Positions 1 through 64,000 of a stretch of DNA of 64,000 nt are shown one piece after another (positions within the stretch are counted from its first letter, which is position 1; every line of letters begins with the position of its first letter). A model generated the notes under the pieces. That model ran no database searches, was not told the DNA's origin, and was given only the letters and a program-made list of their open reading frames with translations. The position numbers were made by a program, and so were the translations under genes. Source of the DNA: Octopus sinensis (taxonomy: Eukaryota); the NCBI RefSeq assembly GCF_006345805.1, contig NC_043003.1:65286001-65350000 (forward strand), given 5' to 3'.

Positions 1-148
1 GCAGAAGTTCGGCATTACCTTCTGCCGGAGCCGCGTGGAGCTTAGGTGTTTCGCTCATAAACACACACATCGCCCGGTCTGAGATTCGAACCCGCGATCC
101 CCCAACTGCGAGCCCGCTGCTCTAACCACCTAGGCCATGTACCTTCAC
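1..148 (-). mobile_element. tRNA-derived SINE, 5' part (octopus OR-like, tRNA-Arg-like head)
   Basis: Reverse complement reads GTGAAGGTACATGGCCTAGGTGGTTAGAGCAGCGGGCTCGCAG...GGGTTCGAATCTC (box A/B, TCG anticodon-like loop), then the same body as 39583-39966; runs off the window edge. Confidence 0.85.
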
Positions 149-795
149 ATCTAAATAAACTTAATATGTATAATTTAGTGTGTGTTAACCAAGGTGACCA
201 CCGCTGATTTAGAAAAGCCAGTTATTAATAGGTTCCGGAAAATAGCGTTGTAGCAATATTGTGCGCTGCTTCTTAAAGTTTGAAATAGAGTTAACTGGAC
301 CTAACTGGAGATAACCAGAGCTAACCAGAGCAGATCGGATCTTCACTCACAACAAAGAAAAATACAATTTTCATGTCATGAAATCTTATGGCGGAATAAA
401 ATTGAAAACATAATTGAAATTGGTACCATAATAAAACAATTTGGTGTGTTACACTGGCTGGAACTTTAACAATGGGAAGCGAAATTAAAAACATTTAGCA
501 GCAATTTTACCATAATGGAAGAAATATGTGTGATATACTTTAAACAACATTAAAAATAGAAGAAAACGTCATGAGACCCTTTAATATAATGAAATAATGT
601 GATAGTGATCTACAAATTTATTAAAATAGAATTAGAATGTAGAATATTTCTCTGGGTTCCAATTAGTCTTACCAATATACATGAAAATAAGTAGCATCGC
701 TGTCAGTGAAAGACAAGATTTTGAATCAGGAGGTAAGTCGCTGAAACAAATAACGCAAGCATTTCGACCGAAACGTTGAGGATTACACACACACA

Positions 796-835
<40 letters not shown>

Positions 836-883
836 CATGTGTACATGTGTGTTACATGTGTCTATATATATATATATGCAAAA

Positions 884-1113
884 GAGGCGAGCTGGCAGAA
901 GCGTTAGCGCGCTGGGCAAAATGCTTAGCGGTATTTCGTCTGTCGTTACGTTCTGAGTTCAAATTCTGCCGAGGTCGACTTTGCCGTTCATCCTTTCGGG
1001 GTCGATAAATTAAGTACCAGTTACGCACTGGGGTTAATGTAATCAACTTAATCCCTTTGTCTGTCCTTGTTTGTCCCCTCCATGTTTAGCCCCTTGTGGG
1101 CAGTAAAGAAATA
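884..1113 (+). mobile_element. SINE-B (tRNA-like head, GTCGACTTTGCCTTTCATCCTTTCGGGGTCGATAAA core)
   Basis: Near-identical to 12641-12872 and about 10 other copies in the window; box B-like GAGTTCAAAT; tail GTGGGCAGTAAAGAAATA. Confidence 0.9.
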
Positions 1114-1273
1114 TATATCCAAACGCAGACACACACACACACACACACACAACACACAACACATACACGCACATATATCTAAACTTGCACATCTGTATAC
1201 TTACATGCAATCTGTATGTGTATATATTTGTATCTGCGTATACACACACACATACACAAATATATATATAAAT

Positions 1274-1355
1274 ATGTATCTATCTATCTATCTCTCTATC
1301 TACCTACCTACATACCTACCTACCTACCTACCTACCTACCTACCACATACCCATC

Positions 1356-1415
<60 letters not shown>

Positions 1416-1523
1416 GGTCTCTATCCATCTATCTGTCTATCTATCTATTTATCTATCTACCTGTCTATCTATCTGTCTGTCTCTCTGTTTGTCTGCCTGT
1501 TTGTCTCTCTCTCTATCTATTTG

Positions 1524-1591
<68 letters not shown>

Positions 1592-1625
1592 CCGATCTAA
1601 TTATCTAAATATCAATCTATCTATC
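1274..1625. repeat. (TATC)n/(TACC)n/(TCTG)n compound microsatellite
   Basis: Directly visible. Confidence 0.95.
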
Positions 1626-3796
1626 TGTGAATTTATGTATATATGTGGGTGTATGCGTTTGTGCACGTATGTATGTAGGTATGCATGCGTGCATATGTGC
1701 GCATATATATTGCTAAATGCTTCATTGTTAGTGACTTGTTGCCTCGCATTTCTGAGCAGAACATACATTAATCTATTTCTGTTGCATTTATATAGCAGAA
1801 ATTGTACGAGTAATTGTATTATCTTCCCAACGTCATATCTCATAACAATTTTTTGTTTTTGTATATAAAATTCACTATATTACCCATTCAGAATATCACC
1901 TAAAAATTTTAGCACATCACTTAAACACTGCATCACTCTAGTTTACCTTAAATATTGTCATTATCTGATCGATAAAATACCCACCCAATTTTGCCTGTAA
2001 ACTATGTGCATTAGCGCGAAGACACATATAATGCAACCAGATTTTACGAAGGAAATTAAACTGCGCACAAAAAAAGAAGATAAACACATACATCCATACG
2101 AAATAAACGTATGGATTATAGGCCCCATATATCTTTAATGCAACAGAAGACTCCATAAAACGTTATAGATGGGTTTTTTTCAAAAATCTTTTCAACAATT
2201 CTATGCAGTTTTTATTTATTTATCTTTTATACCCAGGGCGAGATACACGATGAAATTGGCTTCATATGTTCATGCTTATATATACTCAAATATTCACTGG
2301 AAAATTTTCTTCTCAAAAGGTTTTTTATGCAGGAACATACTAAAAATGTATTAGAGGTAACACAGCATCCAATAAGAATCCAATAAGCATCTATAGGTCA
2401 CGTACCACCAGGACTGGTATAGAATCTATTTCATCTTATCATCCATACTATACTTCATTTTATCAAATACCCTCGTGTTTTATAATACATTATCAACCCC
2501 TGCCTCGTTACAGTCGCCATATCTTACGATAAAGCTTACTACAACGGCACTTTAAACCGTGTACCGAATTCTCTTGTATCTAAACTTACAGAGCGGGTGT
2601 GGAATATTACTGGAAGCCAAGAGTACACAACGAACGATCCCACCCTGCCATACATGGAATGAATCATTTAGACTTAAGTTTTTTTGTCCTTAGGCCAGGC
2701 TTATCATCCGTGATGTTTGGAGATATAAAAACATTCTTTAATGGATTTCTCACGGAAAGTTATTAAAAAAATATTCTGTTTTACAGTTGAAAATTTTTCA
2801 AGTATTTAGAAAAATTTTGCTCACCATGTTTCGTTAATCATAGGTATTTCTGACGAAACAATTAATTATTCGATTTTTCAGAACCATATATACTCTAAAG
2901 TCTTTAGCTATAATTTTAAAAACCACCCTCTTGGGGTGAACTGTGCGTAAACTATTATTCTATGCAAAGTTTAATAATATACAGGTAGAAGGCTGAAAGA
3001 TTGGAAATTCCACTTCGATGGAATTTGAACTAAGGAGAGATCATACGGACTGCTGACGCTTACACTATGCTATCAATATAAGATTTCTTATTACAAATTC
3101 ATTGCCTGCATTTATACAAGCGTCACATTTGCGAGGTGGTGGGGTGGGATTAATATAGTGGAATATAGTATGCGACTGATTAGCAGAGTTGTTAGAGTGT
3201 CGGAATAGATAACGGTAATCGATTCGGCTCTATACACAGCGATTTCAAATCCTACACACATCACAATTGTTTCCCACACTTTCAGGATCGATAAATAAAG
3301 TCCTGTACTGGTTGTTGATTTCTTTTCTTTCTTTCAATCATTTTCCAGTTTGACTGCCTTTCACTCTTCAGAAAGATCTCCTGTGGCCCGACCTGTAAAT
3401 GTTTGGCTTCTGCTGAATCTAGAAATGTCCGGGACGCGCTGTATGTTACGGCTGTGCCCCTACGACTCCTTCAAATAATTAAGGGCTCAAAGAAAAAAGT
3501 AGTTGGTCATATTACTGTTATTACGTTATTACCTGATCAAAGCCATTGCACTCGTTACGATTACACCATTTTTAAAGACAGTGTACATATGATCACTTTA
3601 TTTCAATTGTCCTTCCATTTTAAAAAAGTTCTACACCGCAATATGAGGATGATTTCGCTGCTACCTTTAGCAATCAAGTGACACTGTGTACGATTTCTTC
3701 TACCGTTGCCTATTTCATGTTTATGTGAATCTCTGTCTCTTCCGTTCTCTTACTCCCTCTCACACACACGTTTTCGGCAGGTTTGTATGTATAGTA

Positions 3797-4668
3797 AAAG
3801 TTAAGTTAAGTTAATTTTTTGGCTCAAAAAGCAAAAAGCAAGGCCATGTAGGGGGACATGGAGTTATGTACAGGGCGGTGTTCATGGAAAGAGTTCAGGC
3901 CATTTGTGGTCAAGGGAGACTTCACTATCTCGTCCGGCAGCTTATTCCACGGATTCGCAACTCGGACGGAGAAAGCCCCTCTCCTTCGATTGAAATGAAA
4001 TTGTCGCAGATAGAGCTTTTCGGAGTGACCTCGCAGCCGACGTTCTGGAGCAGGAGTGAAGAACAGCTCTTTCGAGAGGTTACACATTCCGCTTATGATG
4101 TTGTGAGCAAGAATGAGATCACCACGGCGTCGTCGTTTTTCTAAAGAATAAAGGTCGAGCGTCTTCAGCCTTTCTTCATAAGACAAATGCTTGGGACCAA
4201 GAACCATGCGGGTAGCCAGCTTCTGAACTCTTTCGAGATGATGTATGTCTTTGAGGAGATAAAGAGAAGAGGCTTGAATCCCGTACTCCAATATGGGTCT
4301 CACCAGCGTGACATAGAGCGGTAGGAATATGGCTGCTGTGAGCATTCCGAATGACCGTCGAATCAAAAACAGAACTCCGCGTGCTTTGTTGGCAGCATGG
4401 ACCCACTGGGTCGAAGGCGAAAAAAAAAATCCACCAAGATACCCAGGTCCTTTACCTGGTCGGTCCTCTCCAGCAGCAGACGACCTGGCTCGAAATCAAG
4501 TTGAGTTGCAGGAGGAGAGCCAACAGGCAGATGACAGCACGTTCAGACATAGGTCCCATTCGTTAGACCATCTCCAGACTTAGTGGAGGCATCGACGAAG
4601 ATCCTCTATATCACCGCGAGGAGCGACCAGTTTGACATCATCGGCAAATAGAAGGGTGTGTTGCGTGT
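3797..4668 (-). mobile_element. 5'-truncated CR1/L2-group LINE (RT C-terminus and 3' tail), frameshifted
   Basis: Minus strand has FADDVKL near 4630-4650 and ORF 3824-4366 with LYVTLVRPILEY...LERVQKLATRMV...SYEERLKTLDLYSLEKRRRRGDLI; ends in a (TTAAC)n tail near 3800. Confidence 0.9.
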
Positions 4669-5455
4669 TGTGTATGTATGTATGTATGTATGTATGTATG
4701 TATGTATGTATGTATGTATGTATATATGTGTGTGTATGTGTGTGTGTGTATGTATTATGTATGTATGCATGTATGTCTGTATATGCAAGTGTATTTGAGT
4801 GTGTATGAATGTGTGTGAGTGTGTGTGAGTGAGTGTGAGTGTGTGTATGTGTGTGTGTGTATGTATGTATATATGTATATGAGAATATGTATGAGTGTGT
4901 CTATGTATGTATGTCTATATGTACGTATATATGCATATGCGAAAGTGTATAAGTGTGTGTGTATGTGTGTGTGTGTATGTGTGTGTGTATGTATGTATGT
5001 ATGTATGTATATGTGAGAGTGTATGTATGTATATGTGAGAGTGTATGTATGTATATATGTATATGCGAATAGGTATGAGTGTGTGTGTGTGTATGTATGT
5101 ACGTATATATGCATATACAAATGTGTATGAGCGTGTGTGTATGTATATATGTATATGAGAATATGTATGAGTGTGTGTGTGCATATATGTAAGTATATAT
5201 GCATATGCGAATGTGTATAAGTGTGTGTATGTAATTATGTATGTATATGCAGCTTCGTGTTTGTATCTGAGTATATGTGTGTATGTATATATGTATATGC
5301 GAATATGTATGAGTGTGTCTATGTATGTATGTCTATATGTACGTATATATGCATATGCGAAAGTGTATAAGTGTGTGTGTATGTATTTATGTATGTATAT
5401 GCAACTATGTGTTTGTGTCTGAGTATATGTGTGTGTATGTGTGTGTGTATGTGTG
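4669..5455. repeat. (TATG)n/(TG)n compound microsatellite with a duplicated ~100-bp internal block
   Basis: A block at about 4866-4965 recurs at about 5287-5385. Confidence 0.9.
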
Positions 5456-5910
5456 CCTGCCCGGGCACTCATGTAGTTGTGTTTGGCTTGTTACTGAGAT
5501 GAAGAACAAATGTTTGAAGCAAATTGTAACACCTTGCATCCTTCAATCCATCGAAGGTGCCTCTTTTCACATTTCTTTCGCTCTAACATTTCTGCTAATA
5601 TAAATGTTTATTCAAATACGAGTGTGGGTGTGTATATATTTGTTTTGTTGAGGAATCCGCCTACGCGCACATATCTGTGGAGTGTCACATTTTTTTTTTT
5701 TAACTGTTTTAATTCTTTTCCCTTCAAGTTTTACAAATATTTATCATAATCTAAATTCTGGCGTATTTCGGCCAAACGGAACAGCTGCGATTTTTTTTTT
5801 TTTTTGAAAAAAGATGATTCTTATCAAAAGTACTTCCAGGCTTTGGAAAGCGATGACAAGAACATGTGGCTCAACGGAAACCTTAGATTATATTCATTGC
5901 AACCAATCTT

Positions 5911-5985
5911 CTACTACTACTACTACTACTACTACCACAACCACCACCAACACCACCACTACCACCACTATCACCACCACCCCTA

Positions 5986-6033
<48 letters not shown>

Positions 6034-6079
6034 CAATAATAATAATAATAATAATAATAAGAAGAAGAAGAAGAAGAAG
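5911..6079. repeat. Chain of trinucleotide repeats (TAC)(CAC)(TAC)(AAT)(AAG)
   Basis: Directly visible. Confidence 0.95.
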
Positions 6080-6174
6080 ATTTTCAAATTTTGGTACAAG
6101 TTTGGGGAGGGTGTTCAAATTGTACCTATTTTATCGACCCCTGGAAGGAAGAATACAGAACGTGCTAAAAATTC

Positions 6175-6353
6175 TGTTCTATTCCCTTTATAGAAGCCCA
6201 AGTCTCACATACATTCATACATATAACACGAAGATAAACAAATAATGTGTAGGCGCATATATATATTCTGTTGTGAGTATATATATATATGAGTTTGCTT
6301 AATATATAGCTTGCTTAAGAACCACATGGTAAGTAGCTTGCTTATGAACCACG
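6175..6353 (+). repeat. 179-bp direct repeat, copy 1 (copy 2 at 10691-10869)
   Basis: TGTTCTATTCCCTTTATAGAAGCCC...GAACCACG; I see only 2 substitutions between the copies. Confidence 0.95.
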
Positions 6354-6369
6354 CTTCATCATCATCATC

Positions 6370-6423
<54 letters not shown>

Positions 6424-6430
6424 GTATTAA

Positions 6431-6786
6431 TAACAAGAGCACTCAGAGAGGCCAAACCTCCGCCAAGGCAACATCAACGTACTTTCAATGATTAACCTGA
6501 GATTGTTTTTATAATGTGAATATTTGAAATAAACTCGACTGCCCTCACACACGGGAACACTAAAAATTATCCAGACCGCTCTCAAAAATTAAATTAAAAA
6601 AACGGAAAGATAATCCAGAATGCTTGACAGATACCGGATCGATCCCAAAATCTAATCACATCATGCCACCACGAGGCCACTCGCCTCTGAAAATTTCATC
6701 TTATTCCATCCAGTGGTTCTTGAGATATCTTGTCCGCGGACAAACAAGCCAAAACAAAAAAAAAAGAACACGACTGAACAACATCA
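6431..6786 (+). mobile_element. Probable Helentron-associated (DINE-1/HINE-like) non-autonomous element, 3' end missing
   Basis: Starts AACAAGAGCACTCAGAGAGGCCAAACCTCCGCCAAGGC; contains AAATTTCATC...CCATCCAGTGGTTCTTGAGATATC...GGACAAACAA, a layout typical of such elements; recognised by pattern only. Confidence 0.5.
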
Positions 6787-6809
6787 ACAATAATAATAAT
6801 AATATCCCA

Positions 6810-7410
6810 TAATAAAAACAGGTAGGAACACAAACCACTTCCAATGCTTGAAAATATCCACATCTCACTCCTCTGGAACTTCACCGTTCAAACTGACAGA
6901 AAGATAGATGCGAATAAGCTAGACAGTACATTGAAAGACTTCAGACAAAAATCATGCCACCTCATTGATATGACTGTTCCAATCGCTACAAATGTAGCTG
7001 TCAATACCTACCAAAAACTGAGCAAGTAAAAAGATTTTGAAATAGAAACTGACAAAATGTAGAACATCAAGACTAGAACGATACATGTTGTCATAGGAAC
7101 ATTGAGAATAATGGCAAAAGGGGATGATTGCTACGTAGCACAGATACCAGGAAACCCCAAAATGGCAGAAATTCAAACGATAGTGCTCATGCGAACAGCC
7201 CATATCCTGCGTAAAATATTGTCTATGTAATCTCAAATTTCATAAGAAACTTATAAATTTCTTATGCTTTTTTTCAACATTTTCTAGAACAATACTTTGT
7301 GCAAAACCAAATAGGCATAACTCCAACATGAACTTCTAGCTTGTCTCTTGATGTCTCTGGGTGAAACTTGGAGTCAAATTGTACAAGCAAAATGCAAGTC
7401 AAACATATAA
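6810..7410 (+). mobile_element. R4/Dong-like non-LTR element 3' end (restriction-like endonuclease region and 3' UTR), decayed
   Basis: LLWNFTVQTDRKIDANKLD...IDMTVP...QKLSK, then VVIGTL...IPGNPKMAEIQTIVLMRTAHILRKILSM*; flanked by (AAT)/(AAC) arrays. Confidence 0.8.
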
Positions 7411-7474
7411 CAACAACAGCAATAAGAATAACAATAATGATAACAATAATGATAATAATAATAATAACAACAAC

Positions 7475-8940
7475 ATGCTCTCGAAGGATATTTCTGTGTT
7501 AGATCGAAAAGAGAAGGGCAAGAAAGCGCTTGAAATTGGTAATGGAGGAACTCAAACAGCGCTTCGTTGCAAAGAAAACAAAGATGGTAAGATACGATCA
7601 AAGAATGAAGGGATACCAGTTAAATAGATTATCTAGAGTAGATCAGAAGAGATACTATAAAGAAATAAATGGAGAGTGTACAGATGAAAAGTTGATACCA
7701 GATAACATTGAAAGTCAAAGGTTTTGGAGTGACAATTGGACAAGGAGCACAAGGATACTGAATGGTTACAAGAACTGAAACAAACAGTAGTCTGACCAAA
7801 ACAGGCAGAACTAGTCATTTCCGTTTGTGAAGGAAATCAGCAGTAGTGAAGGTAATCAGCAAAAGCTAGGCAGCTGGAAGGTCCCGGGACCAGGTGGAGA
7901 TCAAGGCTACTGGATCAAAAGATTTGGTGAAATTCATGCCCGAATATCTTCACAAATCAACACCTTGTTGAATGCCGACCAAGTAACACCAGAGTCGTTG
8001 GCAACGGGTAGGACGCTGCTGCACTTGAAAAACATCGAAAAACGCCATACGGTAGAGAATTACAGGCTGATATCCTGCTTGCTACTTATGTGGAAATTAT
8101 TGACTGGAATAGTCGCAGAGTCAATGTATGGACAACTAGAAAAAGATGAATTCCTGCCACACGAGCAGAAGGGTTGCAAGCTTAAGTGCAGAAGTACCAG
8201 AGATCAACTCCTGGTAGACAAAACTGTACTTAGAGACTGCAAGAGGAGGAAAACTAACTTAGCCATGTCATAGATCGGTTAACGTAAGGCATACGATATA
8301 ATCCCACAGTCTTGGATTATGGAATGTATGAACCTATTTGGTATTGCATCGAATGTTGAGCGATTGCTTGGAATAAATATGGCGTAATGGAGGACGGATC
8401 TGACAGAATATGGAAGAAGTTTAGATACAATAAAAATCAGGAGAGGCATCATTCAAGGGAACGCCTTCCGCACTGATATTTGTACTGTACATGATACCAC
8501 TAATACTGATTCTGAGGAAAGCAAAAACTGGGTATGAATCCAGGTGCCGCCAACAAAATGTCAACCACTTATTATTCATGGATAGCCTCAAGCTTTATGG
8601 TAAATATGAAGCCCAAATTAGTTATCTCGTTGATATGGTGTATACTTTCAGTGCTGATATAAGAATGGAATTCGGACTGAAAATGTGTGGTGTGTTAGAC
8701 TAGTAGAGAGGCAGAATTATATGTATGTACGGTCAAGTGATACCGTCGGGGAAGATTTTGAAGCAAATAAAACAGACGAACTTCAAGTTGTTGGAGATAT
8801 TGGAAATGGATAAATTGCTGGAGAAAGAAATAACAGAAAAATTTAAGGTGGAATTCTTGCTCAGACTGAGACTGATCCTTAAGTCGAAATTAAACGGACG
8901 GAATAAGACTGAAGCTTACGATATCTGGGCGGTTTACCTC
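7475..8940 (+). mobile_element. R4/Dong-like reverse transcriptase fragment (pseudogenised)
   Basis: ORFs 7530, 7827, 8491 and 8725 give WKVPGPGGDQGYWIK, NYRLISCL, EQKGC...RDQLLVDK, NHLLFMDSLKLYG and RLRLILKSKLNGRNK; stops and frameshifts present. Confidence 0.9.
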
Positions 8941-9019
8941 AACACTCGCCTGGTGTTAGTATGTTTGTGTTTCGTTAAAATTTTCTGAGGATTTCTATTT
9001 TCTGCCACATTTTATGATC

Positions 9020-9670
9020 TTGTTGGTGTGTATACCTTTCTCATCCCCAGACAGAAGCAATGTGATGATTGCTCTTGCTTTTGTGGTTTTAGACAGAGTT
9101 TAGATGTCTTGCAGCATTGACTGACTGGCCCGAAATTTGGAGGTAGCTCCCATCCACCTTTGCATGAACCCCTTTGCACAGCGTCTCCATTCCCTCTACT
9201 CGAGTCATAACAAAGTTCTAAACCAAAAGCAGACAGTACAGTCAAACTGGAAGCACCATTCTTTGAACCATCCAAGAAGCCGACTATATTCAATTGCCTT
9301 TAAGCAGTTGTCTTGCTGGATTTCGGTATTTTCCGGTTTATCAATATCTCTTGCGGTATTTTCTAACGTCATTTTCCCCAAAGCAGCGGACTCTTTTTCT
9401 TTTTGATTGCCGGAATCCCAGAGCCCTGAATGTTGATGATGTCATTTTCCAGCTATCTATTTCACCGGGTTGAACTTCAAGAGTGACCACGTGGCCATCT
9501 TTTCCAGTGAGATCAGTGTCAGCTCTGCTCCTTCTATTGATGGTGTCGTCACCGTAATGTCGTCAATGAACGACCTATAAGTTAAATTTCAACTGTTTCC
9601 GTGAACGCCGAGATCTCCCAACAGATTTCCTGCTTCTTCTAACAGTATATTCAAGGCTAGCACAAACAGC
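9020..9670 (-). mobile_element. HERO-like non-LTR RT fragment, decayed
   Basis: My minus-strand translation gives LFVLALNILL...RSFIDDITVTTPS...LEKMATWSLLKFNP and IEYSRLLGWFKEWCFQ, resembling HERO RT motifs (RAFMDDLTVTT, LPGKFKAW). Confidence 0.65.
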
Positions 9671-9676
9671 ACCAAT

Positions 9677-9835
9677 TGTTTCAGTCATTAGATTGTGGCC
9701 ATGCTTGGGAATCGTCTTGAAGAATTTTTAATCGAATGAGTCCATACAAGAATTTATTATTTCAAGCTTGATACTTATACCGACGACGTCCCTTGCTGAA
9801 CTGCTAAGTCACGGTGCTTAAACACATCAACACCA
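9677..9835 (-). mobile_element. SINE-A 3' half, diverged
   Basis: TTGTTTCAGTCATTAGATTGTGGCCATGC is the reverse complement of the SINE-A tail. Confidence 0.75.
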
Positions 9836-9913
9836 CCCACACACTCAGATCTATCTATCTATCTATCTATCTATCTAACTATCTATCTATCTATCTATCT
9901 ATCTACATACATT

Positions 9914-10011
<98 letters not shown>

Positions 10012-10690
10012 CGCCGGCTTCCTTACAATTTCCCAATGATACTTGATGGCGGTGGTTACGATACTGATTGGTTTTCTCATATATTGCCGACGTAGTTCTC
10101 TTGTTATATATTTACGACTATTCGAAAAAAATCTGTTGCTGAAAACACAAAAAATTATTTGATGTATCTGAGCTACAGGTGTTATATTTCACCTCTGTAT
10201 ATTAAGGACAGTAGACTTCGTACAGAATGTGCATCGTGTGTCGATTCAAGAATTTTCTTTGTGAGGACACAGTAGGATACACCTCCTCAAGTAACAAACC
10301 CAATACTGATTTCTATATCATTCTTGGTTGCATTGCTTGATACTTTGGAGAGTTTCGAGCTAAAAAAATGTTCTACGCATAAACACACACATACAGACGA
10401 GCGCACACAGACACACACACAGGCACACAAACACACACAAATATATATATGTTCGTTTACCTGTGCATATGTGTTCATATATCTTCACGTGTATATTGTA
10501 ATGAAAACACTTTTACATTCAATTGAGAGATTACGAATACATTTTCTATTGTGTACAAATTTATTATTATTTAAAAAGAGTAGTATTGCTAGTGACTTCG
10601 AAGTCAATATTCTTTTAAAAGAACTATAGACGTATATATGGCATTTCTAGCATAGATCTGTCCATAACCCCTTACGTCATAGCGAATCGA

Positions 10691-10869
10691 TGTTCTATTC
10701 CCTTTATAGAAGCCCAAGTCTCACATACATTCATACATATAACACGAAGATAAACAAATAATGTGTAGGCGCATATATATATTCTGTTGTGAGTATATAT
10801 ATATATGAGTTTGCTTAATATATAGCTTGCTTAAGAACCACATAGTAAGTAGCTTGCTTACGAACCACG
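10691..10869 (+). repeat. 179-bp direct repeat, copy 2
   Basis: Matches 6175-6353; its 3' part is the head of the SINE-A copy that follows. Confidence 0.95.
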
Positions 10870-11010
10870 TTGCAAGTAGTTTGCTTACGAACCACATGGC
10901 TCCGGGTTCAGTCCCACCACGTGGCAACTTGGGCAAGTGTCTTCTATTGCCTCGGGCCGACCAAAGCCTTCTAAATGGATCTGGTAGACGGAGTCTAAAA
11001 GAAGCCTGTC

Positions 11011-11080
<70 letters not shown>

Positions 11081-11230
11081 CATGTGTGTGTGTGTATGTT
11101 TGTGTCTGTGTTTGTCCGCCCAACATCGTTCGGCAAAAAGACCGATAGAATAAGTCCTGGGTCGATTTGCTCGGCTAAAGGCGGTGGTCCAGCATGGCCA
11201 CAGTCAAATGACTGAAGCAAGTAAAAGAGT
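10824..11230 (+). mobile_element. SINE-A (most abundant SINE here; internal (TA)n/(TG)n)
   Basis: GGGTTCAGTCCC box B-like head with a triplicated 27-bp segment, GGGCAAGTGTCTTCT core, tail GGCGGTGGTCCAGCATGGCCACAGTCAAATGACTGAA. Confidence 0.9.
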
Positions 11231-11261
11231 AAAACAGTATATATATATACATATAAACATA

Positions 11262-12082
11262 CGAAGTGTACCCAAAAGAATTAATCGAACCGTTCTCTGT
11301 AGGAGTAGAATAAGCCCGTTGTAGTTCAGGCTTCCAGCTGCTAGAAGCCACCTGATGCAACCCTCTGTGATCAGTATGTCGACTGGCGTCGCCAAGTGTA
11401 GTCCTACAGGCGCGTGGTGTGTCTTTGCTTTGCAGTGCTTCTGTCCCGTGCATCAATATTTGAGATGGATGAAACGAAGGAACAGCGTGGCTCCGTGAAA
11501 TTCTGTCTGCTGCTGGAGAAAACGGCGGCCGAAACAGTTGTCATGCTTCAAACAGCTTACAAGGATACTACCATAAGCAAGACCCAAATTTACGAGTGGT
11601 GTTTACGCTTTAGAAATGGTCACTTGTCGGTGGAATCCCAACCCCGTTCCGGGGGCTCGTCAACCTCCCGATCGAAGGACTGTTGCGGAGCAATTGATGA
11701 ATTTTAAGCCAGACATTGCAAATGAAAGGAGATTCATTAAAATTTGTGCCTCGCTTGGTCACGGAATATAAAAAGCATTCATAACTGAATATTTGCCGTG
11801 AAGTGAAAGAACAGTTGGAAGTTGATCCGGACCTTTTTTCGAAGGTCATCAATGGTGATGAAAAATGGTGCTACGGAATTTGCAAATGTGGAAGAGGTGA
11901 ACAAAAAACACGACGGAGGCATCAAAAACACTCACTTTAAAAGATTTGAAGCACTGCTTCGAAAGCACGTGCGGACCGATGCATTGCTTGAAATGGAGAT
12001 TACTTTGAAGGCGATAAAAGTGTAAACATGTAAAACTGAGTAAATAAAATAATATTGCAAAATTTCTTTTGGCTACCCCTCG
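11262..12082 (+). mobile_element. Internally deleted mariner element with TIRs and TA duplication
   Basis: TA-CGAAGTGTACCCAAAAGA ... TCTTTTGGCTACCCCTCG-TA; ORF 11414-11707 is a mariner N-terminal HTH (EQRGSVKFC...IYEWCLRFRNG...PRSG); most of the catalytic domain is missing. Confidence 0.9.
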
Positions 12083-12243
12083 TATATACATATATACATA
12101 TATATATATGTGTGTGTGTGTGTGTATGGGTGTGTATATGTGTGTGTGTTTGTATATATGTATGTGTTTGTATGTATATATGTATAGGTGTACTTATATA
12201 TGTATAAATGTATTTATATATGTATAAGTGTATATATATATAT

Positions 12244-12294
<51 letters not shown>

Positions 12295-12640
12295 TTACAT
12301 TATATAAAAGGGCTTAGTAAAATAAATTACTTTGCCGCATACTGAACTCGTTAGAAATAGCAGCTAAAAAAACTTTTTATAAAACTATTTCTAACACTTA
12401 AAGAAAACCTCTCTCATATAGTGTTTGCTCAATTCAACTCAAGAAAGTATGTGGGTAGAGACATTACCCTCAATTGTTGAAATATATATATATATATATA
12501 TAAATGTTTTGCGTTCTTGTTCTAGTTTGTGATTTTTTACATTTACCTATTATATGGCGACGCCCGTACCCCCTTTGATATTGTATGTAAAATACATTTT
12601 CTCTTTAATACATGGTACGACTCTATAACACTGTCTCTCT

Positions 12641-12872
12641 AGGCGGCGAGCTGGCAGACACGTTAGCGCGCCGAGAGAAATGCTTAGCGGTATTTCGTCT
12701 GTCGTTATGTTCTGAGTTCAAATTCCGCCGAGGTTGACTTTGCCTTTCATCCTTTTGGGGTCGATAAATTAAGTACCAGTTTCGCACTGGGGTCAATGTA
12801 ATTGACTTAATTCGTTTGTCTGTCCTTGTTTGTCCCCTTGATGTTTAGCCCCTAGTGGGCAGTAAAGAAATA
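12641..12872 (+). mobile_element. Full-length SINE-B with 17-bp target site duplication
   Basis: TATAACACTGTCTCTCT at 12624-12640 and 12873-12889. Confidence 0.95.
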
Positions 12873-12879
12873 TATAACA

Positions 12880-12914
<35 letters not shown>

Positions 12915-13029
12915 CCTCTCCTACATTTCTCTGCCTTTCACACTTTGCACTCCACTTTGACCAATCTCTTTCTCTCTCTCTATCCTCCTCCTGCTTTGTT
13001 CCTTGTTCCACTTTTTTTCTCTTTTCCTC

Positions 13030-13538
13030 TGTCCCGCTTTTCTCCCCTCTCTTCTCACACGTGACTAACTTTGGACTGCTGTCCTGCCTTTTCGTGATCA
13101 ACGGCGGTATAAGCTAGACACATATTTTTCCTCTCTTCGCTTTCAGGCATTTTTTCAATGCGCCAGCTCAAGTTCACCCGTCCTGTCGAAAAGACGCCTG
13201 TCTGTAACGTCCTGTTTTTGTTATTATTATCATTATTGGTTTTACGTATTTTCGTATTCTTATTCGTGGTATCATTATTAAATTTACGTATTTATGTATT
13301 CTTATTCGTTCCCGTCCTTGTTTTGTATACATTCGAGGCTTTCTTCCAAGGAATCTAATGCGCTTGGCTTAGATTTTCCTTTGAGGCTGGCCAGGTCGGA
13401 GCAATCTCAAGATTAATCAGCCGAAATTGCGAAGATGATACGGTTCTTAACTGAAGATCGAAGGCTTCGAATGTCCCGTTCGTTTTTTTTGTATCGTTTG
13501 TTTTGCGTTCTTGTCCCAGTTTGTGTTTTTTACATTTA

Positions 13539-13541
<3 letters not shown>
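13030..13541 (+). mobile_element. Penelope-like pLTR-type non-coding remnant ending in (TA)n
   Basis: Decayed HHR-like motifs (GAGGCTG...CAGCCGAAATT; CTGAAGA) and a T-rich 3' end that also occurs at about 12506-12548. Confidence 0.45.
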
Positions 13542-13623
<82 letters not shown>

Positions 13624-13669
13624 ATGTATATGTATATATATACATATATATGTGTATATATATATATAT

Positions 13670-14046
13670 CGCTGTGTGGTAACTACTTTGCGTACGAACC
13701 ACATGGTTCCGGGTTCAGTCCCACTAAGTGGCACCCTGGGCAAGTGTCTTCTTCTATAGCCTCGGGCCGACCAAAGCCTTGTGAGTGGATTTGGTTGACG
13801 GAAACTGAAAGAAGTCCGTCATATATATATATATATATGTGTGTATGTGTGTGTGTGTGTGTGTGTCCAACAAAACGATTGGCAACCGATGCTGGAGTCT
13901 TTACGTCCCCGTAACTTAGCAGTTCATCTTTAGAGACAGATAGAGAAAGTACTAGGCTTACAAAGAATAAGTCCTGGGGTGGATTTGCTCGACTAAAGGC
14001 GTAGCTTCAGCATGGCCGCAGTTAAAGTGACTGAAACGAGTAAAAG

Positions 14047-14048
<2 letters not shown>
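13670..14048 (+). mobile_element. SINE-A
   Basis: Full head-core-microsatellite-tail organisation; an inverted diverged 5' half follows at about 14085-14228. Confidence 0.9.
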
Positions 14049-14082
<34 letters not shown>

Positions 14083-14962
14083 ACGAGCTTTCCGTCTACT
14101 ACATTTACTCTTAAGGTCTTGTCGGGCCTGGACTACAGTAAAAAATCCCAAAGTGCAGTTCCGTTGAATTGAATCCAAAATCATTCGGTTGCAAAGGGAG
14201 CTTCTTAACCATTAAGCCGTTCCTAGGCCGGTGACAACTAAAAAGCAAAAGCAAAATATCAAGTTAAATTTAAACGCTGTATACAAAATATTTATAGAGA
14301 ACAACGTATACTATTACGGTGAAGAAGACGTAACTAATAATGACATGCAGAAATGAATGAGAAAATTAGAAAAGAGATTCGCGAGAAGAAGTCCAAATAA
14401 TACTGAAAGCTGAACTCATGCTAAAAATATTATACCATTATATACACAAGCTATCCTGGTTATAAACTACGGTTACAATATAATACTTTGGAAGATAAGT
14501 GAAGAAGACAAGTAGAAAAATACTCCCTGCATTCCAAAGGTTCCATCTTAAAACTGATATGTATAGGTTATATCTATGGGGAGGTAGGTCGACTGATTCA
14601 AATATGAAGGACTATTGTGTAGTAACTGCAGTATTCTAAAAATACTCAGATGGATACAAAGGCATGCAGTTAGGTAATTGTATGAAACATTGAAAGGCAT
14701 TATTTTTTTATCGTTATTAAAAAAAGAAAATATAAAAAGCAAAATATATAAGATAATTACAGCGAGCTTAGAAGTATTTAAATAATGAAAAAACGGAAGA
14801 AGTAAAGAAAGACATGTTAATATAGTCAAAGGGGATATCTTGATAATACTAAAGGGGATATAGAGGAAAGAATCTTTGAAAGGTCATCATGGATTATGAG
14901 GTATATATACATACATACATATATATATATATTATATATATATATATACACACATATATACA

Positions 14963-15008
<46 letters not shown>

Positions 15009-15578
15009 ATATATATTATATATATATATATATAATATATATATATTGTGGTGTGTGTGGTGTGTATACACATACATATAAATATGTTAAAAAACAAAAC
15101 ATTTTTTTTTACTGGAATGAGTTAGAAAACATGTTCTAGGAACTAAATTAGATGGCAAACGTTTTTAATTTTCAATCCTTTCGAGAATTTCTCCATAATT
15201 AGTGGTTTGAGTTTGCTACTGCTCTTTCTAGCACAGGGCTTTCCTATTTGGAAGCCTCTTAATGTGTTCTAATGTACACGATATTTTTATGTGAGTATAT
15301 ATATATAAATATTTATATCAATAGATAGATAGATGCATAGATAGATAGATAGATATAGTTCATAGATGAAAATTGAATATTCTCCGTATAGAATATATGT
15401 GTTTGTGTGTGTGTGTGGGTGCGTGTGCGTGTGAATATATATATATGCGCATATATATATATATTATTATATATATATATATACATATATATATATACAC
15501 ACACACATATATATATACATATATATATACATATATATATATACATATAATATATATAGATACATAATACATACATAC

Positions 15579-15620
<42 letters not shown>

Positions 15621-15861
15621 TAATATATATATATATATTATATATATATTTTATTCTTTTATACATCTTCTAATCTTGGGGCTGCAGCAATGCTGGGGCT
15701 CGCCAATAAATTATTAGTTGGAGTAACCGATATATATATATATATCGGTTACACAAACACAAACACACACACACACACACATGTGTATACATATGTGTGT
15801 GTGTGTGTGTCTGTCTGTCTGGGCATTCGCTAATATATATATATATATACATAGAGTTAAT

Positions 15862-16069
15862 TCAAACAAGAAAACACAGAAAAAAACACAGCAACGGGAG
15901 GACGTGGAACAATTAAAGTATTATTTGACGCTCAGGAAAGAAGGGAAGGGGGGTTTAACGTTTCGAGCGGAGCTCTTCGTCGGAAACAAGGAGAAGGAAA
16001 GATCCCAAGAAGGGAAGACAGAGGAAAAAAAAAATATTTTTGCTGGTGGTGCTCAAGAGATCACATGAC
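15862..16069 (-). mobile_element. Penelope-like pLTR fragment inserted in (TA)n
   Basis: Carries a minimal hammerhead motif and a pyrimidine-rich 3' end; flanked by TA repeats. Confidence 0.6.
15953..15987 (-). ncRNA. Minimal type I hammerhead ribozyme motif (U4C variant)
   Basis: GUUU-CCGACGA-A-GAGC(UCC)GCUC-GAAAC-GUU/AAAC; stem III is the palindrome AACGUU. Confidence 0.6.
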
Positions 16070-16073
16070 ATAT

Positions 16074-16136
<63 letters not shown>

Positions 16137-16220
16137 ATATATATTATATATACATATATATATATATACATATATATACATACATACAATATATATATAT
16201 ATATATATACATACATACCA

Positions 16221-16293
<73 letters not shown>

Positions 16294-16975
16294 GTAAACA
16301 CACATATGTACACACGTATGGATATATCACTATGAATCTATATCAACATCTCGTATATATCTTTCAATGAAGAAATCCAGCAAGCAATTCAATCTCTGTA
16401 TATTCGCCCCCCCCCCTCCCCTTCACCCTCTCTCTCTCTCTCGCTCTCTTTGTATCTATATATTGGTATATGTCTCATAGAATATGTTACGCACAAACAT
16501 ACTCGCGCGCATAGAACCATTCCAATAATTAGATGCAAGGCTTGCTGAGTAAGTTTCCGTAGTGTGCCAGTCTACTTAAATCTACATGGAAAATTTTCAG
16601 AATATCTTTGAAGTTTTGATTTGTTTATCATTAAGAGTCAAAAAATTAGTTTGAGTTCTTTCTACATACATGACTGTGTATACACAGACACACAGACACA
16701 CAAGTGTATATATATGTGTGTGTGATTGTGTGCATTCGCTAATTTTATATATATGTGATATATATATTTTCATCAACAAACACCCGCCCATACTCACACA
16801 TGCGTGGTTGTATTTTATGAGGTTTCAAATTTACAGTATGTTGATATCAGGTGAGCCGAAACCTGGCGGTCACTTTCAACGATAGAATGTCAAAACAAAT
16901 ATATATATATATATATAATATATATAGGTGTGTGTGTGTGTCTGTGTGTATGTATATAGAAATATATATATATAT

Positions 16976-17513
16976 AATGATAAATCTCAGAGCGAGTTAT
17001 AAACAGTAACAGCAACACATCGTGACGTATATTTGCCATTTGAATATGGCTAAACCCTAAGGGTGGATGCTACTGTAGTTTGTAGCCCCAGGTACTATCA
17101 GTATTTGTAAAGAGAAGCCATCCTTCCCGTCTTCAACTTATGATACACACGGACTCGAGTTTCAGGGTATTGACCCGTCATCGGCGTGTGACAATCATAG
17201 TTGTCGATGCGAAGTCAGCTCCCTTCACAAATACATATACTTTTTCCAGTATCGATTGACACTGATATTGAAAAAGTGTAATGAAACAATGATAAATCTC
17301 AGAGCGAGTTATAAACAGTAGCAGCAACACATCGTGACGTATATTTGCCATTTGAATATGGCTAACCCCTAAGGGTGGATGCTACTGTAGTTGCTACTGA
17401 TAGGGCACAGAAAGTGTGTCTATAGCCAGCTGGAGGAGGTGTCCTCCTGGGGCTACAAACTACAGTAGCATCCACCCTTAGGGGTTAGCCATATTCAAAT
17501 GGCAAATATACGT
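16976..17513 (-). mobile_element. Retrozyme/Penelope-like non-coding element H2 (partial tandem plus 5' inversion)
   Basis: 105-bp direct repeats at 16976-17080 and 17288-17392 (period 312), inverted copy at 17393-17513, hammerhead in between. Confidence 0.8.
17134..17203 (-). ncRNA. Type I hammerhead ribozyme motif with extended stem I
   Basis: CAAC-UAUGAU-ugu-CACACG CCGAUGA C GGG(UCAAUA)CCC U GAAA CUCGAG UC/CGUGUG-u-AUCAUA-a-GUUG; core has U4C and a C.U pair at the base of stem II. Confidence 0.75.
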
Positions 17514-20128
17514 ATATCATGGGAGACTTCAATCTACCGAATGTCAGATAGCCCGAGGGCCTTCTCTCCCAGGAATGACAAGATGTGAACGAGGACAGGC
17601 GAGGTCCCTCCTGAACCTCACCAAACACCTGTACATGGAGCAAGTAATACTCCAACCACCAGAGCAGGTAACACACTGGATCTCTGCTTCACAAATAATA
17701 TGGATCTCATCCATAATGTGAAAGTGACACCGACACTACTCTCGGATCACAACATGGTAGAGCTGACCATGTACGGGCCAAAAGAGAGCACGGACATGCA
17801 GCCTACAAGAAACCCTCAGAATCTTTCCAGCTTGAACTTCAATAAGGCAAACTGAAAACAAATGAGAAAGAGATCCTCAAACAAAACTGGCCTGAATGTC
17901 TCTCCTCGCCGGACATCGACATGATACTTCAACAATTCATGTCTGTAATGCAGCCATATGCTACAAATGTGTCCCAGAGAGAAAGGCCACTGTACACAAG
18001 AAAAAAATCCCCAGAGAGAGGAAAATTTTAATGAGACGGCGTACAAAAATTTCAAATCGCCTAAACAAACAAATTGAAAGCAGTGAAAAGTCCCGCCTGA
18101 AAATAAAACTGTTGGAAATTGAAAATTGTCTGCAATCTCCAATGAGAAGGAAAGAGCAGACAAAGAAGCCTGGGATATAGACAACATAAAAACTAACCCC
18201 AGAGCTTTCTACAGGTATGCCAAAGAAACAGCTACGGGCACTGTAGGATAGGGCCACTCCTTGAAAAGGATGGCACACTCACAGGAAAACCAATGAGGGT
18301 AAGTGAAATACTGAATGAACAATTCAAGAGTGTTTTCACTCCACCCCTTGGGCATTTCCAAATCAGCAATCCAACTGACTTCTTTACCACTGCAGATATA
18401 GAATCAGAGGCGGCGACGATAAATTACATCGATATAAAGGAAGACGAGGTGTAATAAAGGCTATAGATGAAATGAAAACAGACTCAGCTATGTTGGCCCC
18501 GATGGATTCCCGGCAATCCTCCTAAAAGTATGTAAGAGAGTCTTAGCAAGACCACTGCAGTTCCTCTTTCAGAGCTTCCTTGCAGCTGGCAAACTTCCAA
18601 GAAAACTGAAGGAAGGTAAATATGCCCTATTCATAAAGGAGGTAGCAGAGCGGAGGCCAAGAACTATAGACCTATCTCTCTGACCTCACACATCAGCAAG
18701 GTCATGGAACGAATAGTCAGAAGGAAACTAATCACCTTCCTTGAAGAAAATGACTTGCTGCCTGACACCCAACATGGGTTCCGACCAGGAAGAAGCTGCT
18801 TAACTCAGCTCCTGCAGCACTGAAACAACTGCTCAACCACTCAAATGTGGAAGTCATATATCTCGACTTCGCAAAGGCCTTCGATAAAGTCGATCATGGA
18901 ATGATATGTCACAAACTGCGTGATCTTGGCATAGTTGGAAAACTAGGAGAATGGCTTCACGACTTTCTGAAGAATAGAAGTCAGGTGGTAGTAGCCAATG
19001 GGGCCACCTCCATTAGTATGCAAATAGTGAGCGGTGTTCCACAGGGCACTGTTTTGGGACCACTACTGTTCATAATGGCCCTCTCAGACATGCCCTCAGC
19101 CACGCGGAGAGCCACGATCACAAGCTATGCAGATGATACAAAAGTTTCACAGGCAATACAGAACCCTGAAGACACTAGGCACCTGCAATATGAGCTGGAC
19201 GAAATATACAAGTGGGCTGAAAAGAATAGCATGCAGTTCAATGCTGAAAAGTTTCAAGCTTTATACTATCAGCATGCAAAACTGAATGCAATACCCAAGG
19301 AATACACTGGACCCGGAGGGATTGCAATCCCAGAGGCACAATCAGTGTGTGACCTGGGTGTTCACATGAGTGATGACGCGACCTTTCATGTACATGTTGC
19401 TAAACTGACAATGAAATGCAGACGGCTGGCTGGATGGATTCTTAGAACCTTTAGAACAAGAGAACAAGAAACCATGATGGTCCTCTGGAAGACACTTGTC
19501 CTAAGCCACTTTGACTATTGCTCTCAGCTATGGTCACCATCCAGTGTCAAGTTGATCACAGAACTTGAGGCGATCCAATGAAGCTACACGAAGAAGATAG
19601 CCTCTATGCAGAATGTAAGCTACTGGGAAAGACTCAAGAGATTAAAATTATATTCCTGGAGCGTAGGCGGGAAAGATATGCCATAATATACATCTGGAAG
19701 ATCCTGGAGGGAAGTGTCCTGAACTTTGGCATCGAGAGTTACGCAAATGCCAGAACTGGGCGCCACTGCGTGGTGCCTAGGACTCCAAACTTGCCATCAA
19801 GATGTAGGACAAGATTCTGTGATAGCCTGGGCTTCCGAGGCCCACAGCTCTTCAATATCCTCCCGAAGAACCTGAGAGACCTGCATGGGGTGGATACAGA
19901 TGTCTTTAAAATGGAGCTGGATCTCTTCCTGTCAGGTGTCCCAGATGAACCAACTTCACGGCAGGAGGGGCAGATGAGGGCAGCTGCATCGAACTCTCTC
20001 ATGCACCAAATAGCAGTTGCTAGAAAGCCTCCATGAAGGGAAACCAAGTAGCAACACCAAATGGCGGTGCCCCAGCATGGCCACAGCTCATAAGCTGAAA
20101 CTAGAATCAATCAATCAATCAATCAATC
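17514..20128 (+). mobile_element. CR1-group LINE ORF2 (APE C-terminus, RT and 3' tail), pseudogenised
   Basis: IMGDFNLP and SDH endonuclease motifs; ORF 18847-19581 has YLDFAKAFDKV, SGVPQGTVLGPLLF and SYADDTK; (AATC)n tail. Confidence 0.95.
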
Positions 20129-20153
20129 ATATATATATGTATGTATACACGCT

Positions 20154-20568
20154 TACTCTTTTACTTGTTTCAGTCATTTGACTGCATCCATGCTGGAGCA
20201 CCGCCTTTTATTCGAACAAATTGACACTAGGACTTATTCTTTGTAAGCGTAGTGCTTATTCCATCGATCTCTATTGCCGGACCGCTATGTTACGCGGACG
20301 TAAACACAATAACATCGGTTGTCAAGCGATGGTGGGGAGACGAATACAGACACACAAACATATACACACGTATACATACATGCACACACGCTCATACGCA
20401 CACACACACATAAATATTACGGGTTTCTTTCAGTTTCCGTCTGCCAAGGCTTTGGTCGGCCCGAGGCTATAGTGGAAGATAGCTGCGCAAGGTGCCACGC
20501 AGTGGGACTGAACCCGGAGCCATATAGTTGAGAATCAAGCGTCTTCCCACACAGCTACACTTACACCT
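20154..20568 (-). mobile_element. SINE-A
   Basis: Reverse complement of the SINE-A organisation. Confidence 0.9.
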
Positions 20569-21127
20569 ATATATAAGGGTAGTTATCGATTCACCCATCT
20601 ATCCATCTGTCCATCCATCCGCGTAACCATCTGTCCGTTCGTCCATCCATCTATGAATTCATCCAACTATGTATGTATGTATATATGTACGTATGTATGT
20701 ATGTATGTATGTATCTATCTATCTATCTCTCCGTATATGCATATGTGTGTATAAACACACAAACACACTCACAGGCGCGCACACGTACACATATACACAC
20801 GCACACACAAACACATTCGCATAGACATATACCAGCAAAATGTACGTATCTTTCTTAAAATCATTCGTAAGCCCTAATTTATTATGAAACATCTGTTACA
20901 TCCTGACAGATACGCATATTCTCAGACGCCCACTTTGATATATAGATGTATATGCACATATATAAATATATACCTATACATATTTGTATTTTAATATAAT
21001 CTGGGTTATAACCTTATACTGTGCTTCCCAAAGTTCCTGTCCGAATCTCGGCTACCAAATTTTACTGGCTATACGAGAAGAGGAATTGAACAGGAACATA
21101 TCATTATCAGAACGCAAACGCACGCAG

Positions 21128-21192
<65 letters not shown>

Positions 21193-21422
21193 AACAAACA
21201 AACACACAGACACACGCATATAAACACAGACGTACGTGCATACATATACATGTTTTATTTAACTATATTTTTCATCCTATGGCAGGATAAATGTTTATAT
21301 ACAGTCTTGGCCAAACGTCACTCACCAAAATATTTCACATTTTATTTATCAATTATTATTTCGCCTTTGTGGAAAATAAATGAAATCATATTATTATCAT
21401 TATTATTATTAATATTATTATT

Positions 21423-21973
21423 GTGTGATAGAACAGTGGATGCAAACAAAGTGACACTGAGATACAGATATACGAAGCCCAGCATGCCCATCATTATTAC
21501 CCGTCTGATAAGGGTACACCGGGCACATGCATCACAACCATATGTGCGCGACATAGTTTTCTCATATCAAGATAAACAGCACATGATCTTGCAGGTTGGG
21601 CCCAGTAACAATTTTCTTCAGGTCGAATAGCCCATCCCGATCAAAAGGTCCCTGAATGAGGGATGTTTAAGGATGATGAACAAAATACCCATATTTCCAA
21701 AGGCGAATATCCAACCTCCAAATAATTCCTCTCAACACATGGCTATAATGCTCCCCCACTACTTCTGCTCGTGATCAGGGACGCACATATCGTCAGCCAA
21801 TAAGTGACGTGTTCATCTGGTTAAGGTCAAACATCTGACAAGCAAATCTGTGGTATTGAGCAGAATATTTGCTGTAGCCCATCTTTTATACGAAGACAAA
21901 ACAATGTACATAACACTTCCAATCAGTTAAGATGTGAAACCAAGTGAGCCACTCTCTGATACTGCATTAAGTC

Positions 21974-21975
<2 letters not shown>
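21423..21975. mobile_element. Unclassified ~550-bp insertion within (TAT)n, possibly a Dong-related non-autonomous element
   Basis: Complex, GC-richer block bounded on both sides by TAT arrays; no coding motif recognised. Confidence 0.4.
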
Positions 21976-22019
<44 letters not shown>

Positions 22020-22021
22020 TA

Positions 22022-22084
<63 letters not shown>

Positions 22085-22659
22085 TCATGCACATGTACGC
22101 GTGCATTCATCATTATTTTATATATTTTATCTAATTAGAAAAATGGAAGCATGTCCCACAATTTCGGGGCGTACTAAACTTATTTGGCCCACCCTACATA
22201 TTTAATAATCATATTAAGCTTGTTTTTTAAACACAAAAAGGCACATTCTCATCTCAGAAATTAATGGCACATGTTTATGTAGAATCTGACAGGTCTGCTG
22301 TATTCTGTTGTTAAAAAGTGTGACGTCGACGGATGTGGTTATGGCGATGAGGTGGTCCAGATGGTTTTTGAGGTGGTAGTTGAAGGAGAAAGGAATTTTA
22401 TCTGATTTGAACGTTGATACTAAAATTAGTAACCAGTTAAATTTAGATTAATGCCTATAACCGCACAAAAATGCTGATAGGCACACAAGATCCACATATG
22501 TACATTTTTATAGTATGACTCTTCCTCCCCATATATATATAAATAAACATATGTATGTATGTATCTATCTATCATCTCTCTCTCTCACTCTATATCTATC
22601 TATATATAAGTATATATATATATATAATATATATATATATATAATATATATATATATTA

Positions 22660-22810
22660 TATATATGAAAAAACAAGTCAAAATAGAAAATGCTAAAATA
22701 ATTTTATAAAGAACATGATCTTTATAAAATTATTTTAGCATTTCTATTTTGACTTGTTTTTTCATATATATCAACTCGTGTGTTCCTTTTCGCCCTTATA
22801 CATATATATA

Positions 22811-22856
<46 letters not shown>

Positions 22857-22984
22857 AAACAAGTCAAAATAGAAAATGCTAAAATAATTTTATAAAGAAC
22901 ATGATCTTTATAAAATTATTTTAGCATTTTCTATTTTGACTTGTTTTTTCATATATATCAACTCGTGTGTTCCTTTTCGCCCTT

Positions 22985-22988
<4 letters not shown>
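22660..22988. repeat. Two tandem copies of a ~110-bp near-perfect palindrome plus a 30-bp tail, in (TA)n
   Basis: TGAAAAAACAAGTC...TTATAAAGA-ACATGA-TCTTTATAA...GACTTGTTTTTTCA at about 22660-22770 and 22845-22958. Confidence 0.95.
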
Positions 22989-23017
<29 letters not shown>

Positions 23018-23269
23018 CTTATTTTGGGTTGCCGCCCCTTTGGCACTCGAGCCACATTCCTAGCGACCCTCACCACCATCACCACCACCACCACCACTAC
23101 CACTCATCTCTACAAACGTAGACTACTTTCTACAGCAAATTCTATTCAACAGTATTTCACAAATAAAACTCAACCTAATTAACCCATTGTTTTTTTTTCT
23201 GGTAAGGGTGGGGTACATTCATGGCTCCCTTTTGGCTCCACGTTTCTTCAACGCCCCTCTTGATCTTTC

Positions 23270-23317
23270 CACCACCCAAGGGGGAGGGAGCAGTACCGCC
23301 CGCTTTGGGAATCACTG
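23270..23317 (-). mobile_element. Possible hAT-type MITE terminus
   Basis: Reverse complement begins CAGTGATTCCCAAAGCGGGCGGTAC; no partner end found. Confidence 0.3.
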
Positions 23318-23660
23318 ATTTAGTAGGACTAGTCGCAATAGGACGGGGCCGCGATGCAATCGTTGTAACCTCAGAACCCATCTCTATTACAATATAGTAA
23401 CAGAAGCGTAACAGTAGGTCATCGATTTTTCATACAATAACCCTCATCCCAAAATTTAGCGGTCAGTTTTGCATCTATGGCATTATACTGCAGGTAATGC
23501 TTGCCATGTAACGACGAGGCGTACTAGAACCGACCTAGCCAACGAGTGCTTATCCCTGTGTTTTAAAATATATTTTAAAATATTGTACCTTGTTTGAATT
23601 GTAGTGTGTTATAATGCTTTTAAATTTATCTGTTCCACGTTATTATTTCTGTGCTTATAA

Positions 23661-23878
23661 AGGCGGCGATCTGGCAGAATCGTTAGCGCACCGAGCGAAG
23701 TACTTAGGAGTATTTCGCCCGTCGCTACATTCTAGGTTCAAATTCCGCCGATGCCGACTTTGCATTTTGTCCTTTCGGGGTTGATAAATTAAGTACCAGT
23801 TGTGAACCGTGGTCTTTCTAATCGACTCGTCCCCTCCACCCAAATTTCAGGCCTTGTGCTTATAGTAGAAAAGATTAT
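23661..23878 (+). mobile_element. SINE-B, alternative tail (AAATTTCAGGCCTTGTGC...AGTAGAAA)
   Basis: Same head and core as 12641, different 3' tail. Confidence 0.85.
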
Positions 23879-24314
23879 CTGTGTGTTTATATAAACATAT
23901 AGCTTGACTTCAGGTTAATTGTAAAATGTCTTCCACTCTTTCCAAACGTATTCATATGGTTTTCTGTCCCAACCTACACGCATTTTAAGTCTTCTGTCCA
24001 AGGCACATCAAGTTTTATTGTATCTCTTGGTGCCTTTGCGTCTCATTTGATAATATCCACCATATATGTACTTTACAAACACACAGAGGCATGCACACAC
24101 AAACACGCACGCACGCTCACTCACAGACACACAGAGCTTTCTACCATCACACTTAAACATTCGCTATTTATGGACAGATAGTAATGTCTTATGTAAATGG
24201 TTTGTTTATGCTAGCGGTATCTTCTGTTATCTTCTTTAATAACAACTTGACAATAACCAAATGTTCAAATGTGTTATCATTCAACCATCCTGTTAAAGTT
24301 TTTGTCTTCTCTTT

Positions 24315-24357
<43 letters not shown>

Positions 24358-25107
24358 AACAAACACAAACAATCACACACACATAATGGTTGTATGTTAT
24401 ATCACTGAAACTGCTTTTAGGTCATGATCACAAATAATCTAGTTTTTGACATGAAGTTTTACTGTCATACAAATTTCACTTTTTTTTTCATCTGGTGCAA
24501 TGTACTTCTTTGAAATGAAATCGGACCAGTGTAACAGTGTATCTGAAAAGATGGCCTTTGAAACATCAGCGCTATCGGGGTGGAGTGCACACGTTTCTTT
24601 TTACTGATTACAGAAATCTGACTGTTTCAACTTGCTCTCTTCTTACGTCTAATGCTAACAGCAATGTTTCAGGATTAAGTAAAAGCATTTGTATTATCAA
24701 TCAATTTTACGTCGCTGCTAGGACACTTATCTTTGAACTGGTGGCGACGGAGACAACTAATATCGTTAGTAAACTGGTGATAGTTTTTTATCAATGCCAT
24801 TGGGGAAAAATTAGTGAATAGAGCGGGCTAAGCGGCCCCTACGGCTACTGTAGTAAATGAGTGTGCTCCACGTGTGTGGCAAAATTTATTTCTCACTGTG
24901 GTGCTGAATAGAGAGGAAGATTAAAGACAGGAAATTTTAGCTGTTTACTCCTAATCTGTCATGTAAAAATGTGTGAAACTAATATGAAATCAAGCAATAA
25001 ATAAAGAAGATTTATTTAACTTAGAAAATCGCATGGAAAACCCAGTTTGCTACTTAATTCAAAACCTTAACAATTGCCATTTATTCATTTTGAGAGGTGT
25101 CAAAACT

Positions 25108-25198
25108 TTCGTTGCCCTGATGTGACTTTATCACTGACATAATTCCTTTTAGCTGCGATAGAATGATGTCAGTGGTCATGTTACGGAATTGTAACGAA
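25108..25198 (+). ncRNA. Candidate pri-miRNA-like hairpin
   Basis: 38-position bulge-free stem with 30 pairs including 4 G.U, a 15-nt loop and a symmetric 5x5 loop above an 8-bp basal stem; no family recognised. Confidence 0.4.
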
Positions 25199-25593
25199 CA
25201 ATGAATGAAATGAGAATATATGAATTTTCTCTGTTTTAGATGACTAAAAAGCTCTTTTATGGTGAAATAAATTCAGTACTGGTATACTTTCTAAAATCAA
25301 GTCCTTTAACCACAAAGAGGAAATTTTAACAAAAAAATCCATTTGGATAAATCAAATTACCAGGCAGAGGTTTGATTTGTTGGTGGCAGGCCTTATAGAG
25401 TTGTTTTTGTTGTTAAAATCCAAGGTAGCTCTAATGAAGCAAGAATTACGATGAAAGGTGATCCATGCATGAAAATCTCATCTCCAAGGTTTACACAATG
25501 CTATAGTTTTCTAACATAACTACACACTGGGTATCTTAGTGTCTCATGAATTTTAGGATATAATTTAAGGATTTAAATAGCCATAATGACTGC

Positions 25594-26006
25594 GTACATT
25601 ATTTACAATGGACGGATAGGTGTGTTCACCTTGTTTGTTGCTATTACAACGTTTCAGCTGATGTGTTCAGTATACTGCTCACATTCCTAAGGTATTCCTA
25701 AGGTATGACCATGGACATATAGCGTAGTGGATAAGTGTGCGGGCTACTAACCTCCGGATCCTAAGTTCAATCCCAGGCAGAGATTGAAAAATGATACCAA
25801 CAGAAATATAACATCAGCAACATACCTTAGGAATGAGAACAGTATACCCCATTAGTCAAATAAAGGGTTGGGTTCAAAATTCCACTAAAACACCCGATGA
25901 AGGCTGGAGAGAACATCAGTCGAAACATTGTGATAGCAACAAACAAGGTGAGGAGACCTATCCGTCCATTGTAAATACTTCCTCATCTCAGAAATGTAGA
26001 AGTGTA
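25594..26006 (+). mobile_element. H1 tRNA-headed hammerhead SINE, older diverged copy with 5' inverted arm
   Basis: Inverted tail at about 25594-25706; head GGACATATAGCGTAGTGG at 25713; CCGATGAAGGCTG...CAGTCGAAACATTGTG; full 3' extension to 26006. Confidence 0.8.
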
Positions 26007-26617
26007 ATGACTGTGGGTCTTAAAATGTTTTTTTTTAAATTTTGTTTTACACAAAGGAGATTAATAAATGGTTTTCTATATTTTTGCTTGTTTTATCTTT
26101 TGGTCAAGAAGGAATGAAATTGGCCAAGATCGGTTGCATGGATTCGACGATTGACAGGAGAGTGGTAGAAAGGTGACATGAGACTGGGAACATGGTCGAG
26201 ATACTTACATCCGAGTGGACTTCGTTAAAGTTACCCAATGTTGTAGCCAGTAATACTTTACGGAATTACAGACACCACCTAAATAGGCCATACATACATT
26301 ATAACTGGAACAAATCTCGCAAAGCTTTTTGTCCGCGCTTTTAGGTCCATCGTCTTGAAATAAATTTTTTTTTATCGAGTTTGAAGGGACAAATTGAAAA
26401 CTTAGCCACAGTAGGGGCTCGGAATGCAAAGAGCCAGCATAAAAACGCCGAAGTATTCTGTCCGAAGCCCTAACACCGCTGCTAATTTGTCAAGCGTTTC
26501 TTAAATTCCCATCCGAAGTGAACCAGTAATATTTGGTTACATGTCCGGCTTGTTACAAATACAAAGGAGTTCAGAACAACTGACCCAATGCTTAATTCAT
26601 TATTTAAGTTGATTAAG

Positions 26618-26832
26618 GGAGCGAACCGGCAGAATCGTTAGCACACCGGACAAAATGCTAGGCAACATTTCGTCCGTCTTTACGTTTTGAGTTCAAATGC
26701 TGCAGATGTCAACTTTGCCATTCATCCTTTCGGGGTCGATAAAATAATTACTTTTTGAGCAGTGGGGTCGATGTAATCGACTAGTTCCCCACTCCCAAAA
26801 TTTCAGGCTTTGTGCGGTAGTAGAAAGATTAT
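26618..26832 (+). mobile_element. SINE-B
   Basis: Head, core and tail similarity to other copies. Confidence 0.85.
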
Positions 26833-26930
26833 TTAAGGTAACAGGATGTAGTTTCTATTGTTAATTTTGATGCTAATTCTAGTAATATGTTGTTTCTATC
26901 TTTATCGAGCAGATCTCCCATCAAAGGTAT

Positions 26931-27049
26931 CCCGTCTTTCCGACCCGTCCTTCAGATCCACACCTTCAGGTCCGTCCTTCAGACCCGTCCTTCAGACCCG
27001 TCCTTCAGACCCGTCCTTCAGACCCGTCCTTCAGACCCGTCCTTCAGAC
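26931..27049. repeat. 13-bp minisatellite (CCGTCCTTCAGAC)n
   Basis: 6 perfect units at 26972-27049 plus about 3 degenerate units upstream. Confidence 0.95.
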
Positions 27050-27159
27050 ACATTTTTTTCTTCAGCTCTAGGTTCATAAGAGCGAATACCCGGTTTCCAT
27101 GATCTATAGATGGCCGAAATCACTTAATTTCCTCTGTATGGGACTCCGGTCTGTTGTAG

Positions 27160-27358
27160 GGTTCGATACCAGGAATTTTGAGGAAGTGGGATATGTGTCT
27201 ATTACATTAATTCCAGTACTTGACTGGCACTTAATTTTATCGAACCCGAAAGGATGAGAGTTGATCTCGGTGAGATTTGAACTCATAACGTGAAGAGCCG
27301 GAAGTCATGCTGCTTAGCATTTTGTCCGGCATGCTAATGTTTCTGCGAGCTCACCGCT
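27160..27358 (-). mobile_element. SINE-B, diverged
   Basis: Reverse complement of the SINE-B head and core. Confidence 0.8.
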
Positions 27359-28015
27359 TTATTGTGTATTTAGTCATACATAATCAAATATGTCCTTCAT
27401 TACGAAACGCGTTAGAGCGTAGTTTTAAATAACTTTGGATGATGTTTCTAGCACTTTCGTTTCTTTCGTTATTAGTGCTTCTAACAATTTGATGGGGGTC
27501 TATGGTTATGCAATCCTTCTTTTTCTTTCTAAATGATGAATTAACTTACAAATGCAAAGCATAGAATTTATTTGTCTGACATATACTAGCACCGAAAAGA
27601 AATATCAGAACACATACTTATCAGAAATTTATCAATGTAAAAAAAAAAAAAAAATAAATAAATAAAGCGTAATGCTTTCAGAGCAAAAATTTAATCTTAA
27701 AAATCATTGAATATAGACGAAATTTGTCATAAAATACGTAAGCGATTTTAACTACAAGAAAATGGTCGCCTCGTATTCGAACAAATACAGTCTTCCTTCT
27801 GAAATAGCTAAACAAATTTTTTGAAAGTTGTTATCAGATGATCTGCGCCTAATAATTAAAATTTTTTTTATTGTTTCACTTTTACCAATTTATAATAATT
27901 TATCTAAATCCTATGCATTTTTCTTTTCTGCTTATCTTTATTATTAATTTTTTACGTAATTTTATGATTTCCAATAAAATGAGTCATCTAACCTCTACAT
28001 TGCAATAGCTTACAA

Positions 28016-28055
<40 letters not shown>

Positions 28056-28057
<2 letters not shown>

Positions 28058-28449
28058 ACTCTTTTACTTGTTTCAGTCATTTGACTGTGGCTATGCTGGA
28101 GCACCGCCTTTAGTCGAGCAAATTGCCCCCAGGGCTTATTCTGTCTAAGCCTAGTATTTATTCTATCAGTCTCTTTTGCTGAACCACTAAATTAAGGGGA
28201 CGTAAACACACCCGGATCGGTTGTTAAGCGATGTTATGGGGGCGACAAACACAGGCACACAAACACACACACACATATATACATATATACGACGGGCTTC
28301 TTTTAGTTTCCGTCATCCAAATCCAATCACAAGGCATTGGTCGGCCCGAGGCTATAGTAGAAGACACTTGTTCAAGGTGCCATGCAGTGGGATTGAACCC
28401 GGAACCATGTGGCTGGTAAGCAAGCTACTTACCACACAGCTACTCCTAT
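28056..28449 (-). mobile_element. SINE-A
   Basis: Full-length reverse-complement copy. Confidence 0.9.
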
Positions 28450-28802
28450 TTTTCATTCTAAAAATATGAAATAAAAATGATAAGGGCTAGCTGACACATA
28501 ATGGTTATATGAAGCTTTCTTCTGCATTTGGTATGTAGTAAACTCAACGTAAGACTTGTACAGTGGAAAATAAAACGAGCGTGTAAAGATATCTGAAGTG
28601 ATACACGACGCGAGTAAAATATAGGTAGACAGACAGACACGCGGAAAGCGAAGGAGACAAAGCAAGGGAGAATGACGGTGGGGATTGTTATAATAACATT
28701 AAAACAAACATAGGAAGTGTTTTGTTTAATGGAATCTAAGAAGTGAGGATTAACGATGTATGTGAGTTTACTAATCAAGTAGATATAATTTTATTTTTGT
28801 AG

Positions 28803-28829
28803 GCGCTGTCAAGAATATTGGTCAGTGAG
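28803..28829 (+). other. Candidate 27-nt microexon
   Basis: TACTAAT branch-like motif about 28 nt upstream, TTTTATTTTTGTAG acceptor, GAG/GTGAGT donor; length divisible by 3; two of three frames open. Confidence 0.3.
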
Positions 28830-29363
28830 GTGAGTATATCAGAGTTTTGGAAATAAAGGATTCTTTAAATATTCTGAAATATTTAGAGATGAGAAGCGAA
28901 ATTCTCTCAAGGGATATTTTGTTGTTTTAGCATTTCTTGAGTATATAATATTATCTGTGAATGGTAATTAGAGTTATTTGTAAGGCTCCATAAGCTGAGC
29001 ATTGTTTATATATGACAGAGGAAACAAGCAAAACCGTTTTCTTCTTTTTGGGGGTCCTATCACGTTTCTGCTTTATAATCCAATGAAACTTATTAAAGTT
29101 CCTATTGAATGTTTGGACCCAAGCCGAATAGGAAGTGCAAATAAGCACCAGATGGATTCTTAGTTAATAAAGTATATGACCAATAAGATTGAGAAGATTG
29201 TGGGAGGTCTTCGTGTCAGAAGATCCGACCAAATTCCTGCTGGTCTTTAAAATTAATAGGGCAAGCAGGGATAAAAACAACGCCAATAAAATGATGAGAT
29301 AGAAGCGAAAATAGTAAGGGGCTGTATTAGATATAAGAGGTCTTTACGTCAAACGTATAAAAA

Positions 29364-29725
29364 TGGCACAGGAGTGGCTGTGTGGTAAGAAGCTTACTTC
29401 ATAACCACATAGTGATGGGTTCAGTCCCACAGTGTGGCACCTTGGGCAAATGTCTTCTTCTGTAGCCTTGGACCGACCAAAGTCTTTGGATTTGAAACTG
29501 AAAGAAGCCCGTCGTAAATGCGTGTGTGTATGTGTTTTCCCCCCACCATCGCTTTACAACCGATGTTGCTGTGTTTACGTCCCCGTAACCTAGCGGTTCG
29601 GCAAAAGCAACCGATAGAATCAGAAAAGAATAAGCTTATAAAAAATACGTTCTGTCGTCGATTTGTTCCACTAAAGGCGGTGCTCCAGCATGACCGCAGT
29701 CAAAGGACTGAAACAAGTAAAAGAA
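29364..29725 (+). mobile_element. SINE-A
   Basis: Starts TGGCACAGGAGTGGCTGTGTGGTAAG; full tail. Confidence 0.9.
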
Positions 29726-29967
29726 AATTTAAGAATATAGAAAATTGTCGAATTTAAAGATTTCCAGAGTAAGAGTATAACGCTAATATACAGAATAATG
29801 AGTATCTGCGCTGGATATGATTCGAATGCTGACTGAACCGAGAAGCTGTGACGAAATAATTTTCATTATATACTGTTTTCTGTCAATGCATCGTGCTTTT
29901 CTACAAGCACACAGTCAAAACGTAAGAATGATGCATGCCCTATGTATATACGAACGTATGTATGTAT

Positions 29968-30072
29968 ATGTGGCGAAAGAGTACAGCAGCGATCGCCACC
30001 ACCCCCTGCCGGAGCCTCGTGGAGTTTTAGGTGTTTTCGCTCAAGAAACACAACGCCATTGTGCCTCCACAC
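29968..30072 (-). mobile_element. Inverted partial duplicate of the OR-like SINE at 30848
   Basis: Reverse complement of about 30848-30952, sharing the same internal deletion. Confidence 0.9.
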
Positions 30073-30701
30073 ATACACACACACACATATATATATATAT
30101 GTATGTATGTATGTATATATATATGTATGTATGTATGTATGTATATATATATGTATGTATGTATATATATACGTATGTATATATGTATATGTATGTATGT
30201 ATGTATGTATATATATATGTATGTATGTATATATGTATATATATGTATGTATATATGTGTATGTATATATGTATATATGTATATGTATGTATGTATGTAT
30301 GTATGTATATATGTATATGTATGTATATATATATATGTATATATGTATATGTATGTATGTATGTATGTATGTATATATGTATATGTATGTATGTATGTAT
30401 ATATGTATATGTATGTATGTATATATATATATATGTATATATGTATATATATGTATCTATATATGTATATGTATGTATGTATGCATATATGTATGTATGT
30501 ATATATATATATGTATGTATGTATGCATATATGTACATATGTATATATGTATATATATGTATGTATGTATATTATGTATATATATGTATGTATATATGTA
30601 TATATATGTATATATGTATATATATGTATGTATGTATATAGTATATATATGTATATATGTATATATATGTATGTATATATATATGTATGTATATATATAT
30701 G

Positions 30702-30737
<36 letters not shown>

Positions 30738-30847
30738 TGTATTATATATATATATATGTATATATATATATGTATATATGTAATATAATATATATATGTA
30801 TATATATATATATTATATATATGTGTGTGTGTGTGTGTATATATATA
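30073..30847. repeat. (TATG)/(TA) compound microsatellite
   Basis: Directly visible. Confidence 0.95.
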
Positions 30848-31089
30848 TGTGTGGAGGCGCAATGGCGTTGTGTTTCTTGAGCGAAAACACCTAAAACTCC
30901 ACGAGGCTCCGGCAGGGGGTGGTGGCGATCCCTGCTATACTCTTTCGCCACAACTTTCTCTCACTCTTTCTTCTGTTGGCTTGTTCACTTAGCCAGCGTG
31001 GTGGCGTCATTTGAAGGCCAAAACAATGCGAAGCGCATTGTGACCAGCAATGTGTAGCAACATCTGATAGCCCGGTCGGTCACGGTGAT
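30848..31089 (+). mobile_element. OR-like SINE with deleted tRNA region
   Basis: GGAGGCGCAATGGC is joined directly to GTTGTG; compare the intact head at 39890-39966. Confidence 0.85.
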
Positions 31090-31423
31090 ATATATATATA
31101 TATATATAAAAGTACCTTGTTATATACTTTCAAGACGACATAGAGTAGTAACGTGTATTAAGCAGTAGAGCGAATTGCTGCATCAAAGTAGCAGGGGAAT
31201 GTTACTACTAGTTTAACCCCAGGCAGATTCTCCACCAGCTGGTTTTCAATGCAACGTTCTGCGTCTTTTATATACAATGCATCGCTATCAGGAGGAGCGT
31301 ACTCCTACTAACAGTACATTAGCTAACAGGAACATGGGTCTAGCCCAGATTCGAATCTTCGTCAGCCACGCGCACCTGCGCAATGGAGTGATAGCCGAGA
31401 TCCGCTTCTGCCCGCAATATATT

Positions 31424-32135
31424 CTTTTCTGTTCTAGGCACAAGGACCGAAATTTTGGGGAAGGAAACCAGTCGATTAGATCGACCCCGTTACTCAACTG
31501 GTACTAAATTTATTGACCCCGAAAGGATGAAAGGCAAAGTCGACCTGGGCGGAATTTGAGCTCAGAACATAAAGCCAGACGAAATATCTATTTCTTTACT
31601 ACCCACAAGGGGCTAAACACAGAGGACAAACAAGGACAGACAAACGGATTAAGTCGATTATATCGACCCCAATGCGTAACTGGTACTTAATTTATTGACC
31701 CCGAAAGGATGAAAGGCAAAGTCGACCTCGGTGGAATTTGAACTCAGAACGTAGAGGCAGACGAAATATGGCTACGCATTTCGCCCGGCGTGCCAACGTT
31801 TCTTATTTCTTTACTATCCACAAGGGGCTACACACAGAGGGGACAAACAAGGACAAACGGATGAAGTCGATTACATCGACTCCAGTGTGTAACTGGTACT
31901 TATTTAAGCGACCCCGAAACGATGAAAGGCAAAGTCGACCTTGGCGGAATTTGAGCTCAGAACGTAAACCCAGACGAAATACCTATTTCTTTACTACCCA
32001 CAAGGGGATAAACACAGACGGGGACAAACAAGGACAGACACACGGATTAAGTCGATTACGTCGACACCAGTGTGTAACTGGTACTTATTTAATCGAAATT
32101 TTGGAGGAGGGGGCCGGTCAATTAGATCGACCCCA
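31424..32135 (-). mobile_element. Head-to-tail stack of SINE-B segments with a 10-bp flanking duplication
   Basis: Three cores plus a partial fourth; GCAATATATT at 31414-31423 and 32136-32145. Confidence 0.9.
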
Positions 32136-32498
32136 GCAATATATTGTATATGAAGGGACCATAGATCACTGATTTGCAACAAGTCAACTGGGCCTGTTCC
32201 ATGTTCCTGTTAGCTGATGGAGTCTTTGTAGGGATTCGCTCCCCCTGCTAGCGAGGTATTGTATATAAAGGATGCAGAACGTTGCATCGAAAACCAGCTG
32301 GCGAAGAATCTGCATAGGGTTAAACTATCAGTAACATTCACCTGCGACTTTGATGTGGCAACTCATTTTACGGTTTCGTACACGTTACTAGTCTTGAGAT
32401 TTCATAAGTAGCTACTTTGCTTGTTGCAAATCAGTGACCGGTGTTCACTTTGTTAACAACATGTTGCTGGCAGAGGCGGATCTTAGCGATTATTCCAT

Positions 32499-32569
32499 AG
32501 CGCAGGTGCGCGTAGCTGACGAAGAACCAACTAGCTCGAAACTGGGCCCGTCCCACGTTCCTGTTAGCT
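32499..32569 (+). ncRNA. Type I hammerhead ribozyme motif with extended stem I
   Basis: AGC-GCAGG-ugc-GCGUAG CUGACGA A GAAC(CAACUA)GCUC GAAAC UGGGCCC GUC/CCACGU-u-CCUGU-ua-GCU; intact core, one A.C mismatch in each of stems I and II; predicted cut after 32552. Confidence 0.8.
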
Positions 32570-32715
32570 GATGCAGTGTTAGTAAGAGTACGCTCCCCCC
32601 TGATAGCGATGTATCGATTGTATCGTGGGTTAAACCTAGCTATTCCTGTATCTCAATTTCGCACATCCAAGCACAATCAATTGAATAGCTTTTCTACCAT
32701 GCGTTCCAAGCCTAC

Positions 32716-33145
32716 AACTCTTTTACTCTTTTAGTTGTTTCAGTCATGTGACAGTGGCCATGCTGGAGCACCGCTTTTAGTCGAGCAAATCGAACCCAGG
32801 ACTTATACTTTGTAATCCCAGTACTTATTCTATAGGTCTCTTTTGCCGAACCGCTAAGTTACGGGGACGTAAACACACCACCATCGGTTGTCAAGCGATA
32901 TTAGGTGGGGGGACAAGCACAGACACATAAACATATATACACACATAAATATATATATATATATATATATACAAATATACGACGGGCTTCTTTCAGTTTC
33001 CGTCTACCAAATCCTCTTACAAGGCTTTGGTCGGCCCCGGGGCTATAGTAGAAGACACTTGCCCAAGGTGCCACGCAGTGGGACTGAACCCGAAACCACG
33101 TAGTTGGTAAGCAAGCTACTTACTACACAGCCACTCCTACGCCTA
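32716..33145 (-). mobile_element. SINE-A
   Basis: Full-length reverse-complement copy. Confidence 0.9.
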
Positions 33146-33993
33146 TGTTTAACTACGGCACACATCTTGATGTTTATACCAACTTTGTCACATACTTATA
33201 TAGTCAGATGATGTCTGGATGGTTTTAAATAAGCTTGAAGACTATGAACAGAAATGCCATGCACTAATTCTTCTCATATTCTATGATACGATTTAATACA
33301 GTCTTTCTAAAAATTCTCGACACTTCATAAATTACGACAAAAGCTAAATGCCGCCGCAAATGATAAATCTTCAGCATTGAAAACATTTTTTTCTTGTTTC
33401 TGTTGCCAGTTCTACTGAGTTTTGCTACTGTCGTCGTTAATGTTGGTTTGTTGATAATGTTTTTTAGGCGGAGGGTGGGGAAAGAAAGCTTTTTTTTTTT
33501 TAAAGAATTTCCCCCTCGCTTTCTATTTTATTTGTGATCTCAGGGAGACGCAGACTGACGGTGGAGGGTGTGAATTCTGTCACCAAATTCTCGCGGAACC
33601 ATTTATCATTTCGCAATTCCCAGCTGTTGGTAAGGTGTTACAGAAAACATATTCTTGCATTGGGTAACGTTGTACAAAACTTAGTATATATAGGAAAAGA
33701 ACGCGAAATTATATTTTTTACGCTGGAATTTCTTCTTTTCTTTTACAGAGGATAGGCCTGCAAAGATGGCCTTGTCACTAAAATTTTATGGGGAGAGATA
33801 AAAAAACAATTTCAAGATCGACTGACAAAACGCAAAGAATTTATGAATAAATAAGAAAAACCAAAGAAGAGAAAATCAACTCGAGTGTGAGAGACGGAAA
33901 ACGGCATATGTATGTATGTATGTATGTATGTATGTTATATATATACAGAGAAAAAGTGAGAGATAGAGAGAGCGACAGCGAGACGGGGGAGGA

Positions 33994-34024
<31 letters not shown>

Positions 34025-34032
34025 AAAAGAAG

Positions 34033-34063
<31 letters not shown>

Positions 34064-34430
34064 GGAGGAGGAGGAGGAAAGTGTGGAAGACGAGCGAAAA
34101 TATATTTTCTGTTTCAGATGATGCTATCAAATATGGGAAACAACTCGCAGATTAAGTTTCATCACCTTATCTAGAAATTTTGTGAAGGAAATGTCTTCCC
34201 TCTTCCCCTCCTCTTCTTCTTCGTCAGATTAGAAAATATATATATGCTCACACACACATTATATATGCATACATACATATGCATATAGATATAGTTGTAT
34301 CTCACTCACAGGATGTACGTAAGTGTGGTGTGTTTCTGTGTATATATCTATGCACACACTCACACACACACGCACACTAGAACGCACACATATTCACATT
34401 GTTCCCATCGGCCATCATTTACGCATATAT

Positions 34431-34462
<32 letters not shown>

Positions 34463-34481
34463 ATATATATATATATATATA

Positions 34482-34620
34482 CAGGGATTTGACAGACTAA
34501 TTGAAACACCTTAAAATTTCAAACAAATTTATTTTAATATAACATTGGAGCACCTTTGGCAGTAATTACACCTTGAATTCTACGAGGAATGGACTCGTAC
34601 ACAGTTTGAATAGTTTGTAG
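34482..34620 (-). mobile_element. Tc1-like transposon 3' end and TIR
   Basis: Minus strand translates LQTIQTVYESIPRRIQGVITAKGAPMLY* (Tc1 C-terminus); terminus CAGGGATTTGACAGACTAATTGAAACACC next to (TA)n. Confidence 0.8.
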
Positions 34621-35869
34621 GTAAGTATGTATGTATGTATATCTCCTTGCCTTGGCTTCTCGCGGGGGAAGATACCAATGCCTGGGGCAAGCTTGCTGAT
34701 TCTCAACGAGTCAGATTGGAGACAGACAGGCACGGTGGCAAAGGCTACATGGGGAGGCAGGCTGATGAGAGTTGGCCACTGTTCTTCCTCTTTCTCTTGT
34801 TTATAAGTATAGTTCTGCTGTATCCTCAAATGAAGATATTGCTCGGAGAACATTGAGACGCTTAGCTTCACGGATAGCTAAATAACAGATCAATAATGGT
34901 GATTAATGGAGCAGGTACCAATGGACTTTAAAGAGGCTTTGTGTCCCTTCTTTGTTGTCACGGCGACCAGAGGATATCCCGTTCACTGTGAGTAGCGAAT
35001 AGTAGTTAGGTAGGCTTGTTGAGAGGATCATTTCTATCTCCCCCCTTTCACTGAATGAAGCAGGTCATCAATGTAAAGGATTTATTGGAAATGAGCTATA
35101 TCCTTTCTAGCTTCCACGACCATCTCACCTTTTTCACCAACATGTCGGTTCATGGTTAACAGTTACCAGCAACGTTTCCCTAGCTCCCATTTGTTGCCTG
35201 CATTTCATTGGTGCACGTCATGGATGGTTGTTTACTGTTTGGAGTAAACTCTCAGAAGAATGGATTAAAATGAGGGTACTTTGTCATGAAAAATCTGCCA
35301 TCATGCAATCTAAGTCCCACATGCCTCCTACATGTGCACTATAATAAATACGTAAGAAGAGGCAAGCTTTGATACCAGATAGTAGTTGCGTTAACATAGA
35401 TCAGCTGAGAAACTAATACATATAGATCAGTACTACTTGTCATACGTTCGAGAAATGGGAGGCAAAGCCTTTCTGATTAAAATGAAGTGTCACAGGGTGG
35501 TTGACGTCCCTGAGCTCCAACCTCTATTTAAAACTTCAGTGGCCAACAACATTGGAGTGGATTCATGAGAAGACATCTCAGTCTTGAATGGACAGTAGAG
35601 AACACAGTTATTGGTTGTATGGTATAGCAGATTGTATACTTTTGATCGTAAGTCTCGTTGATCAGGTTTAGCTTGGGACTAGAACAATAATATCAAACAA
35701 AAAAAAAAAAGAGAGAAGTAACAAGGGAAGAGAACATTAATAAAGCTAAAGGGGTTTCACCTTCAGATAATGAAATAAGCAAGTGTTTGAGCGCAAGTGT
35801 CGCCAGTTATGACTATATCTCATTCGGCTTTTGATCTACGTGTTTGTTAATATGACGTTTTATTAATGT

Positions 35870-35872
35870 GAC

Positions 35873-35903
<31 letters not shown>

Positions 35904-36492
35904 CATACATACATACATACATATATACATACATACATATATACATACATACATATATACATACATACATATATACATACATATACATAATATATATATA
36001 CATATACATATAATATACATACATATATAATACATATACATATATATACATATATATAACATATACATATAATATATACATATATATATATATTATTATA
36101 TACCACATCTAATACATATATATATATATACATCTACATACATATATATACATATACACACATACATATATATATACATCTACATACATATATATACATC
36201 TACATACATATATATATATATACATACATATACATACATATATATATACACATATACATACATATATATATACACATATACATACATATATATATACACA
36301 TATACATACATATATATACACATGTACATACGTATATATATACACATGTACATACGTATATATATATATACACATATACATACGTATATATATACACACA
36401 CACATATATATATATAACCGCCACACAAATCTGCATATACATACACAGACTAACGCATACATATTCGGTATATAAAATGCTATATATTTATG

Positions 36493-36549
<57 letters not shown>

Positions 36550-36880
36550 ATATATGTATATATACTCATATATGCATGTATATATACATATAGATGTAGG
36601 TATGTACATTTATATATATATATGTATACATTTATATATATATAATTATACACACATATATATATACATATCTATATGTACATATATATATACATATCTA
36701 TATGTACGTACATATATACATATACATATATAGATATACATATATATTTAGGTATATATCTATGTACATGTAGATATATATATCTATATATATATACGTA
36801 TATATATATACCTGTATATATATACCTATATATATATGTATATATATAAGTATATATATATATATATATACATACACATG
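35870..36880. repeat. (TA)/(TACA)/(TG) compound microsatellite
   Basis: Directly visible. Confidence 0.95.
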
Positions 36881-37433
36881 ATTCTCTGTCTGGCCTTCTA
36901 TATGTATTGCGCGTGTATACCTTACAAATGCATGCAATATATATTGCTCACCTCTACGAACACGCACGATTGTGTGCCTTGCTATATATGTATATATACA
37001 TATAAAAAAAATTCTGCGAGTTTTGCACACAATAAAACTAACAGATGCCCCAATATGTTAAAAGCAATAAGCAAGGTTTTATTTTATATCCATTTCCCAT
37101 CGAATTATTGATAATAAACTCTTATCTAAATGTTATTTGTGCTCCGTTGTAACTTTTCCCTTGTGATTTATTAAAAAAAAACCCAAAAGAATACGCTGAT
37201 GATATTCACTAATGGGTGGAGATTGAAGAATGCAGTAATTACAGTGTATTTGGACATGAAATTGTATCGAATAAATATGAACAACAAACAATAGAAATGG
37301 AATGAGAAAATGTAATTCAATCTGTTGTTACGACGTTCCTTGATTTCTCTGAATATTTTCATGTTTTTCATTTTACTGCTTTACGTTCTTTTCTCACTCG
37401 TATGTCTATGCAAGCATGTGAGTATGTAGGCGT

Positions 37434-37469
<36 letters not shown>

Positions 37470-37496
37470 CATATATTCTTTTATTCGTTTCTTTTA

Positions 37497-37729
37497 TTCT
37501 TTGCTTGTTTCGGTTATTTGACTGCGGCCATGCTGGAGCATCGCCTTTAGTCGAACAAGTCGACCCCAGGATTTATTCTTAGTAAGCCTAGCACTTATGC
37601 TATCGGTTTCTTTTGCAAGACCTCTAGGTTACAGGGACGTAAACACACCACCATCGGTTGTCAAGCGATGGTAGGAAACAAACGCAGACACACAAACACA
37701 GATATACACACACATACATAAACACACGC

Positions 37730-37769
<40 letters not shown>

Positions 37770-37925
37770 GACTAGTTTTTAATTTTCCATCTACCATATC
37801 CACTCAGAAGGCATTGGTCGGCTCGAGGCTACAGTAGAAAACACTTGCCCAATATGCCACGCAATAGGACTGAACCTGGAACCATGTCGTTGGTAAGCAA
37901 GCTACCTACCAAACAGCCACTCCTA
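37497..37925 (-). mobile_element. SINE-A
   Basis: Reverse-complement copy. Confidence 0.9.
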
Positions 37926-38067
37926 TATATATATATATTTATATTATATTTATAAGTGAATATTTTCAAGTGAAAAAATTTACAGATTTTTTCTCTTACG
38001 AGGTTTTTCACGCTAACTACTTGATAATTTCTTATTATGATTTTAACCTATTTTAAAAAATTATATA

Positions 38068-38099
<32 letters not shown>

Positions 38100-38167
38100 T
38101 ATATTGTTGTTTCCTACAGCTGTCTCTCCGTCTTTTGTTTTTTTGTGAATCCCCCCCCCTATATATA

Positions 38168-38215
<48 letters not shown>

Positions 38216-38384
38216 ATATATGAAATATATGATTGCTCGAAATGGTCAGTAGATAGACAGCCGACAATTGATGAAGGGTCGTTCTTTGTATTCTTTGATT
38301 CACTTACCCGTTTTACCTTTTTCTCTCGTTATTTGTGTATTTAACTCATATACATATACATACATATATATAAGAAATGTAGCC

Positions 38385-38612
38385 TTTTTAAAGCCCAGCC
38401 AGTCTCATGGGCCCAGTTTCCCGGTTTCTATGGCGTATGTGTTCCCCAGCTGGACGGGACGCCAATCCATCGCAGTGTTACTCATTTTTGCCAGCTGAGT
38501 GGACTGGAGCAACGTGAAATGAAGTGATTTGCTCAAGAACACAACGCGTCGCCCGGTTCAGGAATCGAAACCACGATCTTACGATCATGATGTTGACACC
38601 CTAACCACTAAA
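38385..38612 (-). mobile_element. tRNA-derived SINE (third family, CACTCAGCTG...AAATGAG core)
   Basis: Box B GGTTTCGATTCC on the minus strand; core shared with 50872-51060 and 60349-60675. Confidence 0.8.
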
Positions 38613-38634
38613 CTTCCACACACACACACAAACA

Positions 38635-38674
<40 letters not shown>

Positions 38675-38689
38675 TATATATATAACACG

Positions 38690-38985
38690 TGACTGCGTGA
38701 TAAGAAGTTTGCTGCCCATCCACATGGCTGCGGGTTAAGTCTCAAAGCGTGAGACTTCGGGCATATATCTTTTACTATAACTTCGTGCCGACCAATGCCA
38801 TTTGAATGGATTGGTGGATGGAAACTGAAAGAATCTCGTCATATATACTTATAAGCTTGTGGTAAGAAGCGTTCTTCCCACCCACATGGTTCGAGGTTCA
38901 GTCTCACTGCGTGGCACCTTAGGCAAGTACTTTTTACTCAAAAGGTGCCACGCCTTTTGAGTGGATTTGGTAGATGGAAACTGAA
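38690..38985 (+). mobile_element. Two tandem SINE-A 5' halves
   Basis: Two head/core segments, each ending GGAAACTGAA. Confidence 0.75.
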
Positions 38986-39152
38986 GACTCCTGAGGTTGA
39001 TTTCTTCCTCTAAAACCTTTATATAAAACCTTATATATATATAAGATGGTGCTCCAGGATGGCCTCAGTCAAGTGTTTATAAAGAATGAATTTAGAGATT
39101 GGCGAATTGATGCTAAGCATTTCCCCCGGCGTGGTAACGATATATATATTCT

Positions 39153-39558
39153 GGAACGATGTCTTCCTCCAAGGGTCTTTCTCAGGTTGCGGAATGGCGA
39201 AAATTCACAGGGAACGATGGCTTCCTCTAAGGGTCTTTCTCAATTTGGAGGACGGCGAAAATTCCCAGGCAACGATGTCTTCCTCTAAAGGTCTTTCTCA
39301 GCATGGAGAACGGCGGAAATTCACAGGGAACGATGGATTCCTCTAAGGGTCTTTCTCAGTTTGGGGGACGGCGAAAATTCCCAGGCAACGATGTCTTCCT
39401 CTAAAGGTCTTTCTCAGTATGGAGAACGGCGGAAATTCACAGGGAACGATGGCTTCCTCTAAGGGTCTTTCTCAGTTTGGGGGACGGCGAAAATTCCCAG
39501 GCAACGATGTCTTCCTCTAAGGTTCTTTCTCAGCTTAGGGAATGAGGATAATTCACAT
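39153..39558. repeat. 58-bp minisatellite x7 with alternating A/B units
   Basis: Units start at 39153, 39211 ... 39501; odd units have GATGTC...CACA(G), even units GATGG...CCCAG. Confidence 0.95.
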
Positions 39559-39582
39559 CCCTATATAAAGGATAGTTTTTTT

Positions 39583-39966
39583 TTGGAAGCACTCCATCGG
39601 TTACGACGACGAGGGTTCCGGTTGATCCGAATCAACAGAACAGCCTGCTCGTGAAATTAACGTGTAAGTGGCTGAGCACTCCACAGACACGTGTACCCTT
39701 AACGTAGTTCTCGGGGATATTCAGCGTGACACAGAGAGTGACAAGACCGGCCCTTTGAAATACAGGTACAACAGAAACAAGAAGTAAGAGTGAGAGAAAG
39801 TTGTGGTGTAAGAGTACAGCAGGGATCACCACCATCCCCTGCCGGAACCTCGTGGAGCTTTAGGTGTTTTCGCTCAATAAACACTCACAACGCCCGGTCT
39901 GGGAATCGAAACCGCGATCCTATGACCGCGAGTCCGCTGCCCTAACCACTGGGCCATTGCGCCTCC
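39583..39966 (-). mobile_element. Full-length OR-like tRNA-Arg-derived SINE
   Basis: GGAGGCGCAATGGCCCAGTGGTTAGGGCAGCGGACTCGCGG...GGTTTCGATTCCC head; A-rich end at 39576-39583. Confidence 0.9.
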
Positions 39967-40179
39967 GCATAAAGGATAGTAATTCACTAACGTAAATATT
40001 TAGATTGTGGGGAGGACGAGGACAGCTTTGATGCACGTCTCTGTCAAATTGTTGGTTATCGGGATACTTGTCACCGAACCTCTTGAGAAGAAACTTTGCA
40101 CAAATTTTGCGCATATTCAAATCTTCCTGAATAATTGTTTATAGGTGTCACGGCAACTCCAAACTGTGTCCTTATAAAC

Positions 40180-40345
40180 TTTATGGACACACGTTTGCCC
40201 AGATGTCCTGAGGAAGGTTTATAAGCCCGAAATATAGAAATACAAGGTGAAACAGTATCTTTAATTTGTTGTGTTTTGTTCTCTTTTTCTTTTTGTAGTT
40301 TACTCTCTCGCGTTGTTCCGGCCTTACACAAGAAATCTCTTTAAA
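40180..40345 (+). mobile_element. Penelope-like pLTR remnant with decayed hammerhead
   Basis: CTGAGGAAGGTTTATAAGCCCGAAAT followed by a T-rich end like that of 15862-16069. Confidence 0.4.
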
Positions 40346-40420
40346 GTAATACCACATAGTGCTTAACCAAAACTACCCCGTATATATACGAAGAGAGGGA
40401 GAGTGTGTGTGAGAGGGAGA

Positions 40421-40456
<36 letters not shown>

Positions 40457-40658
40457 AGTTTGAACAGAGTATTTAAGCTAGGAAATGAATAAAACAAAGC
40501 TAGGAAAAAGATAGAGCGAGAAAGAGAGTAAGTGAGATAGATAGATAGATAGAGAAAGAGAGTGAGAGAGAGAGTGAGGAGTTTGAAAAGAAAATTTAAA
40601 CTGGGAAACGAGAAAAGCAAAGCTAGAGAAAAGATAGTACGTGAAAGAGAAAGATAAA

Positions 40659-40709
<51 letters not shown>

Positions 40710-41409
40710 AGAGGGAGGGATGAGAGAGAGAGGGAGAGAAATAAATAAATAGATAGGTAGATAGATAGATAGATAGAGAGAGATAGGGAGAGAGAAAGAG
40801 AGAGAGAGAGAGATAAGTTTAAGAGAAACTTTAAACTGGGAAATGAAAAGACAAAGCTGGAAAGAAGAACGAGAAAGAGATAGAAAAAGAAAAAGAGAGA
40901 AGGAAGGATGGTTGAATGAGAGAGAGAGAGAGAGAGAGAGTGACAGAGGGGGGAGAGAGATTTAGGAGGAAAGGAAAAGGAGAGAGAGAAATAAAGTGGG
41001 AAATGTTGTGATAGAGAATAATATGTACAATGTTATTTATGAGCATCTAGATATATCCTTATATAGTTATATCGATTCCATGATTATTGTCATTACATGG
41101 GGAGCGAAATATTTATATACATCTCTACAGTAAATTTAAAATGGAAATATTTCATTTGCTTGTTACTCCTAAACATAACATTTGAAGTTATTAAGATATC
41201 CTCTATTCAAACTATTTCTGATACGAGAGTCTCTAGGCAGTTTCTAGCGGTGCTAGAAAGAGAAAGCAATCTGATCAGAACTTTCGCTTAGACGCTTTAG
41301 AATATATGCTATTTTTTCTCGAAAATCTCTCTTGATCATCCAGTCTTCGGCCCTTCTAGCTTTTACCTATAGCCTATGTCTTTTCACATAAAAGAAAACT
41401 AATTTATAA

Positions 41410-41708
41410 TACAGTTCTATATTTAAGAGATGAAGAATCATGTACGTTATTTACATTATTTACATTTGACGGGTATTTGCCCACATCTTGTTCGTTGTTA
41501 ACACAACGTTTTAGTTGATATACCCTCCAGCCTTCATGAGGTGTCTTGGGGAAATTTTGAAACTGGGCATATGGCGTAGTGGTTAAGAGCGCGAGCCACT
41601 AACACCAAGATTCCGAGTTCGATTCCAGGCAGTGACCTGAATAATAATAATAATAATAATGATAATAATGATATAATAAAATATAATAATAATGATAATA
41701 ATAAAATA

Positions 41709-41766
<58 letters not shown>

Positions 41767-41924
41767 TCTAACATCGAAAAATACCTTAGGAATGAGAAGC
41801 CAGGTTCGAAATTTCCCCAAGACACCTGATGAAGGCTGGAGGGTGTATCAACCGAAACGTAGTGTTAACAACAAACAAGATGAGAACAAATATCCGTCTA
41901 ATGTAAATAATGTAAATAATGTAC
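41410..41924 (+). mobile_element. H1 tRNA-headed hammerhead SINE with 5' inverted arm
   Basis: Inverted arm at 41410-41567; head GGGCATATGGCGTAGTGG...GAGTTCGATTCC from 41565; (AAT)n; HHR at 41821-41866. Confidence 0.9.
41821..41866 (+). ncRNA. Minimal type I hammerhead motif (H1)
   Basis: GACAC CUGAUGA A GGCUG(loop)CAACC GAAAC GUA/GUGUU; one stem II mismatch. Confidence 0.65.
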
Positions 41925-42140
41925 GGAAGTTTATAATAGATATTTGTTCTACTTCCTATCTCTTAAGTTTAAGTATCCTCGAGAACCCCGTGCTCACGAA
42001 CCATCGACATTTATACTCTCGGGTTGTCACGACAGATGGTTCCATTTCTTATATATATCTACATATTTATCTATGTAAATATCTATTTATCTTTAACCCT
42101 CCTTCTTCACTTCTCTTTTTTCTGTCTCATTTCACCCTCA

Positions 42141-42180
<40 letters not shown>

Positions 42181-42399
42181 TGCAACATATGTATTGCGTA
42201 TATATTTATTCACGTATATACGTATGTATATATGTACATACGTATACATGCCTTCATACTCTTGTGTGTAACATCCTCATATATGTAGTGTTTCACCACA
42301 GTGAATACCCGCTTGCATAGATACACACACACACACACACCGCACGCACATACACATACAAACACTCACACACATATACACATATAAACAAGTAGATAG

Positions 42400-43070
<671 letters not shown>

Positions 43071-43433
43071 AGGTTTAGCCAGAGTATTAAAAGAAAATAT
43101 TCATCATACTTATGCAGAGTACAACTGATTGCTATCAAATGTTTCTACAAGGTAAACAAGATGCGGAAATATAACTAAATAGAAGTGGGTGTTAGACAGA
43201 GAGGCACAGCTCTGTGATAGGAATAGGACCACATGCTGTTGAATTTAATTAAATCCAACCAGGAAAACACCACTGGATAAATGGCTGGATGTAAATGGAG
43301 TGGATGTGTAGCAGAAGGATTACAACGCCAATAACAATATATATATATTAATATTAATAATAATATATATATATATATATATACATACATACACATGCTT
43401 ATATATATATACATATATATATATATACATAAT

Positions 43434-43466
<33 letters not shown>

Positions 43467-43975
43467 TAAACATACATACATACATACATACATACACATA
43501 CATACATATACATACATACATATTATATACATACACACATACACATACATACATATATATATACATACATACATACATACACATACATACATACATACAC
43601 ACACATACATACATACATACATATTATATATATATAATATATATATATATATCTATACCACAAATATAATAAAATAAACATGGAATACGAATCTGATGGC
43701 AAAAAAATATGCAAATACCATATCGATACTGTTATCAAGATTAGAAAATTATCTTAGAATTTCATCCACAGGAGACACACACACGCGCATTTGTGCTTAT
43801 GTGTGTGGTGTGCGTGTATGGGATATTAGAAATATGTAAATAAAACTAAATAAAACAGAAACGACAAAATGTCCACAAATTATATATTCATTAAGATTTA
43901 TATATTGATAATAGTTCTATTATAGGTAATTAGTAAGCATTATCCATGTATGCAAGTGTATATGTATATTCTTGT

Positions 43976-44057
<82 letters not shown>

Positions 44058-44067
44058 GGATTATGTG

Positions 44068-44126
<59 letters not shown>

Positions 44127-44206
44127 ATTATGTGTATATATATATATATAATCTATATATATATATGATTATGTTATATATATATATATATATATATAGG
44201 ATTATG

Positions 44207-44252
<46 letters not shown>

Positions 44253-44801
44253 TATGTGTGCATGTATCTGTGTTGTGCATGTATCTATATATAATATATA
44301 TATTCTAAATTACATGTATATGTGTCTATATAAATACGTGTGTGTGTCTCTTCGTACATGTACATTATATATGATACATATGTATAAATATAGATATATT
44401 TATGTGTATATCTGTGTATATATAGTTGTTTGTGTGTCCATAAGATTGTATATGCATGTTTGTTGGTGTGTTTACTACACGTTTAATAAAAATAGACTAC
44501 AGTATAAAAATACAAATTAATTATGTAAAAAAAAAAAATTGGAGGTTAAACGGCGAAGAAATGTGGGAGGATCTCGATGTTTATGGTTCATATTAACATG
44601 TGTTGATCGATGTCCCCTAATCGTTTATGGCTTACAAATAACAACGATAGAAATCAAAACGAGACTCAAAGGACTTCTAAAGACATAAACAGGCCGGATG
44701 TAAAACGTTAAATCTAATTGCTTCAGAGTGTCACCTTATCTACGTGGAAATCTATATACTCTGCTTAGTCTATATTTTCTAATCCCAATATGCTACACAC
44801 A

Positions 44802-44839
<38 letters not shown>

Positions 44840-45239
44840 GATAAAAAAATATATAAAAAGCAAGAATTCTTTCCGTCTACGACCAGCCAAATATCTTGGG
44901 AATTCCATAACTACTTATGGTGGGGCTACTGTTCAGACCAATTTCATTAGAGAATATGAAAGTATATATATATATGAAACGCATGATAACCGGTTTGCTT
45001 ATCTTAGCACGTGTAAAGGCAACTCTATGTAAAGAGAGATAGTTTTATGCATTTCGTAGACCATGTTAATATACCAGTGTTACTTCTTTTACTCTACAAA
45101 TGTATATTTTTTCTTCATTTCATTGAGATGATTAATACAAGGGATCTTTTTTTTGTCGGCTGTCATATTTTTACTGCGTGTATTCCCTACTTTTGTATTA
45201 TGGGTATGAGCCATGTTTTATTTTGTGTACTTGTTATTA

Positions 45240-45420
45240 ATATACGGAGATACTCTTCGTAATACATGCGCAGTGTGTATTCATGCTATTTCCTGTATGT
45301 TGTGCTTATTTCTAAGTCCTGTGGTTTCGGTAATGTATTTGTGCGCATGCATTTTATAATCCCCAAGGCACCTATTATTGTAGACATTGTTTCCGATCTT
45401 CGACTCCCTCAGTCCCCTTA
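45240..45420 (-). mobile_element. Decayed R4/Dong-like C-terminus
   Basis: Minus strand gives IIGALGII...NIQEIA*IHTAHVLRRV, paralleling 7080-7230. Confidence 0.55.
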
Positions 45421-45921
45421 TCTTTGTTTACAGATCGTTATATTTGGATAATTTCTCTTTTCTTTGAGAATTATTTTATCATCGGTTGGGACTGATTCTT
45501 CGATTAGGAATCACCCACCCTTTCCTGATAATCTTATTTAAGTATATCTGGTCTACTTGTTTTGATTATTCTGTCTGCGTGGCTTGGCTTATCCAAAAAC
45601 GTGGCTTTGCTCATTCTATAAGATCATTTTTCGCAACATATAACTATACCGTCTCTTTGGGTTTGTATTTCATTATGCAGGCATAACTTCCGAGTGTATG
45701 CAAACCTCACCTCTGTCTTACTTCTAGATACGTTTTTTTTTCTTGGTTAAGTCTAGGCCATTAGAGACAATGCGGTTAAATGCTTCCGAAGTTACTGCGA
45801 TCTGTTCCATTACATGAACAAAGACCTCCGCTTAAACAACCTGATACAAAGATTTTAACATCACTATATTCCAGATTTTAATATCACAATATCGAACAAC
45901 CCTCTCAAAAATTACTTCATT

Positions 45922-46233
45922 CAGTTCTATATTTAAGAGATGGGGAATTATTTACATTATTTACATTTGTTTGTCCTCATCTTGTTTGTTGTTAACACAA
46001 CGTTTCAGCTGATATAACCTCCAGCCTTCATCAGGTGTCTTGGGGAAACTTCGTATCTGGTTTCTCATGCTTTTCGTCATTCTATAGGTCCAGTTTTTCG
46101 CAGCATAAAACTACACCATCTCTTTGGGTTTGTATTTCATCATGCAGAAATAAATTCGGGGCATATATATGGTGCAATGGTTAAGAGCGTGGGTTAATAA
46201 CCCAAAGATTCTGAGTTCGATTCCAGGCTGTCA

Positions 46234-46314
<81 letters not shown>

Positions 46315-46467
46315 TAATAATAACAACAACAACAACAACATCGAAAAATACCTTAGGAATGAGGACCTAGGTTCAAACTTTCACCAAGACATCTTATGAA
46401 GGCTGGAGCGTATATCAGCAGAAACGTTGTGTTAACAGCAAACAAGATGACAAATATCCGTCAAATG
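45922..46467 (+). mobile_element. H1 tRNA-headed hammerhead SINE with 5' inverted arm and captured flank segment
   Basis: Inverted arm at 45922-46068, flank copy at 46069-46160, head from 46158, (AAT)n, tail. Confidence 0.9.
45994..46039 (-). ncRNA. Minimal type I hammerhead motif (H1), best-preserved copy
   Basis: GACAC CUGAUGA A GGCUG(GAGGUUAUAU)CAGCU GAAAC GUU/GUGUU. Confidence 0.7.
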
Positions 46468-46477
46468 AAAGAAGCTC

Positions 46478-46544
<67 letters not shown>

Positions 46545-46550
<6 letters not shown>

Positions 46551-46725
46551 TTGTCTCCCTGCCATCGATGTTGGTGTGTTTACCTCCACTTAAGCAAGTG
46601 GTTCAACAAAAGAGACAGATAGAATAAGCACTAGGTTTACAACGAATAAGTACTTGGGTCGATTTGTTCGACTGTAGGCGATGCTCCAACATGGCTGCAG
46701 TAAAATAACCGAAACAAGTAAAAGA
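46545..46725 (+). mobile_element. SINE-A 3' half
   Basis: Tail GGCGATGCTCCAACATGGCTGCAGTAAAATAACCGAAACAAGTAAAAG. Confidence 0.8.
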
Positions 46726-46833
46726 ATATATATACACACATACACATATGTGAGGATATGTACATACATGCATATACATACATATAAATAGATAAATAGG
46801 TTACACGAAGAGACACATATATATAATAGTATA

Positions 46834-46983
46834 GAATACTATTATAATTAAGGCCACAGCGATTTCAATGCCTACATGTTGAAGATAGCTCTAGAGATCT
46901 CTATGCCCTTAATTATAGATTAATTTAGCATCTATCTTCAGCATATGGACCTAGAAATCTGTGTCCTTAATTATAATTGTATT
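46834..46983. repeat. Imperfect inverted repeat with ~50-bp arms
   Basis: AATACTATTATAATTAAGGCCACAG...TGTTGAAGATAG versus CTATCTTCAGCA...CTGTGTCCTTAATTATAATTGTATT. Confidence 0.85.
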
Positions 46984-46987
46984 TCAT

Positions 46988-47315
46988 ACGAAGAAAAATT
47001 TGAGCTCATCCACTTTGGTTGAGAGGGCACACTCAATCAACTATATACACTACCGTTGGGAAACCTACTTGAACCGTCGGATAATATCAGAGACTTAGGT
47101 GTAACTGTCGACAGTAATCTTAGCTGGAGTTTGCACATCAACAAAAAGTCGATGTTGCCCGCAGAATGTGCTCATGGATCCTCAGAACTTTCGAATCTAT
47201 GGATCATGAAACCATCATCCTTCTCTGCTCTATATTCGCTAGACCCCACCTCGAATACTGCTGCCCATTTTCGTCCCCCTACAAAAACAAGACATAATGA
47301 GGATCGAAGCGCCAC
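46988..47315 (+). mobile_element. CR1-group LINE RT fragment
   Basis: EEKFELIHFG, DNIRDLGVTVDSNLSW, WILRTF and PHLEYCCP motifs across frameshifts. Confidence 0.8.
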
Positions 47316-48078
47316 TAGTTTGGTAGGCCTGCAAATGTCATAGGAAACTACTTTAAGCCTGCGTATAATATAATAATATTTCGTCCTCTGTGTTTGTTTA
47401 TATTTTTGCGTATTTTGAAATGACGGAAAGTAATTATACCAACATGTGAAACCATAAAATTAATTGGTCTAATATCAATAATATATACTGTCCTATCCAA
47501 AACCACTTATGAATTATAAAACACCTGGTTCCTATTTCCCATTTTTGTTACAGAATTCTTTAAAGAAATACCGGGAAATGGATATATTCAACGATTCATT
47601 TAACTGATTCAATTAACTGGTCATCTCTGTAGCGATATTGTACTATAATCTGATAGGTTTTCCGTTTCTAACACCTGCTAATTTCATGTACATATTAAGC
47701 CCAAAAAAAAAAGTATAAGAGAAGAAAGAAAAGAACGAGGACAGCAGTCTTATATTTAGAATCGCTTGCAAGATTTGTTTTAATTCTTTTATCACTTCGG
47801 CAATTCGTTCGTTAAAATTTCCCGAGGCTATTGTCAGTTAGTATCGTGTTCAAAACGCCATAAAAGATCACAAAAGAGACAAATTAAATAACAAAAAAAA
47901 AAAGAAAAAAACACCGTAGTCTCCCGATTGCATCTCTCACTTATTTCAATCTTTGGACTGCGGCTATGACTGGATTCGGTTGACTGATACGTCATGTGTG
48001 TGTGTGCGTGCGTGTATGTATATATGTATATATGTATGTATGTATGTATGTAGGAAGGTATGTATGTATGTATATCTA

Positions 48079-48119
<41 letters not shown>

Positions 48120-48147
48120 CTCTATCAATCTGTCTATCTATATATCT

Positions 48148-48195
<48 letters not shown>

Positions 48196-48651
48196 GATAT
48201 GAGAGGTTTAGTTCACTGGTGATCTAAACGAAAAGGTACGCTACGTGCTATAATTGGTCATCCGTTATGTTCCAAGCTGGAATTAGGGATCCGTATTATG
48301 CTTCCCCGTTACCAGATATGTACTAGAACAGAAGGCCAACAAAATCCGAGGCAGGGCAAGTATCTCAAATCATCTGCATACACTCAAAACCCACTTCTAT
48401 CTATCTTGATGTCTATATTTCTCACTCTATATACGTAGACCATTTGCACTTATTCCATTACTTCAACATCAACAAATCATTCAAAATACTGTCAGAATAC
48501 TGCATGGATTTACCGTAACGGCAATGTAAACTTTACTTAGTAGCCTGCGGTATACACTTCGTTTGGATACTTACCAATTCCGAGGTTCCGCTCGCTATGA
48601 AACATGATGCCTGGGATTTGTCTACTCCATTCTTTAACTCTTGAAGATATA

Positions 48652-48981
48652 TGGAGTGGTTGTTTGGTAAGTAGCTTGCTTACCAATCACGTGGTTGCGG
48701 TTTCAGTCCCACTGCGTGGAAACTTAACCAAGTGTCTTCTACGATAGCCTCGAACACGCCAAAGCCTTGTAAGTAGATTTGGTGAACGGAAACTAGAAGA
48801 AGCCCGTATATATACGAATGGCTTTAGTCAGTTTCTGTGTTTCTGTCTACCAAATCCACGTACAAGGCTTTGGTCAGCCGGGAGCTATAGTAGGAAACTT
48901 TCGTCCAAGGTGTCGCACAATGCGACTGAACCCGAAACCCTCTGGTTCGGCAACAAATTACTTACCGCACAGCCATGCCTA
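48652..48981. mobile_element. Two SINE-A 5' halves in adjacent inverted orientation
   Basis: Plus copy at about 48652-48808, minus copy at about 48814-48981. Confidence 0.85.
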
Positions 48982-50256
48982 TGAAAAGAAATAATGAGAA
49001 TATATTATTAGATTTTTTTTTTATCTTTTCCCTTTTATCTTTTACTCCGTACATTAGTTGGTACATTAGATTATTAATGGTTCATTCATTAAATATAGTG
49101 AAACTCACTTATATATCTACGATACTTGAGTAACAACCGATTCAACACAAACAGTATTCGAGACCTTACAATCTATTGATGCTTGACACCTCATAGGGCG
49201 AACTTGATTCAGTAACTCACTCCAGGATCCGTTTCATAGACGAGCTCTCTAAATGTCTGACATTTCGACCGCCTTACAATAGATCTCTTTCCTTTGAAAT
49301 TGCTGATTTTATACCACTCCCGACTAAATCCACTTCAAACACACACTTCTCAAGCACCAAAGACCTTTTCTGATTATTTTTCTTTGCTGTTTTTATTTTT
49401 TATTTTTCCAACTAAGAATATTGTCATTCTGAAGTCCCATCCCTTCTCTCAAAGATGTCTGACTTTCCATGCTTGAACCAAAACAGATATTCAATGATTA
49501 TGTTCTTTTAACTGAAATTTTGCAATTTGCTTGGCACACCTCCCGTTGTTTACAGCTTTGACTAGTAAGAGGCTCCGCTGGGATTACTTCTATGCATCAG
49601 TTGCGTTGCTTAGACAACACAGCCCTTATTACTGCTCCTATGACACACAACACACGAGAGATAGGCCATGAAAATGCTTATAAGTTCACTTCCAAAGATA
49701 TGAAGATCTGTTCCACTTGTACGCTATATTGTGAATCTTCTACGTTTATTTTGAAGTATACATTTATGTGTGTGTGTGTGTGTATGTGTGAGTTTGTTTT
49801 CTGTGTGTGCCTGTATGTGTGTCTGTATTTTTGCGTTTGCGTGTGTATTTGTTTTTGTGTGTATTTGTGTGTGTGTGTGTGTGTGTGCGTGTGTGTGCGT
49901 GCGTACGAGAGTGTATTTCGGAGTTGGAATTGTCTGCCAAGCTATTTGATGTACGGCTGCTTTTGAAATGGAAGCAACTACACAGTAAAAGATTCTTGCT
50001 TCTCTCTGTATGAATACATATTTACATATATGGCATACACAAACACACACGCGTACAAACACACACACACACATAAGTACACATACACAAAGATATGCAT
50101 TTACTTTCTATCAAACCATTCCTCCATATGTATCTATGTATTCATATATGTCTGTTTGTCTGCTGGCTGTCTATGTATCTATCTATTTATCTATCTGTCT
50201 ATCTATCTATCTGTCTGTCTGTTTCACTGTCTGTCTATCTATATATGTATGTATAT

Positions 50257-50309
<53 letters not shown>

Positions 50310-50367
50310 TATATATATATAGCTATCAATATGCCTGACAAGATGTCTGTCTGATTGACTGTCTTCC

Positions 50368-50409
<42 letters not shown>

Positions 50410-50871
50410 AGTCTGTCTCTCTATCGATCGATCTCTCTATCGATCGATCTCTCTATCTGCATTGAACTAAAAATATATTAAGTGTATACATATAAGTATA
50501 TCAAACACTATATAATATAAATTCTTGATTTATCACAATTACCTCCGACGCTGGGGCAATATCTCACTTATCAAACGGCAATCGAGAACACCTCCCTTTG
50601 AGAAAGCGTGGAATATCAAAACTCTACAGTCGCCCAAAGTTGAGATGCCTGTAAAGTAAAGGCAGTCATATTGTCTGGACAGAAGAGGGGGGGGTCGACG
50701 AAACCTGTTTCTCCCTCGATAGGCGTCATCAGCATGCATTGTCCTACTACACAATCACACATACAAGATAATTCGTTAAAGGCTCATTCAGTGTATTACA
50801 TTACATATACTTCCCACATATTACTCACTCGTATCTGTAACGCCGACGTATGGCACAGGCTGATATTCCGT

Positions 50872-51060
50872 CAGTCACGACGACGAGCGTTCCAGTTGAT
50901 CTAATCAACGAAACAAATATAACTCATTTTTGCTAGCTGAGTGGAATGGAGGAACGTTAAAATAAAACCTTGCTCAATGGCACAATGCGCCGCCGAGAAT
51001 CGAACTCACGACTTTACGATCGTGAGCCAAATGCCTTAATCAATAAGGCACGACTCTTCC
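50872..51060 (-). mobile_element. Diverged tRNA-SINE (third-family head joined to an OR-like tail)
   Basis: GAGTTCGATTCTC box B; ACGACGACGAGCGTTCCAGTTGATC matches the tail at 39602-39635. Confidence 0.7.
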
Positions 51061-51740
51061 TGCATACAATGCAGACACAGGGATCAAAACAGATGCACAT
51101 TAATACAGCGTAGCACACACACACCTACACGCTCACTCACATATACTCACATACTTACACGCTCACTGACACACGCACACACACACTGACACCCTCACTC
51201 ATACACTCTCTCACACACACCCATACAGATACACACTTACACATACCCATATCGACACACATTCACACACACGTACATATACACGCACATTATTTTTGTC
51301 TATTGTCTCCCTTAATATTCGTTCTCCCTGATAAAGAGCAAAAAAAAAAAATACTTTCATTTCGACCTCACTTTCCAGTATGGCGATCTCCTAACATAAC
51401 GCATCGATGCATCATCTCTGTTTATTTTACTATTTGATTTGTTTCCGTTATTTTTTTGTTTTGGCTGTTTTCTACAATGAATGGCATTTAGTCTGTAACG
51501 TAAGATGCTTCTTTGAACGTGTTCTTCTCTTTTTCTGTTTTGCAGTCCAACGTTTGTATTTTTGCTGTTCTTTATTTTGTATTTTGAAACCTACACGAAT
51601 TTTCATTCGCAACACTAACGCTGCTTCCAGAACTGTTCTTGAATTACAAGGTGTTGGATTACATTGCATCACTTATACCTACATACATCTGTGTATGTAT
51701 GCATAAACTTATGTATGTGTACATCCTTTTACTTTTTTAT

Positions 51741-51782
51741 AAGTTTCAGCTCGAGAGCTGTGACCATGCTGGAGCATCGCCA
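51741..51782 (-). mobile_element. Isolated LINE/SINE-A type 3' terminus
   Basis: TGGCGATGCTCCAGCATGGTCACAGCTCTCGAGCTGAAACT, like 20062-20102. Confidence 0.65.
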
Positions 51783-52087
51783 CTTTTTTCCCTAAATATG
51801 AGCTGAATTCTAGAAGTACTGCAATGTCAGGTCAGCAACACGGCAAAAGTGGAGCAAGCCCCTTAAATTTCGCCTCATTTTAAAAATCAATTTAATATCT
51901 ATGGCTCAGATCGGGACTGTATGGGATATTAAGCTGATGAGAATAAATACTAGGCTTTGGTCTTATCCAAAAGACCAAAAAGCGTATGTATGCAAACTTT
52001 ACGCTTTTATTCTTCTTCTTGTTTCAGTTATTGGGCCAGTGCCCTGCTGGGGCACCACCATGAAAGATTCAGTCAATGATATCATAT

Positions 52088-52460
52088 TACTCTTTTACTT
52101 GTTTCAGTCATTTGACTGCAGCCATGCTGAAGCACCGCATTTAGTCAAGAAAATCGACCACAGGACTTATTCTTTGTAAGCCTTGTACTTATTCTATCGG
52201 TCTCTTTTGCCGAACTGCTAAGTTACGAGGACATAATACACCACCATTGGTTGTCAAGCGATGTTGTGGGGACAAACACAGACACCCAAACATATACACA
52301 CATACATATATACGACGGGCTTCTTTCAGTTTTTTTCCCCGAAATCCCCTCACAAGGTTTTGGTCGGCCCGAGGCTATAGTATTAGACACTTGCCGAAGG
52401 TGCTACGCAGTGGGAATGAACTCGGAACCATGTGGTTGGTAAGCAAGCTACTTACCACAC
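52088..52460 (-). mobile_element. SINE-A
   Basis: Reverse-complement copy. Confidence 0.9.
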
Positions 52461-52922
52461 ATTTTTTAGACTTTTACCACATATTTTTAAGACTGATGCT
52501 TATTGTATCGACTTTTCTTTGCCGGACAGCTAAGAGATAAACAAACACAAGCTCAAAGGCGCATATACATTGAGGCATATATATATATCATGGATGTCCT
52601 CACAGCTTTCGCTTATCAAACCCACTCACTAGTCGTTGCTCGGCCCTGGGCCCTTTCCTCTTCACACAATATCGCAGGTGTTTATATGTTTTTTTTTCCC
52701 TAAATAATTTTATAGTAGATAAGATGTGAGCAATGCGTCTATTGTATTTAGACACTCGTTACTGTATTCTAGCTAACGCGATTCTATCGTCTTCGCTACA
52801 TGAATACGAGTCATTTGGAAAACTGAATTTAATCGTTCTGATCTTTTAGCGCATAACGTTTATCGTTTTCTCTTTACAGACGAGCCGAAAGTATAGTTGA
52901 ACATATGAATATCTCAACATTA

Positions 52923-53144
52923 CAGTAATCTCTCTACTATTGCGGACGTTACGTTCCAAAATCCTCCGCGATAAGTGAAAATCCGCGAAGTAGAAACAGT
53001 ACTCTACTGCATATTTTTTCTATTATTTTTTTAATTTGTATATATTTATTTTATTATAAATGCAAGACAACACCAGGGAGGAATCGGCGTAAGTTTAAAT
53101 AATAAACCGCGATAGGTGAACCGCGATACGGCGAGGGATAACTG
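52923..53144. mobile_element. Tc1/pogo(Tigger)-type MITE
   Basis: TA-CAGTAATCTCTCTACTATTGCGG ... CCGCGATACGGCGAGGGATAACTG-TA: imperfect ~24-bp TIRs, TA duplication, repeated CCGCGA subterminal motifs. Confidence 0.85.
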
Positions 53145-53174
53145 TATATGAGTTATATTTATCTTCTACCATTT

Positions 53175-53510
53175 ATTTGCTTCAGTCGTTGGACTGTGGG
53201 CATTCTAGGACACCGCACCGAAGGGTTTAGTTGAAGAAATCGATCTCGGGATTTGATTTTTAACGTCTAGCACTTATTGTATTGGTTCTATTTTCTGAAA
53301 CAGCTACGTTACGGCGATATAAATAAACCAATACCGGTTATCAAGTGAGGGACTAACACAAACGGAAAAACACTCACTATTTTCACTCACAAGGTGTTGG
53401 TCAGCTTGAGACTATAGTAGAAAGCAAAATACCTAAGGTGCCACTTTGTGGGTCTGAACCCGAAACGGAATGGTTGCAAAACCAATTTCTTAACCACCCA
53501 ACCATGCCCC
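53175..53510 (-). mobile_element. SINE-A, old diverged copy
   Basis: Recognisable tail and head in reverse complement. Confidence 0.7.
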
Positions 53511-53531
53511 ATGAAATGTTCAAATACGCAG

Positions 53532-53572
<41 letters not shown>

Positions 53573-54401
53573 CATACACACATGCACGCACACACATCCA
53601 CACGCACATCCACACACGTACACGCACGCACTTTCACACACACACACGTACAGACTGAAACACATACATACATTCTTACAAATATACAAGATACAACAAA
53701 TCGGCCTCATACATCCGCCCACGTATTTATTCACATAAATACAGAATTACCTCTAAATATAACACAATGCATAGACGCTTTTTTTTTAAAGCCGTTTACA
53801 CAGATATATATCAATATGTGTGTGTTTCCATACGTTACTATTTCCAGACACGGTCTGATAGATGTGAGATTACTTACAGACAAATTATATTTACTAGAAT
53901 TTCGTCGACAATAACCATAGGAAGTCACTGAACTTTCAAAGCGGAACTTTCAGAGCAATTGTCATATTTTCACTAATACAAACTTTGATGGATTTTATTA
54001 AATTTCAGTATTTTGTGTTATTATTCTTACTAGATTTGATGTCTAAAATAAAACATATGAAGTTTTTGTCACGAAATCAATGCAACTTTTCCTCAACATG
54101 CATATTATATTTGCATTATTTTATTACTTTCATGGTTCACATAGAGTCGTACACGTGTACATGGTGGATATTAACTCGTAGACGAGTGTGATTATCACTG
54201 ACTAATTATCATATCATTGACGTTAAAGACACAACTGTCAACAATGCCAGTACTGAAATTTAAAATCAATAACAGCCTGCACAACGAACACTAAGATTCT
54301 CACCTACTAAGCCAAGCAGCATAGAAACAAGCAAGAGCATGATCTCCAGCTTTGCAATGAAGCGGGTGTTATAGCAGAATTACATTCTCCAAGAGAGATA
54401 C

Positions 54402-54614
54402 TACAGTTCTATATTTGAGAGATGAAGAATTATTTACATTATTTACATTTGACGGTTATTTGTCCTCATCTTGTTTGTTGTTAACACAACGTTTCGGCTG
54501 ATATACCCTCCAGACTTCATCAGGTGTCTTGGGGAAATTTTTCGAACCTTGGTTCTCACTTCTAAGGTATTTTTCGATGTTGTTGTTGTTGTTGTTATTG
54601 CTGTTGTTGTCGTC

Positions 54615-54667
<53 letters not shown>

Positions 54668-54675
54668 CATCATCA

Positions 54676-54706
<31 letters not shown>

Positions 54707-54820
54707 GATCACTGCTTGGAATCGAACTCGGAATCTTGGGGTTAATAACCTGCGCTCTTAACTCCAAGAATCCGAGTTCGATTCCAGGCAGTGACTTGAA
54801 TCATAATAATAATAATAATG

Positions 54821-54875
<55 letters not shown>

Positions 54876-55044
54876 TAATAATAATAACAACAACAACATC
54901 GAAAAATACCTTAGGAATGAGAACCCAAGTTCGAAATTTCCCCAAGACACCTGATAAAGGCTGGTGAGTATATCAGCCGAAACGTTGTGTTAAAAACAAA
55001 AAAGATGAGGACAAATATCCGTCAAATGTAAATAATGTAAATAA
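54402..55044. mobile_element. H1 head-to-head pair (two near-complete copies)
   Basis: Minus copy 54402-54762 (HHR 54483-54528, core intact) and plus copy 54759-55044 (HHR 54946-54991, G8A); joined at a TAAC microhomology inside the tRNA head. Confidence 0.92.
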
Positions 55045-55754
55045 CGTCCAAGGTAGATGTTTAAACAAAGACTAGGGTTCTCTAACTTCCAGCTGTTGGA
55101 TGGTCGTTGATTCTACAGAGTCAATCCGTCCTTTGAAAGAGTTGTTTTTAATCTTGCAGAATGTCCTCATCTCGAAAAAATAGAAAAAAAGAACTACCCT
55201 CCTCAGCCAGCAGGCTTGGTATGGATGCCGGTTTAGTCGCCGATCGCCTGATTATGCGATAACTTGTACTAGGTTATAAGTTACCAGTCGCAATAAGATT
55301 GATGTTTCAGAAATATATATATGCATGCATACCTATCACAGAGGTATGTATACATATCTTATTTCTTACTAGTTTCAGGAAGAATCTGAGGCCATGCTGG
55401 GGCACTGCTTTCAGTGTGATAGATTTCATTCCTGTACATTATCTGGCGAAGAAGTGTTTTGGAACGAGCTACTCATTTTCTGTGCATCCTGCCGCGATAT
55501 GTGTTCATCTGCTCTCCTGATTAAAAATTAGTCCAGATGTTCCTTGAAGACACCTACATTGCTAGAAATGGGAGTAAAATACTCCTGGTGCTGTAAAAAA
55601 AAGAGCACAAATGTATACATATACGCTTACATGGGAAGAAACAACCCCATGACCGAATCGAGACTCTCTCAGACTAGACAGCTTATTTCGCGTATTTCTG
55701 TACAATTCATCCGCGTGTGGGCTCATTCCAGTTCGGTAAAACAGAACGATAGAA

Positions 55755-56894
55755 AAAGAAGTTCCAATACGAACATTTCAGTATTTGACTGTCAATCTGA
55801 CAGTGCAGAGGATTCGAAAAGAACCGGATGAGTCTAATGATGATAACGAAGATACGGCAAGTCGGAAAACTCACTCTGATCGTTCTTATATGAAAACAAC
55901 TCCTGAAGTTGTCCGTGACACCCAGGCCATAATTGACAACGATTCTTCCAAGTCAATCAGGTTCACTGACAGGGACATGCGAGTGTCTGAGTTTCTTATC
56001 AGGCAAGTAGTGCAGGAAGACATTCGGTATTCCTCATACACGATGGAAAAGAGCCAATTTTCATCCCAAGTCATAAAGGATAAGAGGAAAGAACAAACTC
56101 ATGCATCCCCTCCTACCGAACATGCTTTGGTTTTTCTCAGACAAGAAAAAATTCTGCCAGCATCAGATGGTGAACACACAGAACAGCCGTTGGCTTGCAG
56201 TATCCACAAAACATGTAACGAGAAGGATAAAATTCAAATATCCAGTCAACATCATGGTGTTTGGAGTGATTACTACTGATGGCGATATTATGCCTCCATT
56301 CATCTTTCCACACGGCCTCAGAATCAACACGGAGGCCTACATCAAGTACTTGGACGAGATAGTGCTGCTCTGGGTCAAGAGGGTGGCTGCTGGAAGACCC
56401 TATGTCTGGCAACAGGACTCTGCACCATACCACACAAGCAGGAGAACCCAGTCATGGCTGTCAGACAATTTCTGCGACCACATCACCGCTAAAATCTGGC
56501 CACCTAACTCCCCAGACTGCAACATCCTTGGTTATTATACGTAGGCGTAGTTGAATGAGACCAGGAAAACTCCTTGTAACACCAAAGATGAACTGAAGGC
56601 AAGGATTATGGCAGCATTCACCAACTTAAACAAGGAGATCGTCCAGAAGAGTTGCAAGCGATTCCGAAGTCGTCTGGAGGCCGTGGTTGAAACCAACGGC
56701 GATTTTGTAGAATAAATTTACTCTTTAGTATTTCAAGATATTTTTATGTAATTTTGGTGAATATATCCGTTAAAATGAGATGTCAGTGTTATTTTCACTT
56801 TTGCGAAATTTAGTTTATTCATTTATTTCTTTAGTTCATATATTTAATTTAGTTTATATACTTTTACGTAATTTAGTTTATTCCCCGCACCTTG
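55755..56894 (+). mobile_element. DD37D (maT-like) Tc1/mariner transposon, pseudogenised; 5' end not located
   Basis: ORF 56101-56544 has WFFSD...WQQDSAPYHTS...WPPNSPDCNILG: 37 residues separate the QQD aspartate from the expected third D (here G); 3' end CCCCGCACCTTG-TA. Confidence 0.88.
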
Positions 56895-57326
56895 TATGTG
56901 TGTGTGTGTGTTTACATATATATTCATATACTAATAATATATGCCTGTATATACGCGTGCGTATGAATACATCACGTGTGTGTAACAACCTACATCCGTT
57001 TCCATACAGACTTATTGAAAGTTACACACTCACTCCTCTCGCTATCTCCCTCTCCCTCTCACACACACACACATACACACAAACAACACGAGCTATAGCT
57101 TACCTGTTTCTTGACGCTTACTCACCACACGCTTGCTCTACTTCAATAAAGAGACACCGAGACACGATGTGCAATATCACTAACATATACACTCAGCTAC
57201 ATACAAACGACAGGCGTAAAACGCCACAGCGCAGGCGCCATACGAAGTATCGACAAACATGCATATGACACATCTACGTAACTCATAAATACAGAGATAC
57301 CAGAGAATGTGTGTTTGTGTGTGTGT

Positions 57327-57383
<57 letters not shown>

Positions 57384-57557
57384 CCACTCACCTATCAGTT
57401 CCCTTGAATTCGCTCCCTCACGTAAAAATAATTCCACTGCCGTCAACTTGCTTTCATCCTTTCGGGGGTAGATGAACACTTCCCCCCAAATTTCAGGCCT
57501 TTTGCCTATAGTTGAAAGTATAATAATAATTATACTAATAATAATTATTATTATTAT

Positions 57558-57770
57558 GGAGGAGAGTTGGCGGAATCGTTAGCACACCGGGCAAAATGCT
57601 TAGTGGCATCTCGTCCGTCCTTACACTCTGAGTTCAAATTCCGTCGATGTCGACGTTGCCTTTATCTTTTCGGGGTAGATAAACTAAGTACTAGTGAAAC
57701 ACTGGGGTCTATGTAATTGATTATCCCTTCCCCAAAATTTCAGGCATTGTGCCTTTAGTAGAAAGGATTA
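57558..57770 (+). mobile_element. SINE-B
   Basis: Head, core and alternative tail; a deleted fragment precedes it at about 57430-57520. Confidence 0.85.
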
Positions 57771-57890
57771 TTATTATTATTAGTAGTAGTAGTTGTATAT
57801 ATGGTCGTAGTAGTAATAGTAACAGGAACAGCAGCAACAGTAATAGTAATTGTAGTAGTAGTATTGCTATTAAAGGGGCGAAGCAGCAGA

Positions 57891-57943
<53 letters not shown>

Positions 57944-58016
57944 AAAACAGATACACACACACACGCACATAAATGTGCACATATATAAACAAATACACAT
58001 GCACAAACAACATATC

Positions 58017-58308
58017 TTCTCTTCTACTCTAGGCACAAGGCCCGAAATTTGGTGGGAGGGGACCAGTCGATTAAATCGACCTCAGTACGCAACTGGTACT
58101 TAATTTATCGACCCCAAAAGGATGAAAGGCAAAGTCGACTACGGCGGAATTTGCCAGAATACATATATTCTTCTCTACTCAAAGCACAAGGCCCGAAATT
58201 GTGGGGGAGGGTGCCAGTCGATTAAATCAACCCCAGTGCCAAACAGGTACTTAATTTATCGACTCCAAAAGGATGAAAGGCAATGTCCATCTCGGCGGAA
58301 TTTGAACA
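58017..58308 (-). mobile_element. Two tandem SINE-B 3' halves
   Basis: Each ends at GGCGGAATTTG on the plus strand. Confidence 0.85.
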
Positions 58309-59113
58309 ACATACATATATTGCGCTATGTATGTATTATCAGGGCATCATTTCTAAATATTTCTGCGTCTCAATTGTGATGGAGACTAATTTTGTATTTA
58401 TACTTCCAATATATAATTTATAATTCATACAAAATTAAGAACCACAAAAAAATTATTAGAGTTTTCTATAGAAAGTAATTTATAGCTGATTTACCGTAAT
58501 TTGCAACAATTATTTGAGGAATGGCAGCGTATTCTTTAATGATTTATCAAGTCTTTTTTTTTTCAGCATTACTTTCTTTCATGATCTAGAACACTATTAA
58601 TAACTTAGCCAATATATTTTTGACAAAACTCATTTACATACATACATACATATATACATACATACATACATATATACATACATACATATATACATACATA
58701 CATACATATATACATACATACATACATACTACATACATACATACATACATACATACATACATACATACATACATACATACATACATACATACATACATAC
58801 ATACATACATACAAACATACATACCTACATACATATGAATCTGTCTGTCTCGCTGCCCCTCTCTCTCTGTATGTATGTGTGTGTGTGTATGTATGTGTCT
58901 GTGCGTGTGTGCGCGTGCTAAAACATACATATAAACAAACTCGCTCTCACGATGCCCAACCTCACGTGATCAACAAGATACAGAAACTTATTAGCCAAAG
59001 AGATTGATTTTCACCACTATGATGTATACAAGTATATGTATATATATATGTGTGTGTGTGTGTGTGTATGTATGTACACCTATAAAACACACCCATATGT
59101 ACATGTATATGTT

Positions 59114-59148
<35 letters not shown>

Positions 59149-59771
59149 ATGTGTCTACACACACACACACACACACATATATATATTTATATATATGTAT
59201 GCATATATAGATAGAAAGAGATCGATTAAAGGATAACAAAGATAGATGAACAGATTCACGTGGATGTATATATTATTTATATATCTGTTCCTGTTCTTGT
59301 GAGAGAGAGAAATGGGAAGTGGGTGGGAGAGAGGGAGAGAGATGGTTTACATGTAACCGATATATATTGGCACATAAATCACAGCTTAGTAATAATATTG
59401 ACTGTATTCCCTCATACAAATTTTATTTTACCTTTAAAATTTTATGTCAGTTGCGTAAAAATTAATGACATTTTCATAATATATCACATATATAGAAAAA
59501 TATTATATTTATATATATATATATATGTATTTATTTCGACCATATATCTGTTTGTGATAGTTTTGCTTATTTCATTCAGTTTATTTTGATAGCTTCTAAA
59601 ATGTTTTTCTACACAAACTATTCTCAAATTAGACAACTTCTTCAATGTTTGTTTAACGTTTCTGGAAATAAATTCAAAGTCTTCTTTTCGCCAAAACTTT
59701 AGTAAAGTTTTAAAAGGAAGTATACGTTACATAATATATATATATATTAATATATTACTTGTGCGTTAGTA

Positions 59772-59985
59772 GGCTGGTAATGTAAAAGAATCGTTAACAC
59801 GCCTGGCAAAATGTTTAGCGGCATTTTGTCGTTTTTCTACGTTCTGAGTGCAAATTCCGTCGAGGTCGACTTTGCTTTTCATCCTTTCGGGGTCGATAAA
59901 ATAAGTACCAGTTGAATACTAGAGTCTATATAATCGAATGTCCTATTCCCCTGAAATTGCTGGCCTTGTGCCAAACTTTGAAGCC
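59772..59985 (+). mobile_element. SINE-B
   Basis: Core GAGGTCGACTTTGCTTTTCATCCTTTCGGGGTCGATAAA. Confidence 0.85.
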
Positions 59986-60348
59986 AATGTATTACTTGTG
60001 CATTAGAATGTAATTATAGTTAGAGGCTTTTTGTTAATACGTGGGTATAAAAGGAGGTAATTACTTTCTCTTTATACACAACATCTTCATGGAAAGTAGA
60101 CGCGTCAACTGGACTAGTTTCGAAAATGTATTGGGATTTCACGAGCAACCGCGTATTCTCTTTATGTCCCAACGAATACTTAACTTAAATTTATATTTAT
60201 ATTGAGTATGGCATCGCTGAGGAAATCGTACCTCAGGAATGAAACTGCTTCCTCTAATCCTTCTTTATCTACTTACGGAATATTTTATGTAAGATCAAGG
60301 TGGTTTTTACATATATGTACACATACGAAAAAAAAATAAATAAAAAGA

Positions 60349-60675
60349 GTGAAGGCGCATGGCTCAGTGGTTAGAGCGTCGAACTTACGATCGTCGGGTT
60401 GTGAGTTCGAATTCCGGACCGGGCTGCGTGCTGCGTTCTTGAGAAATACACTTTATTTCGCGTAGCGCCAGTTCGCTCAGCTGTAGAAATGAGTTGCGAC
60501 GTCACAGGTGCCAAGCTGTATCGGCCCCTTTGCCTTTCCCTTGGATAACATTAGTGGAGTGGAGATGGGAGGCTGGTAGGCATGGGCAACTGCTGGTCTT
60601 CCATAAACAACCTGGCACGGACTTGTGCCTTTCTAGGTGCAATCCCATGGTCAGTCATGACCGAAGGAGGTCTCA
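60349..60675 (+). mobile_element. tRNA-derived SINE (third family), near full-length
   Basis: GTGAAGGCGCATGGCTCAGTGGTTAGAGCG...GAGTTCGAATTCC; TCAGCTGTAGAAATGAG core. Confidence 0.85.
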
Positions 60676-61924
60676 GCAACACATACGATATTGGCTACCC
60701 GATCTACACGTATATTTCGTTGTGTAACATAGCATTATATAATACAGCCTTTGCCATACTTAAATAGACTGGAATGCCTTTTATCTTAGTTCTGTTCGAT
60801 TTAGTGCTAGCTTGTTGCTAGGGAACATGTTTTCTAGTTACATTTTCAACGAGAAACTTCAACCTTTTATTATTCTATAATTAACAATAATTGTATCGGC
60901 ACCCAACAGCAGTTTATCTCTTGGCTATTTCCATGAATATCATAATAAAGCAGAAGATAACCCTCGTATTCTTCAAAGAAGGTAACTCAAACCAAATACA
61001 AGGTTTTTGTTTTACGCACCGGGATTTGTTTTGTCATTTCTCTCACTCTCCCATTCACATTCACTTACACACCCAACCACTTATAATATGCAAATTATTT
61101 TTTCCTTTTCTTTGAAGCTGCTGGATTTGACGTGAATATGAAGATTTTAGTGAATTGTATCTCTCATATTGCTCATTTTTAGAGATCTCTAGGAGTATAT
61201 TAGCATCTCATTTTGTAATGATTTATTAGCGTGTGGTTTGAGTGATAATAATCTGCTACGTTCAGCATGTCGGGTGACAACAAGGATCCCTCATTGCCTA
61301 TTAGTATATTGAAGGGATCTATAACGAATTTGTAAATTACTGATTATGCATGAAATACTTATTATCTGGGAATCGTTCATTATAAACAGGATCACGCTGA
61401 TTATAAAACAAGCTGTTTGTGTGCATACTGGAACAATTTCAAAATATAAAATCAGATAGAGTCAAATGAATTGAATTGGCGTTTGATTAGCTGGATGATG
61501 TAATAAACGGTAAATTAATTACGGTGTACAACACTTTCTGATATTACTGCGGGGAAAAGTCAACGAACTGCAGCGCAGATAAGAAAATGAGCTTGGGCTT
61601 CGGTAATAATAAAATTCAGCCTGTTCAAATACAACTCAAGTAATTGCACTTCAAAATCGCTACATGCGTTAACAATTGCAAATATTAGCTCTAAATCTAA
61701 ATAAAACATACTTCAAATTATAATAAATGTCACACGTGTTAAAGACAGAAAATGAAACATGTAGCTTTACGTTCAGCATAAGATATAGAGATTGTCGTTG
61801 TAATAATTGATGTTCATCAACGGTTAGCGCTGACGTATGCATAAATCCATTTCCTTGTTGAAATCTAATAAATGCGGCTACAGGTGATTATGCTTTAATT
61901 AACTGAGATATGAATTAATAACAA

Positions 61925-62670
61925 TACATACATATATACATACATACATACAAACATACATAGATGCATACATACATACATATATACATACATAGATGCA
62001 TACATACATAGATACATACATAATACATAGATAATACATACATACTTACATGCATACATACATACATAAATACATACATAAATACATAGATAATGCATAC
62101 ATACTTACATGCATACACATATACATACATAAATACATACATACATACATAAATACATGCATACATAAATACATACATACATGCATATATACATAAATAT
62201 GCACATATATACATACATACATACGTACATACATACATACGTACATACATAAATACATAGATAATACATACATACTTACATGCATACACACATACATACA
62301 TAAATACATACATAAATACATAGATAATACATACATACTTACAGGCATACACACATACATACATAAATACATACATAAATACATAGATAATGCATACATA
62401 CTTACATGCATACACACATACATACATAAATACATACATACATACATAAATACATGCATACATAAATACATACATACCTGCACATATACATAAATACGCA
62501 CATATATACATATATACGTACATACGTACATACATATATACATACATGCATAAATAGATGCATACATAAATACATACATACATGCATATATACATAAATA
62601 CATAAATACATACATACATACATACATACATACATACAAACAAACATACGCGTGTCTGTGTGTGTGTGTG
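61925..62670. repeat. (ATAC)n-derived array with ~63-bp higher-order units
   Basis: ATACATAGATAATACATACATACTTACATGCATACAC recurs about 5 times. Confidence 0.9.
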
Positions 62671-62839
62671 GGGGGTACATTTAAATTCAGCCAAGTCAAC
62701 AGTGTTTAAAGTAGAATAGAAGTTAAGATATTCTCTCATTCTAGGAAGGAATTCGTTTCCTTTGCATTTGCTTCCAATGCAAATGAGGAATATATTTATA
62801 TGGCAATACTTGATTTGGCATGTTTATTTTCAAATTAAA

Positions 62840-63180
62840 AGGCTGTGCGTTTATGGACCTCACTTTGCAACAACGTGTATCTAGGTTCAGTCCCACAGCG
62901 CGGCACTTTAGGAATGTGTTTCTACTGTGTCGAAACCCGTCGTGAATGTGTGTGTATGTGTTTGTATGATTGTGTGTGTGTGCGTGTGTATATGTGTATG
63001 AGCATGTGTGAGCGTATGGGTGTCTGTTTGTTCCTCCACCACTGCTTAACAACCGACTTTGGTTTGTTTACGTTCTCGTAACTTGGTGATTCGACGAAAG
63101 AGCTCATACAAGAAGCGCTAGAATTACGAAATAAATCTTGGGCTGATTTGTTGGACTAGACCCTTTAAGGCGATCTCCTA
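62840..63180 (+). mobile_element. SINE-A, old diverged copy
   Basis: GGTTCAGTCCCACAGCGCGGCAC head, (TG)n, decayed tail. Confidence 0.7.
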
Positions 63181-63813
63181 GAACGATTGATGTCCAGTAA
63201 CTGGACTTAATAAAAGTTTATAAAAAGATAAATAATAAAAGATAATTGTATTTCTATGCTGCACGTCAAGTATAAACCCGACCCTGAAGTTTGTATGACC
63301 GCCAAAAATATCAGTTGAATATACCTACAGTCTGAAAAATGGAAGCCGTATTGGATAATGTATTCAAAGATACACAAAAGAGGAATGCTGATCTCTGCTG
63401 GAGAGTCTTTGTTCATTGGTCTCGTCTGCTCAGTCATCAATGACCTATGGTTAAATAACAGCGAATGCAAATTATTTCTTGTGTTTGAATCAATAATATC
63501 TAAAAGAGAAATTAATATTTATGATTGCTCAATTTTGCAGATCCTGACCTATTTAAATAACCATTTAGCTATGCAGTAAAGTTATTTGAAATTAAACCTC
63601 AACTTGCACATAACACGAGACAATTTAATTATCACTTTTTCCATCTATTTGGCATTCAGCTGTGGTATCTACGCATATTTGCTAAACCCGTGTATATGAA
63701 GCTAGTAACATAACTCATAAAATTTTCATGTGTAAAAGATTTGACATGTAATTAGTTAGTATTTCAGCTGAATCTGTCCAACCATTAGGGTTCAACAATT
63801 TCACAAATATAAA

Positions 63814-63957
63814 GAGGCATGGCTGCGTGGCAAGAAGTTTGCTTCCCAACCATATGGGTTCGGGTTTAGTCCCGCTGCATGGCACCTTGAGCAAGTGTTT
63901 TTTACTGCATCCTCGAACCGTGGATTTCGTAGACAAAAACTGAAAGAAGCCCGGCAT
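63814..63957 (+). mobile_element. SINE-A 5' half
   Basis: GGCATGGCTGCGTGGCAAGAAG...AAACTGAAAGAAGCCCG. Confidence 0.8.
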
Positions 63958-64000
63958 ATATAGCGTAGAAGATGCTTGTAAGCCATTTAAGAACATACAA

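Follow-up and report, generated by a model that had tools for sequence, protein, structure and literature searches.

At 54402..55044 of the window, the 64,000-nt stretch of Octopus sinensis DNA analysed here, two copies of a repeat that we call H1 lie head to head, and one arm carries a 3' extension of about 30 nt while the other stops short. Is such a pair one insertion or two, and what makes its two ends differ? The window holds four pairs, and we read the following features in them.

54388..54399: left copy of a degenerate 12-bp target-site duplication (10/12 identical to 55047-55058)
54402..54762, minus strand: tailed (L) arm with head 18-71, AAT/AAC run and body 1-178 (170/178 letters match the body)
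54402..54428, minus strand: 27-nt tail, body 152-178, whose outer end would be the downstream RT start site
54483..54528, minus strand: putative minimal type I hammerhead motif of the tailed arm (motif positions and fold of the majority sequence)
54578..54706, minus strand: (AAC)/(AAT) microsatellite spacer of the pLTR
54759..54762: head-to-head junction, a 4-nt overlap TAAC at a stem of the tRNA-like head
54759..55046, plus strand: short (S) arm with head 36-75, AAT run 54799-54898 and body 1-150 (143/150 letters)
54946..54991, plus strand: putative hammerhead motif of the short arm, one core letter changed
55047..55058: right copy of the target-site duplication (10/12 match to the left copy)
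41410..41924: second pair (L111), tailed minus arm with body 30-178 and short plus arm with full head
41400-41411 and 41927-41938: duplication of the second pair (10/12)
45922..46470: third pair, tailed minus arm with body 23-176 and short plus arm ending at body 137
25594..26006: fourth, older pair in opposite orientation (77-84% identity), tail on the plus arm
25584-25594 and 26005-26015: duplication of the fourth pair (10/11)

The duplication at 54402 scores 6, under the cut-off of 8 used in the genome survey, and was read by eye. The short arm of this pair ends in a zone of 9-nt repeats, and the hairpin at its junction is also used in L014, L020 and L123. In the 41410 pair, each arm holds sequence absent from the other. 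The junction of the 45922 pair contains about 98 unrelated bases (46069-46166), and no clear duplication flanks this pair.

The sequence-only reading of this DNA had placed the tail on the minus arm at 54402, 41410 and 45922, with a short plus arm, and this layout is as claimed. It also had the plus arm stop at or before GTAAATAATGTA; the arm at 45922 does stop before the first GTAAATAATGTA, whereas those at 54402 and 41410 run one 9-nt unit past it. The pattern is reversed at 25594, as described, but the reversal is one of insertion orientation only: in the pattern-sampled set, 17 pairs have a minus-arm tail and 19 a plus-arm tail. TAAC (54759-54762) and GGG (41565-41567) are present at their junctions, whereas the 45922 junction has no microhomology.

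The H1 unit consists of a 75-nt tRNA-like head, an AAT run and a 178-nt body that contains a hammerhead motif. A 33-nt core has 1,997 exact copies in the genome (control, 0), which scales to about 6,700-14,200 H1 arms, and copies are ~93% identical to the majority sequence (~7% diverged). Longer copies extend past the head, on its upstream side, into the 3' end of an ORF and from there into an RT; downstream of the tail, some copies (e.g., L282 and L296) read from the body through the tail into the ORF start. Since head and body are contiguous with the ORF on both sides, H1 is not an independent non-coding unit, and we dropped an initial description of it as a free-standing tRNA-derived SINE.

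RT pieces at L262 match PF00078 (E 1.2e-8) and are 42% identical to P0066, an 836-aa Anolis protein with which the region of the DKG motif aligns. The N-terminal half of the ORF is collinear with P0066 (34% identity over 309 aa), and L296 contains head, body and a 401-aa open frame; stops or frameshifts break every long copy seen. Longer H1 copies reach RT and putative EN regions, and tandem arrays are rare in the sample. Pfam gave no GIY-YIG endonuclease match on the ORF fragments. By eye, C-terminal ORF pieces resemble the VYxIPCSCG region of P0066 and P0018, at the C-terminal position expected for EN, and PF01541 is present in some RT homologues. As expected for the clade, the pLTR overlaps the ORF start and is formed by partial tandems, and insertions combine an inverted 5'-truncated copy, a one-sided tail and a target duplication. 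With the clade placed by collinearity with P0066, H1 is best identified as the pLTR of a Poseidon-type Penelope-like element (PLE), and the earlier assignment to a Penelope pLTR with a tail is borne out by the linked RT ORF. H1 is a new family of a known kind, and its overall architecture is already known.

Judged by motif positions and the fold of the majority sequence, the hammerhead motif is of the minimal type I, with an intact core, a 5-bp stem I, a 6-bp stem II, GAAAC and a palindromic stem III. This layout fits the description in the available part of PMC4209133. Rfam matched neither a hammerhead nor a tRNA in H1; both labels are taken from motifs, and the hammerhead is best termed a putative ribozyme. 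ARAGORN called the head at a relaxed threshold only, with a wrapped, poor structure.

We sampled H1 by exact pattern and by core, head and ORF searches because spaced random DNA was too sparse (one H1 locus in 200 kb of genome). The sampling was blind to the 3' end and comprised 90 loci of the pattern list, taken in position order and covering 96 of 100 listed places, together with 60 core, 30 head and 70 ORF-region loci; a tail-biased set of 30 loci was counted separately. The distribution of H1 is uneven: more than one-third of the first 100 listed pattern matches lie within ~11 Mb of C1 (~108-119 Mb), and the window has four pairs in 30 kb (25.6-55.0 kb) versus one locus in 200 kb of spaced samples.

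The sample comprises 262 clusters, of which 148 are head-to-head, 113 one-directional and 1 complex. Both ends could be classified in 93 of the 148 head-to-head clusters, the other 55 being unclassified at one or both ends. A tailed arm faces a short arm in 84 of these 93 pairs, two short arms face each other in 7 and two tailed arms in at most 2, where 0.50 would be expected for tailed plus short (binomial p 9e-17). A stricter first pass gave 64, 6 and 0 of 70, respectively, and the position-ordered pattern sample by itself gave 41/46 tailed plus short. One-direction copies are mixed (37 short, 33 tailed); both end types thus occur freely and almost never twice per pair. The tail score is bimodal, with zero arms at 18-19 of 27. 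Our first end classifier over-called tails (four false tailed-plus-tailed pairs) and was replaced. The pairing rule is not absolute, given the seven short-plus-short pairs, at least one of which (L097) has its own duplication. The two rows listed as tailed plus tailed are L223, with a tail score of 14/27, and L218, which retains the last 17 tail letters after a deletion and may be a true tailed-plus-tailed pair with a deleted tail.

The asymmetry first read from the window extends across the genome sample. The proposal of two fixed start positions stands for the long end, which is tight (76/94 within body 173-181), but not for the short end, which is scattered across a zone of 9-nt repeats ~25 nt long. 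The second start stays within body ~137-160 and has no fixed base there. The 9-nt unit, with a 6-nt overlap, occurs in 0 to 4 copies that vary independently between the arms of one insertion. This variation, in body 128-151 (for example, 55024-55046 of the window), resembles template slippage, and the unit count varies in read-through copies too.

As evidence of target-site duplication we accepted a direct repeat anchored at both outer ends of a pair, with a cut-off of 8. By this test, a duplication surrounds the whole pair in 57/94 pairs versus 0/500 shuffled controls, and 35 of the 57 are 10-13 bp long; 37/94 pairs are without a duplication at the cut-off. A looser test gave 67.5% versus 2.0% of 80. 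Since one duplication encloses both arms, each pair represents one insertion. Three insertions in other repeats were compared with paralogous empty copies (71, 11 and 68 hits), and each shows a duplication and zero loss. The duplications are 10, 10 and 20 bp long; by eye, the 20 bp consist of 13 bp and diverged ends of the element. L013 and L201, with one uninformative hit each, were left out of this comparison. Both flanks of L013 carry the same (CAT)n-led repeat in mirror orientation, and the palindrome extends past the element. An orthologous empty site for L196:3000-4700 was not found in public runs, where two contain the insertion, two lack the unique flank and the output was swamped by repeat copies. 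Contigs of two other runs cross the ends of one pair, its S end (X3) and its L end (X17). The duplication abuts or overlaps the short end, with an overlap in 34/57 pairs as a raw count. Targets show no clear nick motif beyond AT-richness.

We then compared the two arms of each pair. The 5' end of the short arm lies beyond that of the tailed arm by more than 10 nt in 48/101 pairs, among them the 41410 pair of the window, and the reverse holds in 26/101 (p 0.014); without the tail-biased set, the counts are 44 and 22 of 86. In most asymmetric pairs, both arms contain sequence missing from the partner. An excess of at least 300 nt is found in the short arm of 11 pairs, where it spans 300-1700 nt, and in the tailed arm of 5. 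Neither arm is thus a simple copy of the other, the short arm being more often the one that extends further 5'. Five of the 69 one-direction loci whose 5' end is visible conceal a very small second arm in opposite orientation, in every case of the other class; at L034, a tailed arm of ~8 nt lies inside an intact duplication. In 19/87 pairs the short arm exceeds its tailed partner in number of 9-nt units; unit counts of paired arms are uncorrelated (rho 0.12), and the short arm has A where its partner has C in 9/15. Non-CpG variants common to both arms occur at 0.0048 per site versus 0.0016 in shuffled pairs (0/1000 shuffles reach that value; 7/55 shared variants stem from one old locus). A two-site haplotype is concordant in three of four pairs and discordant in L041. 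These shared variants point to one source for paired arms, be it a single RNA molecule or not; the L041 discordance and the rho of 0.12 fit two RNAs as well as one.

Where the arms meet, the position varies from locus to locus. Stops at head 1-5, a small hairpin that opens the head, were found for 25 tailed and 32 short arms of 101 pairs. Of the 101 junctions, 20 show symmetry to within 3 nt, and near-symmetry at places other than the main stop site is seen in 11; the two sets overlap. Extra letters are absent from 28 of the 53 junctions that could be measured, and 23 of the 28 overlap by at least 2 nt (simulated null, 18.9%). Microhomology, which had been proposed for the junctions in general, thus fits about half of them (23/53), whereas 25/53 hold 1-28 unaligned letters. 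Later deletions at the palindrome centre could have shifted junctions, with copies ~7% diverged.

We consider it probable that each head-to-head pair is one insertion produced by two primings, one per nicked target strand. This reading, drawn wholly from the DNA of the H1 family, is the best supported of those that we weighed, and it builds on the pairing of tailed with short ends, the enclosing duplication, arms that are not subsets of each other and variants shared above chance. The two priming events per insertion that were first proposed from the window alone are retained here, and we infer them from the single duplication per pair and the non-nested arms. The element protein would nick both target strands ~12 bp apart, presumably leaving 3' overhangs. 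Each freed 3' end would prime its own cDNA on element RNA, with starts at the downstream tail site for one and ~30 nt upstream for the other, and a protein dimer might place one primer per RNA start site. Both cDNAs would head for the RNA 5' end and mostly stop early, often at the hairpin of the tRNA-like head. Their 3' ends would be joined by microhomology or end-joining, with repair filling both arms. More tentatively, both copies may come from one RNA molecule, with the RT at the short site running ahead, and the RT may slip in the 9-nt repeat at the short site, gaining or losing units.

To relate these sites to biochemical data, we used P0066. A by-eye translation of the RNA in Suppl. Fig. 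1 of PMC11167929 agrees with P0066 residues 11-41 apart from one difference, and P0066 therefore stands for the element studied in vitro. The tailed end of H1 aligns to P0066 residue 39 (nt 115-117), inside the in vitro start window 111-118. According to the text of PMC11167929, the Anolis protein nicks and extends both strands in vitro, starts at two internal sites bounding the tail and is predicted to be a dimer. The same text reports start sites per strand rather than per molecule and gives no start-site difference between top and bottom strands; this result is neutral to double priming, since a symmetric target gives the same outcome even if the sites are paired.

A pair might also arise if a strand made from the tail site folded, was copied back and stopped ~30 nt short before joining the other target end, its centre being later blurred by deletions; self-priming on an antisense template is proposed in the available part of PMC3846280. 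One tail per pair follows naturally from such a fold-back, as do variants common to both arms, and the symmetric, hairpin-centred junctions described above (20 and 11), including the TAAC junction at 54402, agree with it. However, under fold-back every short arm should be contained within its tailed arm, and the short arm is the 5'-longer one in 48 pairs against 26, a count that unbiased later deletion is unable to tilt that way, and by 300-1700 nt in 11. The ~8-nt tailed arm within the intact duplication at L034, short arms unlike their partners in repeat count and letter and the short-plus-short pair with a duplication at L097 also speak against it. We regard fold-back as unlikely, and it may lie behind a subset of pairs.

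If instead the cDNAs on both strands started from the tail site, with one RNA or two as template, and one tail was later removed by the endonuclease or by host repair during resolution of the intermediate, the absent tailed-plus-tailed pairs and the ragged short end would be accounted for. The available part of PMC8557442 suggests EN-mediated resolution as the tail source, and the tail is required for endonuclease recognition in D. virilis, as cited in the text of PMC11167929. Trimming adds no repeat units, however, whereas short ends carry extra units in 19/87 pairs; the duplication abuts or overlaps the short end (overlap in 34/57 as a raw count), and two RT start sites were directly seen in vitro for the Anolis protein (PMC11167929, text). 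We hold trimming to be quite improbable. It is very improbable indeed that the arms are chance neighbours (a second insertion into a first), that they were copied from a palindromic source formed beforehand or that they are assembly artefacts, even though PLEs are reported to insert beside older copies (PMC6765202, in the part available). One duplication encloses both arms, and chance pairing predicts 50% tailed plus short versus the 84/93 counted. Junctions that differ among loci speak against a pre-formed source; arms that differ by ~11% within a pair, unlike chimeric reads, and the X3 and X17 contigs speak against an artefact. This reading is refuted by the pairing count and the enclosing duplications, provided that the duplications are not internal to one arm.

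Penelope-like elements are the closest relatives of telomerase RT. As a tentative extension of double priming, which we would doubt sooner than assert, the RT-endonuclease could be a functionally asymmetric dimer on one RNA that cuts ~12 bp apart, loads the tail site and the upstream 9-nt repeat, slips in a telomerase-like manner and displaces a strand; a Pol III promoter in the pLTR may supply short templates, as a built-in SINE. If this were true, tail, inversion and duplication would be explained in one step, and the self-priming model would be replaced.

In L1 twin priming, cDNA is primed from both target strands and microhomology links the two products within a single duplication; the internal position where the second primer anneals is a matter of chance, and each arm represents a different stretch of the RNA. 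In H1 pairs, by contrast, the two starts have family-specific positions ~30 nt from each other and both arms share most of the body, so that the non-overlapping arms and chance second site typical of L1 are not seen. Unlike in L1, this overlap calls for strand displacement or two templates. If double priming is true, PLEs depart from the usual LINE scheme in that RNA-templated copies made on each target end supply both strands of the insertion.

Among known PLEs, PAc (Poseidon_Ac) of Anolis carolinensis, as described in the text of PMC11167929, shares with H1 the collinear ORF, the hammerhead (putative in H1) over the ORF start, AT-rich targets, a tail bounded by two sites and the ORF position of the long end. 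That text draws no link from the two start sites to inverted pairs, and the H1 pLTR additionally has the tRNA-like head and the AAT run. For inverted-pLTR insertions of EN+ PLEs such as Pen2a_Av (PMC3846280) and those in Fig. 2 of PMC8557442, the available parts describe head-to-head inverted pLTRs with a 30-40 nt tail at one end, an 8-10 bp duplication and palindromic junctions; inverted pLTRs, one-sided tails and duplications of PLEs are thus already published. For such EN+ PLEs, these parts call the tail optional and ascribe the inversion to self-priming on an antisense template or leave it open, whereas in H1 the pairing is counted (84/93) and the subset test opposes self-priming in most asymmetric pairs. 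Non-LTR retrozymes and Schistosoma hammerhead SINE-like elements (10.64898/2026.07.22.740005 and PMC6765202, in the parts available) are likewise short units from a PLE pLTR in which a promoter-like head precedes a hammerhead (putative in H1), but H1 is no separate non-coding family, its longer copies running into RT and putative EN regions.

The available parts of PMC3846280, PMC8557442 and PMC11167929 call the origin of the inverted repeats and one-sided tail unresolved. In the portions of the PLE literature that we covered (including PMC9977147, PMC6962438 and the text of PMC11167929), we found neither the near-obligate tailed-plus-short pairing nor the double-priming reading. With the pairing rule counted and the subset test in place, this mechanism becomes open to test: the counts predict sharply that each doubly nicked target carries one long and one short start, which the Anolis in vitro system could check.

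Some further observations concern the head and its surroundings. The tRNA-like head (41566-41638 of the window; 1015-1086 of L296) contains A- and B-box-like motifs, judged against the Pol III consensus. Its start coincides, to within a few bases, with the beginning of many arms, and the sense strand of the joined reference has zero four-T runs for ~1,700 nt after it. The head might act as an internal Pol III promoter from which short templates arise, or it might do no more than stall the RT; our literature search found no tRNA-like head with Pol III-type boxes inside a PLE pLTR. Another repeat family lies inside or against AAT runs, including the pLTR spacer, where the head-body gap is 500-1,100 nt (L011, L046, L050, L144, L146, L174 and L207; window ~21930-22083), and is likely an AAT-targeting retroelement. 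A full-length U2 snRNA match at 51793-51986 on the minus strand (77.4 bits, several changes) is a gene or pseudogene, and a tandem array of a 58-bp unit in about seven copies occupies 39155-39557 of the window.
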